A DNA stretch of 64,000 nucleotides from Bdellovibrionales bacterium (GTDB taxonomy: Bacteria > Bdellovibrionota > Bdellovibrionia > Bdellovibrionales > UBA1609). The stretch lies in the NCBI GenBank assembly GCA_965219095.1, contig CBDCMT010000001.1:1056001-1120000 (forward strand), given 5' to 3'. A program made the position numbers and the translations under genes. Under the pieces are notes generated by a model. That model was given only the letters and a program-made list of their open reading frames with translations. It did no database searches and was not told where the DNA came from. This document shows, in pieces, positions 1-64,000 of this stretch. Position 1 is the first letter of the stretch, and every line of letters begins with the position of its first letter.

Positions 1-55
1 TCTGGTCATTTATTCTGTAACATTTTTATTAGCTTTTGTTTTAGGCTTAGGTTTT

Positions 56-469
56 ATGAGAATGAAAAGACAAAAGCAGGAAAATCTTCTAGAGGTTTTT
101 AAAGGAAAACTTTTGCAAGCACAAAAGCAATTAGAGAAAGAGCGACGTAAAGGAGCTTTGAAAGTTCTAAGACTTATAGAGGAGAGTGTTAATCATTTAG
201 CTCAAAACAGAAGTTTTTCCACTTCCTTTCGTCATCGCCTAACACTTGATCAAAGAATTTCTATGTGTTCTTTGAAAATACAAAAAATCTTATCTCCTGA
301 ATTAGAAAAAATAAATGAAAAGTGGGAGGCTTTAGCTTTTGCTCCAGAAGATTCTGTTTTAGAAAATCAAAGTAGCAAGGAAGATTTGGTACAATTAGCT
401 CATCAAACCTGGGCTGTCTTAGAGAAGTCTTTTGAAGTTAAAAGAGAGGAAATAAACTATGGTGCTTAA
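56..469 (+). CDS. hypothetical protein (may start upstream of the called ATG)
   Basis: 137-aa ORF overlapping the start of the next gene; no recognisable motif. Confidence 0.6.
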   Translation: MRMKRQKQENLLEVFKGKLLQAQKQLEKERRKGALKVLRLIEESVNHLAQNRSFSTSFRHRLTLDQRISMCSLKIQKILSPELEKINEKWEALAFAPEDSVLENQSSKEDLVQLAHQTWAVLEKSFEVKREEINYGA

Positions 470-2696
470 TGTTGTGCTATTGGTGTTGAGCTTTTTTAGC
501 TTTTTTGTGGAAGCATCTGTTGTGAAAGTTTATATTTCTCCTCATATTCATTCTCAGTCTAGATGGTTTTCTAAAGAAACTAAAATATTTCAAAAAACTA
601 AGGTAAGTTATAATTTTTATAAGGTGAAAAAAGATTATCTTTCGAAAAAATTTATGTCATGCCTAAGTTTGACGAAAGCCATGAAAGGCTATCATAGTTT
701 TTATAGAAAATGGATTTTAAACTATCGGCTCAAGTGTGCTCTCGGTTCGAACAACATAGCTCGTATGAGAGCTGTTTTAAAAGAGGTCCATATAAAAAAA
801 ATAAAAAACTCCTCTGTGTATCATATAATGGCTCCTTCTTACATAGAAGCTGGCTTGAGAGTTTTAGAGTATCTTCTCTCTAAGAACAGAAGAGAGGCTT
901 GGGTATTAGGTGAAACTCTTTTGCAACTTAAGGAACGTATGAAAAAAGATGAGAAGTTTAAATTTTATCTTCTTATGGGAGAACTTGCTTTTATTGAGCA
1001 AAAAAATGATTTAGCTCTTAGCTATCTTCATAGAGTGTCAGACGTAAAGGTAAAAGAGATTTTTTTAAAAAACTTAAAGAAGTTTGAGGGGCTTTTAAAA
1101 AGCTATTTTCCTCAAGGGTATGATTTTTTTACCTTAAAACAAAGAGAAGAAGTTGTTTTTTACTCTGAAAAAGAAAGAGAGATTTTTGAAGCTTTTCTGA
1201 AGTACTTACAGCAAAAAAATTACGTTGATTCTCTTCAGGAAGGACTTTCTTTTTTAGAAAATTTTCCTGAGTCTCAAAATGGAAAAAAAATTTCAAAAGA
1301 AATGTTAAAGATTTATTTTAAAGCTCCTAAATCTTATGAGGCTAAAATTTTAAAGCTTTTCTCTAAAGCCTATCCTCATTGGAGGCTTCAATGGGCTTAT
1401 GAAATTTACCTTAAAGGAGACTTTAAATCAACTTTGACTTTGATAGAGGGCTTGAGGTCTTCTTTAGAGGAAACTACTTTACTGAAGAAGGCTCTCTTTA
1501 TTTTAGCAAGATCTTACTATCATTTAGGCCACTATAGGAAGAGCCTAAGAGTTTATAAAGATCTTATTAATTTAGAATCTCAGAAGTACATTTTTGACAG
1601 TCTATTTAAAGCAGGGCTTCTTCATTACCGTTTAAAGGAATACGAAGAGGCTGTGAATTATTTTGAAAGGTTAAGTCAGTTGGCTGAGAAAAAAAAGAGA
1701 GTTCACCTAGAAGATAAAGCTTTTTATTGGCTCTGGAAAAGTCTAGGAAAAATGAAGTCAAGAGCTGTCTTTGAGAGAAGGAATAGAATAAAAAAATCTC
1801 TTTTAGAAAAATATCCTCTTAGTTACTATTCTCTTTTAGTAAAAGGGCTGACTTCTCAGGATAAAAGGCTTAAGAAAGAGGATCTTCTTCAAATTAAAAA
1901 ACAGAAATTAAGTTTATGGCTTTTAAGCGGACAGTCAAAAGATTGGAGTAAAATACAGTTTTTAATAAAAGTGGGTTGGTTTGAAGAAGCTCAAGCTGAA
2001 CTTAATGCCTGGCCTAAACCCTTTTTAGATCAAGAAAAAATTGCAAGAGGGATTTTAAGGGCTCAGGCCTTTGATTACACAAAGACTTCTAAGTATTTTT
2101 ACGATGTTTTTTATAAGAACCCTTCTTTTATCTCTTTGGAGCTTGTGAGTTTAATCTACCCTGAAGAGTATAAAAAAACATTTCAGAAAATGAGTCGAAA
2201 GTATGACCTTCCTTATGTCTGGCTTTTAAGTCTTGTCAGACAGGAGAGCCATTTTGACAGAAAAGCTGTCAGTTCTTCTCAAGCTGTAGGCCTTACTCAA
2301 ATGATTAAAATGACTGCTTATGAGGTAAAAAAGGATTTAAAACTAAAATCCTTTCAGTTTCCTGAAGATCTGACAGATTACAAAATCAGCCTAAACTTTG
2401 GAGCTTATTATTTAAAAAAACTTTTAAAAGCTCAGAAAGGCTATCTTCCTTTTGCTGTTATGGCTTACAATGCAGGTTTAGGGCGTGTGAGAAACTGGTT
2501 AAAAGCAAGAAAAAACCTTTGGGGGGATTTTCAGAGACAAACTATCTCTTTTGATCAGATGGAGTTGTTGATAGAGGAAATTCCATGGAAACAGACCAGA
2601 GGTTATACAAAGTCTATTTTAAAAAACATCATCTTATACAAGTTGATTTATAAGGGGTATGTGGATTTTAAAAAACCCATATGGACTGAAGTATAG
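459..2696 (+). CDS. soluble lytic murein transglycosylase (SLT domain) with TPR repeats
   Basis: N-terminal signal peptide; TPR-like helices; C-terminal SLT motifs RQES, AVGLTQM, AYNAG. Confidence 0.9.
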   Translation: MVLNVVLLVLSFFSFFVEASVVKVYISPHIHSQSRWFSKETKIFQKTKVSYNFYKVKKDYLSKKFMSCLSLTKAMKGYHSFYRKWILNYRLKCALGSNNIARMRAVLKEVHIKKIKNSSVYHIMAPSYIEAGLRVLEYLLSKNRREAWVLGETLLQLKERMKKDEKFKFYLLMGELAFIEQKNDLALSYLHRVSDVKVKEIFLKNLKKFEGLLKSYFPQGYDFFTLKQREEVVFYSEKEREIFEAFLKYLQQKNYVDSLQEGLSFLENFPESQNGKKISKEMLKIYFKAPKSYEAKILKLFSKAYPHWRLQWAYEIYLKGDFKSTLTLIEGLRSSLEETTLLKKALFILARSYYHLGHYRKSLRVYKDLINLESQKYIFDSLFKAGLLHYRLKEYEEAVNYFERLSQLAEKKKRVHLEDKAFYWLWKSLGKMKSRAVFERRNRIKKSLLEKYPLSYYSLLVKGLTSQDKRLKKEDLLQIKKQKLSLWLLSGQSKDWSKIQFLIKVGWFEEAQAELNAWPKPFLDQEKIARGILRAQAFDYTKTSKYFYDVFYKNPSFISLELVSLIYPEEYKKTFQKMSRKYDLPYVWLLSLVRQESHFDRKAVSSSQAVGLTQMIKMTAYEVKKDLKLKSFQFPEDLTDYKISLNFGAYYLKKLLKAQKGYLPFAVMAYNAGLGRVRNWLKARKNLWGDFQRQTISFDQMELLIEEIPWKQTRGYTKSILKNIILYKLIYKGYVDFKKPIWTEV

Positions 2697-2759
2697 TCAT
2701 GTTTGGTAAAGTAGTCATTAGGGATCAAAAAAGTTAGAATGTTAGGAGGGGATGAAAGC

Positions 2760-4304
2760 ATGAAGAATTTAAGGGGAATGTTTTTGAGCATATTTTTAAG
2801 GCACAGATGTAGTATTTTTTTTATTTTGTTTTTGTTTTTTCTTTCATGCATATCATGCAGTTCAAACCCGTATAGAGAAAATTTAAGCCGTTATTATCAG
2901 CTTGATGGGCATCCTAGTCGAGGTAATGAAGATATCGATGTAATGTTGGGACCTGTTCCTGTAGAAGAGAACAAAGAGGTGGCCAGGTGGATCGATTACT
3001 TTCAAAACAGAGGTTACAGGCATATGGTTTTGTATTTAGAGCGTTCTACAAGATACAGGCTTCTTATGAAAAGAATTTTAAAAGAGGAGGGAATGCCTGA
3101 AGATTTGGTTTATATTGCTTTGATTGAATCAGGCTTTAGCCCTAGAGCTTATAGTCGTGCTTCTGCTGTAGGCTACTGGCAGTTTGTGAGAGATACAGGG
3201 CGACGTTATGGCTTAAAAATCAATGCTTATGTTGATGAAAGAAGAGACTTTATTGCAGCCACAAGAGCAGCAGCTAATTACTTTAAGTCGCTTTACAATC
3301 TTTTTGGGAATTGGTACTTAGCTATGGCCTCTTATAATGCGGGGGAGAATCGTATTAAAAACATTGTTATGAAATATCAGACAAGAGATTTTTGGTACTT
3401 AGCAAGAAATAAAAAATTACCTAAAGAGACTATGAACTATATTCCTAAATTTTTAGCAGCAACTCTTATAGCTAAGCATCCTAAAAAGTATGGATTTAAC
3501 AATTTAAACTATCAACCTCCTATTTCCTTTGATATGGTTCCTTTAACTCACTCTACTGACCTTCAAAAATTAGCTATTCATATGAACATTTCTTATGAAA
3601 CTTTAAGGCGTTTGAATCCTGCTTTCTTAAGCCGTTATGCTCCCGCTTATCGCACAGGAGGAACGATTTTAAAAGTTCCTAAAAATCGTAAACTTATGGC
3701 AACTGTAGCTTTGCAAAAAGCAAGAGTAAAATTTCGTTACACAAAAGATTATGCTTATTATAGAGTTAAAAGAGGAGACACTCTTTCTGAAATTGCAAGA
3801 AATTATAGAGCTTCTATAAGGCAGCTTCAAAGGATCAATGGACTTTCTTCCCGTTCTTTTATAAGAGTAGGACAACGTCTAAAAGTTCCCACAGCTTCAC
3901 CTTACAGGAACCGAAAAAAACGCCTTCATTCAAAAAACAAGATTGCTATAAAAAACATCTCTAAGAGATATTATAGAGTTAAAAAAAGAGATACTTTGTG
4001 GGAAATAGCCTCTCGTTTAAAGATATCTTACAAAAAACTTGCAAGGTATAATAACATTTCTTTACGCTCTAAACTTAAAGTAGGACAACTGTTAAAGATC
4101 CCTAGAAAGAAAATAAAAAACATTAAAAAAAGATCTCTTTCCCAATCTAAGAAATATAAGTATCACTCTGTAAAAAAAGGGGAATCTCTTTATTTAATTG
4201 CAAGAAAATATAACACCACTGTCAGTCGTTTAAAAGAACTCAACGATCTTTCTGAAAATCATATCTCTATAGGACAATCCTTGATTGTTAACTTTTTTCC
4301 TTAA
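2760..4304 (+). CDS. mltD: MltD-like lytic transglycosylase with three LysM domains
   Basis: IESG, AVGYWQF, ASYNAG, ET-x-NY motifs; three LysM repeats (YRVKRGDTL, YRVKKRDTL, HSVKKGESL); GGAGG RBS before ATG 2760. Confidence 0.9.
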   Translation: MKNLRGMFLSIFLRHRCSIFFILFLFFLSCISCSSNPYRENLSRYYQLDGHPSRGNEDIDVMLGPVPVEENKEVARWIDYFQNRGYRHMVLYLERSTRYRLLMKRILKEEGMPEDLVYIALIESGFSPRAYSRASAVGYWQFVRDTGRRYGLKINAYVDERRDFIAATRAAANYFKSLYNLFGNWYLAMASYNAGENRIKNIVMKYQTRDFWYLARNKKLPKETMNYIPKFLAATLIAKHPKKYGFNNLNYQPPISFDMVPLTHSTDLQKLAIHMNISYETLRRLNPAFLSRYAPAYRTGGTILKVPKNRKLMATVALQKARVKFRYTKDYAYYRVKRGDTLSEIARNYRASIRQLQRINGLSSRSFIRVGQRLKVPTASPYRNRKKRLHSKNKIAIKNISKRYYRVKKRDTLWEIASRLKISYKKLARYNNISLRSKLKVGQLLKIPRKKIKNIKKRSLSQSKKYKYHSVKKGESLYLIARKYNTTVSRLKELNDLSENHISIGQSLIVNFFP

Positions 4305-4355
4305 CCTAGCACTTTAATCAGTTAGCTAGAAAAAAAAGGGATTTTTGAAGTGCAG

Positions 4356-5828
4356 TCAGTATAAATACCTTCTTTCAATATGTCTCTTAAAAGCTTCCAC
4401 CTTTAAAGGAGAGTTTGTTACTTTATTAATCAGTTCAGAAGCTTTATAAAAACAACCCCATTTCCATACATTCTCTTCAAGCCAGACTAATAAAGCTTCG
4501 AAATTTCCTTTGGAAAAATCTTCTTTGAGACTCTCTATCTTGTCAGAAGCTTTGAAAAAAAACTGAGCGGCAGACAAAGCTCCTAAAGTATACATAGGGA
4601 AATAACCAAAAGCTCCATAAGACCAATGAGGATCTTGCAGACACCCTAGATCATCTCTACCTTTTGTTGATAGGCCAAAATACTCTTCCATCTTCATATT
4701 CCATAGCTCAGGGATATCAGATACCTTGATCTTATCTTCTATAAGTTCTTTTTCAATTTCATATCTTAAAATCACATGAAGAGGATAAGTCATCTCATCA
4801 GACTGTACACGACTGCAACCCCTTTCCACTTTAAGAACCTTTTTACAAACATCCTCTAAAGACCATTTTTCGGTTTCAGAAAAATGTTTTTTGATTAACT
4901 TTAACATGAAAGAAAGAAACTCTTTGCTTCTACCAACTTGCATTTCAAACAAAAGACTTTGGCTTTCATGAACAGACATGCCAAGAGAATTACCCACAGG
5001 TTGTCCTGTCCAAGCTTCAGGAAGACCTAACTGATAACTGGCATGCCCTGTTTCATGAACCGTTGCCAAAAGCCCTTGAAACAAATCATGCTCTTTATAA
5101 AATGTTGTGATGCGGGCTTCTCTTTTATAAGCTGAACAAAAAGGGTGTATGGCTTCATCAAGACGTCCCTTTTCAAAATCAAACATAAGATATGACATAA
5201 CTTCTTTAAACAGCCTCTCTTGTTGTAAAGGCTCAAAATAAATATCTTTATGATTCGGTCTAGCTTCTGGGAAAGCACTTACTTTAGGCATTAAAAATTC
5301 TTTAAGTTCTAAAAAAAGCTTATCAATGTGTTCCACTGTTTCCCCCTCTTCAAAAGAGTCAATGCATGCATTGTAGCGGGTTGTATTTTTCAATTCAGCT
5401 TTTAGATCTGCCTTCTTTTTTACGTATTCAACAGTCTTTTCTAAAGCATGAGAGAAGCTTTTCCAATCATTGTTCTTCTTTGCGTCTATCCAAACGTTAT
5501 GAGAATGAGAACTGGCTAAAGAGAACTTTCTTACAAAATCATCATCAAGAAGATTTGCCTTTTGAAAAATATCGTACATAACTTCTAAGTTTCTTTTTTG
5601 CCAAACTTTTAAATCTTTCTCCTCAAAGGCCTTTTCAAATAAATTCTCTAGCCTTTTATCTGTTAATCTTTCATGGATTACAGAAGATAGCTCAGACATT
5701 TGTTCTGAACGGCAAGGTAGAGCTTTTTTTCCCGTAAGAACGTTTTTATCCCAATTTAAGAGGCCTTGGATGGTTGTTAAATGAGATAGACCCTCAAAAT
5801 GTTTTTCTAATTTTTTGTATTCTTTCAT
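4356..5828 (-). CDS. M32 family carboxypeptidase (Taq-type)
   Basis: HPF, HETGH (HExxH), HESQS, GCLQDPHW and GYFP-x-Y motifs. Confidence 0.93.
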   Translation of the reverse strand: MKEYKKLEKHFEGLSHLTTIQGLLNWDKNVLTGKKALPCRSEQMSELSSVIHERLTDKRLENLFEKAFEEKDLKVWQKRNLEVMYDIFQKANLLDDDFVRKFSLASSHSHNVWIDAKKNNDWKSFSHALEKTVEYVKKKADLKAELKNTTRYNACIDSFEEGETVEHIDKLFLELKEFLMPKVSAFPEARPNHKDIYFEPLQQERLFKEVMSYLMFDFEKGRLDEAIHPFCSAYKREARITTFYKEHDLFQGLLATVHETGHASYQLGLPEAWTGQPVGNSLGMSVHESQSLLFEMQVGRSKEFLSFMLKLIKKHFSETEKWSLEDVCKKVLKVERGCSRVQSDEMTYPLHVILRYEIEKELIEDKIKVSDIPELWNMKMEEYFGLSTKGRDDLGCLQDPHWSYGAFGYFPMYTLGALSAAQFFFKASDKIESLKEDFSKGNFEALLVWLEENVWKWGCFYKASELINKVTNSPLKVEAFKRHIERRYLY

Positions 5829-5830
5829 AA

Positions 5831-6238
5831 TTACTCCTCCTTTTTTTTGACTTCTTTTGAGGAAATTAAATTTCCTGTAATAGCATGAGAAGCTCCTTCT
5901 TCTCTCACACCTGCTTTTTTTCTTTTTCTTAAAGCTTCGTTCTTTTCTTTTTCTACCTGTTCTGAAAGATCAATGACTACATCTCCGTAACACTTCAATT
6001 GACAAGATAAACGTCTTTGATCTAAAAAATAACCTGTGCCAATAAGATCTTTTTCATGGCTGAGAGGAGGAAGAACACAGTTTTCTCCTTCTAAGATACG
6101 TACACGACACTCTGTGCAAGAAGGCTCTCCATTACAAATGGACTTAATATAAATACCTTTCGAATGGGCTAATTCCATTACAGATTGATGAGGTTTTATT
6201 TCAAATTCTACATTTTGAGGTAAAAACTTAACTTTCAT
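5831..6238 (-). CDS. 2Fe-2S ferredoxin-domain protein
   Basis: C-x5-C-x2-C (CNGEPSCTEC) plus RLSCQ. Confidence 0.88.
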   Translation of the reverse strand: MKVKFLPQNVEFEIKPHQSVMELAHSKGIYIKSICNGEPSCTECRVRILEGENCVLPPLSHEKDLIGTGYFLDQRRLSCQLKCYGDVVIDLSEQVEKEKNEALRKRKKAGVREEGASHAITGNLISSKEVKKKEE

Positions 6239-6239
6239 T

Positions 6240-7502
6240 TTAATCCACCTTTACTCGTATAAAATTTTTTTTTCCTACTTTCAAAGTAAAATAATTCCCC
6301 GATCGAAGTGATAAACATTTTTTGTAATCCAAAATTTTTTCATTGGTTTTTACAAGATGACCTTCTTTAGATTTAACCTCTCCTTCTAAAATCAAAACAG
6401 CTCCTCCTTGAATGAGACGTCTTGCTTCCGAATTAGAAGAGGCTAGCTCTAAGAATGATAGAAGTTGGCAGATGTTTAAGTCTTTAGGTTTTACATTCAC
6501 AACCCTTACTTCCTTAGGCACTCCCTTTTTTTGAAAGATGGTCTCAAACTCCTCTTCGGCCTTCAAAGCTTCCTTTTTTCCATAAAATCTTGTTACAAAA
6601 AATTTTGCTAAATTCACTTTGACCTTTCGTGGATGCAATTGTGATGAGTTAAGGCCCCTTTTTAACTCTTCTAATTCCTTCACTGTTTTATCAGTTAAAA
6701 GCTCATAATAGCACAACATAAGGTCATCGGAAAGCTTCATAGTTTTTCCAAACATCTCTTTAGGAGGGTCGTTAAGAGCTATATAGTTGTCGTAGCTTTT
6801 TGACATCTTTCTTATACCATCTAGACCTTCTAGCAAAGGAACTGTCATAATACACTGTGAGCTTTGTCCATAATGTTTTTGTAAAACTCGTCCTACGAGA
6901 AGATTAAAAATCTGATCCCCTCCCCCTAATTCCACATCAGCTTTTAAAATCACAGAATCATAGCCTTGCACTAAGGGATAGAGAAATTCGTGAATTGATA
7001 TAGGGATTTCGTTTTCAAAACGTCTTTTGAAATCCTCTCTTTCTAACATACGGGCTACTGTGTACTGACTAGTTAAGTGAATCATATCTTTTAAATTCAT
7101 TTTTGAGAACCACTCAGAATTATAACATGTTTTTGTTTTTTTGCGATCTAAAACTTTAAATACTTGATCTTCATAAGTTTGAGAATTTTTTTTTAAAATT
7201 TCTTTAGTTAAAAGAGGGCGGGTTTTGTTTCTTCCTGTGGGATCACCTATGAGAGCTGTAAAATCTCCGATAAGAAAGATTGCTTCATGACCTAAGTCTT
7301 GCCAAACTTTCATTTTTTGTAATAAAACGACATGGCCTAAATGAAGATCGGGATTAGAAGGATCAAAACCTGCTTTAATTCTTAATGGTCTTTTTTCTTT
7401 ATAACTTTTTTTTAATTTATCAAGAAGTTCTTTTTCTGAAACAACATCGAGAATTCCTTTTTTAAGTTCTTTGAGTTGGTCTTCAGGTCTTAGTTTAAAC
7501 AT
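6240..7502 (-). CDS. tyrS: tyrosine--tRNA ligase
   Basis: [28 protein letters not shown]-terminal S4 domain; likely start ATG 7502 just after the rny stop. Confidence 0.96.
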
Positions 7503-7503
7503 A

Positions 7504-9102
7504 CTATCTTGCAAACTCGACAATACGATTTTCTCTCAAAACAGAGATCTTGATTTCTTTAGAGTAATTTAATTGTTTTTCAATTTTCTTAGCAATATCG
7601 TAGCTTAAAACAACAATCTGTTCATCCGTTACAACCCCGCTATCTACGATCACACGAATCTCTTTTCCTGCTTGAATGGCATACGTTTTTTCAACACCGT
7701 CAAAACTATTACCTATGGATTCTAAATCTTGTAATCTTTTAACAAATTGCTGAAACTGGGAGCGTCTAGCTCCGGGGCGGTTTTTTGAAAGGTTATTGGC
7801 TACTTGAACAATATGGGCTAATAAAGTGTCAGGATTTTCCATAGAGAGTAAAGAATCGTCTTCATGATAGGCTATAGCATAACAAACTTCAGGAGTTTCT
7901 CCTTGTTTAGAGGCAAAGTCAGATCCTGCTTGAGGGTGGCTTCCTTCATAAGTGTGATCTAAAGCATGCCCTATGTCGTGAAAAAGACCTGCTCTTTTAG
8001 CTAAAGCTTCTTTATAACCTAATTCTTTAGCAATTAAACCGGAAATAAAAGCCACCTCTATGCTATGTTCTAAAAGGTTTTGTGTTTCACGATGGCGGTA
8101 TTTTAAAGTTCCCAACAACTCAGAGATCGCAACAGGCACATCTAAAACTCCTAATTCAAAAGACGCTTGCTCCCCTTCTTGTTTGATGTCGGAAATAAGC
8201 TTGCCTTTGACCTTGTTAACAACCTCTTCTATACGAGCTGGATGAACTCTACCGTCTGCAATTAAAGTATCTAAGGCCAAACGAGCCACTTCTCTGCGAA
8301 CAGGATCAAAACTAGAAATGATCACACTATCAGTGGTCTCATCCAAAAACATATCCACACCACAAGAGGCTTCCATGGCTCTTATGTTACGTCCTTCTCG
8401 ACCAATAATGCGTCCTTTCACTTCACTTTCCCTAGAAATGGGTACTGTGGTTGAGGTTCTTTCAATACACACATCAGCCGAATAACGGGAGATGCTTTTA
8501 GTTAAGATATCCAAGGCTTTCTTACGAGCTTCTTGTTTGATTTTTATTTCATCTTCGAGCATCTTTTGACTTGCCATCTGTTTAGCGTCTTTTTCGACAA
8601 GTTGCCTTAACTCTCTCATAGCTTCTTCTTTCGTAAGGTTAGCTCTTTTTTCAAGTTTATCTTGCAGATCTTGAATCATTTTTTCAGCTTGTTGGTTGAG
8701 TTTTTGTACATAGGCTTCGGTTTGTTTAGCTTTTTGCTGTCTTTCCGAAAGGGCTTCGTGTTTTTGTTCAAGCTCTTGTTCTTTTCTCTTATAGTTTTTT
8801 TCTAAACGAATCTCTTTTTCTTTCAAATTTGTTTGTAGGTTTTTTACTTTTTGCCTTTCAGCTTGTGCTTCTTGTTCTATATTGCGACGAATGCGTCTAT
8901 CAAAGTCTTTGGCCTTTTTCTCAGCATTTTTTTCAATTCTCAAAGCTTGAGAGCGGGCTTTATCTATAACTCGATTAAACTCTTTACGTACTTTTCTGGA
9001 GCGTTTTTTAGACTGTATGCGATCATAAAAGAAAAACATAACTGCACAAAACAAAACACCTAGAAAAAATCCCAACTGAGAAAACCAACTTAAGAAATCC
9101 AT
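7504..9102 (-). CDS. rny: ribonuclease Y
   Basis: N-terminal TM helix, coiled coil, KH domain ([13 protein letters not shown]), HD domain (FHDIG). Confidence 0.95.
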
Positions 9103-9677
9103 CTTTTTTCTCTTCCATTTTCTTTTTCTATTTTGAGCAGATAATTCTCTGTTACAAGATAATCCATAAGAACGTCATGAGTTTCAAAGGGTAAGTCTTC
9201 TTCTGAAACCTGATCCGAAAAACAAAAACCTGCTTTAAGTCCTTTGTAATGTTCTAAGGCCCTGTCATAAAAACCTTGCCCATTTCCTAAACGACGCCCC
9301 TTTTTGTCAAAAGCTATCCCTGGGACTACCACCAAATAACAATTCTTCACATCTATAAGAGAGCCTGTATGAAGGGCGGGCTCTTTGAATCCTAGTTTAT
9401 TCTTTTCTAACTTAGAGTGAATGTAAAAATCAAGATTTTGAGCCTTTCTTCTAGGGTAGGCCCAAATGATAGAGGAATCTAAGGAGGATACCATAAGCTT
9501 AGCTTCTATATCTTTAGGACAGTAGGTCGCACATATGAGTTCTTTTTCAGAAGGTAGAAGCTTGGATAAAAACTGAGTTAAGGAGAGATGAATCGATTCT
9601 AGACAGCTTTTATGGCTTTCTATAAAACTCATTCGCTTTTTTAAAAAACTCTTTCTAACAGATTCTTTTTCTGCCAT
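9090..9677 (-). CDS. ygfA: 5-formyltetrahydrofolate cyclo-ligase
   Basis: VVPGIAFD..GRRLG.G.GFYDR and HDV.MD motifs. Confidence 0.92.
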   Translation of the reverse strand: MAEKESVRKSFLKKRMSFIESHKSCLESIHLSLTQFLSKLLPSEKELICATYCPKDIEAKLMVSSLDSSIIWAYPRRKAQNLDFYIHSKLEKNKLGFKEPALHTGSLIDVKNCYLVVVPGIAFDKKGRRLGNGQGFYDRALEHYKGLKAGFCFSDQVSEEDLPFETHDVLMDYLVTENYLLKIEKENGREKRWIS

Positions 9678-9713
9678 AGATGATTTTCCTCATTTTAAAA
9701 AAAGAAGAGATCA

Positions 9714-10019
9714 TTAAATTTCTACTTCTTTTTCTAAAGGGGCTTTTTCTATTTGTGACAGAATTTCTAGAGTTTGTTTTTGAAGGTTTTGTAATTCAGC
9801 TTTTGTGGAGGTTTTTAAAAGAAAATACTCTTCTGCTAAGTGAAGAGCAGCTAAAGTTAAGGCATTTTGGTAGGAAACACCAGACGCCTGTGCTTGCTGA
9901 ACTTTATCATTAACAAGCTGAACCATTTTATTAACCGTCCTTTCATCATGAGATGAACGTAGAGAAAAATGTAAATCTCCTATTTTAACTTCATAAACTT
10001 TTTTATTCCCAGAAGGCAT
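9714..10019 (-). CDS. zapA: cell division protein ZapA
   Basis: V-x-I-G start, LAALHLAEE helix, conserved position upstream of ygfA-rny. Confidence 0.85.
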   Translation of the reverse strand: MPSGNKKVYEVKIGDLHFSLRSSHDERTVNKMVQLVNDKVQQAQASGVSYQNALTLAALHLAEEYFLLKTSTKAELQNLQKQTLEILSQIEKAPLEKEVEI

Positions 10020-10315
10020 AAATTAACCTCAATTTGAATTCTGAAAACAAGTAGGACTCCTAGCCCCGCTTTTTTCTTATATCATATGTTACTTACCTCT
10101 TTAAAGACTAAATGAATTTCTAAAAAAAATCAACAAACAGCTTTAAGCTCCCTACTTTTGTAAGACTTTAGAGCTTTTTTAGCTTCTAGAAGGAGAAGAG
10201 GGTTTTTCGAGAAAAGCATGACATTGAGCGAAATGTATCAAATTGAGATGTCGCACAAAATTTTAACGACTGTCTAAAGTCTAAGTGCTTAAAATAAAAT
10301 AAACCCCCTTCTAGC

Positions 10316-10332
10316 TAGGAATAAAACTTGCA
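10316..10332 (+). promoter_or_regulatory. putative sigma-54 (-24/-12) promoter
   Basis: TAGGAATAAAACTTGCA: GG-N10-GC spacing with TTGCA, about 30 bp before the ATG at 10362. Confidence 0.45.
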
Positions 10333-10361
10333 GGTAATAAAAGAAAGAAGAGGGGATAGTT

Positions 10362-11351
10362 ATGAAACAAGAACAAGCACTGATTATAATTTTAGCTGTA
10401 ATCATAAGCCTTCTTTTCTTTCAAAACTGCTCAAGCTCTTATCCTGTAGGAGAAAGTAGTCATCTCTCAGAGGTTGAAATTACTCCTGGTCCTGATACTG
10501 ATGAGAATAATGAGGATGATTTTAGCATTGATATTGATGATATTGGTGATGGTCCTATAACAGATAAGGGGGTTTCATTACTTCCTAAAGATTTGAAAAA
10601 TTTAACAGCTACTCTTCTTTTAGAATCTCCCGAAGATTGCGAAAGAACTTGTAAAGAACAACAATGTCTCGGTACTGTTGATGAAAACAGTGAGCAACTC
10701 CTTCAAGCTTGCTTAGCTAATGTTGAGAATTGTGAAAACAATCTTATCAAAACCTGCATCCAAGAAAGCATAACTACTTGTAGTAGAGATAAGGGTTTAT
10801 GCCGTCCTTTAAAAATTCACCCTGATCCTTATACACTAGAGAGTTTTACAGTTCCTGGTGGTTACAGAAAAGCACAAGTCGTAGTAGAACATTGTACAGA
10901 CCGTAATGATGTGTTGGTTATTGAAGGTCCTTATTTTTATTTTAAAACTCTTAACTCTGGAGATCTTTGGAACGCTCGTTTTGGAGCTAATGTAGGACGA
11001 GGCCCTCGCTGTAAAAAAGAAGGGCTTTTAGATATTGCAAAAGTGAGAATACGAACTACGGATACTAATGGCAAATTTCATTCTGAAAAAGAATACATAT
11101 GGAAGTCTCCTGCTTATCTATCTTTTCCTATGACAAACAGAATGATTACTGATATGGACGATTCAGAACCTGTATTTGCTCATTATAAGGGTGCAGTAGG
11201 CCCTGGAGCAAAACTTCATAAAATCTATGACAACTATCATCTTAAAGGACAGCTTTCTTTTATTATGGAATACATCTTTTGGTATGATCCTAAATACACA
11301 ACAATCTTTGATTTTTACTACAAGAAAAAATCTAATACCGTTTCTAACTAA
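10362..11351 (+). CDS. secreted/lipoprotein of unknown function, Cys-rich
   Basis: hydrophobic N-terminus ending FFQNC; acidic linker; several Cys pairs; RBS GAGGGG. Confidence 0.75.
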   Translation: MKQEQALIIILAVIISLLFFQNCSSSYPVGESSHLSEVEITPGPDTDENNEDDFSIDIDDIGDGPITDKGVSLLPKDLKNLTATLLLESPEDCERTCKEQQCLGTVDENSEQLLQACLANVENCENNLIKTCIQESITTCSRDKGLCRPLKIHPDPYTLESFTVPGGYRKAQVVVEHCTDRNDVLVIEGPYFYFKTLNSGDLWNARFGANVGRGPRCKKEGLLDIAKVRIRTTDTNGKFHSEKEYIWKSPAYLSFPMTNRMITDMDDSEPVFAHYKGAVGPGAKLHKIYDNYHLKGQLSFIMEYIFWYDPKYTTIFDFYYKKKSNTVSN

Positions 11352-11594
11352 TTGTAAAAAACTTCATAAAGCATCTATGAAAAGGTATGCAAGAGAAAAC
11401 AGCTCTCCATTTACAAAAAAGACATTTTTTTTCATACGGTCACAGAACTGTCTAGATCACCAAGGCTGTCTTTCTGACACTAACTCTTTTTTTATTGATT
11501 GTCTATAATCTATTCCTATTATTCGTCTATTTTAACTCTCTGGGCTTTAAGAGCATAAAAATTAAGAAAGAAGCATTTCATGGCGAGTGGAATT

Positions 11595-11788
11595 ATAAAA
11601 TACTATCCCACTAAAAGTGTCTAAGTTATTTTTTAACAGTTACTTACTGGCTTTAGAGAGATTAACGTTGAGAACGGAGTTACACGATTTAGTTTACCCA
11701 TTTTATGGAGTTGGTGGAGTATCACATTTTAACGTTCCATTAGGTTCAAAACCCTTTACAAATTTACCTGGGGCACAGTCTCCTCCCT
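11595..11788. repeat. left copy of a long direct repeat (target duplication) flanking IS1634
   Basis: identical to 16726-16928 except for one 9-bp unit; abuts the left TIR exactly. Confidence 0.92.
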
Positions 11789-13173
11789 CCTGACTTCGAC
11801 ACAACACAGTGAGTTAAAAAAAAATATTTCCGTTCTTTTGCCTCTAGTTTTTAGTTGAAGGAGTTATACACAGGTTTTAGGTTGTTTCTGTGGCCCCGGC
11901 CCATTTTACAAGTTTGCAAAAGTTGTTTAGCCTTTTTAAAGAATGTTTGTAAAAGTAACATCAAAGTCTAAGGGTAAAAAAAGTGTACGGATTGTAGAGT
12001 CTGTTTGGCTTAAGGGGAAGTGTGTACAAAAGACCATTCGTTCTATGGGTATTTTTGCAAGCGATAAGGAAGTTAAAAAAGCTAAGAAGTTAGCAGAAGA
12101 GTTGATCATAGACATTAAGAATCAAAGAAATCCTGTGCTTCCAGGTTGTGAGAAGCTAGTTTATGGTAGAAGGCCTAAGGAGAAGAAGAAAGAGAAGAAA
12201 AGAAAGAGTGAGAAAGATTTCCAGTTTTCAGGCAGTATTTTAGAGGAGAAAAAGCGTGTTGTTTGTGGTATTGAGAAAGTTTTTAATGAGCTTTATGCTG
12301 AGTTAGGTTTTGGAAATTTGATTGAGGGTACAAAGAAAGATTTAGAGTGGAATGATATTTTAAAGCACTGTGTTTTATCAAGAGTTTTTAATCCAGAATC
12401 AAAAAGAGGTAGTGTAGAAACACTTTTTGAAGATTTTAACCGACAGATTCCTTTAGAGAAAGTTTATAGGGCTATGGATCGGTTTCATCCTTTCATTGAG
12501 ACATCGAAGAAAAAGGTATCTGAGAACACGAGGATGTCCCATTTCTCGGTGGAATTAGTTAGAGGGCGATTTCATGTTTAAGCGACCTTTCTTTGTTTAA
12601 CAATGAGGTGGATGTTTTGCTTTATGATGTGACGACCTTGTATTTTGAGAGCTTCTCAGAGGATGAGATTCGCAGGTTTGGTTTTAGTAAAGATTGTAAA
12701 TTTAAAGAGACACAGGTTGTTTTGGCACTTATGACAAACTCACAAGGCCATCCTATAAGCTATGAACTTTTTCCGGGCAATACAAGTGAGGGGGCTACAC
12801 TGGTAGAGTCTATAAATAAGCTAAAGACTCGTTTTAATGTAAGAAGAGCTGTTTTAGTAGCTGATAGAGCTATGTTTGTAAGAAAGAATTTAGAGACTAT
12901 GGATAAGATGGGGATAGAGTATGTTGTGGCTGCAAAGTTAAAATCCCTTTCTAGCAAGAAAAAAGAAGAGGTTTTAAGTTATAAAAACTATAAGCCCACC
13001 CAAGTGGCTTGTGATACATCTCATCTTTTTTGGGTGAAAGAGCTAGAGCATGAAGGAAAAAGATTGATAGTCAGTTATTCAAACAAAAGAGCCAAAAGAG
13101 ATCAAAATCAAAGAGAGCGTTTGATCAATCGTTTGATGAAGAAAGTAAGAAACAAGGAGATTCCTGTGAGTCA

Positions 13174-16123
13174 TACCATTTCCAAAAATTAATTCGACAT
13201 TCTTTTAACGCATAGCGTCCTGGCTTTTTGATCAAACTCTGTTAAATTTTTAGAGTGTCGAAAAAAGATTTAGTTACACAAATTCAAGGGTATGATTTTC
13301 TAGCTACTTACAAAGTAGAAAGGTAACTGCTCACTCTCGTAAGTTTTTATTTAAAGCCATAGAGATGGCTTCTAAAGAAGAATACCCTCTATTTCTCATT
13401 GTTTTAACATAGCTGGTAATACGACAAAAATATTTCGCCATTTCTTCTGTTCTGAAACACCCTGACACTTTCTTTTTCACTTTAGTCATTCTTAGATCTC
13501 TTTCAGCTCTGTTATTAGTAGGATCTACGTTCTTTCTTTTAGCAAAGCACAGTATTTCTGCTTCATACTTTTTAAATCGCAGCCAAAGGTTTTGAGCTTG
13601 TGTATGCTTTATTCGTCCTTTCTTGCCATTTTTCTTAGGAAATTCTGGAAGCTCTTTTAAGCCTTTTGTAAGAATACTCCTATACCTTCTCTGAAGAGTT
13701 TCGTACTCTTTTTGAGTCAGAACTCTTGACTCTTTTTTATGAACTAACTCCACAGTCTCTTTAAGAAGTTTTTTGAGATTTGTAGCCCATTTGAATCCAT
13801 TGCTTTCTTCTATAAATTTAAGCTCTCTCAAAAGGTGAGCCACACACAAAGCATGAGTTATCTTATCATAACAAAAGTAAGGACTCCAACAATCATGCAC
13901 AAGCACTCCTGCATATCTATCCAAGAGACCAATATCTTTTATGGCTTCCCTTCCACCTGAAAGGTGGAGAAACTGCAAGACTAATTCTCCTGAACTATAA
14001 GTATGAATCCAGTAGTTTTTACCCTTAACCCTCATAGAGGTCTCATCAACATGAATGACCTCTGATTCAAGTATCTTTTCTTTCATCTGCTCTTCCCAAC
14101 TTTTAAGAAACTCTCCTAATTCAGCAATGTATCTCAACATAACTGCAGGAGAAATCATTCGACCTATAAGCCCCATGTAATGTTCCCCAACACGCTCTAA
14201 AAGACAGCATCTGAACTATAATGAAATTGATGATGGAAGCTCTAATGCCTACACCATACTGAAGAGGACCACTCATACCTTTAGGGAATTGACCTTTATT
14301 TCTAGCTCCACATGAGGGACAATCCTTAACCTCAGAAGTTACAGTATGGGTCTGAATTTCATAAAAAATATCAATCTTTTTACGCTTCTCAAGGCTTTTT
14401 ACCTCTGCTGTCTTTAAAAACATCCCACACTGAGAACACTCTGAGGGAGAGACAGTCTCCTCACTGTTTGTATCTTTACTGTTATCAAGTCTAGAACCCT
14501 TTTTCTGACTCCCACTAGCTTTCTTATTACGATTCCCTTGACGACTAAAATCTTGCGAAGGAGGAAGACCGCTGTTGCTGGAATTTTTTCGAACCTGTTT
14601 TTCTAAAAACACAACAATCAGAATGTTCACAACCTTAAAGAGAGATTCAACAATCACAGAAATCTCAGTAGGCACAGAACCTTTCTTTGCAAACTTATCA
14701 AAGTCACTTCTTATATTTTTAATCTCATTTCTGATGGAGGTCTTATTTATTGTCATTTGAAAAAAGTATTTAAAAGAAAATCTGTAAGAGCAAGACTTTT
14801 ATCTTAAAACAGGTCTAAAGTTAGGGATAACTGAACAATGTAGGTGAGCAGTTACGTAGAAAGAAGTGCCAACATCAAGATAAAACTCCAAGCTTTGCAG
14901 CATATGCAAGAAGGAAAATCGATTCAAGAAACAGCAAGTATAGTTTTCTATCACCGTCACAGTATCAAATCCTGGTTACAGTCTTTTTTTGTAGACTTTG
15001 ATTACGAGGGATTGATAGATCGAGAAGGCAGAGGGCGCAAGCCTCGTTTACCAGTGACAGAAGAAGAGAACTTCAAAATCAAGTTAGATGAAATTCAAGA
15101 CAAGAGAGAAGGAGGAAGCATAGGAGCAAAGGGAATACAGGAACTTTTAGCAAATGAATTTGACTGTTGCTATTCTCTTTCTGGGGTTTATGTTTCTTTA
15201 GACCGTCTTAATATTGTATGGATCAGTGGTCGTTCTCTTCATCCTAAAAGTTCACAAGAAGCTATGGAACAGTTTAAGGAACATTTTCCAGAAGAGGTGG
15301 AGAAAATAAAGGAAAAGATTCAGACTAATAAAATAGAGATTTGGTGGCAGGATGAATGCAGAATAAGCTCAGCAAGGTTCTTTAAGCAGGATTTGGGCAA
15401 GAAAAGGCACACGGCCTAGAGTTGTGAGGCAAAGACAATTTTTATCCACTTATATTTTTGGAGCAGTTTGTCCGGATAGAGATAAAGGCTGTGCTTGGAT
15501 CTTACCGGAATGTAATTCAGGGATGATGCAAATTCACTTAGATGAGATATCTAAAAATATTCAAGAAAACTATCATGGAATTGTTTTAATGGACAGAGCC
15601 AGTTGGCATACCACAGAGACTTTGATAGTTCCTAAGAATTTATCCCTGATGCCTTTACCTCCTTATAGTCCAGAATTAAATCCCATGGAACAAGTCTGGC
15701 AACAATTACGAAGGATCAAATTATCGAATGCATGTTTTAAAAACTATGACCATATAGTGAATACTTGTTGTGAGGCCTGGAATACTTTTTGCGATCAGGA
15801 GGGCAGGATTAAAAAATTATGCACTCGATCTTGGGCAAAACAACAAGATGAATCAAGCTTGTAAATTAATTTGAACCTATAAATTAAATTGCGTAACTGA
15901 TTTTTTTCATTTTACATCTTAACCTCACTTTTTTACACTTATTTTAACCCATCAATCGATTCACACAACAATAGATATACATAAAATAAACATATCTTAT
16001 GAAAACTCAACCTCCCTTCAAAAAAAACTTTTTTAAAGCCTCCTAATTGAAACTTTTCCTTAAGTCAATTTTAAAATTTTAAATTTGAACATAAAAATGT
16101 CGAATTAATTTCTGTAATTGGTA
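13174..16123 (+). mobile_element. IS630-family element A (frameshifted) nested in IS1634
   Basis: TIRs TACCATTTCCAAAAATTAATTCGACATT / AATGTCGAATTAATTTCTGTAATTGGTA; near-identical to 35856-37260; flanked by TCA/TCA. Confidence 0.93.
13323..14855 (-). mobile_element. IS66-family element (single TnpC-type ORF, frameshifted) nested in IS630
   Basis: GTAACTGCTCAC TIRs; 8-bp TSD GTAGAAAG (13315-13322 / 14856-14863); HVDET, VHDCW, TNNRAER motifs; ORF split near 14200. Confidence 0.93.
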
Positions 16124-16725
16124 TCAGTTGATCTCCAATCATGGGACCAAACGTTTTATTAAAGTTGACAATGTGAAAGTGAGCATAGATGAGGAGAAAA
16201 TAGAAAAAGAAGCTTTGTGGGACGGTCTTCACGGAATTATAACAAATGTTCAAAACAAGACAGCCAGTGAGCTTTTAAGTCGTTACAGAAGTCTTTGGAG
16301 AATAGAAGAGGCTTTTAGAGTGAATAAGACGACGTTAAAGATGAGGCCTGTTTATCATTGGAAAAAAAGAAGAATAGAAACTCACATTGCCATTTGTTTT
16401 TTAGCCTATGCGATCTCTTACACAATGGTTTATAAACTCAAACAAGCAGGACTTAATTTAAGCTTTGAAAGAATGAGAAAGATCTTAAAAAGAGATCAGT
16501 ACAGTATTTTAGAAGAAAAAAAGACGAAAAAACTTTATCGCCTTCCCTCAGGTTGTACAAAGGAAGTAGAAGAAATTTATAGTGCTTTTTCGCTTAAAAG
16601 AAACTCTTCTATGAGCCTCATTCCCACAACATCTGTCGACCTTTAAAAAACCCTTTCCTGTGGCCCCAAAAATTGTAACTATTTGAAATTATTCACTTGT
16701 TGCAGTGTGTTGTGTCGAAGTCAGG

Positions 16726-16928
16726 ATAAAATACTATCCCACTAAAAGTGTCTAAGTTATTTTTTAACAGTTACTTACTGGCTTTAGAGAGATTAACGTT
16801 GAGAACGGAGTTACACGATTTAGTTTACCCATTTTATGGAGTTGGTGGAGTTGGTGGAGTATCACATTTTAACGTTCCATTAGGTTCAAAACCCTTTACA
16901 AATTTACCTGGGGCACAGTCTCCTCCCT
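16726..16928. repeat. right copy of the long direct repeat flanking IS1634
   Basis: 203 bp; matches 11595-11788 plus one extra GGAGTTGGT unit. Confidence 0.92.
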
Positions 16929-17529
16929 GTAGTCCGCAATGGATGATCACTCCGTTGGAGTCTGTTGTCACAAATAGTCGTATATCATTGTTTACTACTT
17001 TATTTCCCCCACCTACTTTTAGATATTTTATTTTAAGTCTAAGCCTTACTGTTCCTCTTGCAAAAGATGGTGGAGTGGAATGAGGGAAAGTGTCAGAGGA
17101 GTTTATTGTACGAATGTTCATAACGTCGATCAAAAGAATATTGTTATTACCACCATGCCTTGATCCTGTAACAATGACTGGTCGGTTTTCCCTATCTCTA
17201 ATTCCGTCTATTTTTCTGTTATCGTAGTCACCACTCTGAGGTATAACATATTGCTCTAGACTCTCGATGTCGTTAGGGTTGTTGGTATCCTTTCTTCTTT
17301 TTGTAAATGTTTTTGTACATGCCTCTGGTTCCATCAGATATGAAAGAACTTCTCTTTTAAGATCTATTTGAGCCAACCTTGCTTCTAAAAAGTTAATGGC
17401 TATTTGCTGATTGTTCATCATTGTCATAAAGCCTGAAGTCAAAATAGAGAGGATGACTAAAGCAACCATCACTTCAATAAGAGAGAAGCCTTTAAAAGAG
17501 GTGCATTGATCTTTGATACTTGCGTTCAT
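16834..17529 (-). CDS. type IV pilin/pseudopilin-like protein (prepilin N-terminal methylation motif)
   Basis: KG^FSLIEVMVA class III signal followed by a hydrophobic helix; C-terminal Cys residues and TPPTPPTP tail. Confidence 0.88.
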   Translation of the reverse strand: MNASIKDQCTSFKGFSLIEVMVALVILSILTSGFMTMMNNQQIAINFLEARLAQIDLKREVLSYLMEPEACTKTFTKRRKDTNNPNDIESLEQYVIPQSGDYDNRKIDGIRDRENRPVIVTGSRHGGNNNILLIDVMNIRTINSSDTFPHSTPPSFARGTVRLRLKIKYLKVGGGNKVVNNDIRLFVTTDSNGVIIHCGLQGGDCAPGKFVKGFEPNGTLKCDTPPTPPTP

Positions 17530-17607
17530 TAGCTTACTTATACTATACTATAAATCAAGAAAAAATAAAAATAAAAAAAGTAATTTTTGAAATAAGTACG
17601 TTTGGTA

Positions 17608-17681
17608 TATAGTGAATACGCTTAGATTTTCCTGTCGATTTTCTAGAGAAAAACCCTGAAGACCTAAACGGAAGCACTATA
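17608..17681. mobile_element. MITE-like derivative of IS630 element C
   Basis: ends TATAGTG...CCTAAACGGAAGCACTATA match the termini of 40324-41384. Confidence 0.65.
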
Positions 17682-17709
17682 TAATCTTTTAATGTGTATG
17701 ATACGCTTT

Positions 17710-17944
17710 AAAAATTATACCCTGGAGCTTTTTGGAACGTTTATTTTTGAGACAAACATAAAGCGATCCTTGCTTTAAAAAAAAATTTGAACTCTTAGAG
17801 ATTGTAAAAGTGAAAATATAAACTTATGGATATTAAGGGCAATTTTCTTCTTGAAAAAGAGTACACATGGAAGTCTCCTGCTTATCTTGTCATAAGGATA
17901 GCTTTCTTTTATTATGGAGTATATCTTTTGGTATGATCCTAAAT
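17710..17944 (+). pseudogene. degraded paralog of the 3' part of the 10362-11351 gene
   Basis: shared blocks such as TGGAAGTCTCCTGCTTATCT and TCTTTTGGTATGATCCTAAATA, with an internal deletion; no intact ORF. Confidence 0.8.
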
Positions 17945-18134
17945 AGTCGAATCGTGAAAAATTGCCAAAAGTCTAGGTTAGTCGAACGTAAAAAAGTGTT
18001 TTTATGATTTTTTTAGATGTCATTCGGTGGAAGTTTTTTTAATCCCTAAGAAAATATCATAAAGGCTATTGACAAAAAGCTTCTCAAAGAAATGAAAACC
18101 AGTAGTGATCATTTTTAACGTGGAATTTGGGTAG

Positions 18135-18545
18135 TTAAGGCTTCTGAGTTGTAATAGCAAAACGTTTAGCACCACCTAACTTTATAACATCCATAACACT
18201 TATCACTTGTCCATGGGAGGCACGGCGGTCAGCTGAAATAATAGCTTGAATACGAGGCTTGGTCTTCACTAAAGCTTTAACATGATTTTGAAGTTGTTTT
18301 AAGTGTTTCATTCTTTTGCCGTTGAGAAACACTCTTCCACTGCGATGAATGGATACGGAAAGGGAAGAAGGGGTTAAAGTTTCGCCACTACTGGCTTTAG
18401 GGAGATCAACATTGAGAGCTGGCCTTAAGATAAGGGGTGTTGTTACCATAAAAATAATTAAAATGACTAGTATAATGTCAACAAAAGGAACAATGTTGAT
18501 TTCAGAAAGAAGTTCTTCTTGGGAAGATGAAAGTTTATAAGCCAT
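18135..18545 (-). CDS. ExbD/TolR family biopolymer transport protein
   Basis: EINIVPFVDIILVILIIFMV; I-x-AD...V-x-x-MD. Confidence 0.93.
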   Translation of the reverse strand: MAYKLSSSQEELLSEINIVPFVDIILVILIIFMVTTPLILRPALNVDLPKASSGETLTPSSLSVSIHRSGRVFLNGKRMKHLKQLQNHVKALVKTKPRIQAIISADRRASHGQVISVMDVIKLGGAKRFAITTQKP

Positions 18546-19176
18546 GAGATCTTACATCTTTCTTAGACAAAACAGAGGCTAAGCAGATATCCTTTGTGCT
18601 GTTAAGACCTTGTAAAATGTATTTGACTTGTTTTTGAAAGTAATTGTAAAAGATTCCTGCAGGAATAGCTACAAGCAATCCAAAAGCAGTTGCAACTAAA
18701 GCTTTTGAAATTCCTATCATAACAATCGTTGCCTCCCCTTGGCTTGTAGCAAGACCTTGAAAGGCCTCCATGACTCCAAAAACCGTTCCTAGAAGGCCTA
18801 TAAAAGGAGCATTAGAAGCTGTAGAGGCTAGAAAGGTAAGGTTTTTTTCTAAGAAAGGCCTTTCTTCTAAAACAAAAGAAGAAAGAAGTTCTTCTAACCC
18901 CTTTGATCCATATTGAGATGCATGCTTTAAGCCTAGATCTAAAAAACGTCCCTCTAGAGATTCCCAGTCTTTTGAAATCTTATCTAAAGACTTAAAGTCA
19001 GCTTGCCTCACACTCTCTCTAATATGGTAGTGGCTTTTTTGGCTGGATTTTTTGATTTTTTTAAGAAAGAAGTAGCGCTCAATGATAAAAGAAAGGCTGA
19101 ACACACTTATGATAAGAAGTATAATAAGGGTGAAATCATGACCATATTTAGAGATTTCAAAGAACGCTTGATTCAC
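18535..19176 (-). CDS. MotA/TolQ/ExbB proton channel protein
   Basis: APFIGLLGTVFG and GISKALVATAFGLLVAIP motifs. Confidence 0.93.
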   Translation of the reverse strand: MNQAFFEISKYGHDFTLIILLIISVFSLSFIIERYFFLKKIKKSSQKSHYHIRESVRQADFKSLDKISKDWESLEGRFLDLGLKHASQYGSKGLEELLSSFVLEERPFLEKNLTFLASTASNAPFIGLLGTVFGVMEAFQGLATSQGEATIVMIGISKALVATAFGLLVAIPAGIFYNYFQKQVKYILQGLNSTKDICLASVLSKKDVRSHGL

Positions 19177-19560
19177 TATAACTTAATTATCTCCAACCTT
19201 AAAATGCTTCGTCAAGCTATGATAAAAATGAGGGTTTAGTTTAGACTTTTATCGAGATTTTTTAAAGCCTATAATGTGAAGAGCCTGTTAAATTAAATTG
19301 TGTAATGAACTTTTTTAATTTTAATTTTAATTTTATGAATTTCTCTTGATTTTTGCTTTCATTTCAAAATAAATGCTCTAATGAATCCATGTTGTGCTTT
19401 CCGTTACCTCCTACTGAAGAAAGTTCCTATCAAAAAATCACTATTTTAGCACTATTTTATGCCATCAATAAATCAATGAGCCCTCCTTTTATGCTATGAC
19501 CCTTTATTTTTCAAAAAAATCTTGATTTTCTTCCGATTTTCCTTCATAAGTGAGGGTGTT

Positions 19561-22254
19561 ATGAAGACTATAGGTGGCTTGAGGCCTGTTTTTTGGTTTA
19601 TAGCATTTAGCTTTGTTTTTCCCCTCTCTTCTGTGTCTTTAAAAAAAGACAGCTATCTTTTTAATATTCATCAATTTCTATTTAGAGGAAAGCGCTCAGG
19701 AGAGGCCTACTTTAATAGAGATGGGTCTCAGATGGTGTTTCAAGCTGAGGGAGAAGAAGATAATCCTTTTTATCAAATCTATACCCGTGATATGAAGACT
19801 GGTGAAGTAAGGCGAATCTCTTTGGGTTGGGCAAAGACCACTTGTGCTTGGCCCCATTACCAGTCTACAGCTGAAAAACCTTATGTTTTATTTGCTTCTA
19901 CTCATGGAGAAGGTAAAAAGCTTTCTTTGGAAAAACAAAAAAACTTTCAGGCAAAAAAAAACTATGCTTGGGATTATGATTCAGCCTTTGATTTGTATGA
20001 GTATAGAAAAGGATCTTATAAGAGATTAACTTCAGGCTTAGGTTATGATGCTGAAGGGAGTTATTCACCTGATGGAAGGTTTGTTGTTTTTTCCTCTAAT
20101 GCTTGGGCTTATAGAAAGTTTTCTCGCTCCAAAGTTGATAAAAATCCTTCTTTTTATTTAGATCTTTTTCTTATGGAGCTTTCTAACAAAAAAGTATTAA
20201 GGCTTACTCATACTTTAGGCTATGATGGGGGTGCTTTTTTTAGTCCCGATGGGAAGTCTATTGTGTGGCGCAGGTTTTCTCCTAAAGGTAGAGAGTCTGA
20301 AATTTTTAATATGAAAATTGATGGTTCTGAGGTGAAACAGTTAACCCATCTCAAGACTATGAGTTGGGCACCTTTTTATCATCCTTCAGGTGAGTATATT
20401 ATTTTTACAACAGCTTTGCATGGTCATAGAAATTTTGAACTTTATGTTGTGGATGTAGAAGGAGTAAGACAACCTCTTCGCATTACTTATAATAAAGTTT
20501 TTGATGGTCTTCCTGTTTTTCATCCTAATGGAAAAGAGCTTTTCTGGGTGCAGAAAAGAAAACAAGCCCATGTTTATAAAGCGATTTGGAATCATAGAAA
20601 AGTTCAAAAAGATTTAAGATCTTCTCCTTACCGCAGAAAAAAAAAGATAAGCCAAAAAAAATTAAAAGAGTGGGTTTATTATCTAGCTTCAAAAAAGCTT
20701 AGAGGTAGAAATACAGGAAGCCTTGAGGAGAAAATCTATTCCCAAAAATTAAAAGAAACTTTTAAATCTTATGGTCTTCAAATTTTCCCCTCATCCCAAA
20801 GTGCTTTTGATGTTGTTAGAGAAAGAAAGGTTCTATCCGAAAGCTTTCTTAAATTGGAAGGAAAGGCTTTGAGACTTAAAAAACAGTGGATGCCTATAAG
20901 TGCAAGTGATTCTGTGGTTCAAGCTAAGGTGGTTTTTTCTGGTTATGGTTTAGATATTCCAAAGACTAATAAGACAAAAGCCTACCGATCCTATAAGCAT
21001 AAGGTCAAGGGCCACTGGGCTTTAATTTTAGACGGGTTACCTGAAAACTTAAGTTCAAGGCAAAGAAGTCAACTTTACCCTTACTCTCATATAGAGCAAA
21101 AGATGCTAACAGCTCGTAAGAAAGGGGCAAAAGGGCTTCTTGTGGCAACAAAAAAAGAGTTTTTTTCTCAGGCTCCTTTACACTCTGATTCTTTTCCTGT
21201 GGTCTTTATGCCACATAGCTTGATAGAAAAGTTAAAAGGAAAAAAGGTATCCTTTTATGCTAAGTTTAAAGACAAAATCACAAAGGCTCACAACACTTTA
21301 GCCTTCCTGAAAGTTAAAGGAGCTCAAAACACTGTTATTGTAGGAGCTCATGGGGATCATTTAGGCCATGGAGCTCATCCTTCGTCTTTTGACGGAGGGC
21401 TTCATTATGGAGCTGATGATAACGCTTCAGGAGTGGCTGGGTTAATGGAGTTAGCTTTTTATTTTTCAAGACCTGAGCTAAAAAATCATTTAAAGCAGAA
21501 CATTTTATTTGCCGTATGGAGCGGGGAGGAATTAGGGCTTCTTGGTTCTAGAAGTTTTGTAGAAAAGGGTTTAGTAAAGAATGTTTCTGCTTATGTGAAT
21601 ATGGATATGATAGGGCGTATGAAAGATAAACTTTATGTGCAAGGCTTAGGTTCAAGCTCTGATTGGAAGAAGATTTTAAAAAAAATAAGAATCCCTTATG
21701 CGAAGTTTTCCCTTTCCTATCATGATGATGTGTTTTTACCTACAGATACGATGAGTTTTTATGATCATGGAATTTGTATTTTAAATTTTTTCACAGGAGT
21801 TCATGAGGATTATCATAAAGAAAGTGATCAAGCTTCGAAGATCAACTTTCAAGGCCTCCTTTTTGTGACCGAAACGGTAAGGCAGGTTGTGGAAGCAATT
21901 GCTAAAAGCCCTCAAATTTTAAAATATGAAAAAAAAGAACCTATAAGACCTTACAGGTCTCAAAGACGAGTTCGTAGAAATATGGCCTTTCAAGTCTCTT
22001 TAGGAACAGTTCCTGACTATGCATATAAAAAAGCTCTTAAAATCTCATTAGTTCGCAAAAAAAGTCCCGCCTCTAAAGCAGGACTTCAAAAAGGAGATAT
22101 TATTGTAAAGTTAGGATCTGTTCAGGTAAAAAACCTTTATGATTATGTTTACGCACTGTCTCAATTAAAACCCCTTCAAAAAGTCCCTATTGAATGGTTA
22201 AGAGGTGAGTCAAAAAAGACAGCCTCCATTTTTCCAGAGCCTCGTCAGCACTAA
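19561..22254 (+). CDS. M28 family aminopeptidase with TolB-like PD40 propeller, PA and PDZ domains
   Basis: SPDG repeats; GAHGDHLG, GADDNASG, GEELGLLGS, NMDMIG, DYH; C-terminal PDZ (SPASKAGLQKGD). Confidence 0.9.
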   Translation: MKTIGGLRPVFWFIAFSFVFPLSSVSLKKDSYLFNIHQFLFRGKRSGEAYFNRDGSQMVFQAEGEEDNPFYQIYTRDMKTGEVRRISLGWAKTTCAWPHYQSTAEKPYVLFASTHGEGKKLSLEKQKNFQAKKNYAWDYDSAFDLYEYRKGSYKRLTSGLGYDAEGSYSPDGRFVVFSSNAWAYRKFSRSKVDKNPSFYLDLFLMELSNKKVLRLTHTLGYDGGAFFSPDGKSIVWRRFSPKGRESEIFNMKIDGSEVKQLTHLKTMSWAPFYHPSGEYIIFTTALHGHRNFELYVVDVEGVRQPLRITYNKVFDGLPVFHPNGKELFWVQKRKQAHVYKAIWNHRKVQKDLRSSPYRRKKKISQKKLKEWVYYLASKKLRGRNTGSLEEKIYSQKLKETFKSYGLQIFPSSQSAFDVVRERKVLSESFLKLEGKALRLKKQWMPISASDSVVQAKVVFSGYGLDIPKTNKTKAYRSYKHKVKGHWALILDGLPENLSSRQRSQLYPYSHIEQKMLTARKKGAKGLLVATKKEFFSQAPLHSDSFPVVFMPHSLIEKLKGKKVSFYAKFKDKITKAHNTLAFLKVKGAQNTVIVGAHGDHLGHGAHPSSFDGGLHYGADDNASGVAGLMELAFYFSRPELKNHLKQNILFAVWSGEELGLLGSRSFVEKGLVKNVSAYVNMDMIGRMKDKLYVQGLGSSSDWKKILKKIRIPYAKFSLSYHDDVFLPTDTMSFYDHGICILNFFTGVHEDYHKESDQASKINFQGLLFVTETVRQVVEAIAKSPQILKYEKKEPIRPYRSQRRVRRNMAFQVSLGTVPDYAYKKALKISLVRKKSPASKAGLQKGDIIVKLGSVQVKNLYDYVYALSQLKPLQKVPIEWLRGESKKTASIFPEPRQH

Positions 22255-22360
22255 CTTAAACACCATTTTTTTAGTTTTTTAGCCTATGGTCTAGGATAAG
22301 AGATTTTGATTTGAGTCCTTTTTTAAAGAAATTTATAATGGTTTTAAGGAGTTAGTGGTT

Positions 22361-22642
22361 ATGAACCGATCAGATCTTGTCAGAAATATTTCTGAAACAG
22401 CAGACATTACTTTAGTCAAAGCTGAAAAATTAGTGGATCTTATTTTTGATTCTATGATAGAGGTTTTAGAAAACAATCATCGTGTTGAGATAAGGGGTTT
22501 TGGCACTTTTGTTAATCGTTATTATAAGTCTTACGAAGGACGCAACCCTTACTCCGGTAAAATTGTTTATGTTAAGGATAAGAGAGTTCCTTTTTTTAAA
22601 GCAGGGAAAAAACTTAGGGACTTGATCAATTCTAAAAGATAA
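22361..22642 (+). CDS. ihfB: integration host factor / HU family DNA-binding protein (IHF-beta-like)
   Basis: MNRSDLV, RVEIRGFGTF, GRNP..G, PFFKAGK. Confidence 0.85.
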   Translation: MNRSDLVRNISETADITLVKAEKLVDLIFDSMIEVLENNHRVEIRGFGTFVNRYYKSYEGRNPYSGKIVYVKDKRVPFFKAGKKLRDLINSKR

Positions 22643-22655
22643 TCTTAATGCTTTC

Positions 22656-22940
22656 GTGTCTCTTATTTACGAAGTAAACATCAATGTGGAAAAACAAAAG
22701 GCCGTTAGGAATTGGCTTAAAGAGCATATGGAAGAGATGTTGGAGTGTGAGGGCTTTAAAAAGGCCTTTCTTTTTGAGCATTCTGAAGGCTATGTGGTTC
22801 ACTACTTTGTGGATTCTCAGAAAAGCCTTCAAAATTATCTTCATGGCCCTAAGAAAGAGGCTATGAGGGCTTTAGGCTTGAAATTTTTCGAAAGTAGAAA
22901 AGTTGAAATCAATCGACGTATTTTAGTTGAAATTTTCTGA
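22656..22940 (+). CDS. small protein, DUF4286-like
   Basis: IYEVNI, WLKEHMEEML...GF and LQNYL pattern resembles DUF4286. Confidence 0.6.
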   Translation: MSLIYEVNINVEKQKAVRNWLKEHMEEMLECEGFKKAFLFEHSEGYVVHYFVDSQKSLQNYLHGPKKEAMRALGLKFFESRKVEINRRILVEIF

Positions 22941-22995
22941 AATATAATCTATAGTTTTTTGCAGTCACTTATCAAACAAATAAAAGGAGGATGTT

Positions 22996-23436
22996 ATGGG
23001 ACAGACAAAGAAAAGTTCAAAAGTATCAGATTCTCTTGTGAAAGAGATTCGAAAAATAGGAAAAAGGTTAGGAAATATTGAAAAGATTGAATTGGCTGCT
23101 ATTGCTAAAGATCTTTTAAGGTTAGGTAAAGGAAAAAAAGCTCAGGCTAAAGAATCTCTACAGCTTTATGCTATTGTTAAAGATCTTCTGAAGGTAGGAA
23201 AAAGCCTCAATAAAGAGAAGATTGAAGCGTTAGGAAACGAAGGGTTAAACATGTTGTTAAAATTGCAGCCTAAACTTGAAAAAGAATGGAATAAGATCAA
23301 AAAAGATATAGATAAGGAACTTCTCAAAGTAGAGGGCCTTTTTAAAAAACTCAGAACGTCTATGAAAAAACACAATAGAAAAACAACAAGAACAAGAAAG
23401 CGTAAAACTAAAAGAAAAGTTGGTAAGAAAAAATAG
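22996..23436 (+). CDS. Lys-rich helical protein with a basic C-terminal tail
   Basis: AGGAGG RBS; internal repeat L.AI.KDLL..GK; K/R/T-rich tail. Confidence 0.7.
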   Translation: MGQTKKSSKVSDSLVKEIRKIGKRLGNIEKIELAAIAKDLLRLGKGKKAQAKESLQLYAIVKDLLKVGKSLNKEKIEALGNEGLNMLLKLQPKLEKEWNKIKKDIDKELLKVEGLFKKLRTSMKKHNRKTTRTRKRKTKRKVGKKK

Positions 23437-23444
23437 TTGATCCT

Positions 23445-26276
23445 ATGAAGCTTTTTTATGAAGAGAGCTTTGTGAGACGTCATATAGGCCCTGATGAAAA
23501 ACAGATAGGGCGGATGTTGTCTTTGCTTTGTTTTAAGAGCTTAGATGATATGGTGTCTCATGTTGTACCTGAAAAGATACTAAGTTCTTTTTCTTGTAAA
23601 AAAAATGAGGCTTTAAGTGAAAGAGGGTTAAAAGATTATGTAAGCCTTCTTGCTTCTATGAATCATATTTATAGGAGCTATATTGGTCACGGCTATTACG
23701 GAACAATAACTCCTAGTGTTCTTCAGAGAAATATTTTAGAGAATCCTAGCTGGTACACAGCTTATACGCCTTATCAGGCTGAGATATCTCAAGGACGTCT
23801 AGAAGCTTTGATTAACTTCCAAAACATGGTTTGTGATCTAACAGGAATGGAGATTGCTAACAGCTCTCTTTTAGATGAGGCTACAGCAGCTAGTGAAGCT
23901 ATGAGTTTGTGTTACTCTCTAAAGTCAAATCAGGATGGTTCTTTATTTTTTATTGATAAAAACATTTTTCCTGCAACTCGTTCTATTTTGTTAACAAGGG
24001 CGGAGTCCTTAGGAATTAAGTGCGTGGAAGGAGATATAAATAAGTTAGATCATAAAAGTAGAGCTGGTTGTTTTGCTGTGTTCGTTCAGTATCCTTCTAA
24101 GAGTGGGATTCTTCGAAAGCAGGCTAAGGGTAAGTCTAAGCTCATTGTTTCTAGTGACCTTTTAAGCTTGACTCTTTTAGAACCTCCTGGAGAGTGGGGT
24201 GCTGATGTGGTAGTAGGGAGCACGCAACGTTTGGGAGTTCCTATGGGTTATGGAGGGCCTCATGCGGCTTATTTAGCAACAAAAAAAATTTATAAAAGAC
24301 GTCTTCCGGGACGTCTTGTAGGAGTGTCTAAGGATGTTTATGAGAGAACAGCTTATCGCTTAGCTTTGCAAACCCGTGAACAGCATATTAGAAGAGAAAA
24401 AGCTACAAGCAATATTTGTACAGCACAAGTTTTACTAGCGGTTATGGCTTCTTGTTATGCTGTTTACCATGGCCCTAAAGGGCTTAAGGCCATTGCTTCT
24501 CAGATTCATGAGAAAACAAAACTCTTAGTCTCTGAGCTTTTAAAACAAGGACTTAAAATTCCTCAAGATACGTATTTTGATACTTTTGAAATCTTTATGG
24601 CTCAAGATCAGATTGATGAAGTGAAAAAAAGGGCTGAATATGAAAGAGTTAATTTATTTTATTCTCTTGACCGCATCCGGTTATCTTTAGATGAAACTGT
24701 AACGAAAAAAGATATAGAGGATCTTATTTTCATTTTTACAGGTAGCAGACAAAATCTTCCCGAAGATCTTAAAGTGGATCTGTCTTATGAACCTCTATGT
24801 TTTAAAAGAAAGAGTGAGTTTCTTACTCATAAGATCTTTAACAGTTATCACTCAGAAACGGAGATGATGAGATATCTTCATAGTTTGGCGAAAAAAGATC
24901 TAGCTTTAAATCAATCTATGATTCCTTTAGGTTCTTGCACTATGAAGTTAAACAGTGCTACGGAAATGGAGGCTATCACAGATATTCGTTGGTCTAACTT
25001 ACATCCCTTTGTTCCGCACTATCAAGCTAAAGGTTATGAAGTGATGATGAGAGAATTAGAAGATATTTTAAAAAAGCTTACAGGTTTTTCTGCTTTTTCT
25101 TTTCAACCCAATGCAGGCTCTCAAGGTGAGTATGCCGGTCTTTTAGCTATTAGACAGTATCATAAAAGCCGTGGTGATGAGAAAAGAAATATCTGTTTAA
25201 TACCTACATCAGCTCATGGTACGAATCCTTCTAGTGCTGTTTTAGCTGGTATGGAAGTTATTCCTGTAGCTTGTGATGAAAAAGGCAATATTGATTTAGA
25301 AAACTTAAAATTGAAACTTAAAAAATATAAAGAAAGGATTTCATGTTTTATGATAACTTACCCCTCAACTCATGGAGTTTTCGAAGAGAGTGTGAAGGAA
25401 ATATGTGCTTGGGTGCATGAGTATGGAGGACAAGTTTATATGGATGGAGCTAATTTTAATGCTATTGTAGGTCTTTGTCGTCTTCTAGATTTAGGATGTG
25501 ATGTGGCTCATTTGAATTTACATAAAACCTTTTGCATTCCTCATGGTGGTGGGGGACCGGGAGTCGGACCTATTGGTATTGCAGAACATTTAAAAAATTA
25601 CCTACCCTCCCATGATGTAGTGGATTTAGGTTTTAAAGGTAAACCTGTATCTCAAGCTCCTTGGGGAAGTGCAAGTATCTTGCTTATTTCTTGGAGTTAT
25701 TGTCGTATGATGGGTTTTGAAGGATTGAAAAAAGCCACACAAGTAGCTATTTTGAATGCTAATTATTTACGTCATCGGTTAAAGGATCATTACGAAGTGC
25801 TTTTTACAGGTCAAGGAGGTTTTGTAGCTCATGAATGTATTTTAGATTTTAGGTCCTTTCAATTAAAACATGATATCACTGTAGACGATATAGCCAAAAG
25901 ACTTATGGATTATGGTTTTCATGCTCCCACACAGAGTTGGCCCCTTCAGGGAACTCTTATGATAGAGCCTACAGAAAGTGAAACAAAAGGTGAATTAGAT
26001 AGGTTTTGTGAAGCTTTGATCGCCATTCGAGAGGAGATTAGAGAGATTGAGACAAAAAAAATCAAGAAAGAAGATAGTGTTTTAGCTAAAGCACCTCATA
26101 CTATAGAGGATCTTATGCAGAAAAACTGGGATAGAGCTTACTCTAAAAACAAAGCTTTTTATCCTCTGCCATGGCTTAAAGATAAAAAATTCTTAATTCC
26201 TGTGAATCGTATTGATAACGTTTATGGTGACAGAAATTTATTTTGTACTTGTGTTCCTTTAGAGGAATATACTTAA
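23445..26276 (+). CDS. gcvP: glycine dehydrogenase (decarboxylating), P protein
   Basis: YTPYQAEISQGRLE, SNICTAQ, LGSCTMK, HLNLHKTFCIPHGGGGPG. Confidence 0.97.
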   Translation: MKLFYEESFVRRHIGPDEKQIGRMLSLLCFKSLDDMVSHVVPEKILSSFSCKKNEALSERGLKDYVSLLASMNHIYRSYIGHGYYGTITPSVLQRNILENPSWYTAYTPYQAEISQGRLEALINFQNMVCDLTGMEIANSSLLDEATAASEAMSLCYSLKSNQDGSLFFIDKNIFPATRSILLTRAESLGIKCVEGDINKLDHKSRAGCFAVFVQYPSKSGILRKQAKGKSKLIVSSDLLSLTLLEPPGEWGADVVVGSTQRLGVPMGYGGPHAAYLATKKIYKRRLPGRLVGVSKDVYERTAYRLALQTREQHIRREKATSNICTAQVLLAVMASCYAVYHGPKGLKAIASQIHEKTKLLVSELLKQGLKIPQDTYFDTFEIFMAQDQIDEVKKRAEYERVNLFYSLDRIRLSLDETVTKKDIEDLIFIFTGSRQNLPEDLKVDLSYEPLCFKRKSEFLTHKIFNSYHSETEMMRYLHSLAKKDLALNQSMIPLGSCTMKLNSATEMEAITDIRWSNLHPFVPHYQAKGYEVMMRELEDILKKLTGFSAFSFQPNAGSQGEYAGLLAIRQYHKSRGDEKRNICLIPTSAHGTNPSSAVLAGMEVIPVACDEKGNIDLENLKLKLKKYKERISCFMITYPSTHGVFEESVKEICAWVHEYGGQVYMDGANFNAIVGLCRLLDLGCDVAHLNLHKTFCIPHGGGGPGVGPIGIAEHLKNYLPSHDVVDLGFKGKPVSQAPWGSASILLISWSYCRMMGFEGLKKATQVAILNANYLRHRLKDHYEVLFTGQGGFVAHECILDFRSFQLKHDITVDDIAKRLMDYGFHAPTQSWPLQGTLMIEPTESETKGELDRFCEALIAIREEIREIETKKIKKEDSVLAKAPHTIEDLMQKNWDRAYSKNKAFYPLPWLKDKKFLIPVNRIDNVYGDRNLFCTCVPLEEYT

Positions 26277-27054
26277 ATTCGATGTGAGAAATATACACTA
26301 TATTTTTCATTTTAAGAGGTTCTTATCTGTAACTCGGTTTCTTAACAACCCTTGACTCTTACGAAGACGGATGTTTCTTAGATTTTAAAGGAGAAGTTTT
26401 TATTGATCTTGTTGTAAAACGAGAACCTGTAAGACGTTTTCCTAAGGCTTTCCTCATTATAAAAATATAGAGAAGTTCTTCCAGAATAATTCCTAGTTTT
26501 TTTCCGTATTGTGATTTGCTTTGTGTTTTCTTCTTTAAGAACGAAGTTCTCTTGTATAATCGAGAGGCGTTTTAATAGGTATCTTTTTGATAGACTTTTT
26601 TAAATTAATCCCTTCTTCCATAAAATCCTCCCTCTAAGAAAAACTTATAAGAGAAATTTAAGCTTGGATAGGGCGGTCAGATAACCGAGTTACAGCTTTC
26701 CTAACTAGTCGAACGTGAAAAATGCACAAACAGCTAAAAACACTTGTTTTTTTGTAATTTTTGCATAAAAATAATTGCAAGGAAGTGGAAAAACAGATAA
26801 AAAACCTTGCAAAACAGAAAGGAAAAAAGATGAGGCCAAAAGACATGTTCAGCACACAAAAGAGAAGCCCTCTTAATTTTAGAGTAAACGACATTGTTCA
26901 TAAGAAGCATCCGCTTGTCATTTTAGCTAATAAAATAGACTGGGATCGTTTTGATAAAGATTTTGGTTCGAAGTATGATGAAAAAAAAGGTCGTCCAGGT
27001 CTTTCAACTCGTTTAATGGTGGGACTTCAGTGCTTGAAATACATTTATAATTCA

Positions 27055-28753
27055 CCTAAATTCGTGACCAAAAATGTACACTACAAAGCTATAATTTCCC
27101 ATTTTCCATAAAAATCTCAGTTTTCATAGGGGAATTTTCGATTTTTAGATAAAATCACAAAAAATAACTTGCCTTGCATTTTCCTTTGTAGTGTAATATA
27201 TTACACTATAGGAGGGAGAAATATGAGCTTTATCAGAAGAATAAAAAGAGGAAAGGTAACATATCTTGCAGAAGTAGAGAACAAAAGGGTTGATGGAAAA
27301 GTTATCCAAAAGCATATTCGGTACATCGGGAAGAAAGAGAATGGTGAAACTGTAATTTCAATGAGTTCATCTGATCTTGAAATAGAAAAGGTCAAGGTTT
27401 ATGGTCCTTTGCTTGTTTTAGATAAAATAGCTAGGGAAATAGATTTGCAAAAATCTCTTGGCCAATACTCCAATGAAATATTAAGCATGGTCTATGCTCA
27501 CTGTTTAGATTACAAAAGCCTTAGAAAAATGCCAAAATGGTATGAGAGAACAGATTTAAACACTTTGCTAAATTTAGAGGATCTAACCGAAAGTCGTTTG
27601 CTTTCTGCTCTAGATTCTTTAGAGAGTGATCCAGAAAATTTACAGAAGAAAATATTTCAAGGTGTTCAGAAAAGGTACAATCTTGAGCTAAAAGGGTTGG
27701 TGTACGATGTTACCAATACATACCTTTATGGTAGCAAATGTCAGCTTGGAAAATTAGGAAAGAGTAAGGATGGGAAACGTGGAAATCCTTTGATTCAAAT
27801 TGGTTTGGTGACAACTCAAAAAGAAGGAATACCAGTGTTTCATAAAACTTTTAGTGGAAACATACACGATAGCAGGACTCTACTAAGTTTATCCGATGGA
27901 TTTGCAAACTATGGACTAAGTGGAGGAATGTTTGTTTACGACAGAGGCATTTTCTCAGAGAGAAACCTCAATGAAATCAATGAATTGGGCTGGAATACGC
28001 TTTGTGGGATTGCTCTCAGAAAAAAAGAGAAGGATTTGATTAGAAAAATGATAAGGCTAGACTCTATTGTTGATGTATCCCATCGCATCAGGTTATCAAG
28101 TGGTACCTTGTATGCTCAGAGCATTAATCACAATGTTGGAAAAATCAAAGGACGTTTAGTTGTTTGTTACAATCAAAGGAGAGCTTTAGATATAAGAGAA
28201 TCTCGTTTGGACGAAATTGCAAACGCACAAATTCTTTTGTCTAAAAATAAAAATATAAAACCAGGTTTGGAAAAATACCTTACTCCAACAGGAAGATTAA
28301 GGAGAGATCGGTTGAATTTAGAATCTGAGTTTGATGGTTACTCTTGTATATTTTCTACAAAAAAGATCTCTACAAAAGATATTGTTAATTTGTACTATAA
28401 GAAAGAGATAATTGAAAAATCTTTTAGGACCTTAAAGGGAATAACAAATTTGAGACCAATTCGTCATTGGCTTTACAACAGAGTTCAATCACATGTCTTT
28501 ATATGCTATTTATCTTGTCTGATACTTTCAATTCTAAAAATGAAGCTTGAAAAGATGCAGATGTCTCCAGAGGAAGCTCTTGAAGAACTCGGTAGCATGT
28601 ATAATGTCTATCTTTATGACCGAAAAAATAAAACTAGACTTATCAAAACAGTAGCTTTGAATAAAGTTCAAGAAAAAATACTAAGATCTATTGGAAAAAG
28701 TCTTGTCAAAAAAACGTCCGTCTGTAGTGTACATTTTTGAGCACGAACTCAGG
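27055..28753 (+). mobile_element. IS1634-family element B, apparently intact
   Basis: imperfect 31-bp TIRs CCTAAATTCGTGACCAAAAATGTACACTACA / TGTAGTGTACATTTTTGAGCACGAACTCAGG; 7-bp flanks TAATTCA/TAATTTA. Confidence 0.9.
27223..28740 (+). CDS. IS1634-family transposase
   Basis: YDVTNTY, YDRG, IEKSFRTLK....RPIRHW...RV..HVFICYL; GGAGG RBS before ATG 27223. Confidence 0.92.
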   Translation: MSFIRRIKRGKVTYLAEVENKRVDGKVIQKHIRYIGKKENGETVISMSSSDLEIEKVKVYGPLLVLDKIAREIDLQKSLGQYSNEILSMVYAHCLDYKSLRKMPKWYERTDLNTLLNLEDLTESRLLSALDSLESDPENLQKKIFQGVQKRYNLELKGLVYDVTNTYLYGSKCQLGKLGKSKDGKRGNPLIQIGLVTTQKEGIPVFHKTFSGNIHDSRTLLSLSDGFANYGLSGGMFVYDRGIFSERNLNEINELGWNTLCGIALRKKEKDLIRKMIRLDSIVDVSHRIRLSSGTLYAQSINHNVGKIKGRLVVCYNQRRALDIRESRLDEIANAQILLSKNKNIKPGLEKYLTPTGRLRRDRLNLESEFDGYSCIFSTKKISTKDIVNLYYKKEIIEKSFRTLKGITNLRPIRHWLYNRVQSHVFICYLSCLILSILKMKLEKMQMSPEEALEELGSMYNVYLYDRKNKTRLIKTVALNKVQEKILRSIGKSLVKKTSVCSVHF

Positions 28754-29666
28754 TAATTTAAGTGACGAGAAGACAATAGAAATGTTCAAAGAGAGTCCTT
28801 AATGGCAGTATTTTTGTGGTCAGCCTTTTTATTCTTATGAAGATCCCTGTGATAGAAGTTCATTGACTAACTGGAGAAAGAGGATGGGGGCTGAGAAGAT
28901 AGAAGTTCTCTTAGAGGAAACCATTGATTTAGCTTTGAGAGAGGATTTTGTAAAAAAAAAAGAGTTTGAGAATGTAGTTGTTGATACAACTGTTCAAGAG
29001 AAAGCAATAGCTTTTCCTACAGACAGCCGTCTTTATTACAAAGCTTTAAAGACTTTAGTTCACAGGGCTAAAAAAGAGGGTTTAGTTTTACGTCAAAGCT
29101 ATAAAAGAAAGGCCAAGGAGTGTTTGTTTAAGAATGCTCGTTATGCTCATACAAGAAAAATACGTTTAGCAAGAAAACAGCAAAGAAAGCTTCATACTTA
29201 TCTAGGTCGTGTGATAAGAGATGTTACAAGAAAAGGAGGTCCTAAGTTCTTGGAAGAGAATACATCTTTAAAAAGATGTTTATCTTTATGTGTAAGAATT
29301 TATAACCAAAAAAGAGGGGATAAGAACAAGGTGTATAGTGTTCATGCTCCTGAGGTTTATTGCATAGGGAAGGGCAAAGCCCATAAAAAATATGAATTTG
29401 TCAATAAGGTGAGTGTGGCAACTTCATCAAAAAAATGCTGGGTTTTAGGGGTAAAGTCATTTGAAAAAAATGTATCAGATGTTCACAGTTTAAAGCCAGC
29501 CTTATCTCAAGTTGAATCCTTAACAAAGGTTAAGGCAAAAAATTTGTATGTAGATAAAGGTTATCGTGGCAAAGAGCATCATCCTTCGGGAGTTAATGTT
29601 CATATTGGGGGAATGAGTAAAACATTAAGTCCCTACAAAAGAAAACTTCACAGAAGAAGAAGTTAA

Positions 29667-30739
29667 GTTGCGACTATTACATCCTCATTTCTAAGCTGTC
29701 TGATATTCGTTATCGTCAAGGCGTTTTGCTTGGTAGAATGGAAAGTCTAGGCTTTCAATTAAAGCGTGAAGCTAGTCTTAGTATTCTGACAAGTGATGTG
29801 GTGAAATCCTCAGCTATTGAAGGAAAAAACCTTAATTCAGAGCAAGTACGTTCATCCCTTGCTCGTCGACTAGGCATTGAAATAGCTGGACTTCTACCAG
29901 CTAGTCGTGATGTCGAGGGTGTTGTTGAGATGATGCTCGATGCTTCCCAGCACTTCTCAAAGCCTTTGACAAAAGATCGTCTTTTTAACTGGCATGCAGC
30001 ACTGTTTCCAACAGGAAGAAGTAATATGCACCAGATTACAGTTGGTGGTTGGCGTACCCTTGATGCAGGACCAATGCAGGTGGTATCAGGTCCTATAGGA
30101 AGTAAGAAGATTCACTTTGAAGCACCCAGTGCTGATAAGCTGGAAAATGAAATGCAGACCTTTTTGGCATGGTTTGATAATGGTGGTGGTATTGATCCAG
30201 TTCTGAAAGCCGGTATTTCTCATCTCTGGTTTGTAACAATTCACCCTTTTGAAGATGGAAATGGTCGTATTGCCAGAGCGATTGGTGATATGGTGCTTGC
30301 ACGTGCTGACGGCACACAAGATCGTTTCTATAGTTTATCTACCCAAATTGAATCTGAACGCAAAGATTATTACGATCAACTAGAAAAACAGCAAACTAGT
30401 TCACTGGAAATTACTTGCTGGTTAGAGTGGTTTTTAGATTGTTTAGGGCGCACACTTTCGAGTACGGAGATAAGGCTTAGTAAAGTTTTCTTCAAGGCAC
30501 AGCTTTGGGATAAGATCAACAAGAAGCCTGTTAATGATCGGCAAAGCTTTATCATCAACCGGATGCTGGAAGATGACTTTAAAGGACATATGAATACGTC
30601 TAAATATGCTAAGCTGGTAAAATGCTCAAACGATACAGCATTGCGCGATATACAAGACTTAAAAAAGCGATATATCTTGATTCAAAACCCCTCTGCTGGA
30701 CGTAGCACAAGTTATAGGCTGACTGATAAGGTTAAATAG
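29667..30739 (+). pseudogene. Fic family protein (DUF4172-type N-terminus), 5' end truncated by fusion to the IS5 remnant
   Basis: canonical HPFEDGNGRIAR motif; SSAIEG; C-terminal wHTH; frame continues upstream of TTG 29726 (IRYRQG) but no start precedes the IS junction. Confidence 0.8.
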
Positions 30740-31629
30740 TCGTTGCTTTCCATAAATGTAAAATGATTTGAGATCGGTATTTATGAAAATCAGTTACAAA
30801 AAACCTACTTACAGATAACCGAATTACACTATAACCATAATCTAAAAGAAGAATGATATGGAGCCGATAAGCATATCTTTTCTTATCTTCTCATTTTAAT
30901 ATAAAAGCTCTTAACATCTTTTTTGATAATAAGGCTTCCATAAAAGATATTGTTTACATAGAATATTTTGACAAAAACTAGATCCCACTCTTTGTGTGTA
31001 GATTTTGAAGTGCAATTTAGTATATTTTTTGTAAAAGGAGAAGTGTTTTTTCTTTTTATAGGTAAATCTAAATTCTTTCCCATTTTTGTTTTCACCACGA
31101 TTGTTGCTCCTTCGTTTGTTTTTTCTATGTTCGCTTTTCCCTACAGTTAGCCTTTGACATATTACATCATTGTATTACAATTGTATCTTATTTTTGAGTT
31201 CACTTTTTTAGCGCAGTCTAGTTTGTCAATTCAAATAAAGGGTTTTGCATAAAAAGAAAAAGAGTTTAAAAAAAATTATAATGAGGAAAGTATTTTCACA
31301 GGATGTTTTTCTTGATCTTTAACCGCCCGTCATGGTATTTTCCTACTGGAGGTTTTATGAGAACTTCGCACTCTCAGAAGAACAGGTGGGGTAGAGATCA
31401 AACAACAAAGTGTAGCTTATTTTTTATAGGGTTGTGGATAGGAGAATGACCTTAAATGGCTTTAAGTGATTAACTTAGAAGCCAGTGAAAAACTAAAGCC
31501 GAAAGAGGGGGATAAGAGTTTTTTCCCAGTAAGTAGAACTCAAAACGAATTAATAACAGAAGGATCTTACTTTTTAAGTTTGACATCTTTCATTAGGAGT
31601 ACGATATGGAAAGAGAAGACTATATTAAT

Positions 31630-32977
31630 GATTTTTTTTCATCTAACAAAGGAAAAAAACTTTTAAATTTAGATAAAAAAGTTCTTGCTGAAGCCCTTTA
31701 TAAAGCCTCTCTTAGAAATGGGAATGTTCACCTTGTTTTGGAAAGACTAACATCAAGTGACAGTGAAAAATGTTGTGCGTTTTAGAGAAAGGCTGAAAGA
31801 ATACAAACGTTCAGATAGATTTATTAGATATTATACGGGTGAATTCTTTTCTGAACTAGAAGACCTATTGATTGATCTAAAAGAATCAACTTTCACTCCT
31901 GAAGAGGGTTTGTCTTTAGTAAAAGAATTCTTTGAGGTGGACGGTGACATTATGGAATCTTGTAATGACTCCGATGGAGAGGTTGGAGACATTTTTCACT
32001 ATAATGCAACAGATCTTTTTAGAGAGTATGCAAAGCAATGTAAGGATAAAAAATGGGTTACTGATATTCTATTTAATCTAATTGTAAAAGACGATTATGG
32101 GCTTCGTGAAGAACTAAGCACCAAAGTAGACGAATTTCTACCTGAAAAAGAAATAAGGAGGATTATAGATAGACTTTGGAATCTCCGTAAATCCAATAAA
32201 AACAAGGGTTATCCCTATTTTTTGTTAGAACGTATGGCAAAGGCTATAAAAGATCCTTTTCTCTATGAAAAAATAATTGACCTTAGTGGTAAAAAAGATA
32301 ATGGTAATAACTTCTTTAAATTAGGAAAGATGTGGCTTTTTTGTGGTGATCCTAATAAAGCTCTCTTTTATTTACAAAAAATAAATAAAGATAATTACTA
32401 TGGTTCATCTGGCGATCTTGACGATCTTTTATTAAAAATCTATAGAGAGTTAGGAGATAGGAAGAAACAAAAAGAAATTTCTTGGGAGATTTTCAGGGAC
32501 TATCGAATAAAGGAAAAGTTTGATGAGGTTGTAGCTATTGAAGGAAACAGCAAAAGACCAAAGCTTTTAAAAAATGAAGTTGCGCTTATTTTTCGAAATA
32601 AGCAGCTAGCAGAAGAAGATGTTAATTTTATGTTGGAGTTAAAACTTATTGATGAGTCTGGTGATTATATTTTCAAGAGAAGACAACATATTGATGGAGA
32701 CTATTACCTCGATCTTGTGGAATGGGCTGATATTTTCAATAAAAATAAAAAGCCTCTTATTGCAACAATCATCTATCGTGCTCTATTGGATTCTATTTTA
32801 GGTAGGGCAAAATCACGTGCTTATCACCATGGTGTAGATTACCTTCGTTGTCTTGATAGAATTAATAAAGATGTAAAGGATTGGATGGGAGTTCAAACTC
32901 ATGATGCTTACTTTTTAGAAATCAAAGAAAATCATGGAAGGAAGTATAGTTTTTGGGAGCAGTATAACGGCAATTAG
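31630..32977 (+). pseudogene. DUF6880-like helical protein with a frameshifted N-terminus
   Basis: C-terminal YRALLDSIL...AYHHG..YL...HGRK.SFW; upstream frame (KKVLAEALY...LERLTSSDSE) joins via a frameshift in the A-run near 31766. Confidence 0.6.
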
Positions 32978-33168
32978 CCTCACTAACCCAATAGTATCAG
33001 GCGATAAAAATGATATTCAAGGTGGAGAAGGTGGAAATTAAAGATTTTTATAGCATTACTCTGTCCTGAGTTTGTCTTTTGTGATAGTGCGACTATCACA
33101 ACTAATTATTGGATTTTTTGGATATTCATTTTGGAAGTCAGAGGGCACAAAATTATGCAACAAGTCAA

Positions 33169-33510
33169 CTATTTGAGCTTTTTCTTTAGTTTTTTGTATT
33201 TTCTAGCCTTTAGACTTCCTTCGACCAAAATTAACTGATGCTTCCTCAAAAACTCTATATCTCTTTCTATTGTCCTCAGAGTAACTTCTTGCTCTTTAGC
33301 AAATGAAGATACAGAAAACCTTTCACTTTCTATTAATAGTATTATTTTCAATAACTTATAAGCCCTTTTGGGGCCGATCTTTAGTGCTACTCCGACATTT
33401 TCAGCGACATCATCTCTGGAATACTCCCTATTCTCTGCAGGAGCAGAAGAAGAAATGAAGTTCCCTCCAGGGAGAGGATTTCTATAAAAAGTCACTGTCG
33501 TAAAATTGGT
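33169..33510 (-). pseudogene. C-terminal wHTH fragment of a transcriptional regulator, truncated by IS66
   Basis: VTLRTIERDIEFLRK..LI...G HTH; reading frame begins at the IS66 terminus. Confidence 0.6.
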
Positions 33511-33822
33511 GTAACTGCTCACTCTCGTAAGTTTTTATTTAAAGCCATAGAGATGGCTTCTAAAGAAGAATACCCTCTATTTCTCATTGTTTTAACATAG
33601 CTGGTAATGCGACAAAAATATTTCGCCATTTCTTCTGTTCTGAAACACCCTGACACTTTCTTTTTCACCTTAGTCATTCTTAGATCTCTTTCAGCTCTGT
33701 TATTAGTAGGATCTACGTTCTTTCTTTGTAACTGCTTACCCACATTGTTCAGTTATCCCTAACTTTAGACCTGTTTTAAGATAAAAGTCTTGCTCTTACA
33801 AATTTTCTTTTAAATACTCTTT
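33511..33822. mobile_element. IS66 remnants: right end (33511-33727, minus) abutting the left end of a second copy (33728-33822, plus)
   Basis: near-identical to both ends of 13323-14855. Confidence 0.88.
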
Positions 33823-34107
33823 TAATTAGGTTGCCAGATTCTGAGTTTTTACATTTATCGGAAAGTCTTTGGCTTTATTGATTTTTAACAGGTGATTTTT
33901 TAAATTCTCCTCTTTCTTTTTCAATTTTTTTTATACTTAAGAAAACAATTGCTAATGTTTAATATTATATAAAGGGATTTTTCAAAACAAAAGTCTAGAT
34001 TTATTGAAAAAAATCAAAAAAGGTTTTCTGTTTCTTTCCATGAGTTAGAGTCAGTTGCTAGGCTTTAAGCAAGGTAACTAACTACAAATCAAAACAAAGG
34101 AGATAAA

Positions 34108-35592
34108 ATGAAAATGAAATGGACTTTAAATATAGTAGCTCTATTATTCTTAGGGGGTTTAGGAGTTGAAGCCAAGGAGTATCTTATTAAACTGGATTCT
34201 GAGCAAGTAACAAAGACTCAGTTTCATGTAGCTTTATCTATAGTAAGTTTTTCAAAGATAGAGGCTAGAGATATTAAGTTTAACGGCTGGCATGTAATTG
34301 ATCTAGATGAAAGTTCCCCTCTTTCACATGAAGCCTTAGAAGTTTTAATAGAAGAGGGAGTCCTTCAAGAGAACTTTACTTACCGTTATGCTTTCCAATT
34401 GCCAAAAGTTTCAGAAGATTTTCTTGAGAATCTAGAGCAGATCAGTTCTCAGGGTTTAGACTTATCGTTTAGAGATTTTTTACAAGCTCCTCCAGATAAC
34501 CCTGACTTTCTGAAACCTTCTTCTCAAAATAGGGGTAGGGATCCTCTCTTTAATAAGCAATGGGGTATGAAGAATATAGGCATGGATATTTCTATGGCGA
34601 ATGAAAAGGGAGAAGAGATTGTTGTGGCTGTGATTGATACAGGGGTGGACTACACACACCCCGATTTAGTAGAGAATTTGTGGGTTAATAAAAATGAAAT
34701 TCCTAACAATAACATTGATGATGATGAAAATGGTTATGTGGATGACATTTATGGCTGGGATTTTGTATCCAACGATAACAAGCCTTATGATTTGAAACTC
34801 CCCGATTATCAAATTATTCTTTTGAAAGGAAATCCAGGTCATGGAACTCACTGTGCTGGTAATGTGGCAGCAAGAGGAAACAATAAAGAAGGAATTTTAG
34901 GTGTTGCACCTTATGCAAAAATTATGGCTATAAGATTTTTAGGGGAACGAGGACAAGGTTCATCCGAAGGAGCTGTTAAGTCCATTCGTTATGCTGTAGA
35001 TAATGGAGCTAAAGTTCTTTCTAACTCTTGGGGAGCTCCTGCAAGTAATTGGAGGCAAGATCCTAATGCTGATAGAGCTTTAAAGGAGGTCATAGAGTAT
35101 GCTGAGTCAAAAGGAGTTTTATTTATAGCAGCTGCAGGTAACGGTGACAAACAAGGTAATGGTTATAGTAATGAAGATCAATCTAGAGCTGTTCTTCCTG
35201 CTAGTTATGAGTATGAAAGTATTATTAGTGTGGCGGCTTTAGATATAAACGATGGTTTAAGTAAATTTTCTAACTACGGAGCTACAACTGTTGATATAGG
35301 AGCACCTGGAGTGGATGTTTTTTCAACAGTTGTAACTTTAGCCCCTGTTCGATACAACAATGTAGTTTTAGATTTATCTAGTTTAGGAGGGCCAAAAATC
35401 ACTTGGAGTGGAACCTCTATGGCAACACCCCATGTAGCAGGAGCGGTAGCTCTTTACTGGAGTCAAAACCCTGAAGCTCATTGGAGGCAAGTGAAGAAAG
35501 CTATTCTTGAATCTGTAGTTAAAATAAATGCTTTATCAGGAAAAGTCACATCGAATGGTAAGTTGAATTTAAAACAACTTATGAGAAAATAA
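34108..35592 (+). CDS. secreted subtilisin-like serine protease (S8)
   Basis: signal peptide; catalytic D (VIDTG), H (HGTHCAG), S (GTSMATP); oxyanion AAGN. Confidence 0.95.
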   Translation: MKMKWTLNIVALLFLGGLGVEAKEYLIKLDSEQVTKTQFHVALSIVSFSKIEARDIKFNGWHVIDLDESSPLSHEALEVLIEEGVLQENFTYRYAFQLPKVSEDFLENLEQISSQGLDLSFRDFLQAPPDNPDFLKPSSQNRGRDPLFNKQWGMKNIGMDISMANEKGEEIVVAVIDTGVDYTHPDLVENLWVNKNEIPNNNIDDDENGYVDDIYGWDFVSNDNKPYDLKLPDYQIILLKGNPGHGTHCAGNVAARGNNKEGILGVAPYAKIMAIRFLGERGQGSSEGAVKSIRYAVDNGAKVLSNSWGAPASNWRQDPNADRALKEVIEYAESKGVLFIAAAGNGDKQGNGYSNEDQSRAVLPASYEYESIISVAALDINDGLSKFSNYGATTVDIGAPGVDVFSTVVTLAPVRYNNVVLDLSSLGGPKITWSGTSMATPHVAGAVALYWSQNPEAHWRQVKKAILESVVKINALSGKVTSNGKLNLKQLMRK

Positions 35593-35675
35593 AAAATAGC
35601 AATTGAAGAGGGATCTAAGATAAAGAGTTAAGAAAAGTTAAGAGATGGCATAAGTATTTGAAATTTTAAAAATTT

Positions 35676-35712
35676 AAAAAGAGTTTTCCATAGGAGGGAA
35701 AACTCTTTTTTT
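35676..35712 (+). terminator. intrinsic terminator after the S8 protease gene
   Basis: AAAAAGAGTTTTCC-loop-GGAAAACTCTTTTTTT hairpin with T tail. Confidence 0.7.
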
Positions 35713-35743
35713 ATGAGAGTATTCGATGTACTTTACTAAATTC

Positions 35744-35791
35744 GCCTCCTCAAAAGAATCTGTGGGTTCCCGGAGGTTCTTTTGAGGAGGC
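35744..35791. repeat. 48-bp palindromic REP/MITE-like repeat, full copy
   Basis: GCCTCCTCAAAAGAA-N18-TTCTTTTGAGGAGGC; identical to 59471-59518. Confidence 0.9.
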
Positions 35792-35855
35792 ATTTTTTTT
35801 AACTCTGAATATCTCATACTCAACCCCTCCTTAGGTATCTTTGAGCCTATTATAA

Positions 35856-37260
35856 TACCATTTCCAAAAATTAATTCGACATTCTTTTAACGCATAGCGT
35901 CCTGGCTTTTTGATCAAACTCTGTTAAATTTTTAGAGTGTCGAAAAAAGATTTAGTTACACAGATTCAAGGGTATAATTTTCTAGCTACTTACAAAGTAG
36001 AAAGAAGTGCCAACATCAAGATAAAACTCCAAGCTTTGCAGCATATGCAAGAAGGAAAATCGATTCAAGAAACAGCAAGTATAGTTTTCTATCACCGTCA
36101 CAGTATCAAATCCTGGTTACAGTCTTTTGTAGACTTTGATTACGAGGGGTTGATAGATCGAGAAGGCAGAGGGCGCAAGCCTCGTTTACCAGTGACAGAA
36201 GAAGAGAACTTCAAAATCAAGTTAGATGAAATTCAAGACACAAGAGAAGGAGGAAGCATAGGAGCAAAGGGAATACAGGAACTTTTAGCAGATGAATTTG
36301 ACTGTTGCTATTCTCTTTCTGGGGTTTATGCTCTTTTAGACCGTCTTAATATTGTATGGATCAGTGGTCGTTCTCTTCATCCTAAAACTTCACAAGAAGC
36401 TATGGAACAGTTTAAGGAACATTTTCCAGAAGAGGTGGAGAAAATAAAGGAAAAGATTCAGACTCATAAAATAGAGATTTGGTGGCAGGATGAATGCAGA
36501 ATAGGCCAGCAAGGTTCTTTAAGCAGGATTTGGGCAAGAAAAGGCACACGACCTAGAGTTGTGAGACAAAGACAATTTTTATCCACTTATATTTTTGGAG
36601 CAGTTTGTCCGGATAAAGATAAAGGCTGTGCTTGGGTTTTACCGGAATGTAATTCAGGGATGATGCAAATTCACTTAGATGAGATATCTAAAAATATTCA
36701 AGAAAACTATCATGGAATTGTTTTAATGGACAGAGCCAGTTGGCATACCACAGAGACTTTGATAGTTCCTAAGAATTTATCCCTGATGCCTTTACCTCCT
36801 TATAGTCCAGAATTAAATCCCATGGAACAAGTCTGGCAACAATTACGAAGGATCAAATTATCGAATGCATGTTTTAAAAACTATGACCATATACTGAATA
36901 CTTGTTGTGAGGCCTGGAATACTTTTTGCGATCAGGAGGGCAGGATTAAAAAATTATGCACTCGATCTTGGGCAAAACAACAAGATGAATCAAGCTTGTA
37001 AATTAATTTGAACCTATAAATTAAATTGCGTAACTGATTTTTTTCATTTTACATCTTAACCTCACTTTTTTACACTTATTTTAACCCATCAATCGATTCA
37101 CACAACAATAGATATACATAAAATAAACATATCTTATGAAAACTCAACCTCCCTTCAAAAAAAACTTTTTTAAAGCCTCCTAATTGAAACTTTTCCTTAA
37201 GTCAATTTTAAAATTTTAAATTTGAACATAAAAATGTCGAATTAATTTCTGTAATTGGTA
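35856..37260 (+). mobile_element. IS630-family element A, apparently intact
   Basis: 28-bp imperfect TIRs; flanks TAA/TAA; uninterrupted transposase. Confidence 0.93.
35937..37001 (+). CDS. IS630-family transposase
   Basis: WQDE, MDRASWH, LPPYSPELNPMEQVW. Confidence 0.94.
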   Translation: MSKKDLVTQIQGYNFLATYKVERSANIKIKLQALQHMQEGKSIQETASIVFYHRHSIKSWLQSFVDFDYEGLIDREGRGRKPRLPVTEEENFKIKLDEIQDTREGGSIGAKGIQELLADEFDCCYSLSGVYALLDRLNIVWISGRSLHPKTSQEAMEQFKEHFPEEVEKIKEKIQTHKIEIWWQDECRIGQQGSLSRIWARKGTRPRVVRQRQFLSTYIFGAVCPDKDKGCAWVLPECNSGMMQIHLDEISKNIQENYHGIVLMDRASWHTTETLIVPKNLSLMPLPPYSPELNPMEQVWQQLRRIKLSNACFKNYDHILNTCCEAWNTFCDQEGRIKKLCTRSWAKQQDESSL

Positions 37261-37541
37261 TAACACAACTTAATTCACTTGCCAAAGTAGTACTAAGTAT
37301 TTTTGATAATTTTTTACAAATTCTCTTTTTCCAACGAAAAGGGTTTTTTGAAAGTCCTTGCCCTAGAATTTGATCTCGAAATTAGTTCTTCTCTTCTCCA
37401 TCAAAACAAATAAGAATTTTTTGTGAAAAAATTGTAAAAATACACACTCAAATATGAAAAAATTGTTGAACTGGATTCCTCAGTCGTTTAGAGCTTTTAA
37501 AGGCTTTTCTGAAAAAGTATCGCAAAAAAAATGTGCAAAAA

Positions 37542-37562
37542 AGTGTATAAATTTTATACACT
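37542..37562. promoter_or_regulatory. palindromic putative regulator binding site
   Basis: AGTGTATAAA-T-TTTATACACT 10-1-10 inverted repeat about 150 bp upstream of ATG 37711. Confidence 0.4.
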
Positions 37563-38006
37563 GACAAAAATTATCACATCTTCTCAAAGTCTTTCTGCTT
37601 CAAGTTGCTGTTATAAATAAAAAAAATAAAAAAATTTCTTGATTTTTTTGCAAACTTAGCTTACTATATTCTAATAAAAGAAGTAAAGATAAGGAAAGGA
37701 GATAAAGAACATGAAAACAAAAGACATTTTTAAAACTATTTTTCTGCTAGGAGTTCTAACAGTTGTTTTTCCTTCCGTAAGTTCTGCTACAAGAGGAAAA
37801 CCCAAAGCTGACATGAGAAAAAAAGGAATTGATGCAAAAAACATTATCGGCAAGAACGTAAATAGTAAAGTAAGATTAGGAGAACTAGGAAAAATACTAG
37901 AACAGAAGAAAGTTTCTGATGAATCGTTCAATACGCTAAGAGCAGGAGCTGGAAAAGAACTTTTAGAGGCTCTTACAACATCTAATTAAAGCAGATGATG
38001 AAGCTA

Positions 38007-39453
38007 GTGTTCTGACCAGTAAATTTTTTCACAATTTTCAAGCCTTTAATCCAGGTCATTTTATTAAATTATTTTTATATTAAAAAGAATAAAAGTGAAA
38101 TGTTTAGAGTTATACCAATTCCAAAAGTTAATTCTACATTTTCATGTATAAGTTTGGATTTTTACTTCTAGAAATTTATAACTTTTAAGTATGGGTAAAG
38201 AGTGTATCAAATTCATTGGAAAGATATGATTTTCTAATGTTTATATACAATTTAGTTTACAGGCTCTTACAGGCTCGTCTCATTTTTTATAATGGAACTT
38301 TTCTCTGGCTGATTTTCTTGAAAAATTCCATTTTATTGTCATCTTCCGTCTGTTCATAATATTCACCCAAGCCTTGGTTCTTTTTCTTAAAGTTTCTATG
38401 TCAGGTATTCTTGATTTTCCTAAACATTGACGAGAGTACATATTGATTGCAATTTCTGCTTGATTTAACCAACTTCCATGACTCGGAGTATAATGAACCT
38501 CAAAGCGAGACCATAGATGCAAACCTCGATCTTTTCCATAAAAATCAGTAAGACTTTTTTTTCTATGAGTGTTCAAATTATCCATAACTAGAACAATCTT
38601 CTTGGAATCAGAATAATGTCTCTCAACAGAAGATAAAAACTTAGCAAAATCCGGACCTGTCCTTCTCTCTGTTACCTTATTCATATAAAAACCTCTCTTA
38701 GGCTCCACAGCACAGAAAACATTTGCTGTACCCTCTCTTTTATACTCATAATCTACTTTTTTTACTTCCGAGGGATGACAACCCGATGGAGGACGAACAT
38801 CATCAAGTAACTGAAGAGGCTTTTCATCAATACACACAACAGGCTTTCCTTTAATCGGAGGCTTCTCATACACTTTCAAAACATCCTCCATCCTCTCTAT
38901 AAATTCATCATTAAGCTCTGGTACACACCAACTCTTCTGTTGCCAAGGTTTTAGATCATGTTCTAAAAGAATAATCCTAACTTTTTCTTTGCTAATAGAG
39001 TCTACAATCTTGTTTTTTTCTGCCCTCTCTTTAATGAGCTCTAAAGTCCATCGATCAAAGCCCTCCGGAGGATCTGAGCAGACTATAGCTATAATCTTTG
39101 ACTTTATGCGATCATCAAACTTTGGAGGTTTTCCAGGACGAGGATCATCTTCAAGAGCTTTTTTCAGCCCAGAATTCTCATAGTTTTTTTGGATGTTGAA
39201 AACAGTTCTAGGAGTTATCTCTAAGTAATCTGCTGTCTCTATGGCAGTTAAATTTTTGTTCCTTAAGTTTAGAACATTGGCTCGATATATGGCTCTTGGA
39301 TTTTTAGACTTCTTTATAATTTTAAGAATTTCTCTCTTATCTTTTGGCTTTAATAAATTTAACATATGAGTATTAAAACATAAAAAAAAAAATAAATAAA
39401 ATGACCTGGATTAAAGGCTTGAAAATTGTGAAAAAAATTACTGGTCAGAACAC
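38007..39453 (-). mobile_element. IS630-family element B with 59-bp TIRs
   Basis: GTGTTCTGACCAGT...TCATTTTATT inverted repeats (1 mismatch); TA duplication 38005-6 / 39454-5. Confidence 0.9.
38280..39365 (-). CDS. IS630-family transposase
   Basis: CIDEKP, MDNLNTH, YTPSHGSWLNQAE; N-terminal HTH. Confidence 0.93.
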   Translation of the reverse strand: MLNLLKPKDKREILKIIKKSKNPRAIYRANVLNLRNKNLTAIETADYLEITPRTVFNIQKNYENSGLKKALEDDPRPGKPPKFDDRIKSKIIAIVCSDPPEGFDRWTLELIKERAEKNKIVDSISKEKVRIILLEHDLKPWQQKSWCVPELNDEFIERMEDVLKVYEKPPIKGKPVVCIDEKPLQLLDDVRPPSGCHPSEVKKVDYEYKREGTANVFCAVEPKRGFYMNKVTERRTGPDFAKFLSSVERHYSDSKKIVLVMDNLNTHRKKSLTDFYGKDRGLHLWSRFEVHYTPSHGSWLNQAEIAINMYSRQCLGKSRIPDIETLRKRTKAWVNIMNRRKMTIKWNFSRKSAREKFHYKK

Positions 39454-40323
39454 TAGGGATATTCTTAGGACAATTTTTCCAAAAGAGTTGGCTGGATCTT
39501 GGAAACTCCGTTCTACATCAAAACAAATTTTGAGAGGAAGGCTAGGCCTTGGCCTTATAAATGTAAATAATTCTCAATGGCCCGGGCCTGAACCGATACC
39601 GATATCACGTGTAGTGGATGATCTTAAGTCTCTCCTCGATCAAAGAAAGGATACTAATTTTAGAGTTCAAATGGAAGAATTGATAGAAAGAGGAAGTTTT
39701 GATGTTGAGAAATTAACTGAGCAGGACATACAAAGAGATGACATAAGTTTAGCAGAACATCTTAGCCAAAAAGAAAATTCTTTGAAATTTATAAGCTCTT
39801 TAGTTAGCAGCAAAAGCCTTTGCCATTATGTTCATTTTTTTCTCGCAAAAGAAATTTTAATAGACAAATCAATAATGGAGAAGTTCTCCTCGTATTTTGA
39901 TGTTTGGGTTACGAAAGTCCTGATGAGAAGATTAAGATTTAAAGGGTTCTATACTTTTTTCGAAAACCCCATGCTAGACCTCTTGGCAAAAGATTTCGTA
40001 ATTCTAAAACACGCTCTCTTATGGGAAAGTTGGATTAAAGAATTGATAAGAATAAGGAGCTATGATTTTCAACGTACTCTATGGAAGAAAGTTTTGTCAA
40101 GAGAAATGGCAATGAAACATCCTCAGTGGGAAAAGTTAGTTAGAGCTTTAGACGAATCTCTTTTAAAAGACGAATCCATCCAAAAGCTTCTTTTAAAATA
40201 CAAGGCTGCCCAAGTAGCAGCACCAACGAAACAAGAAGAAAAACCTAACACAACTCCATCTTCAGAAAACGACAGCAACTCATGCAAATCATTTTTTTAG
40301 CATAACTCAGTCGTTGAGCCACC

Positions 40324-41384
40324 TATAGTGCTTCTGCTTAGGTTTTCCGTTTTTTTTTTGAGTTGAGGTCTAGTTTTTATTCTAAGGCCTTGATAAAAAG
40401 TCATTTATTTTTAAAAATAGTTTCATATGTCAGGGTTTCTATCAAAAAAAGAGCGAAAAGATTTACTCTATGAACTATCTCTAGAGAAAAATCTTAAATA
40501 CGCAAAAAGGATTATGACAATTCTCCATATAACAAAGACGGGATAGAGTGCTTAATCAACGACAATTACAACCCTAAAAGGTCCTTTTTAACTAAGAAAG
40601 AGGAGAAAATGCTTTTAAAGGAATTAGAGAAAAGAATTTTTCCATCATCACAGGCCCTTATTCAGTTCATTGAGGAGAATTTTGGTGTTACGTACTTTAA
40701 CAAGTGGTGTAATTGATCTTCTCCATCGCCTTGGTTTTTCTTATAAAAAAGCCACAGCGATACCGGGTAAGGCAAAGAGAGAAGAGCAGAAAAAGTTTGT
40801 GCGTAAATACAAGAGAATTAAGAAGAAAGACGGTCCTGTTTACTTTGCTGATTCCACACATCCTGAGTGGGGCCCTACGATTTTATATGGTTGGATAAGA
40901 GAGGGTAAGAAGTTTGAAGTGAAGACCAATTCAGGCTGGAGAAAAAGAGTGAATGTTTGTGGAGCTATTGAGATCAATAGTTTGAAGACGGTAGTCAGGA
41001 GTTATAAGACAGTTAACAAAGTTTTTCTATGTGATATGCTCTATCATATTCATTAAGAAGTATTCCGATGAAAAAGAGATTCATCTTATCTTAGATGGGG
41101 CCGGATACAATAGATCGAAGTCTGTCAAGAAGTTAGCGAAAGAGTTGAATATAAAACTTGTTTACTTCCTCCGTACTCACCGAATTTAAATCCTATAGAA
41201 AGGCTTTGGAAGTTTATGAAAAAAGAGGTCACGGCGAATCGATATTATGAAAACTATGACGATTTCAAGGGAAGTTTAAGTCAATTTTTTAGAGGAATAC
41301 GAAACCACAGGCCTAAATTAGAAACTTTGATAACTGATAACTTCTCCATCTTAGGAAACTGAAAACCTAAACGGAAGCACTATA
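40324..41384 (+). mobile_element. IS630-family element C, degenerate
   Basis: TIRs TATAGTGCTTC.G.TTAGGTTTT; fragmented transposase (FADSTHP, ILDGAGY, PPYSPNLNPIERLW). Confidence 0.85.
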
Positions 41385-41403
41385 TACTATACAAAGCTAA
41401 TTT

Positions 41404-41430
41404 GCCTCCTCAAAAGAATCTGTGGGTTCC
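41404..41430. repeat. 48-bp palindromic repeat, partial copy
   Basis: GCCTCCTCAAAAGAATCTGTGGGTTCC. Confidence 0.8.
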
Positions 41431-41464
41431 TAAGGCTCTTATCTTATGTTTTTTTTAAATAATT

Positions 41465-41986
41465 TTAGTTTACAGGATCAAATTTTAAATTTTCACGAAG
41501 TTGTCGTCTTTGTTCATCAATTTCGGCTTGTTTTGTTGTATTGAACTGAACTTTTTTAATAAGGCCACTATTTACTTCTTTGACTTTGAAATAAAGAAAT
41601 TGGTTTTCCTGAGTATGAGAAATAACAGTAATTTCAAAAGATACTTCCTTTAGTTCTCTGAGGATTTGGGGGGTTCTTCCTTGAAGCTCACCCTCTTTGA
41701 GGGTGATTTTTTTAGGCAAGATCCATCGATAAGTATAATCTATAGAACTTAAGAGTTTGTGAGATAAGGTCGCTTTTAAAGTAACCTCTTCTCCTTTAAC
41801 GATGGGGTCTGTTTTTTCATCAGATCTTTTAAGAGAGATTTTTATAGAAGAAGTAGCTTTTCTGTAGTAGTGATGAACATGTGAAATCTCCTCCTGTGGG
41901 GGATGAGAACGAAAACAACCTGCTAAAAGTAAAGAAAAAATAAATACCACTAAGTGATAAAAAAGTGGATCTTTTTTTAAAAACAT
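41465..41986 (-). CDS. putative lipoprotein of unknown function
   Basis: LLAGC lipobox; RBS AGGAG. Confidence 0.7.
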   Translation of the reverse strand: MFLKKDPLFYHLVVFIFSLLLAGCFRSHPPQEEISHVHHYYRKATSSIKISLKRSDEKTDPIVKGEEVTLKATLSHKLLSSIDYTYRWILPKKITLKEGELQGRTPQILRELKEVSFEITVISHTQENQFLYFKVKEVNSGLIKKVQFNTTKQAEIDEQRRQLRENLKFDPVN

Positions 41987-42023
41987 AAATTCTCCTTTCC
42001 TAAAAGGGTTTTGATTTTTTTCA

Positions 42024-43991
42024 TTAGTTTTGGCATAAATATTTATTTCCTAATTTTAAACTAAAATTAACAGGATCAAGATTATCTCCTTTAATAATAT
42101 CAGAAATGGAAACGAATCTGTTAACCCAGATGATGTACTGTTCTCCTTTTTTTATATTGAAGCCTTCTAAGTCAACTCTTGTTTTATTTTTTCTTTCACC
42201 TACAAGGCACCAATCCTTTATAAGTCTTTTTTCTGGTAAGTGTTGTGGGCATGTTGTATCATTATTTTTTCTTAAAAGATAAAGACTTAAATTATTATTG
42301 CTATTTTCAAGTTCAAGAAAAAAAGAGAGGTTTTTTTCTGGTGTATAGATATCTGGTGTATAGATAAAAAAGAGGTTGTTTTGTGGATGTGTGTACTCCC
42401 AAGCTTCTTGTTGTTTTTCAGGGCTTAAGGGGAGATCTGTTGAAAGATAAGGAACACCTTCTATTTCTATAGAAGAAGGACAAGAAGAGGAAGAGGGGAA
42501 AAAAGATTTAAAATAGGGAGTTTGATCTTGTTTTTCTTCTGTCAGGAAGTTTTGAATTTCAACATTTACAGATGTTGAACATGAAGCAATAGAATCTGTT
42601 TTAAAAAAAATTAAATAAGACTTAAGAAAGTGGCTGAAATCTATATAGTCTTTTGAATTCTTTAATTCTCTTAAAGCTGAATAAATTCTTAGATAGGATT
42701 TTCTTTTATCATCAGGAGTGTTTCCCTCTATTTTGTACATTTTCCACAAGGTGCGTGTTATAGAAGTTTCTCTATAATTTCCTTCTCCCTCCACTTCCAT
42801 TCTAGGAATATCAATCTCTCCCCAATATTCAACCGATTCTTTTAAAACGTTTTCTTTTGTAGAAAAAGTTAACCTCAACGAATCCTCTCCTCCCAGAAAG
42901 TCTATATAATAAGGAAAATCTTCTCCCCTTTTGTCAGTTAGTGTGAAAATAGAGAAGAAATCACTCATAGCCTCACTATAAGCCAATCTAGGGTCAAAAG
43001 TTCCCCCTCTATCATGAGACCCACCTGGGCTTGATGTTTTAGAAAGAAAATAATCAAGATAATGCCAGTACTCATGAAGGATGACAGAATCATCAAAATG
43101 ATCTGTATCAGCTTCTTTGGTATCTCCAGAAATTCCTCCTAAAATAAACATACGTTTTTCTTTATAAGAATTAATCACAAAACTAACTCCTAAGTCTTCT
43201 ACACTATAATAAAAGTTAGGATTAAAACCATAATCCCAATAAACACCTAAAAAACTATCAAGAGAGCTGGGGATACTAAAACTTGAAGCCTTACAGTATG
43301 TAGAGTTAGTCTGATTAGAATTAGAACAGTCACTGGGAGGATCTCTAGTGACTTTCATAAGGATGTCGTTAGCTGTTAGGAGGAGGTTAAAAATATGAAA
43401 AGCTCCTGTGGTTTGTTCTTCTTCTAAAGTAAGATTCAACTCCCCTTTATCTTGATGGAGGCTGAAAGTTTCTGAAACAAAAGTATAAGGTTTTTGTTCT
43501 TCAGGACAGTTGAAAATGGCAAAATTTCCTTTGCTTCTTTCTACTTGTGTTCTCACCTCAAGGGTGTACTTATTTTTTTCATCAGGATCTTTAGGAACTG
43601 TAAAACTAAAGTTTCCGTTCTCTTTAGTGTAGGCATATTGTATTTCACTTGTGTTGTTGTTGTTTGTGTTATAGGACTTCACAATCAAAAGAGCATGGCG
43701 GATGGGTCTTATTTCTTCATCAAAACTTTCAGCCTCCATTTTAATAACTTTAGCTTTATATTCTGCTCTTCCTGAAAGTATGACAGTGGGAAAACTTAAT
43801 GTTTTAGGGACTTTAAAGTATTTAGAAGAATCTGTAATAATGTTCTCATGAGGACTTCTTCTTTCTTTACAAGAATATGAGGAGAGGATTGTAACAATTT
43901 TTTTTTTGTTACAAGCTGTAAGAAGACTTAAGGCTAGTATTAAAGAGATACTTTTCATCATGAATTTATCGTAAAAACGCACACTTTTCAT
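42024..43991 (-). CDS. lipoprotein, putative zinc metallopeptidase
   Basis: LTAC lipobox (likely start at MMKS); DDSVILHEYWH (HExxH), PGGSH and downstream AYSEA. Confidence 0.7.
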   Translation of the reverse strand: MKSVRFYDKFMMKSISLILALSLLTACNKKKIVTILSSYSCKERRSPHENIITDSSKYFKVPKTLSFPTVILSGRAEYKAKVIKMEAESFDEEIRPIRHALLIVKSYNTNNNNTSEIQYAYTKENGNFSFTVPKDPDEKNKYTLEVRTQVERSKGNFAIFNCPEEQKPYTFVSETFSLHQDKGELNLTLEEEQTTGAFHIFNLLLTANDILMKVTRDPPSDCSNSNQTNSTYCKASSFSIPSSLDSFLGVYWDYGFNPNFYYSVEDLGVSFVINSYKEKRMFILGGISGDTKEADTDHFDDSVILHEYWHYLDYFLSKTSSPGGSHDRGGTFDPRLAYSEAMSDFFSIFTLTDKRGEDFPYYIDFLGGEDSLRLTFSTKENVLKESVEYWGEIDIPRMEVEGEGNYRETSITRTLWKMYKIEGNTPDDKRKSYLRIYSALRELKNSKDYIDFSHFLKSYLIFFKTDSIASCSTSVNVEIQNFLTEEKQDQTPYFKSFFPSSSSCPSSIEIEGVPYLSTDLPLSPEKQQEAWEYTHPQNNLFFIYTPDIYTPEKNLSFFLELENSNNNLSLYLLRKNNDTTCPQHLPEKRLIKDWCLVGERKNKTRVDLEGFNIKKGEQYIIWVNRFVSISDIIKGDNLDPVNFSLKLGNKYLCQN

Positions 43992-44053
43992 AAGAGATAA
44001 AGGACTAGTTTTAAACTCTTGTGAAAATAAGGTGTTTCGTAGTAAAGTTAAGT

Positions 44054-44332
44054 ATGGTTCAAGGCTTTAATACAGACATTGATTTAGGAAATATAAAATA
44101 CCATGTTCAAACAGAGGATTGGGGTGTTGATCACCCCTATTTTATCACGTCTATTTTTAAAGCTGGTATTCTTTTAAAATCTATTAAAGTTGCCTATAGG
44201 GATGTTTTTGAAACCAGTGATGATATTGATTTTATTCAAGTGCGTTCTGTATTAAAAACACAACACAGCTACGTTCTCAATTGGGTTCGAAATCAATTTG
44301 AACAACAGAACATGGGAAGAAGGGATTTGTGA
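44054..44332 (+). CDS. conserved hypothetical protein
   Basis: GFNTD......YHVQTEDWG pattern; overlaps the next start (GTGA). Confidence 0.65.
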   Translation: MVQGFNTDIDLGNIKYHVQTEDWGVDHPYFITSIFKAGILLKSIKVAYRDVFETSDDIDFIQVRSVLKTQHSYVLNWVRNQFEQQNMGRRDL

Positions 44333-45104
44333 AGTTTGGTTTGTTTAGTTCTTTTCTCTTTGTAAGTGCCTTTAGCTTTGCAGAAAGTGTTAGTATCTTA
44401 CAAAAAAAACTCTTTGAAACCAAAAAAACTCTTTACAAATTCTCTCAAGATTTAAAGTCTGATCTTTTTGTATTGGAGCTTGTAGAGCATCAGATAGGAG
44501 ATGTCAAAAGTAATCTCTTTCATTTCAAACAGCAAAAAAAAAACTAGATAGTCACAATCAAAAAAGTTTAGAAAGAAGTTTAATTTTAAAAAAAGAATAT
44601 TTGCTATCTGAAATAAAGAAGAAAAGAAAATACATGAAAACTCTTCAAAAGAAAAAAAAGAATCTTATTGACCTTTTGAGTCAAAAAAGAAAGAAGAAGA
44701 AAGAACTTCTCCCTCTTTCCTTTGATGAAGCTAAGGGTCTTCTTTCTCATCCTTGTCAGTTTTGTGTTGTAAGAAAAAGATTTGGTTTTCGAGAGTACTT
44801 CCATTCTATTCTTATACCCTATAAAGGAATCCGTTATCGTTTGCAAAAAAACGATCAAGCAAGAAGTGTTTTTAGAGGAAAAGTTATGTGGGTTGAAGCT
44901 ATTAAAGGTTATGGCAAAACAATAATTTTAAAACACTTAAGCAACTATTATACAGTTTATGCAGGACTTAAGTCCATTAACGTAGTAAAAGATCAACTTG
45001 TTGCAAAAGGGCAAACTTTAGGCCAAATTAGAGGAGAATTATATTTTGAACTTAGAGAATTTGATGAAGCAGTTGACCCTCTTCTGTGGTTTCAGAGACA
45101 ATAA
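44329..45104 (+). pseudogene. envC: EnvC-like murein hydrolase activator (coiled coil + degenerate M23), frameshifted in an A10 tract
   Basis: signal peptide; GYGKTIILKH...YTVYA, LYFELR...AVDP; position upstream of ctpA; one extra A at 44534-44543 joins the two ORFs. Confidence 0.7.
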
Positions 45105-45109
45105 AGAAT

Positions 45110-46408
45110 ATGAAAAACATTTTTAAAATCATATTTATGATCAGCTTTTTGAGTTGTGCTTTCATCTTCCATAGACCTCTTTTATTGTGGGCTAAAGATA
45201 AATATACAAGATTTAAAACGATTACGGAAGTTTTGAATTTAGTCGAAAACAACTATGTTGAAAAGGTTAATATTGATAAACTGTTAGTCGGTGGCATCAA
45301 AGGTATTCTCAGTGAACTGGATCCTCATACTACTTTTTTGACCAAAAAAGCTTTTGAACGATTTCAAGATGACTCCACAGGAACATATGGAGGTTTAGGA
45401 ATTAACATTACTTTGAGGGAGAAGTTTATTATAGTGATTGCCCCCATTGAAGATAGCCCCGCATGGAAGGCCGGTGTAAAAGCAGGAGATAAGATCATAG
45501 GGATTAACAAACAAAGTATTGAAGGTCATAACCTTTCTCAAGTTTCTGAAAAACTAAAAGGAAAGCAGGGTACAAAGGTCACATTAACAATTTTAAGAAA
45601 GGGACTAAAAAACCCTAAATTCATTACCATTAAAAGAGGAAAAATTTTTCTTAAGTCAGTCAAATACAAAAGCTTAGGAGATGGTTATGTTTATATAAGA
45701 ATTACAAGTTTTATTAATAAAACAACAAAAGATTTAAAGAGAGTTTTAAGAAAATATATGAAAAAAAATAAAACAATTAAGGGGCTTGTTTTAGATCTTA
45801 GAAACAACCCTGGAGGTCTTTTGAGCCAAGCCATAAAAGTCAGTGATCTTTTCTTAGATAAAGGTGATATTTTATCTACAATAGGGAGAGATAAACAAGT
45901 TAAAAAAACAGTAAAATCTACAAAGCTTGGAACTTACAAAGGCTTTCCTATTGTAGTTCTCATCAATGCTTATTCAGCAAGTGCTAGTGAGATTGTGGCA
46001 GGAGCCTTGAAAGATAACAAGAGAGCTCTTCTTATAGGAAAGAGAAGCTTTGGAAAAGGCTCTGTTCAAACATTGATTGAACTGCATGACGGTTCGGCTT
46101 TAAAACTAACCGTCTCTCGTTATTACACACCTAAAGGAATTTCTATTCAAGCTGAAGGAGTAAAGCCCGATATAGAAATCAAACAAATTGATTTAACTAC
46201 AGCTTATGAAAAGGAAGAAAAAAAGTTTTCAATTTTTAGAGAGAACAACATAAGAGGCCATTTAAAAAAAGAAGATTCTTTAAAAACCAAAAACCACCAA
46301 TATGAGGTTTCAAAAAAGGTGCGTGAGTTACTCCAAAAAGATTACCAACTTTTGGAGGCTTATCGTTATGTAAAGGCTTTTAAAACCTTTGAGAGTTTTA
46401 GTCGCTAG
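45110..46408 (+). CDS. ctpA: carboxyl-terminal processing protease (S41A)
   Basis: LDPHT, PDZ, DLRNNPGG, SASASEIVAGAL, FGKGSVQ. Confidence 0.95.
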   Translation: MKNIFKIIFMISFLSCAFIFHRPLLLWAKDKYTRFKTITEVLNLVENNYVEKVNIDKLLVGGIKGILSELDPHTTFLTKKAFERFQDDSTGTYGGLGINITLREKFIIVIAPIEDSPAWKAGVKAGDKIIGINKQSIEGHNLSQVSEKLKGKQGTKVTLTILRKGLKNPKFITIKRGKIFLKSVKYKSLGDGYVYIRITSFINKTTKDLKRVLRKYMKKNKTIKGLVLDLRNNPGGLLSQAIKVSDLFLDKGDILSTIGRDKQVKKTVKSTKLGTYKGFPIVVLINAYSASASEIVAGALKDNKRALLIGKRSFGKGSVQTLIELHDGSALKLTVSRYYTPKGISIQAEGVKPDIEIKQIDLTTAYEKEEKKFSIFRENNIRGHLKKEDSLKTKNHQYEVSKKVRELLQKDYQLLEAYRYVKAFKTFESFSR

Positions 46409-46436
46409 CCTTAATAAATGTGATAGTTGTAACTTA

Positions 46437-46566
46437 TACCATTTCCAAAAATTAATTCGACATTCTTTTAACGCATAGCCTCCTGGCTTTTTAATCAAAC
46501 TCTGTTAAATTTTTAGAGTGTTGAAAAAAGATTTATACCAATTACAGAAATTAATTCTACATTTTT
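46437..46566. mobile_element. IS630-A remnants: about 100-bp left end plus an inverted right TIR
   Basis: matches 35856-35953 and the reverse complement of 37230-37260. Confidence 0.85.
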
Positions 46567-46597
46567 TAAAAAAACTTCTCTAACACGAAGCGGCGTA

Positions 46598-46620
46598 TAA
46601 TTGAAAGTTATTTTCAATTA
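46598..46620 (+). promoter_or_regulatory. Fur-box-like operator overlapping a TATAAT -10 element upstream of fur
   Basis: TAATTGAAAGTTATTTTCAATTA palindrome resembling GATAAT-N-ATTATC. Confidence 0.6.
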
Positions 46621-46638
46621 TGAAATAATCCCACTTAT

Positions 46639-47181
46639 ATGAGCGAAACAAAAAATGAACTTTTTCTGCCAGGAGGACTAAATGTTAGTCCTCCTAAGGC
46701 GTATAAATTTGACAAACAAGTTTATTCAGACAATGACTTGAAAGATATGATCAGGGAGATGGGTTTGAAATTCACCTCTCAGAGGCTTTTGATTTTAAAA
46801 ACGATCTTCTCTTATGATAAAAAGCACATTACAGCACAATCTCTTTTTGAGAAGCTGTCTGAAATAGAACCCTCCTTAGGATTTGCTACAGTTTATAGGT
46901 TCTTAAGAGTTTTAACCCAACATGGTTTTATGATAGAGGTGCGTATGGGGGCTATGCCTGCTCGTTATGAACTTACACCTCAAAAGCATCACGATCATTT
47001 AACTTGTATATACTGCGGGAAAATTGTGGAGTTTGAGGATGATCGTATTGAAAGACTTCAGGAAGAGGTTAGTCGGAAAAACAAATTTATCTTAGTTCAT
47101 CACATACTAGAACTCTACGGTGTGTGTGAAAACCAACATTGTAGAACAAGATACAAAGAAAAAAACTTATTACCCCATTAA
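46639..47181 (+). CDS. fur: Fur family transcriptional regulator
   Basis: T.QR..IL, ATVYR.L, HHDHL.C..CG, YGVC. Confidence 0.92.
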   Translation: MSETKNELFLPGGLNVSPPKAYKFDKQVYSDNDLKDMIREMGLKFTSQRLLILKTIFSYDKKHITAQSLFEKLSEIEPSLGFATVYRFLRVLTQHGFMIEVRMGAMPARYELTPQKHHDHLTCIYCGKIVEFEDDRIERLQEEVSRKNKFILVHHILELYGVCENQHCRTRYKEKNLLPH

Positions 47182-47201
47182 AAAATAAAACATTAGAGAA
47201 C

Positions 47202-49850
47202 ATGGAAAATATAGAAAATATAGGGAAAAAGGGTTTTATGGGGGGAGTAAAAAACCGCAATCTTAAAACTAAAAATAAAAAAAATATGAAAAACATGGAA
47301 AATAGAGGAAAAAAGATTTCTGTAAGAGGAGCAAGAGAACACAATCTTAAAAATATCAATTGCTTTTTACCTCGTGATAAACTGGTTGTAATCACTGGTT
47401 TAAGTGGCAGTGGAAAATCGAGCTTGGCTTTTGATACAATTTATGCTGAAGGACAGAGACGTTATATTGAAAGTTTATCATCTTACGCTAAGCAATTTTT
47501 GAAACAACTTAAAAAACCGGAATATGAATCCATTAAAGGACTTTGCCCCTCTATTGCTATTGAGCAAAAAACAGTCAGCTATAACCCTCGTTCTACTGTG
47601 GGAACAGTAACAGAAATTTTTGATTACTTAAGACTCTTATTTGCGAGGGTGGGAGAGCCTTTTTGTCCTAACCACAAAGAATCTCTTAAGGGTCAAAGTT
47701 TAGATGAGATTTTTAGCGACATTATGAAACTTTCTCAAGGAAGCAAATTCTTAGTCATATCACCTGTTGTAAGAGGAAGGAAAGGTGAGTTTTTTAACAA
47801 AGCCCAAGAATGGCTTAAGAAGGGTTTTCTGAGGGCACGAGTTGATGGTGTTTGGCTGGAACTTTCACGAATGAACAAGCTTTCAAAACAAAAAAAACAT
47901 AACATCGATATTTTAATTGATCGTTTGGTTATGAGACCAGAATACTCTGATCGTTTAAAAGAGAGTTTAAAATGGGCTACAAAACTTTCTGGAGGCTTTG
48001 TAGGAATAGAGCTTCTTGAAAAGAAAATAAAAAATTACTCTATAAAAAACTCTTGTACTTTTTGTGATTATGTTTGTCCTGATCTTGAACCAAGAACTTT
48101 TAGTTTTAACGATCCTAAAGGTATGTGTACTGTGTGCCATGGTTTAGGTTCTTGCAAACTTAAGATCTATGATAATAGTTATGAATATGAGGAGAATGAT
48201 GAAATTGATGAATTAGCTCTTGACCTATGTCCTACGTGTAGAGGTTATCGTTTGAATCAGTCTGCTTTGAATGTTTTTCTTCAGTCTCGTCATATTGGAG
48301 AACTTTCAGAACTTTCCTGTGATAGGCTTTTGAAATTTATGAAAGAACTTTCTTTTGAATTAAATGATCGTAAAAAACAGATCGCTGAAAAAATCATTGA
48401 ACAGATTGTTGTACGTTTGGAATACATGGTTCATATAGGTACTGGTTATTTAAGTTTGAACCGTCCTACTCGTACCCTTTCAGGAGGAGAAGGACAGAGA
48501 ATTCGTTTAACTCATCAACTAAGCTCTTCTATGAGAGGTATTCTCTATGTTTTAGATGAGCCCAGTATCGGTCTTCACCCTAAAGATCATTTTAAGCTTT
48601 TAAAAATCTTAAGAGAGATTCAAAAAAAAGGAAACACAGTAATCCTAGTAGAGCACGATGAAGAGACCATAAGGTTTGCTGATCATATTTTGGATCTAGG
48701 GCCTAGGGCTGGTTCTTTAGGAGGAAAACTTATTGCAGAAGGTAGTCTTCAAGATATTATGAAAAACAAAAAAAGTCTTACAGGACAGTATTTGTCAGGA
48801 AAATTATCCATTCCTATACCGAAAACAAGACGAAAAGCAAAACGATTTTTAGAAGTTAAAGGAGCTTCCGGCCACAATTTGAAGAATTTAAATGTAAAAT
48901 TTCCTTTAGAGACCTTTTGTGGTATTACAGGGGTGTCAGGAAGTGGGAAATCAACACTCGTAAGAGAAACCCTTTACAGAGTTTTAGCACGGAAGTTCAA
49001 GAAAAGCTCTTTTAAACCAGCTTCTTACAATAAGATTTCAGGTTTTAAAAACTTGGATAATGTAATTGAGATCAACCAAAAGCCTATAGGAAAAACCTCC
49101 CGCTCCGTCCCCTCTACTTACATAGGAGTTTTTACTCTTATAAGAGAGCTTTTCAGCCAACTTCCTGAAGCTCAGATGAGAGGGTATAAGACGGGACATT
49201 TTAGTTTTAATGTGTCGGGAGGACGTTGTGAAAAATGTTCCGGCCTAGGAGAAGTGAAATTAAACTTTCGATTTATGAGAGATTCTTATGTGCTTTGTGA
49301 TGAGTGTTCAGGCCTTCGTTATAATAGCGAAACTTTAAGCATTCGCTTTAAGGATCAATCCATTGCTGATATTTTAAAAATGACTGTAAAAGAGGCTTGT
49401 GATTTTTTTTCTCATCACAAATTGATTTATAAGAAACTTGATACTCTTCAGAAAGTAGGGCTTTCTTATTTAACTTTAGGACAAAATTCTGCTACTCTTT
49501 CAGGGGGCGAGGCTCAGAGAATTAAGCTAGGACGTGAAATTTCTAAACAATCAAAAAAACATACACTTTATATTCTTGATGAACCTACTACAGGACTTCA
49601 CTTTGATGATGTATATCTTCTTATAAAACTTCTTCATAGTTTAGTTGACAAAGGCCATACAGTTTTAGTGATTGAACATAATTTAGATATTATTAAAAAC
49701 TGTGATTACATTATAGATATGGGGCCTGAGGGAGGTGTTAAGGGTGGCTTTGTTTTAGCTGAAGGAACCCCTGAGCAAATTGTAAAAATAAAAAAAAGTA
49801 TAACAGCTCCTTTTTTGAAGCCTCTTTTTAAAATCAGAGCTTCTAAGTAA
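47202..49850 (+). CDS. uvrA: excinuclease ABC subunit A (true start possibly about 47295)
   Basis: GAREHNLKN, GLSGSGKSS, two ABC modules (LSGGE, DEP), Zn fingers. Confidence 0.96.
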   Translation: MENIENIGKKGFMGGVKNRNLKTKNKKNMKNMENRGKKISVRGAREHNLKNINCFLPRDKLVVITGLSGSGKSSLAFDTIYAEGQRRYIESLSSYAKQFLKQLKKPEYESIKGLCPSIAIEQKTVSYNPRSTVGTVTEIFDYLRLLFARVGEPFCPNHKESLKGQSLDEIFSDIMKLSQGSKFLVISPVVRGRKGEFFNKAQEWLKKGFLRARVDGVWLELSRMNKLSKQKKHNIDILIDRLVMRPEYSDRLKESLKWATKLSGGFVGIELLEKKIKNYSIKNSCTFCDYVCPDLEPRTFSFNDPKGMCTVCHGLGSCKLKIYDNSYEYEENDEIDELALDLCPTCRGYRLNQSALNVFLQSRHIGELSELSCDRLLKFMKELSFELNDRKKQIAEKIIEQIVVRLEYMVHIGTGYLSLNRPTRTLSGGEGQRIRLTHQLSSSMRGILYVLDEPSIGLHPKDHFKLLKILREIQKKGNTVILVEHDEETIRFADHILDLGPRAGSLGGKLIAEGSLQDIMKNKKSLTGQYLSGKLSIPIPKTRRKAKRFLEVKGASGHNLKNLNVKFPLETFCGITGVSGSGKSTLVRETLYRVLARKFKKSSFKPASYNKISGFKNLDNVIEINQKPIGKTSRSVPSTYIGVFTLIRELFSQLPEAQMRGYKTGHFSFNVSGGRCEKCSGLGEVKLNFRFMRDSYVLCDECSGLRYNSETLSIRFKDQSIADILKMTVKEACDFFSHHKLIYKKLDTLQKVGLSYLTLGQNSATLSGGEAQRIKLGREISKQSKKHTLYILDEPTTGLHFDDVYLLIKLLHSLVDKGHTVLVIEHNLDIIKNCDYIIDMGPEGGVKGGFVLAEGTPEQIVKIKKSITAPFLKPLFKIRASK

Positions 49851-49852
49851 AT

Positions 49853-50890
49853 ATGAAATATTACATTCATCAAATGGATCCTTTCTTAATACAATTCACA
49901 GATAATTTTGGAATCCGTTGGTATGCTTTAGCTTATATTTTGGCTTTTGTTGTGGGCTATTACTTCATGATTCATCTTGTAAAACATAAGAAAACGGTTT
50001 TAAAAAAAACTAAAGATGTTTCTGATTTTTTGACGTTTGTGTTTTTAGGAGTTTTCTTAGGAGGACGTTTAGGCTATGTACTTTTTTACTCCCCTGAAAC
50101 TTTCTTCCAGTTTTCATCTTCTTTTCCGTTTTGGGAGGCTTTGAGCGTTCATAAAGGAGGTATGTCCAGTCATGGAGGCTTTATAGGTGTTATTTTAGCT
50201 TGCTGTTTGTATGGTCGTTTTTTCTCGCTACCTTTCTTAGGCCTCTTGGATCTTTTAGCTCTGCCTGCAAGTTTAGGTTTTTTTTTAGGGCGTTTAGCAA
50301 ATTTTATTAACGGAGAACTTTATGGAAGGGTAGTGGAGAGTCCTTTTCGGTGGGCTGTTCAGTTTCCTTCAGAAATGTATGAATGGGTTGTAAGGGGTGA
50401 AAAAGAAAAACTCTATACCCTTTCTCATGCTGTTAAGGCTCTCGATCCTCATATTTTAAATTGGAAAGAAATAGTTTTTGAATTTCCTCTTCAAAATAGA
50501 AATTTGATTTTTTCTGCGGTAGATCGATTGATTAAAGCTTCACAATCACACAATGAAGCTGTGTTAGAGGCTCTCTCTTATGTCCTTTCACCTCGCTATC
50601 CCTCTCAACTTTATCAATCTTTTTTAGAGGGCTTTTTAGTGCTTTTAGTTTTGATGTTTGTTTGGAAAGTTCCGAGAAAGTATGGCGTTGTGGTTAGTGT
50701 TTTTGGCATAACTTATTCTCTTATGAGAATTTTAGGAGAAAATTACCGTATGCCTGATTCCCATATTGGTTTTGAGCTTTTAGGTCTGACAAGAGGGCAG
50801 TGGTTGAGTATAGGTCTTTGTTTAGCAAGCATAGGATTTTTACTTTATTCTTTAAAGACATCTTTGAAAAAACATGGAGGCATTTTTTAA
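49853..50890 (+). CDS. lgt: prolipoprotein diacylglyceryl transferase
   Basis: IRWYAL, GGRLGY, GGMSSHGG, GRLANFINGELYGR, RYPSQLY. Confidence 0.95.
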   Translation: MKYYIHQMDPFLIQFTDNFGIRWYALAYILAFVVGYYFMIHLVKHKKTVLKKTKDVSDFLTFVFLGVFLGGRLGYVLFYSPETFFQFSSSFPFWEALSVHKGGMSSHGGFIGVILACCLYGRFFSLPFLGLLDLLALPASLGFFLGRLANFINGELYGRVVESPFRWAVQFPSEMYEWVVRGEKEKLYTLSHAVKALDPHILNWKEIVFEFPLQNRNLIFSAVDRLIKASQSHNEAVLEALSYVLSPRYPSQLYQSFLEGFLVLLVLMFVWKVPRKYGVVVSVFGITYSLMRILGENYRMPDSHIGFELLGLTRGQWLSIGLCLASIGFLLYSLKTSLKKHGGIF

Positions 50891-52222
50891 GTGTCCATTT
50901 TGAAAATACCAAACTGTTTTGATAGTCATGTTCATTGGCTTGAAACAGGAGCTTCAGCTCGTAGACTTAGTCTGTCAGGTTTGAAAAAGGCTGAAGATGT
51001 GAAAACTCTTGATATAAAAAAAGAAAATTTTTTAGGTCACTGGCTTATGGGGTTTGGCTGGGATGAGCATAACTGGCCTAGGAATAGTCAAGCTCATAGG
51101 AAGATTTTAGATGAAGTTTTTGATCATCCTGTTTGTTTTTACAGAACAGACTTTCATGCTCTTTGGCTTAATACCTTAGCTCTCAAAGAGGTGGGTCTTT
51201 ATGAAAAAAACTTGTCTCAAAAATTCTCTTTAGATAAAGGCAGAATTTTTGAAGATGAAGAGGGTTTGCCTACAGGTGTTTTAGTGGAAGGAGCTTTTTC
51301 ACTTGTAGAAGAAAGAAAACCTAAAGCGTCTTGTGAGGACATACGATGTGATCTTTTAAAAGGTATGGAGATTTTTAACCAAGCGGGGTTTTCTCATATT
51401 AGGGATTTTATGGCCATGGACACACCTTTGGAGCAAGCTTTGAAAATTGAAAAAGAAGGCCAACTGACTTTAGCGGTAGAGACGTATTTTTATGCTCAAG
51501 ATGATTTTGCACGAAGTTTAAATAAAGCCCTTGAAGTAAAATCAGAATGCTCTTCTGAACAGTTGAGATTCAAAGGTTTAAAGATCTTTTTAGATGGAGC
51601 TTTAGGTTTAGAAGGAGCTTATTTAAGTAAAAACTATAAGGATTCAAACCATTCAGGATTCTTATTGTTTTCTTTTTCTGAACTCAAAGAAAGGCTTGAA
51701 GTTGCTTGGGAGTACGACTTAGAAGTAGCCGTTCACTGTATAGGAGATGAATCTAGTCATCAGCTAGCTTTGGCTACAGAAGCACTTTTTAAAAATAATA
51801 AAAAAGGAAAGCTACATGTTGAGCACGGAGAAGTTTTAAGAAAAGAAACCATTCGATGTTTCAAAAAACTGGGAGTAAGAGTTCATATGCAACCTTGTCA
51901 TTTTCTTACTGATAAGAAATGGCTTTATAATAAGTTAGGAAGCTTTGAGAACGTTTTTAACTGGAGTTATTTAGAAGAAAAAGATGTTAAATTTGACTTT
52001 GGAAGTGATAGCCCTATTGAAAGCCCTTCTCTTTTTGACACTCAAAAAGCCCTGAAAGAAGCTCATAAAAAGGGAATTTTACCTATAAAACGAGACTGGT
52101 GGCTTTATCATAGTCATGAAGATAGTCATTGGGTTAGTGATACTTATACAGAGGTTGAAGATTTTAAAAAAATAAAAAGACTTGTTTTCAAAGGAAAGAC
52201 AGTTGCTTTCAGTATGATATAG
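50891..52222 (+). CDS. amidohydrolase (Amidohydro_3 / YtcJ-like)
   Basis: DSHVH, KIFLDG, HCIGD, VEHG, GSDSP. Confidence 0.88.
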   Translation: MSILKIPNCFDSHVHWLETGASARRLSLSGLKKAEDVKTLDIKKENFLGHWLMGFGWDEHNWPRNSQAHRKILDEVFDHPVCFYRTDFHALWLNTLALKEVGLYEKNLSQKFSLDKGRIFEDEEGLPTGVLVEGAFSLVEERKPKASCEDIRCDLLKGMEIFNQAGFSHIRDFMAMDTPLEQALKIEKEGQLTLAVETYFYAQDDFARSLNKALEVKSECSSEQLRFKGLKIFLDGALGLEGAYLSKNYKDSNHSGFLLFSFSELKERLEVAWEYDLEVAVHCIGDESSHQLALATEALFKNNKKGKLHVEHGEVLRKETIRCFKKLGVRVHMQPCHFLTDKKWLYNKLGSFENVFNWSYLEEKDVKFDFGSDSPIESPSLFDTQKALKEAHKKGILPIKRDWWLYHSHEDSHWVSDTYTEVEDFKKIKRLVFKGKTVAFSMI

Positions 52223-52355
52223 ATACTCATAAACAATAACATCTTTTATACTGAGGGAGTCGGACATACTTTTGGCTCTGTTAATCGAGCTCAAAGGTGC
52301 GAGAAGGAAAGAAATTTCATAAGCTCAAAAATTGATTTTTGGAAATGGTATTAAT

Positions 52356-53480
52356 TGTAATAGACGTTATATGATCTGACAGTTACCCTTTCTGGGTTGA
52401 TAAAAAACTGTCTGTCAGTTTTCGTTCTGTTCAATCATCTTTTGCCTTACTTTTTGTTTTCCGTCAAGGAAAGTTTCCATAGGTGTTCGACCACAACACA
52501 TTTTTCCCTGATGAGTTCTCCTTTCATTATATTTTACAAGCCACAAGTCAAGGTCAGACTGCAACTCTTCTATGCTTTTGTACACTTTTTTTCTAAACTC
52601 CACTTGATAAAACTCCTCTAAAATTGTTCTATGAAATCTTTCACAGATGCCATTGGTTTGAGGATGTCTTGCCTTTGTTTTTGTGTGTTCTATATTGTTG
52701 ATAGCCAAATAAAGCTCATAATCGTGACGATCTTGAACTCCACAGAACTCTGTACCCCTATTTGTTAACATACGAAGCAGGGACACATCATGGTCTTCAA
52801 AGAAAGGGAACACTCTATCATTGAGAAGGTCAGCTGCTGTGATAGGTGTTTTCGTTTTATAGAGCTTACAGAAAGCAACTTTTGAGTAAGTGTCCACAAA
52901 GGTTTGTTGATAAAGACGTCCTACACCTTTCATAGTTCCCACATAAAAAGTGTCCTGTGAGCCTAAATAACCAGGATGAGCTGTCTCTACCTCTCCGCAC
53001 TCTAAATCCTCTTGTTTCTTCTTCTCTAGGGCTTGTAACTGCTCCTCTGTGAAAACCAAGCCTTCCTCTGCAGACTTCTTTTCTAAAGCTTTCAAACGCT
53101 TTTTGAAAGTCTCTAAATTATTTCTTAGCCAGACCCCTCTAACTCCTGCAGGAGAAATAAAAATTCCTTTTTTCCTTAACTCATTGGACGCTCTCAACTG
53201 TCCATAGGCAGGAAGTTCTATAGCGATCCTTAAACAAGCCTCTTCTGTCGTTTGATCAACTCTGTTTTTTAAATTAGGCTTTCTACGACTTTGCTCTCTT
53301 AATGATTCTAAACCTCCTTCCTCTTTGAGTGTCTTGTAACGATAAAATGTATCTCTTGAAAAGCCCATCACCTTACAAGCTTGAGATACATTGCCTAACT
53401 CTTCTGCTAATTGCAAAAGACCTACTTTTGATTTTATAATTCTTTCTTTTACCTCCATTTTATGGAGACTTTAAGAGAAA
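52356..53480 (-). mobile_element. IS481-family element; left end lost, probably inactive
   Basis: terminus TGTAATAGACG; ORF 52415-53458 with QDTF, HPQTNGICERF; second catalytic Asp appears mutated (LTNRGTEF). Confidence 0.88.
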
Positions 53481-53506
53481 ATTGACTGTCCGCAGAAACA
53501 GGGGAA

Positions 53507-54477
53507 GTTCAATTCCCTAAAGGTATGAGTGGTCCTCTTCAGTATGGTGTAGGCATTAGAGCTTCCATCATCAATTTCATTATAGTTCAGATGCTGTCTT
53601 TTCAACGTGTTGGGGAACATTACATGGGGCTTATAGGTCGAATGATTTCTCCTGCAGTTATGTTGAGATACATTGCTGAATTAGGAGAGTTTCTTAAAAG
53701 TTGGGAAGAGCAGATGAAAGAAAAGATACTTGAATCAGAGGTCATTCATGTTGATGAGACCTCTATGAGGGTTAAGGGTAAAAACTACTGGATTCATACT
53801 TATAGTTCAGGAGAATTAGTCTTGCAGTTTCTACACCTTTCAGGTGGAAGGGAAGCCATAAAAGATATTGGTCTCTTGGATAGATATACAGGAGTGCTTG
53901 TGCATGATTGTTGGAGTCCTTACTTTTGTTATGATAAGATAACTCATGCTTTGTGTGTGGCTCACCTTTTGAGAGAGCTTAAATTTATAGAAGAAAGCAA
54001 TGGATTCAAATGGGCTACAAATCTCAAAAAACTTCTTAAAGAGACTGTGGAGTTAGTTCATAAAAAAGAGTCAAGAGTTCTGACTCAAAAAGAGTACGAA
54101 ACTCTTCAGAGAAGGTATAGGAGTATTCTTACAAAAGGCTTAAAAGAGCTTCCAGAATTTCCTAAGAAAAATGGCAAGAAAGGACGAATAAAGCATACAC
54201 AAGCTCAAAACCTTTGGCTGCGATTTAAAAAGTATGAAGCAGAAATACTGTGCTTTGCTAAAAGAAAGAACGTAGATCCTACTAATAACAGAGCTGAAAG
54301 AGATCTAAGAATGACTAAAGTGAAAAAGAAAGTGTCAGGGTGTTTCAGAACAGAAGAAATGGCGAAATATTTTTGTCGCATTACCAGCTATGTTAAAACA
54401 ATGAGAAATAAAGGGTATTCTTCTTTAGAAGCCATCTCTATGGCTTTAAATAAAAACTTACGAGAGTGAGCAGTTAC
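53507..54477 (+). mobile_element. IS66 copy, 5' truncated
   Basis: near-identical to the reverse complement of 13323-14290; ends GTGAGCAGTTAC. Confidence 0.9.
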
Positions 54478-54627
54478 AATTAAACATCTTAGACCTCCTT
54501 GTATGTTTTTTGCAACTCTCAAGGTGTTTTTCCTTGTAAGTTGCTTCTTCAAGAAAATCTTACAAAGGTCTGAGGTGTTTGTTGATATCAGCTAGCCTTT
54601 AGCCCTGAAAAAAGTCGAAACTCGGGT
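54478..54627 (-). mobile_element. IS982 left-end remnant
   Basis: reverse complement of the ACCCGAGTTTCGACTTTT terminus and leader of the 55879-57761 element. Confidence 0.8.
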
Positions 54628-54662
54628 TATTATATCTTATATCACAGCATTGGAAAACTGAC

Positions 54663-54699
54663 AGAACCTCCGGGAATCCACAGATTCTTTTGAAGAGGC
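54663..54699 (-). repeat. 48-bp palindromic repeat, partial diverged copy
   Basis: AGAACCTCCGGGAATCCACAGATTCTTTTGAAGAGGC. Confidence 0.8.
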
Positions 54700-54721
54700 A
54701 AAAACTTTAGTTGTGCTCTCT

Positions 54722-54760
54722 AAAAAGAGAGGCTGAAACCAAATTCCAGCCTCTCTTTTT
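54722..54760 (-). terminator. intrinsic (bidirectional-type) terminator
   Basis: AAAAAGAGAGGCTG-loop-CAGCCTCTCTTTTT, about 20 bp after the stop of 54782-55624. Confidence 0.75.
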
Positions 54761-54781
54761 AAGTGTGATAGTTGTGTTGTT

Positions 54782-55624
54782 TTAATCTTCCCAAGAGTTA
54801 ACACCATAAACATCAGAGGTTTGACCATTGTCATTTGTAAATTGAACAATATAAGTACCCCTAAAAACAGAAATAAAAGTCTCTTTCTTTTCTATATCAT
54901 AAGTGTGACTAACAGCATGTCGTCCCTTTGAAAACCAGAAAAAACTAGAGTTTTCACCATCAAAAGAAAAATATGGAACTTCATAACTTCCATCTTCATT
55001 AAATCTTATCATTTTAGCATATTCATCAAGGTTTTTTGATGCGTTATATTTACACATAGTTTTTGTATCAGGACTGTAATTCCCATATAAATTACACCAT
55101 CTAATACTGCTTTTATTATAAGAATTTATATAAATATCTCTGATTATCAAATCTTGCATTTTCTTGTTAGTAAGATCCAAATAAAGAGAGTATTTTTGAC
55201 CTTGAGAATTGATCTTAATTGTGTCAAGATCGATATCAATTAGAGTTTCTTCTTTCACTTCAATAAATTGCCTTGTGGTACTATAAATTAAGGCATAAAG
55301 CCCTTTTTTAAGAGACACCTCTTTGTTTAATTCTTTTTTTGTTAAGTAATGGCAACTATATTTTTTGGGAACCTCGAGAGTTCCTTCACAGGCAAAGATA
55401 CCATATTCAGAATCTTGCCCTTCTCCTGGAACGCCATTAACCCTTAAAATCCCTTCTGTATTTTTAGGAGGAGTTACTGCTAAGGGTGAAGCCTCCAGAG
55501 AGTGATGTGATTGTTCTAGTGAAGCTTGTAAAGTTAAGCTCTGAACTTCTCCTTCCACGACGTCTCCATAAGAAAGTCCTCCTAAAGACATCAAAAATAA
55601 AAATGTTAGTATTAGTTTTTTCAT
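54782..55624 (-). CDS. secreted protein of unknown function
   Basis: MKKLILTFLFLMSLGGLSYG signal peptide; AGGAGG RBS; two Cys pairs. Confidence 0.75.
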   Translation of the reverse strand: MKKLILTFLFLMSLGGLSYGDVVEGEVQSLTLQASLEQSHHSLEASPLAVTPPKNTEGILRVNGVPGEGQDSEYGIFACEGTLEVPKKYSCHYLTKKELNKEVSLKKGLYALIYSTTRQFIEVKEETLIDIDLDTIKINSQGQKYSLYLDLTNKKMQDLIIRDIYINSYNKSSIRWCNLYGNYSPDTKTMCKYNASKNLDEYAKMIRFNEDGSYEVPYFSFDGENSSFFWFSKGRHAVSHTYDIEKKETFISVFRGTYIVQFTNDNGQTSDVYGVNSWED

Positions 55625-55878
55625 AACGTAAAATCCCTCCTTTTCTAATGTTTTTTCGTTATTTTGTTTCTTAAGTCCTATTTTCTAACCTACATAATAA
55701 AGGAAAAGACTCTTATCCTTTGTTAAAAGCATACCTTGTATGAAAAAAAAAAGAAGAGATAACTTTTTGCGTTATGATTCTTATTTCGGGGTGGTAAAGG
55801 GTTTTAAGCTAAAGTTTAAAAAATACAGTTAAACAAAGACTATTTATTTTTCTACTTTTTTAAATCTTAAAGTTAATA

Positions 55879-57761
55879 ACCCGAGTTTCGACTTTTTTCC
55901 TGACTTCGACACAACACACTGCAATAAGTGAATAATTTCAAATAGTTACAATTTTTGGGGCCACAGGAAAGGGTAACTGTCAGATCATATAACGTCTATT
56001 ACAGTTAAACAAAGACAAGGTGTTCTCAGATACCTTTTTCTTCGAGGTCTCAATAAAAGGATAAAAACGATCCATAGCCCTATAAACTTTCTCTAAAGGA
56101 ATCTGTCGGTTAAAATCTTCAAAAAGTGTTTCTACACTACCTCTTTTTGATTCTGGATTAAAAACTCTTGATAAAACACAGTGCTTTAAAATATCATTCC
56201 ACTCTAAATCTTTCTTTGTACCCTCAATCAAATTTACAAAACCTAACTCAGCATAAAGCTCATTAAAAACTTTCTCAATACCACAAACAACACGCTTTTT
56301 CTCCTCTAAAATACTGCCTGAAAACTGGAAATCTTTCTCACTCTTTTTTTTCTTCTCTTTCTTCTTCTCCTTAGGCCTTCTACCATAAACTAGCTTCTCA
56401 CAACCTGGAAGCACAGGATTTCTTTGATTCTTAATGTCTATGATCAACTCTTCTGCTAACTTCTTAGCTTTTTTAACTTCCTTATCGTTTGCAAAAATAC
56501 CCATAGAACGAATGGTCTTTTGTACGCACTTCCCCTTAAGCCAAACAGACTCTACAATCCGTACACTTTTTTTACCTTTAGACTTTGATGTTACTTTTAC
56601 AAACATTCTTTAAAAAGGCTAAACAACTTTTGCAAACTTGTAAAATGGACCGGGGCCACAGAAACAACCTAAAACCTGTGTATAACTCCTTCAACTAAAA
56701 GCTAGAACCAAAAGAACGGAAATATTTTTTTTTAACTCACTGTGTTGTGTCGAAGTCAGGACTTTTTTCAGGTCTAAAGGCTAGCTGATATAAACAAACA
56801 TCTCAGTTCTTTGATAAGATGTCTTGAAGAAGCAACTTACAAGGAGGTCTAAGATGTTTAATTCTAATTCTAATTATATCATATCAATTTATGTTCTTGT
56901 CGATGATTTTTTAACCCCTCTCATACAGCAGCATCCAGAACTAGTTTGCTAAAAATAAAAGAGGTTTTTCTTGTGCTATGTCTTCCAGCGAAATTATCAC
57001 TCTTTGCTTACTTTTCCAAAGTTCTGTCTTTAGGAATTTTAAAGCCTTTTATCAGTTTGCAGAAGTCTATCTTAAACCTTATTTTCCTAAAATGTTGTCT
57101 TACTCCCGATTTGTGAACATAAAAAAAGACATGGCTTTTTTGATGTTTCTTTTCTCGACAAGCCTTATGAGTAAAACCACCGGCATATCATTTATTGATT
57201 CCACATCGATTTTTCTTCAAAAATAAAAGAATAGGACGAAATAAGGTGTTTCAAAAGTTAGCTAAAAAAAGGTAAAAGGAGTCACAGGCTGGTTCTTCGG
57301 ATTTAAACTCCATATTGTTATCAATCACCTAGGAGAGCTTTTAAGTTTTACCTTAACTCCGGGAAATGTAGATGATCGAAAGCTGAGTTATGGATTTATA
57401 GTAAAGGGCTGGTGGGGAAACTCTTTGGAGACAAAGGTTATATTTCATCAGACCTTTTCAAAAAGCTTTTAAAAAAGGGAGTTAAGCTTATTACAAACGT
57501 CAAATTAAATATGGAGAATAAATTGATTCCCTTATTTGACAAGTTGATGTTGAAAAAACGTTCTGTTGTGGAGGTCAGTGATTGGAGTGTTAAAAGGAGA
57601 GTTTCATCTTGAGCATTCTCGCCATCGTAGCCCACAAAACTTTGTCATCAATCTTTTAGGTACTCTCATCTCCTATTGTTTAAAACCTAAAAAACCCTCC
57701 ATTCAACTTAAAACTCAAGAACAGGGGCCTCTGAGCAATATATAAAAGTCGAAACTCGGGT
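55879..57761 (+). mobile_element. IS982-family element, degenerate, carrying IS1634-A in its left end
   Basis: TIR ACCCGAGTTTCGACTTTT; fragments FIDST, GWFFGFKLH, FGDKGY. Confidence 0.85.
55899..56760 (-). mobile_element. IS1634-A, internally deleted copy with an IS481 end inside
   Basis: both 20-bp TIRs; 8-bp TSD ACTTTTTT; 5' third of the transposase; IS481 terminus at about 55968-56003. Confidence 0.9.
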
Positions 57762-57762
57762 T

Positions 57763-58007
57763 ATAAATTAAATTGCGTAACTGATTTTTTTCATTTTACA
57801 TCTTAACCTCACTTTTTTACACTTATTTTAACCCATCAATCGATTCACACAACAATAGATATACATAAAATAAACATATCTTATGAAAACTCAACCTCCC
57901 TTCAAAAAAAACTTTTTTAAAGCCTCCTAATTGAAACTTTTCCTTAAGTCAATTTTAAAATTTTAAATTTGAACATAAAAATGTCGAATTAATTTCTGTA
58001 ATTGGTA
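57763..58007 (+). mobile_element. IS630-A right-end remnant
   Basis: matches 37016-37260. Confidence 0.9.
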
Positions 58008-58129
58008 TAAGGAGCCCTGTTCAGTGTATGACAGCAGGAAATCATCACAGGACTTTGAATCCCTTCCTATTTTAAGTTACAGGGTGTTTTTTGTTTATTT
58101 TGTCCTAAAATCCTGCTGAGTTATAACTA

Positions 58130-58225
58130 GTGTTCTGACCAGTAATTTTTTTCACAATTTTCAAGCCTTTAATCCAGGTCATTTTAAAAGAATCTGTGGG
58201 TTCCCGGAGGTTCTTTTGAGAAGGC
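58130..58225. repeat. solo IS630-B TIR fused directly to a partial 48-bp palindrome
   Basis: GTGTTCTGACC...TCATTTT (58130-58185) followed by AAAAGAATCTGTGGG...GAGAAGGC. Confidence 0.85.
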
Positions 58226-58377
58226 CAAAAATTTTATAAAAAATATAGTAAAAAAGTTAGTTGAACTTTTTTAATTGTCTTACTGTATAAAAAATGATAA
58301 TAATGATGAAAAAATAATTGCGCTGGGTGTTTCAGTTAGTTTCAGAGGATAAATACGATTTTAAGGAATACAATTTT

Positions 58378-59470
58378 ATGAACTTTAAAACCTTCTTGTT
58401 TGCTTTAAGCTTTTCAGTTTTTTTCTCATTCTCGCAGTCCACTTTTTCACAAACTCATGTGAGTTCAGACCAACTCACCGAAGCTATCAAAGAAGCTCGC
58501 CTCACAAATCCAGAACTTCGGTACATCAAAAACTTAGCTAAAAGAATGGGAGTCCGGGTCTGGCTTTTGGGAGGATCAGCCTCCAGCTTAGCTTACTATG
58601 TGAAAAAGGATCTAGAACGAAAGGAAAATGAGAACAAGGGCTGGTTTAAACCCCAAAAAGAACATTTCGATTACGACTACACAAAGATCTTTTTTCCCAC
58701 TCAGGATATAGATTTAGTCGTAGAAGGGGGGTCAGAGGAAAAAGTCTCAAGGCTAGAAGAAGAAATCTCTAAAAAGTTTCCCTACTTTCAAGGAAATAGC
58801 AATAAAAGTGCTTGGGAGGTAAGGCCTTTAAGAGAATCAAGAGGTCCAAAGGCACCTTTATTGGAAGGAGATGTATTAAAACAGCATACCGATTCTTATT
58901 CTGTGATGATGATAGAACTGAGCGAATCTAAAGATCCTGTAGTAAGAAGCATCAAGGAGTGGGATTCCAGAAACCCTTCCCTTTTAGAAGATCTTCTAAA
59001 AGGAGAAATAAGCTATTATGATTCAAAAAATCATAAAGAAACTCAAAGGTACAACGAGGGTATGAATCCTGAGATCTTTTCAGTCATCCGTTATTTGATT
59101 AAAATGTTTCAGTATGAACTAAAGCCTAAAAAAGAAGATTTAGAAAGGATTAAAGAAATTATAAATGAATTTTCAGCTTCAGAATTAAAAACAGGTTATG
59201 CGAAGTTCTGGTGGGAGATGAATGTAAGAAAATTATTTATGCAAAATTCTGATCTAGAGAGAACTTGGAGAGTGCTTGATGAATTAGGTTTAAAAGAAAA
59301 GCTCATAAGCCTGGGAGGAAATAAATGGGAAAAAGGAAGTCTTACTTTTTGGCTTCATAAAGAACCTTTAAGAACTAAGAAAATAGGAGAAGGAGAAGGA
59401 AGGACAGCTAAGGATCTGGGAATAGAGATCGTATCTCATGAAACAAGTGATTTCGAAGCTTATGAAATTA
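58378..59470 (+). pseudogene. signal-peptide-bearing nucleotidyltransferase (CCA/poly(A) polymerase-like), 3' truncated
   Basis: MNFKTFLFALSFSVFFSF signal; VWLLGGSA and DIDLVV motifs; frame runs into the palindromic repeat at 59471. Confidence 0.6.
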
Positions 59471-59518
59471 GCCTCCTCAAAAGAATCTGTGGGTTCCCGG
59501 AGGTTCTTTTGAGGAGGC
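59471..59518. repeat. 48-bp palindromic repeat, full copy
   Basis: identical to 35744-35791. Confidence 0.9.
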
Positions 59519-59742
59519 AAATTTAATTGCTTGCTGATCTCTCGCAAAAGATGCACCCCCCCAACACCTACAGAACTTATAGGATGTTTGTTCAACTTGG
59601 CTTCAAGCTTCCCCGTAGATTGATTCTTCTTGCCCAAATAAACTCTTCTCTGACGAGATTGTTTTTTTTCTTTGTCCCAGTAACTGCTTATCTCATACAC
59701 ATAGATGCTTCCATTTCTTTTCTCTTCATACCTATAAGACAT
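59519..59742 (-). pseudogene. N-terminal fragment of a third IS1634-type transposase
   Basis: GSIYVYE..SYWDKEKKQSRQRRVYLGK; truncated at the palindrome; TTGACA and a palindrome upstream. Confidence 0.7.
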
Positions 59743-60489
59743 AGTTCAAATTGAACTATGTTTTAGGGGCTTTGTCAACTCCCTGTTGATGACTCAAAAC
59801 TCTTAACGACAGGATCAAATTTCAATCCAAAAACAGAGCCTATGAAAAACATAGCTTTAAAAAGACCTATAAAAATAGTGTGTTATAAGTTCTCCAGAAA
59901 AACTCAATGAGACTAAATTAACTCGTTCTTATGATTTATCAGGAGTATTCTGTTGAAAAAAAACAGGCTCTTAGTCCTGAAACCTAGTATCAAAATTAAC
60001 AGATTTCAGGAAGCATAGGCAAGAGTATTTATCTCTAAAAATTCTATAAAATCCTACTTTTTACAAGGGGGAATAAGAAATTTTCCAGATTCTGAGCAGA
60101 ACTTAAATCCTAGTGTATATTTTTTGTCGGGAATTTAGGTCATTAGTATTTAAGAATCAAGGCAAAATACTTTCGTTGTTGCTTAATGGAAGTTCGATAC
60201 ATCCAAAGTACTGAAACGACTATTTTATCTTTAAAAAAAGATTTCTGACACTACAAACTTACTTTCTGGAAAAATGCCCTCCACTTCTATTTTAAACATA
60301 GCTTACGTACTTTTATGTAGTATTAGTAGTAGAAAACGCTGAAGTCGGGTTTAAACTGAGTTTTTTTTATGATTTTTAGTGGGAAAATTGTAGTACCAGT
60401 TTTTTAATCACTCTGTGCAAGAATTTGCTTCCCATGCAGACTTTTTTAAGTGAACGAACTATCATAGGAAAGCTTTTTTGAAGATACTG

Positions 60490-63400
60490 CTAAAAAATTT
60501 TGTTACAGACTCCTCCTCCTACACCATTTATAATATTATTAATTTTTTCTTCATTGAGCGCACCTTCCTTTAAAAGAGCTTGAGTAAAAGCTTCTACTGT
60601 TTCCTTTTTTTCATCTAAAATTTTATTAGCTACTTCTTCCGCCTCTTGAAATATTTCTGATCGAAAGTTCTTAAAATTCTTTTTCTTTCTCCATGAAGAG
60701 TTCCCTGCAGCACCAGACTCATAGAATTTCTTTGTGACCTTTTGAGCTTTTTCGTAATCATTAGACATTCCTGTATCATAAGGATAACCAGCTCTCTTTT
60801 GGCTGATTCCTCCAGCTAAAAGTTGAGCTACTAGTATGACAAGAGCCTCTCTATCAAGATTTAATTTAGGAATAGAAGAGTTTTCCTCTTCATATCGTGC
60901 ATAACCTGCAACATCACCTCCAGGAATGATAGTAAGATAAACTAATTTTTGGCCTGTTATGTGGGGATCATTGAGAACAGCATGCCCTGCTTCATGATAA
61001 GCTACTATTTTAGCCTCTTTTTTTCCGAGTAGTATCTTCTTTGTAGCATTCTGAGTTACGTCTAATGTTTCTTGGAAAAGCTTTGTGTTTTTAGAAGAAA
61101 CTTCTGCTGTAAAACTTACTTTTCTTTTAAAGTCTTTACCTTCGACATAAAAGGTTTTAGGAAGATTATCTTCCAAAGATAAGGTGATTGTAATAGAATC
61201 ATTTTGTTTATTTTCCTGGGTTAATCTAAATCGAGCTTGAGTAATAAGAGACTTGATTTGTTGGTCAACAACATTTTTCAAACTCCGGCCCCCTTGGCCT
61301 TGAGTAAAGAAGACTTCTGAAAAGGAATTTAAAAATTCCTTACTATAATTGATTTTGCCTCCCCATTTTTCAGTTTCTTTTTTAATAGGTTCTAAGAACT
61401 TTTCAACAATGACATTTACTTCGCTTGTTAATAAAGGCTTGTAAAGAGCAATGAGAGACATCCTGCTTAAGAAAGCTTCTGGAACCCCTGCCTCTAAGAG
61501 AAGCTTTCTTAATTGCTCTGTCTCTTTAGCCTCTTCCCAAATAGCTAAGCGCAGGTCCTCGTGGCTGACACCTTGAAAAATCTTTTCTCCATCATTTCCT
61601 GTAAAAATAAATGTATATTTTGATAGGTTATAAGTTTGATCTGTTACATTGGAAGTCCATTTTCCCTCATCGGTTAAGTTATAAAAATGTTTCATTATAG
61701 TTTCTTTTAAGTGCTTATCATAGCCTCCTGCATTAGAAGCTTCATCAAACACAATAACGCCACCAGTTGGATTGTTTCTCAGAGCTCGCTCAAAAAGACT
61801 TTCCCTATCTGAGCCTGCAAATCCTTTGGGGGAGCCAAAAATATCGTTCATTTGTCCTGTGTACGTTATGTTTGAAAGAGGTATAATGACAGCTCGCTCT
61901 TCACTTCCGTGAAAAATCTTAGCTATAACACGTGCTGTTTCTGTCTTTCCTGTACCTGTGCTTCCTAAAAGAAAGAAACTTAGAGGCTTCTTATTATTTG
62001 TGAAGCTTTTATGAGCTAAAATAGCTTGGCTTATCTTCTCAGCAAGCTCATCCTGACCTATAAGACTTTTTGTAAAGATCTCTTTAAAATGAATCAGCTT
62101 ATTTATGAATTCTTGGTTCTCAAAAACATCTTTAAATTTCTTTTTAGGAGCTGATGAAAGAATCTCATCTCCTCCTTTCTTTCTCTTAGATGAAACTTTA
62201 ACCTGACTTCCTTTTTCTAAAAGGCTGATCTGAATTACTTCCTGATCCTTTAAACTCCATTGAGAGCGAAAGTTGACGATAGCTTCTCCAATGTATTTTT
62301 CTAGATTTTTGATAACAATACGTACACCGTTTTGTGGATTAAAAACATTTTTCACAAGATATTCTATTAATTTATCATCAATCTCTAATTTTATTTTAAA
62401 AGTTTTTTCTGTATCTTTGATTATTTGATCAGCCTTTTTTCTTGCAATTCTCAATGCTAAATTTAAATCAATAGGATTAGCAATGATATAAGAATCCACT
62501 CTTTCAAGAATAAGGTTAGGGAGTTGAGCTGTGTCAAGTCCGTTAACTTTTTCCCTAAAGATATTTTTTATCATAGAGGGATTGTCTTTAAGAAGAGTTA
62601 TATGTTCATTCCACTCTCTTTCGGTCCAGTTTTTCATCCCTTTAGGAAATAAGACATTATCTCCTCGGTTGCTTGTTAAAAGAATAATGACGTTGTTCGC
62701 CTTTCTTATCTTCCCATCAGCACCTGTAATCGTTCCTGTATCGAAAAATTCCATAAATTTTTCCCAAAAATCTTTATGAGCTCTCTCTGCTTCATCTATA
62801 ATAATAATACCTCCTTTGCCTCCACGAGCTGGATCATCTAACCAATTCATAAGCTCTCCTGAAGTTTTATCAGAAGATATAACTCCCGGTGGTGCTCCCA
62901 ATAAAGCATTAAGAGAGAGGCTTCCATCTTTATATGTGTTGGCGTCAATATGCATCACTGGATTGTTTGCAGAAGGGAAAGCTAATTGAGTAAACTCTTT
63001 AGCAACCATGGTCTTTCCTACTCCTGTGGAACCTAGTAAAAGACCTACCCTGATTCTACGTTCTTTATCCTGGATGTTCTGAAGCCATAAATTAACAATA
63101 TCATTGATCATATGACTCTGACCGAGAACTTCTTCATTTAACTTCTTTTTTAAATCATCAGCATACTTTGCAAATCTTACCCCATCTCTAGGATCAGCAG
63201 GTAGATCATATCTTTTAATTAAAAAATCTGAAAAATCTTGCTTTGTAATAGAGACAGTCTTCTTATTTTCCCCTTTCCTTCTTTGAACAAAAATAGCTAA
63301 GTCCATAAGAGCTTTTATTGAAGCACTCACTCTTCCATTATCCGGAACAATAAATAGTGATTCCTCCACAACTCTCCTAATGACTTCATTGTCTTCGAAT

Positions 63401-64000
63401 TCAACCTGATATTTTCCTTCTATTTTGGGAATCCAAGAAAACTTTAAAAGCTCCATGACCTCTTCAACATTGAACTCAGGCACTGCAACCTTTTCAAAAC
63501 GACGTTTAATAGCATCGTTGTCTTTAAATTTAGCCATAAATTCTTTTGAGGTTGTCGCTCCTATAAAATGAATGCCGTTACGCTCAGAATCTAAAAAAGG
63601 CTTCAAAGATTCAACTTGAGATTTACTTAATGTATGGACTTCATCTAAAAATACAATGATGGGTTTTTTTGTAGCTTCTTGAATGGCAAGTACAGCTTTA
63701 AAATAATCTTCTATAGCAGCGGCTTGTGCAGAGGAGCTATCCGACAAAGCTATTTTAGAAATACGAGCTGGTGATGTAGAAAGCAGTTCAGCTTTTCTTA
63801 AATAATCATAAAAACTCAGATCAGGGAATTCTTTGTCTATGATCATTTGTGTTATCTTTTCAACAACAGTGGTTTTTCCAGAACCTGCCGGACCGATAAG
63901 AATGGGGTTTTTTCCTTTCAACCTCACAAGAATGTCAATTGTATGATTAGCTTCCTCATTTCTTCTATAAATAGTACGCTCAGGAGAATTTCTTTGGATA
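60490..64000 (-). CDS. Clp-like protein with three AAA+ modules and a C-terminal FtsH-type (M41) metalloprotease domain; 5' end beyond the window
   Basis: Walker A GPAGSGKT, GSTGVGKT, GSTGTGKT; Walker B FLDE, IIDE, VFDE; AYHEAGHA and GMSND; frame open to the window edge. Confidence 0.85.
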   Translation of the reverse strand, partial: IQRNSPERTIYRRNEEANHTIDILVRLKGKNPILIGPAGSGKTTVVEKITQMIIDKEFPDLSFYDYLRKAELLSTSPARISKIALSDSSSAQAAAIEDYFKAVLAIQEATKKPIIVFLDEVHTLSKSQVESLKPFLDSERNGIHFIGATTSKEFMAKFKDNDAIKRRFEKVAVPEFNVEEVMELLKFSWIPKIEGKYQVEFEDNEVIRRVVEESLFIVPDNGRVSASIKALMDLAIFVQRRKGENKKTVSITKQDFSDFLIKRYDLPADPRDGVRFAKYADDLKKKLNEEVLGQSHMINDIVNLWLQNIQDKERRIRVGLLLGSTGVGKTMVAKEFTQLAFPSANNPVMHIDANTYKDGSLSLNALLGAPPGVISSDKTSGELMNWLDDPARGGKGGIIIIDEAERAHKDFWEKFMEFFDTGTITGADGKIRKANNVIILLTSNRGDNVLFPKGMKNWTEREWNEHITLLKDNPSMIKNIFREKVNGLDTAQLPNLILERVDSYIIANPIDLNLALRIARKKADQIIKDTEKTFKIKLEIDDKLIEYLVKNVFNPQNGVRIVIKNLEKYIGEAIVNFRSQWSLKDQEVIQISLLEKGSQVKVSSKRKKGGDEILSSAPKKKFKDVFENQEFINKLIHFKEIFTKSLIGQDELAEKISQAILAHKSFTNNKKPLSFFLLGSTGTGKTETARVIAKIFHGSEERAVIIPLSNITYTGQMNDIFGSPKGFAGSDRESLFERALRNNPTGGVIVFDEASNAGGYDKHLKETIMKHFYNLTDEGKWTSNVTDQTYNLSKYTFIFTGNDGEKIFQGVSHEDLRLAIWEEAKETEQLRKLLLEAGVPEAFLSRMSLIALYKPLLTSEVNVIVEKFLEPIKKETEKWGGKINYSKEFLNSFSEVFFTQGQGGRSLKNVVDQQIKSLITQARFRLTQENKQNDSITITLSLEDNLPKTFYVEGKDFKRKVSFTAEVSSKNTKLFQETLDVTQNATKKILLGKKEAKIVAYHEAGHAVLNDPHITGQKLVYLTIIPGGDVAGYARYEEENSSIPKLNLDREALVILVAQLLAGGISQKRAGYPYDTGMSNDYEKAQKVTKKFYESGAAGNSSWRKKKNFKNFRSEIFQEAEEVANKILDEKKETVEAFTQALLKEGALNEEKINNIINGVGGGVCNKIF

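Follow-up and report, generated by a model that had tools for sequence, protein, structure and literature searches.

To our knowledge, the ATP-dependent proteases of bacteria (Clp, Lon, FtsH, and HslUV) all work in the cytoplasm, with one motor ring or two. Plasmodium HSP101 (of PTEX), Skd3/CLPB, and torsin act outside the cytosol, in eukaryotic compartments that contain ATP, and we know of no fused protease in any of them. The periplasm, for its part, is without ATP. The gene described here, from a Bdellovibrionales genome, encodes Clp-type motors and an FtsH-type zinc protease in one chain behind a predicted export signal.

The gene was found at the edge of the window (the whole stretch of DNA analysed, 64,000 nucleotides), where its minus-strand reading frame is still open. 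Traced in the genome, the frame continues for 596 bases and occupies G000:C2:1116490-1120596(-), encoding 1368 amino acids. Residues 200-1368 and the stop codon lie within the window (60490..64000, minus strand); residues 1-199, comprising the predicted signal peptide and the N-domain, lie beyond its end (to G000:C2 1120596). The domain order is a predicted Sec signal peptide, a helical N-domain, a Clp D1 module, two Clp D2 modules, an FtsH-type M41 domain, and a terminal CNKIF. Pfam places AAA (three stretches), AAA_2, ClpB_D2-small (two stretches), and Peptidase_M41 in this one protein, and together with alignment supports the D1-D2-D2-M41 order that a sequence-only reading had described as one NBD1-like and two NBD2-like modules. 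All 14 motifs quoted in that reading fall in the single minus-strand frame, in the order it gave. In full-length numbering, Walker A motifs are at residues 235, 522, and 878, Walker B motifs at 316, 600, and 950, HEAGH at 1201, GMSND at 1276, and CNKIF, the C-terminus it had named, at 1364-1368.

The concern that this architecture might come from a chimeric assembly or frameshift fusion is removed by 18 other near-full-length homologues (31–43% identity across 88–99% of the query) and by an independently assembled contig of 4727 bases that spans 60111-64000 with 0 differences, from a run that may be the window's source sample. There is likewise no sign of recent foreign acquisition (gene GC3 0.254 vs. 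genome median 0.269, sd 0.034), and promoter and terminator scans gave chance-level results only. ClpA, ClpB, FtsH, and ClpP are encoded separately in the same genome. The protein belongs to an unnamed family of at least about 150 clusters at 50% identity, and the family statistics below refer to 150 representatives at that threshold.

The protease domain (residues ~1186-1360; 60517..61041, minus strand) carries its zinc site at His1201, Glu1202, His1205, and Asp1280. Its Peptidase_M41 match has an E-value of 2.3e-13 (50.9 bits vs. a cut-off of 29.9); the last 186 residues match FtsH chains of the PDB (E 3e-10), with both HExxH and the Asp motif of the third ligand in register; and the predicted fold aligns with FtsH protease domain 2di4_B (Z 15.9, rmsd 3.2, 153 residues aligned). 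Profile, PDB-sequence, and fold searches thus agree on the M41 assignment first made from motifs in the last ~180 residues. Across the family the site is kept almost without exception (His 148, Glu 148, His 148, and Asp 147 of 150). A phage origin was considered and rejected, as the match in 39 viral loci was confined to the M41 part (zinc-motif pattern used).

Directly upstream lies module 3, a D2-type AAA+ motor with a D2-small domain (residues ~835-1180; 61057..62094, minus strand). A model of this motor with M41 reached a pLDDT of 90.2, and the predicted motor fold is close to ClpB NBD2 (Z 25.6). The Walker A Lys is found in 146 of 150 representatives (the other four are gaps), the Walker B Asp in 144 and Glu in 148, the sensor-1 Asn in 149, the trans-acting Arg finger in 150, and the sensor-2 Arg in 117. 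Walker A of this motor and HExxH are 305–350 residues apart in the 141 proteins measured (imposed window 280–380). The motor adjoining the protease is therefore, like the zinc site, nearly invariant, and the constant core of the family, as read from its sequences, is one D2 motor plus M41. An IGF-like loop for ClpP docking, searched with a loose pattern, occurs in 1/150 motor-3 modules and 9/132 module-2 modules.

The upstream modules vary more in number and detail. Module 1 (D1-type; residues ~195-470; 63187..64000, minus strand), aligned to the ClpA and ClpB of the genome, has intact Walker A, Walker B, and Arg fingers; its pore-loop Tyr is absent, and an aromatic residue occupies the D1 pore loop in only 8 of 65 family members. 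In motor 3 the pore residue is Phe926 here, with Tyr or Phe in only 58/150 representatives and His in 15. In both modules the pore residues fall short of what a strong unfoldase would be expected to have. Module 2 (D2-type; residues ~478-805; 62182..63165, minus strand) has a canonical Asp-Glu Walker B in this protein and Asn-Glu in 102/132 relatives. Three modules are present in only 63/150 representatives, and only 7 of these 63, this protein included, have an intact Walker A Lys and an intact Walker B Asp-Glu in every module. The proposed three-tier unfoldase-protease thus fits this protein in its module count and does not hold as a family trait.

How the modules would be arranged bears on the layout only and is compatible with any of the readings discussed below. 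Modules 2 and 3 might share rings instead of forming separate stacked tiers, sitting next to each other in alternation, with one of them firing and the other regulatory. In favour are their common D2 type, the Glu, sensor-1, Arg-finger, and sensor-2 residues that module 2 retains despite its frequent Walker B Asn, the repeated origin of tandem motor-3 duplications (quick, unrooted tree), and the fact that ClpX rings function when covalently linked. We consider this layout quite unlikely, because the D1 Arg fingers are kept (51/65 and 48/65), suggesting a six-chain D1 ring, and the D1-D2 Walker A spacing is ClpA-like (287 here vs. 277 in ClpA and 402 in ClpB; 262–296 in the family, n = 51, search window 250–330).

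Residues 1-26, upstream of the window, form a predicted Sec/SPase I signal peptide, in keeping with the export that the sequence-only reading had suggested. Signal peptides were called with a custom heuristic applied to family statistics with controls, not with SignalP; one version of it also flagged 284 of 1032 ORFs of the same genome and 3 of 11 Clp/FtsH controls (FtsH TM1, one ClpB, and one ClpA). By this heuristic the family has the Sec/SPase I traits of a positive n-region, a short h-region, and an A-x-A site. A hydrophobic N-terminal core is present in 100 of 122 representatives (at least 900 residues, starting with Met); many of the remaining 22 look N-truncated by eye. Directly after the core, 76/100 have an A-x-A-like site, compared with 23, 16, and 24 in control windows and 3/59 in polytopic membrane proteins. 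Net positive charge precedes the core in 95% of 97 members, and none of the 122 has an internal TM segment by the same heuristic. Tat export was rejected (no twin-Arg motif in 97 members), as was lipoprotein export (lipobox-like sequence in only 4/97). The N-domain that follows (residues 27-194) is possibly HEAT-like: weak HEAT_2 matches occur in 4 of 10 family N-domains, the best (E 3.6e-4) below cut-off, and none in that of this protein. Clp_N gave no match at E ≤ 1 in any of the 10.

If the hydrophobic stretch were instead an uncleaved reverse anchor, the enzyme would lie on the cytoplasmic side of the producer's membrane and add to its housekeeping proteases in the manner of FtsH. That would solve the ATP problem directly, and AAA+M41 clusters do occur in other phyla and phages (Atlas). 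We regard it as very improbable given that the charge bias indicates an N-in/C-out orientation, A-x-A sites are rare in membrane anchors, the best 19-residue hydropathy has a median of 1.9 in the family vs. 2.25 in such anchors, and the genome already has an FtsH.

At the other end of the protein, CNKIF (60493..60507, minus strand) belongs to a C-x-x-x-hydrophobic tag found within the last 25 residues of 134/150 representatives and in 0/150 in three control windows. With the predicted signal peptide removed, Cys1364 would be the protein's sole Cys. Other signal-peptide proteins with nucleotide needs carry the tag as well, namely a partner with a CCA-enzyme fold, an ABC1 kinase (E 2.6e-14), and a CP-ATP-grasp protein (E 3.7e-16). 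Of the 30 scanned neighbours and tagged proteins, 24 lack any Pfam match; among the six with one, an M28 peptidase and an alpha/beta hydrolase do not depend on nucleotides. For tagged protein L066, an amidoligase-like identity suggested by motifs gained no support from the tools.

The tag could hold the enzyme in the producer's periplasm or at its surface through a lipid or disulfide, as an envelope or nutrient-digesting protease using ATP from lysed prey, or nucleotide for assembly only. A Sec signal by itself takes a protein no further than the periplasm, the mature part has a single Cys in 49/97 members, ordinary hydrolases are among the tagged neighbours, and an ATP transport system of intracellular B. 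bacteriovorus has been reported, to judge by a title in the reference list of PMC13689555. This is nevertheless unlikely, as a cytoplasm rich in nucleotides better suits the strictly kept hydrolytic residues of motor 3 and the presence of tRNA-type or NAD-type enzymes among the tagged proteins. A search for an ATP/ADP translocase found no match, and neither did its control.

Convergent to the protease gene lies a gene for the partner (58318..59526, plus strand), interrupted here by an IS near the end of its open frame. The partner family consists of signal-peptide proteins with a CCA-enzyme-like nucleotidyltransferase fold (Foldseek E 2.2e-5; Z 10.8, rmsd 3.7, 202 aligned) and a possible ADP-ribosyltransferase-like domain (weak fold matches, Z 4.1–6.2); its N-terminal part has no Pfam or PDB sequence match. 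The Atlas score of this family (0.86) is a lead only. The association raises the idea that the protease might, in the manner of Plasmodium HSP101 in PTEX, drive the translocation or maturation of other proteins with the Cys tag, unfolding them so that they can cross a membrane, while M41 trims or clears those that jam. Motor 3 does resemble the PTEX chain (Z 24.4, close to ClpA), and the partner lies within two ORFs of the protease gene in 14/37 loci and is fused to it once, in P0019. It is, however, absent from 23/37 loci, and 10 of the 18 genomes with a partner have no full-length protease-family match. No conserved channel gene was seen by eye among neighbours of the listed loci, the protease itself bears the cargo tag, and a fully conserved protease would destroy cargo, so we find such a role decidedly improbable.

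The family is present in 53 of the 301 genomes searched from its phylum (inferred to be Bdellovibrionota). Because it was not found in the other 248, including 0/20 of one well-assembled genus, it is not core to predation in the phylum. A single-sequence scan of genome contigs found no relative, and a literature search found no description of the family. Mis-annotation as ClpA, ClpB, ClpV, or FtsH was rejected, since scores fall far below every NCBIfam cut-off, in line with the expectation that no characterised family has this architecture.

We lean towards an undescribed, self-contained ATP-dependent unfoldase-protease that would leave through Sec and then reach a compartment containing ATP, most probably the interior of prey or of a host. 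Bdellovibrio is described as consuming the cytoplasm of its prey and as secreting enzymes into the prey cell (PMC12546842, PMC13689555). After cleavage of the predicted signal, the C-terminal Cys tag would probably aid passage onward. The protein would form a ring in which the D2 motor next to the protease unfolds substrates and threads them into the M41 zinc sites, as FtsH does, with no need for ClpP. D1 and the upstream D2 may be optional extra tiers that help in assembly, sense nucleotide, or add to the pull, and substrates might be selected by the variable N-domain. No route from the periplasm to the prey cytoplasm, which this second export step would require, came to light, and this counts against the explanation. 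A fuller version, which we offer tentatively and somewhat doubt, is that uncultured Bdellovibrionota deliver the complete enzyme, with up to three stacked AAA+ rings above an FtsH-type chamber, into the cytoplasm of prey or host, where the victim's ATP would power the digestion of folded proteins. The enzyme would then travel by an undescribed route based on Sec and the Cys tag, alongside nucleotidyltransferases, kinases, and ligases.

If exported with up to three motors, the enzyme would be new in architecture and also a novel kind of weapon in predation. Since its members combine one, two, or three motors with the same protease domain, the family lends itself naturally to a direct test of what additional AAA+ tiers contribute. 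The enzyme's presumed need for ATP should also make it a good reporter of the final location of Cys-tagged proteins, a point relevant to how predators like Bdellovibrio gain access to the prey cytoplasm.

Class I Clp/Hsp100 proteins (ClpA, ClpB, ClpC, and ClpV) share with this protein the order D1 then D2, the ClpA-like spacing, and the ClpB NBD2 fold, but it has an extra D2, a fused protease, and a predicted export signal, and lacks the Clp_N domain and the D1 pore Tyr. It also lacks the ClpP-docking IGF/L loop of ClpA and ClpC and the coiled-coil middle domain of ClpB; its best Clp NCBIfam score is 273 bits against a cut-off of 885. The Clp-type D2 fold is shared with HSP101, Skd3/CLPB, and torsin (Z 24.4, 26.8, and 17.1, respectively). 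Uncharacterised fusions of AAA, AAA_2, or ClpB_D2-small with Peptidase_M41 occur in Campylobacterota, Pseudomonadota, Bacillota, and phages, where the Atlas clusters listed (482–943 residues) are too short for three motors. FtsH and the i-AAA and m-AAA proteases (MEROPS M41; TIGR01241) likewise place an AAA+ motor directly upstream of M41 in one chain, with the zinc site in register. In contrast to FtsH (TIGR01241, 51 bits against a cut-off of 600), the motors here are Clp D2-type and number one to three in the family, and the membrane-spanning anchor gives way to a Cys tag and a signal peptide that the heuristic predicts to be cleavable.

The protease gene is a minus-strand ORF of 1368 aa (G000:C2:1116490-1120596, i.e., window position 60490 to a point 596 bases beyond the window) that is still open where the window ends. 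The sequence-only reading had described it as a Clp-like ATPase with three AAA+ modules fused to an M41 zinc protease, and all 14 motifs it quoted were found in the ORF in the order described. Pfam profiles gave three AAA stretches, two ClpB_D2-small stretches, and Peptidase_M41 over its cut-off, and the C-terminal 186 residues match PDB FtsH chains (E 3e-10) with HEAGH in register, as is the GAAND/GMSND ligand motif. In a predicted model of residues 828-1365 (built from 35 sequences; pLDDT 90.2), the N-terminal part matches ClpB NBD2 (Foldseek E 1.9e-19; Z 25.6), and the C-terminal part superposes on the FtsH protease domain 2di4 (Z 15.9, rmsd 3.2 over 153 residues), which upholds the M41 assignment. 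One contig from a public run, possibly the source sample, matches window 60111-64000 without difference. The genome (G000) holds a single copy of the gene and also encodes ClpP as well as ClpA, ClpB, and FtsH, three proteins named by length and motifs. Insertion sequences, many fragmentary, are abundant around the gene (window 52415-57226 and 59368-60330), and their load (IS66, an rve-type integrase family, others) is high genome-wide.

This three-motor M41 protease is real, conserved, and unnamed. A word-indexed search returned 20 matches, including 18 near-full-length homologs besides the query (31-43% identity) and one ClpB-like protein. A profile of the third motor plus M41 was then searched against 1.84 billion representatives; the best 150 matches, on which the counts below are based, have E-values of 4e-135 or better and nearly all cover the whole profile, and the family may be larger than these. 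Among 301 genomes of the phylum, with four candidates scored per genome, 57 matches spanning motor and M41 occur in 53 genomes (G000 included), and none in the 20 genomes of one genus with many closed genomes. Taxon labels at homolog loci indicate Bdellovibrionota-level taxa in 23 of 26 cases, the other three being uninformative, and the organism of the window is probably a member of Bdellovibrionales. The nearest Atlas cluster is a Bdellovibrionota "hypothetical protein" with M41, AAA_2, and D2-small; homologs with public names are mostly called "AAA family ATPase" or "ClpA." Full-text literature searches found no account of the architecture, although supplementary tables or subscription journals may list it, and keyword-matched passages of PMC12419801, PMC8195603, PMC12622784, PMC13689555, PMC12546842, and bioRxiv 10.1101/2022.06.13.496000 do not mention it.

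Residue conservation is strongest in the third motor, with Walker A Lys in 146 of 150 (four gaps), Walker B Asp in 144 and Glu in 148, sensor-1 Asn in 149, and the Arg finger in all 150; sensor 2 is Arg in 117 and Ala in 29, mostly one subfamily, and the pore residue is Tyr or Phe in 58. Zinc-site residues are likewise retained (His 148, Glu 148, His 148, Asp 147). That the protein is a PTEX-like cargo motor is improbable in our judgment. Two representatives, P0102 and P0126, have apparently lost the zinc site and kept the motor residues. Module 2, extractable from 132 representatives, keeps Lys (124), Glu (123), Asn (124), and two Arg (125, 126), with Walker B Asp replaced by Asn in 102. A D1 could be identified in 65 representatives: Lys is kept in 60, Asp in 51, Glu in 48, and the two Arg fingers in 51 and 48, and the pore loop has an aromatic residue in eight. 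The proposed three-tier unfoldase may apply to the protein itself, which has three canonical motors, but does not extend to the family: only 63 of 150 representatives have three modules, and only seven of those, this protein included, have all three canonical. Of the rest, 34 have two modules and a GK[DE] Walker A, another 34, each at least 1000 aa long, are two-module forms of other kinds, and about 19 are fragments or one-motor forms. From these counts and the residue conservation, we infer that the stable unit is one D2 motor plus M41, with upstream tiers and N-domain variable. Tandem duplication of the third motor likely happened more than once, because the upstream modules of representatives P0021 and P0050 fall inside the motor-3 group in a rapid, unrooted tree built from 49 modules. 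In a second subfamily (loci L023-L029, L031-L034), which has two D2 modules, Walker A reads GKD and Walker B Asn-Glu in the first module, and the sensor-2 Arg is often missing from the second; some genomes carry both subfamilies. At another locus, adjoining Clp-type ATPases (L030:7086-10724 and 11370-14135) have signal-like N-termini, and one of them, a D1-D2-D2 protein with all three Walker A motifs intact, lacks an M41 domain.

The suggestion that the protein is exported gained support from the retrieved upstream sequence, where the predicted N-terminus is basic, then hydrophobic, with Ala at the end. Signal peptides and TM segments were scored by in-house heuristics, one version of which had a high false-positive rate. 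For 122 Met-start representatives of 900 aa or longer, these scored a hydrophobic core in 100, an A-x-A-like site directly after it in 76 of the 100 (control windows farther downstream gave 23, 16, and 24, and polytopic membrane proteins 3 of 59), positive net charge before the core in 95% of 97, and an internal TM segment in none of the 122. That the protease is anchored and faces the cytoplasm is the least probable reading we weighed. Searches of full text for periplasmic or secreted bacterial AAA+ proteins, by those phrases, found none.

A C-terminal tag (C-x-x-x-hydrophobic) ends 134 of the 150 representatives and occurs in none of the 150 in three control windows; no description of it was found in full-text literature. 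In G000, tag-like endings occur in signal-like proteins (23 of 447), in other soluble proteins (15 of 1437), and in TM-like proteins (19 of 274, mostly copies of one transposase). A tight form ends 22 ORFs, 14 of them, by eye, signal-peptide proteins or fragments thereof ending C-x-x-[LIVF]-F. Neighbors at five loci (L017, L040, L046, L019, L021) carry the Cys motif C-terminally in some cases and right behind the signal peptide in others, and its position seems not to matter provided it is terminal. The genome encodes three secretins, several T2SS/pilus ATPases, and weak VirB4-like matches, none tied to the tag. PMC12622784 credits B. bacteriovorus with type I, type II, Tat, and Sec systems and describes its secretion as largely unexplored.

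Convergent to the protease gene lies an IS-interrupted copy of a partner family (window 58318-59526, plus strand), of which G000 has about a dozen copies or fragments (G000:C2 227439, 230574, 976500, 1012073, 1850234, and 1968362, plus fragments). A partner homolog lies within two ORFs of the protease gene in 14 of 37 non-redundant loci and is fused to it in representative P0019. The link is partial, because only eight of the 18 partner-bearing genomes (of 301) also have the protease. The predicted model of an intact paralog (pLDDT 76.8) matches CCA-adding enzymes and, weakly, ADP-ribosyltransferase folds (Z 4.1-6.2); the family combines signal peptide, Cys tag, and CCA-enzyme-like fold, possibly with an ADP-ribosyltransferase-like domain. 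Its C-termini vary, some relatives carry an FGE-sulfatase domain, several copies are broken, and first-look candidates reach dozens in some genomes.

Six of 30 tagged or neighboring proteins scanned had Pfam matches (FGE-sulfatase, ABC1 kinase, CP-ATP-grasp, M28, SpoVR+DUF444, alpha/beta hydrolase). Several tagged, signal-bearing proteins, the partner with its CCA-enzyme fold among them, thus need nucleotides, which the periplasm lacks. We regard action in the producer's own envelope as unlikely, if less so than the cargo motor. We lean modestly toward an exported ring protease delivered to a prey or host cell: it would leave through Sec, lose its signal peptide, enter that cell by a second, tag-linked step, and assemble there into a ring, with ATP driving substrates through the third motor into the zinc chamber. 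In such a ring, modules 2 and 3 may be stacked or may alternate. At L048:177-3530, close to a copy of the protease gene that is interrupted, a signal-peptide protein fuses SpoVR to DUF444; both normally act in the cytoplasm as partners of PrkA-type AAA+ proteins. Another signal-peptide, Cys-tagged family (L066, G000:C2:537991-539052), three tandem copies of which adjoin the protease gene at L021:10148-13932, has motifs recalling amidoligases or glutamate-cysteine ligases, a likeness for which Pfam and PDB gave no support.

Like FtsH and Lon, the protein carries motor and protease in a single chain and would work as they do, yet it belongs to neither FtsH nor class I Clp.
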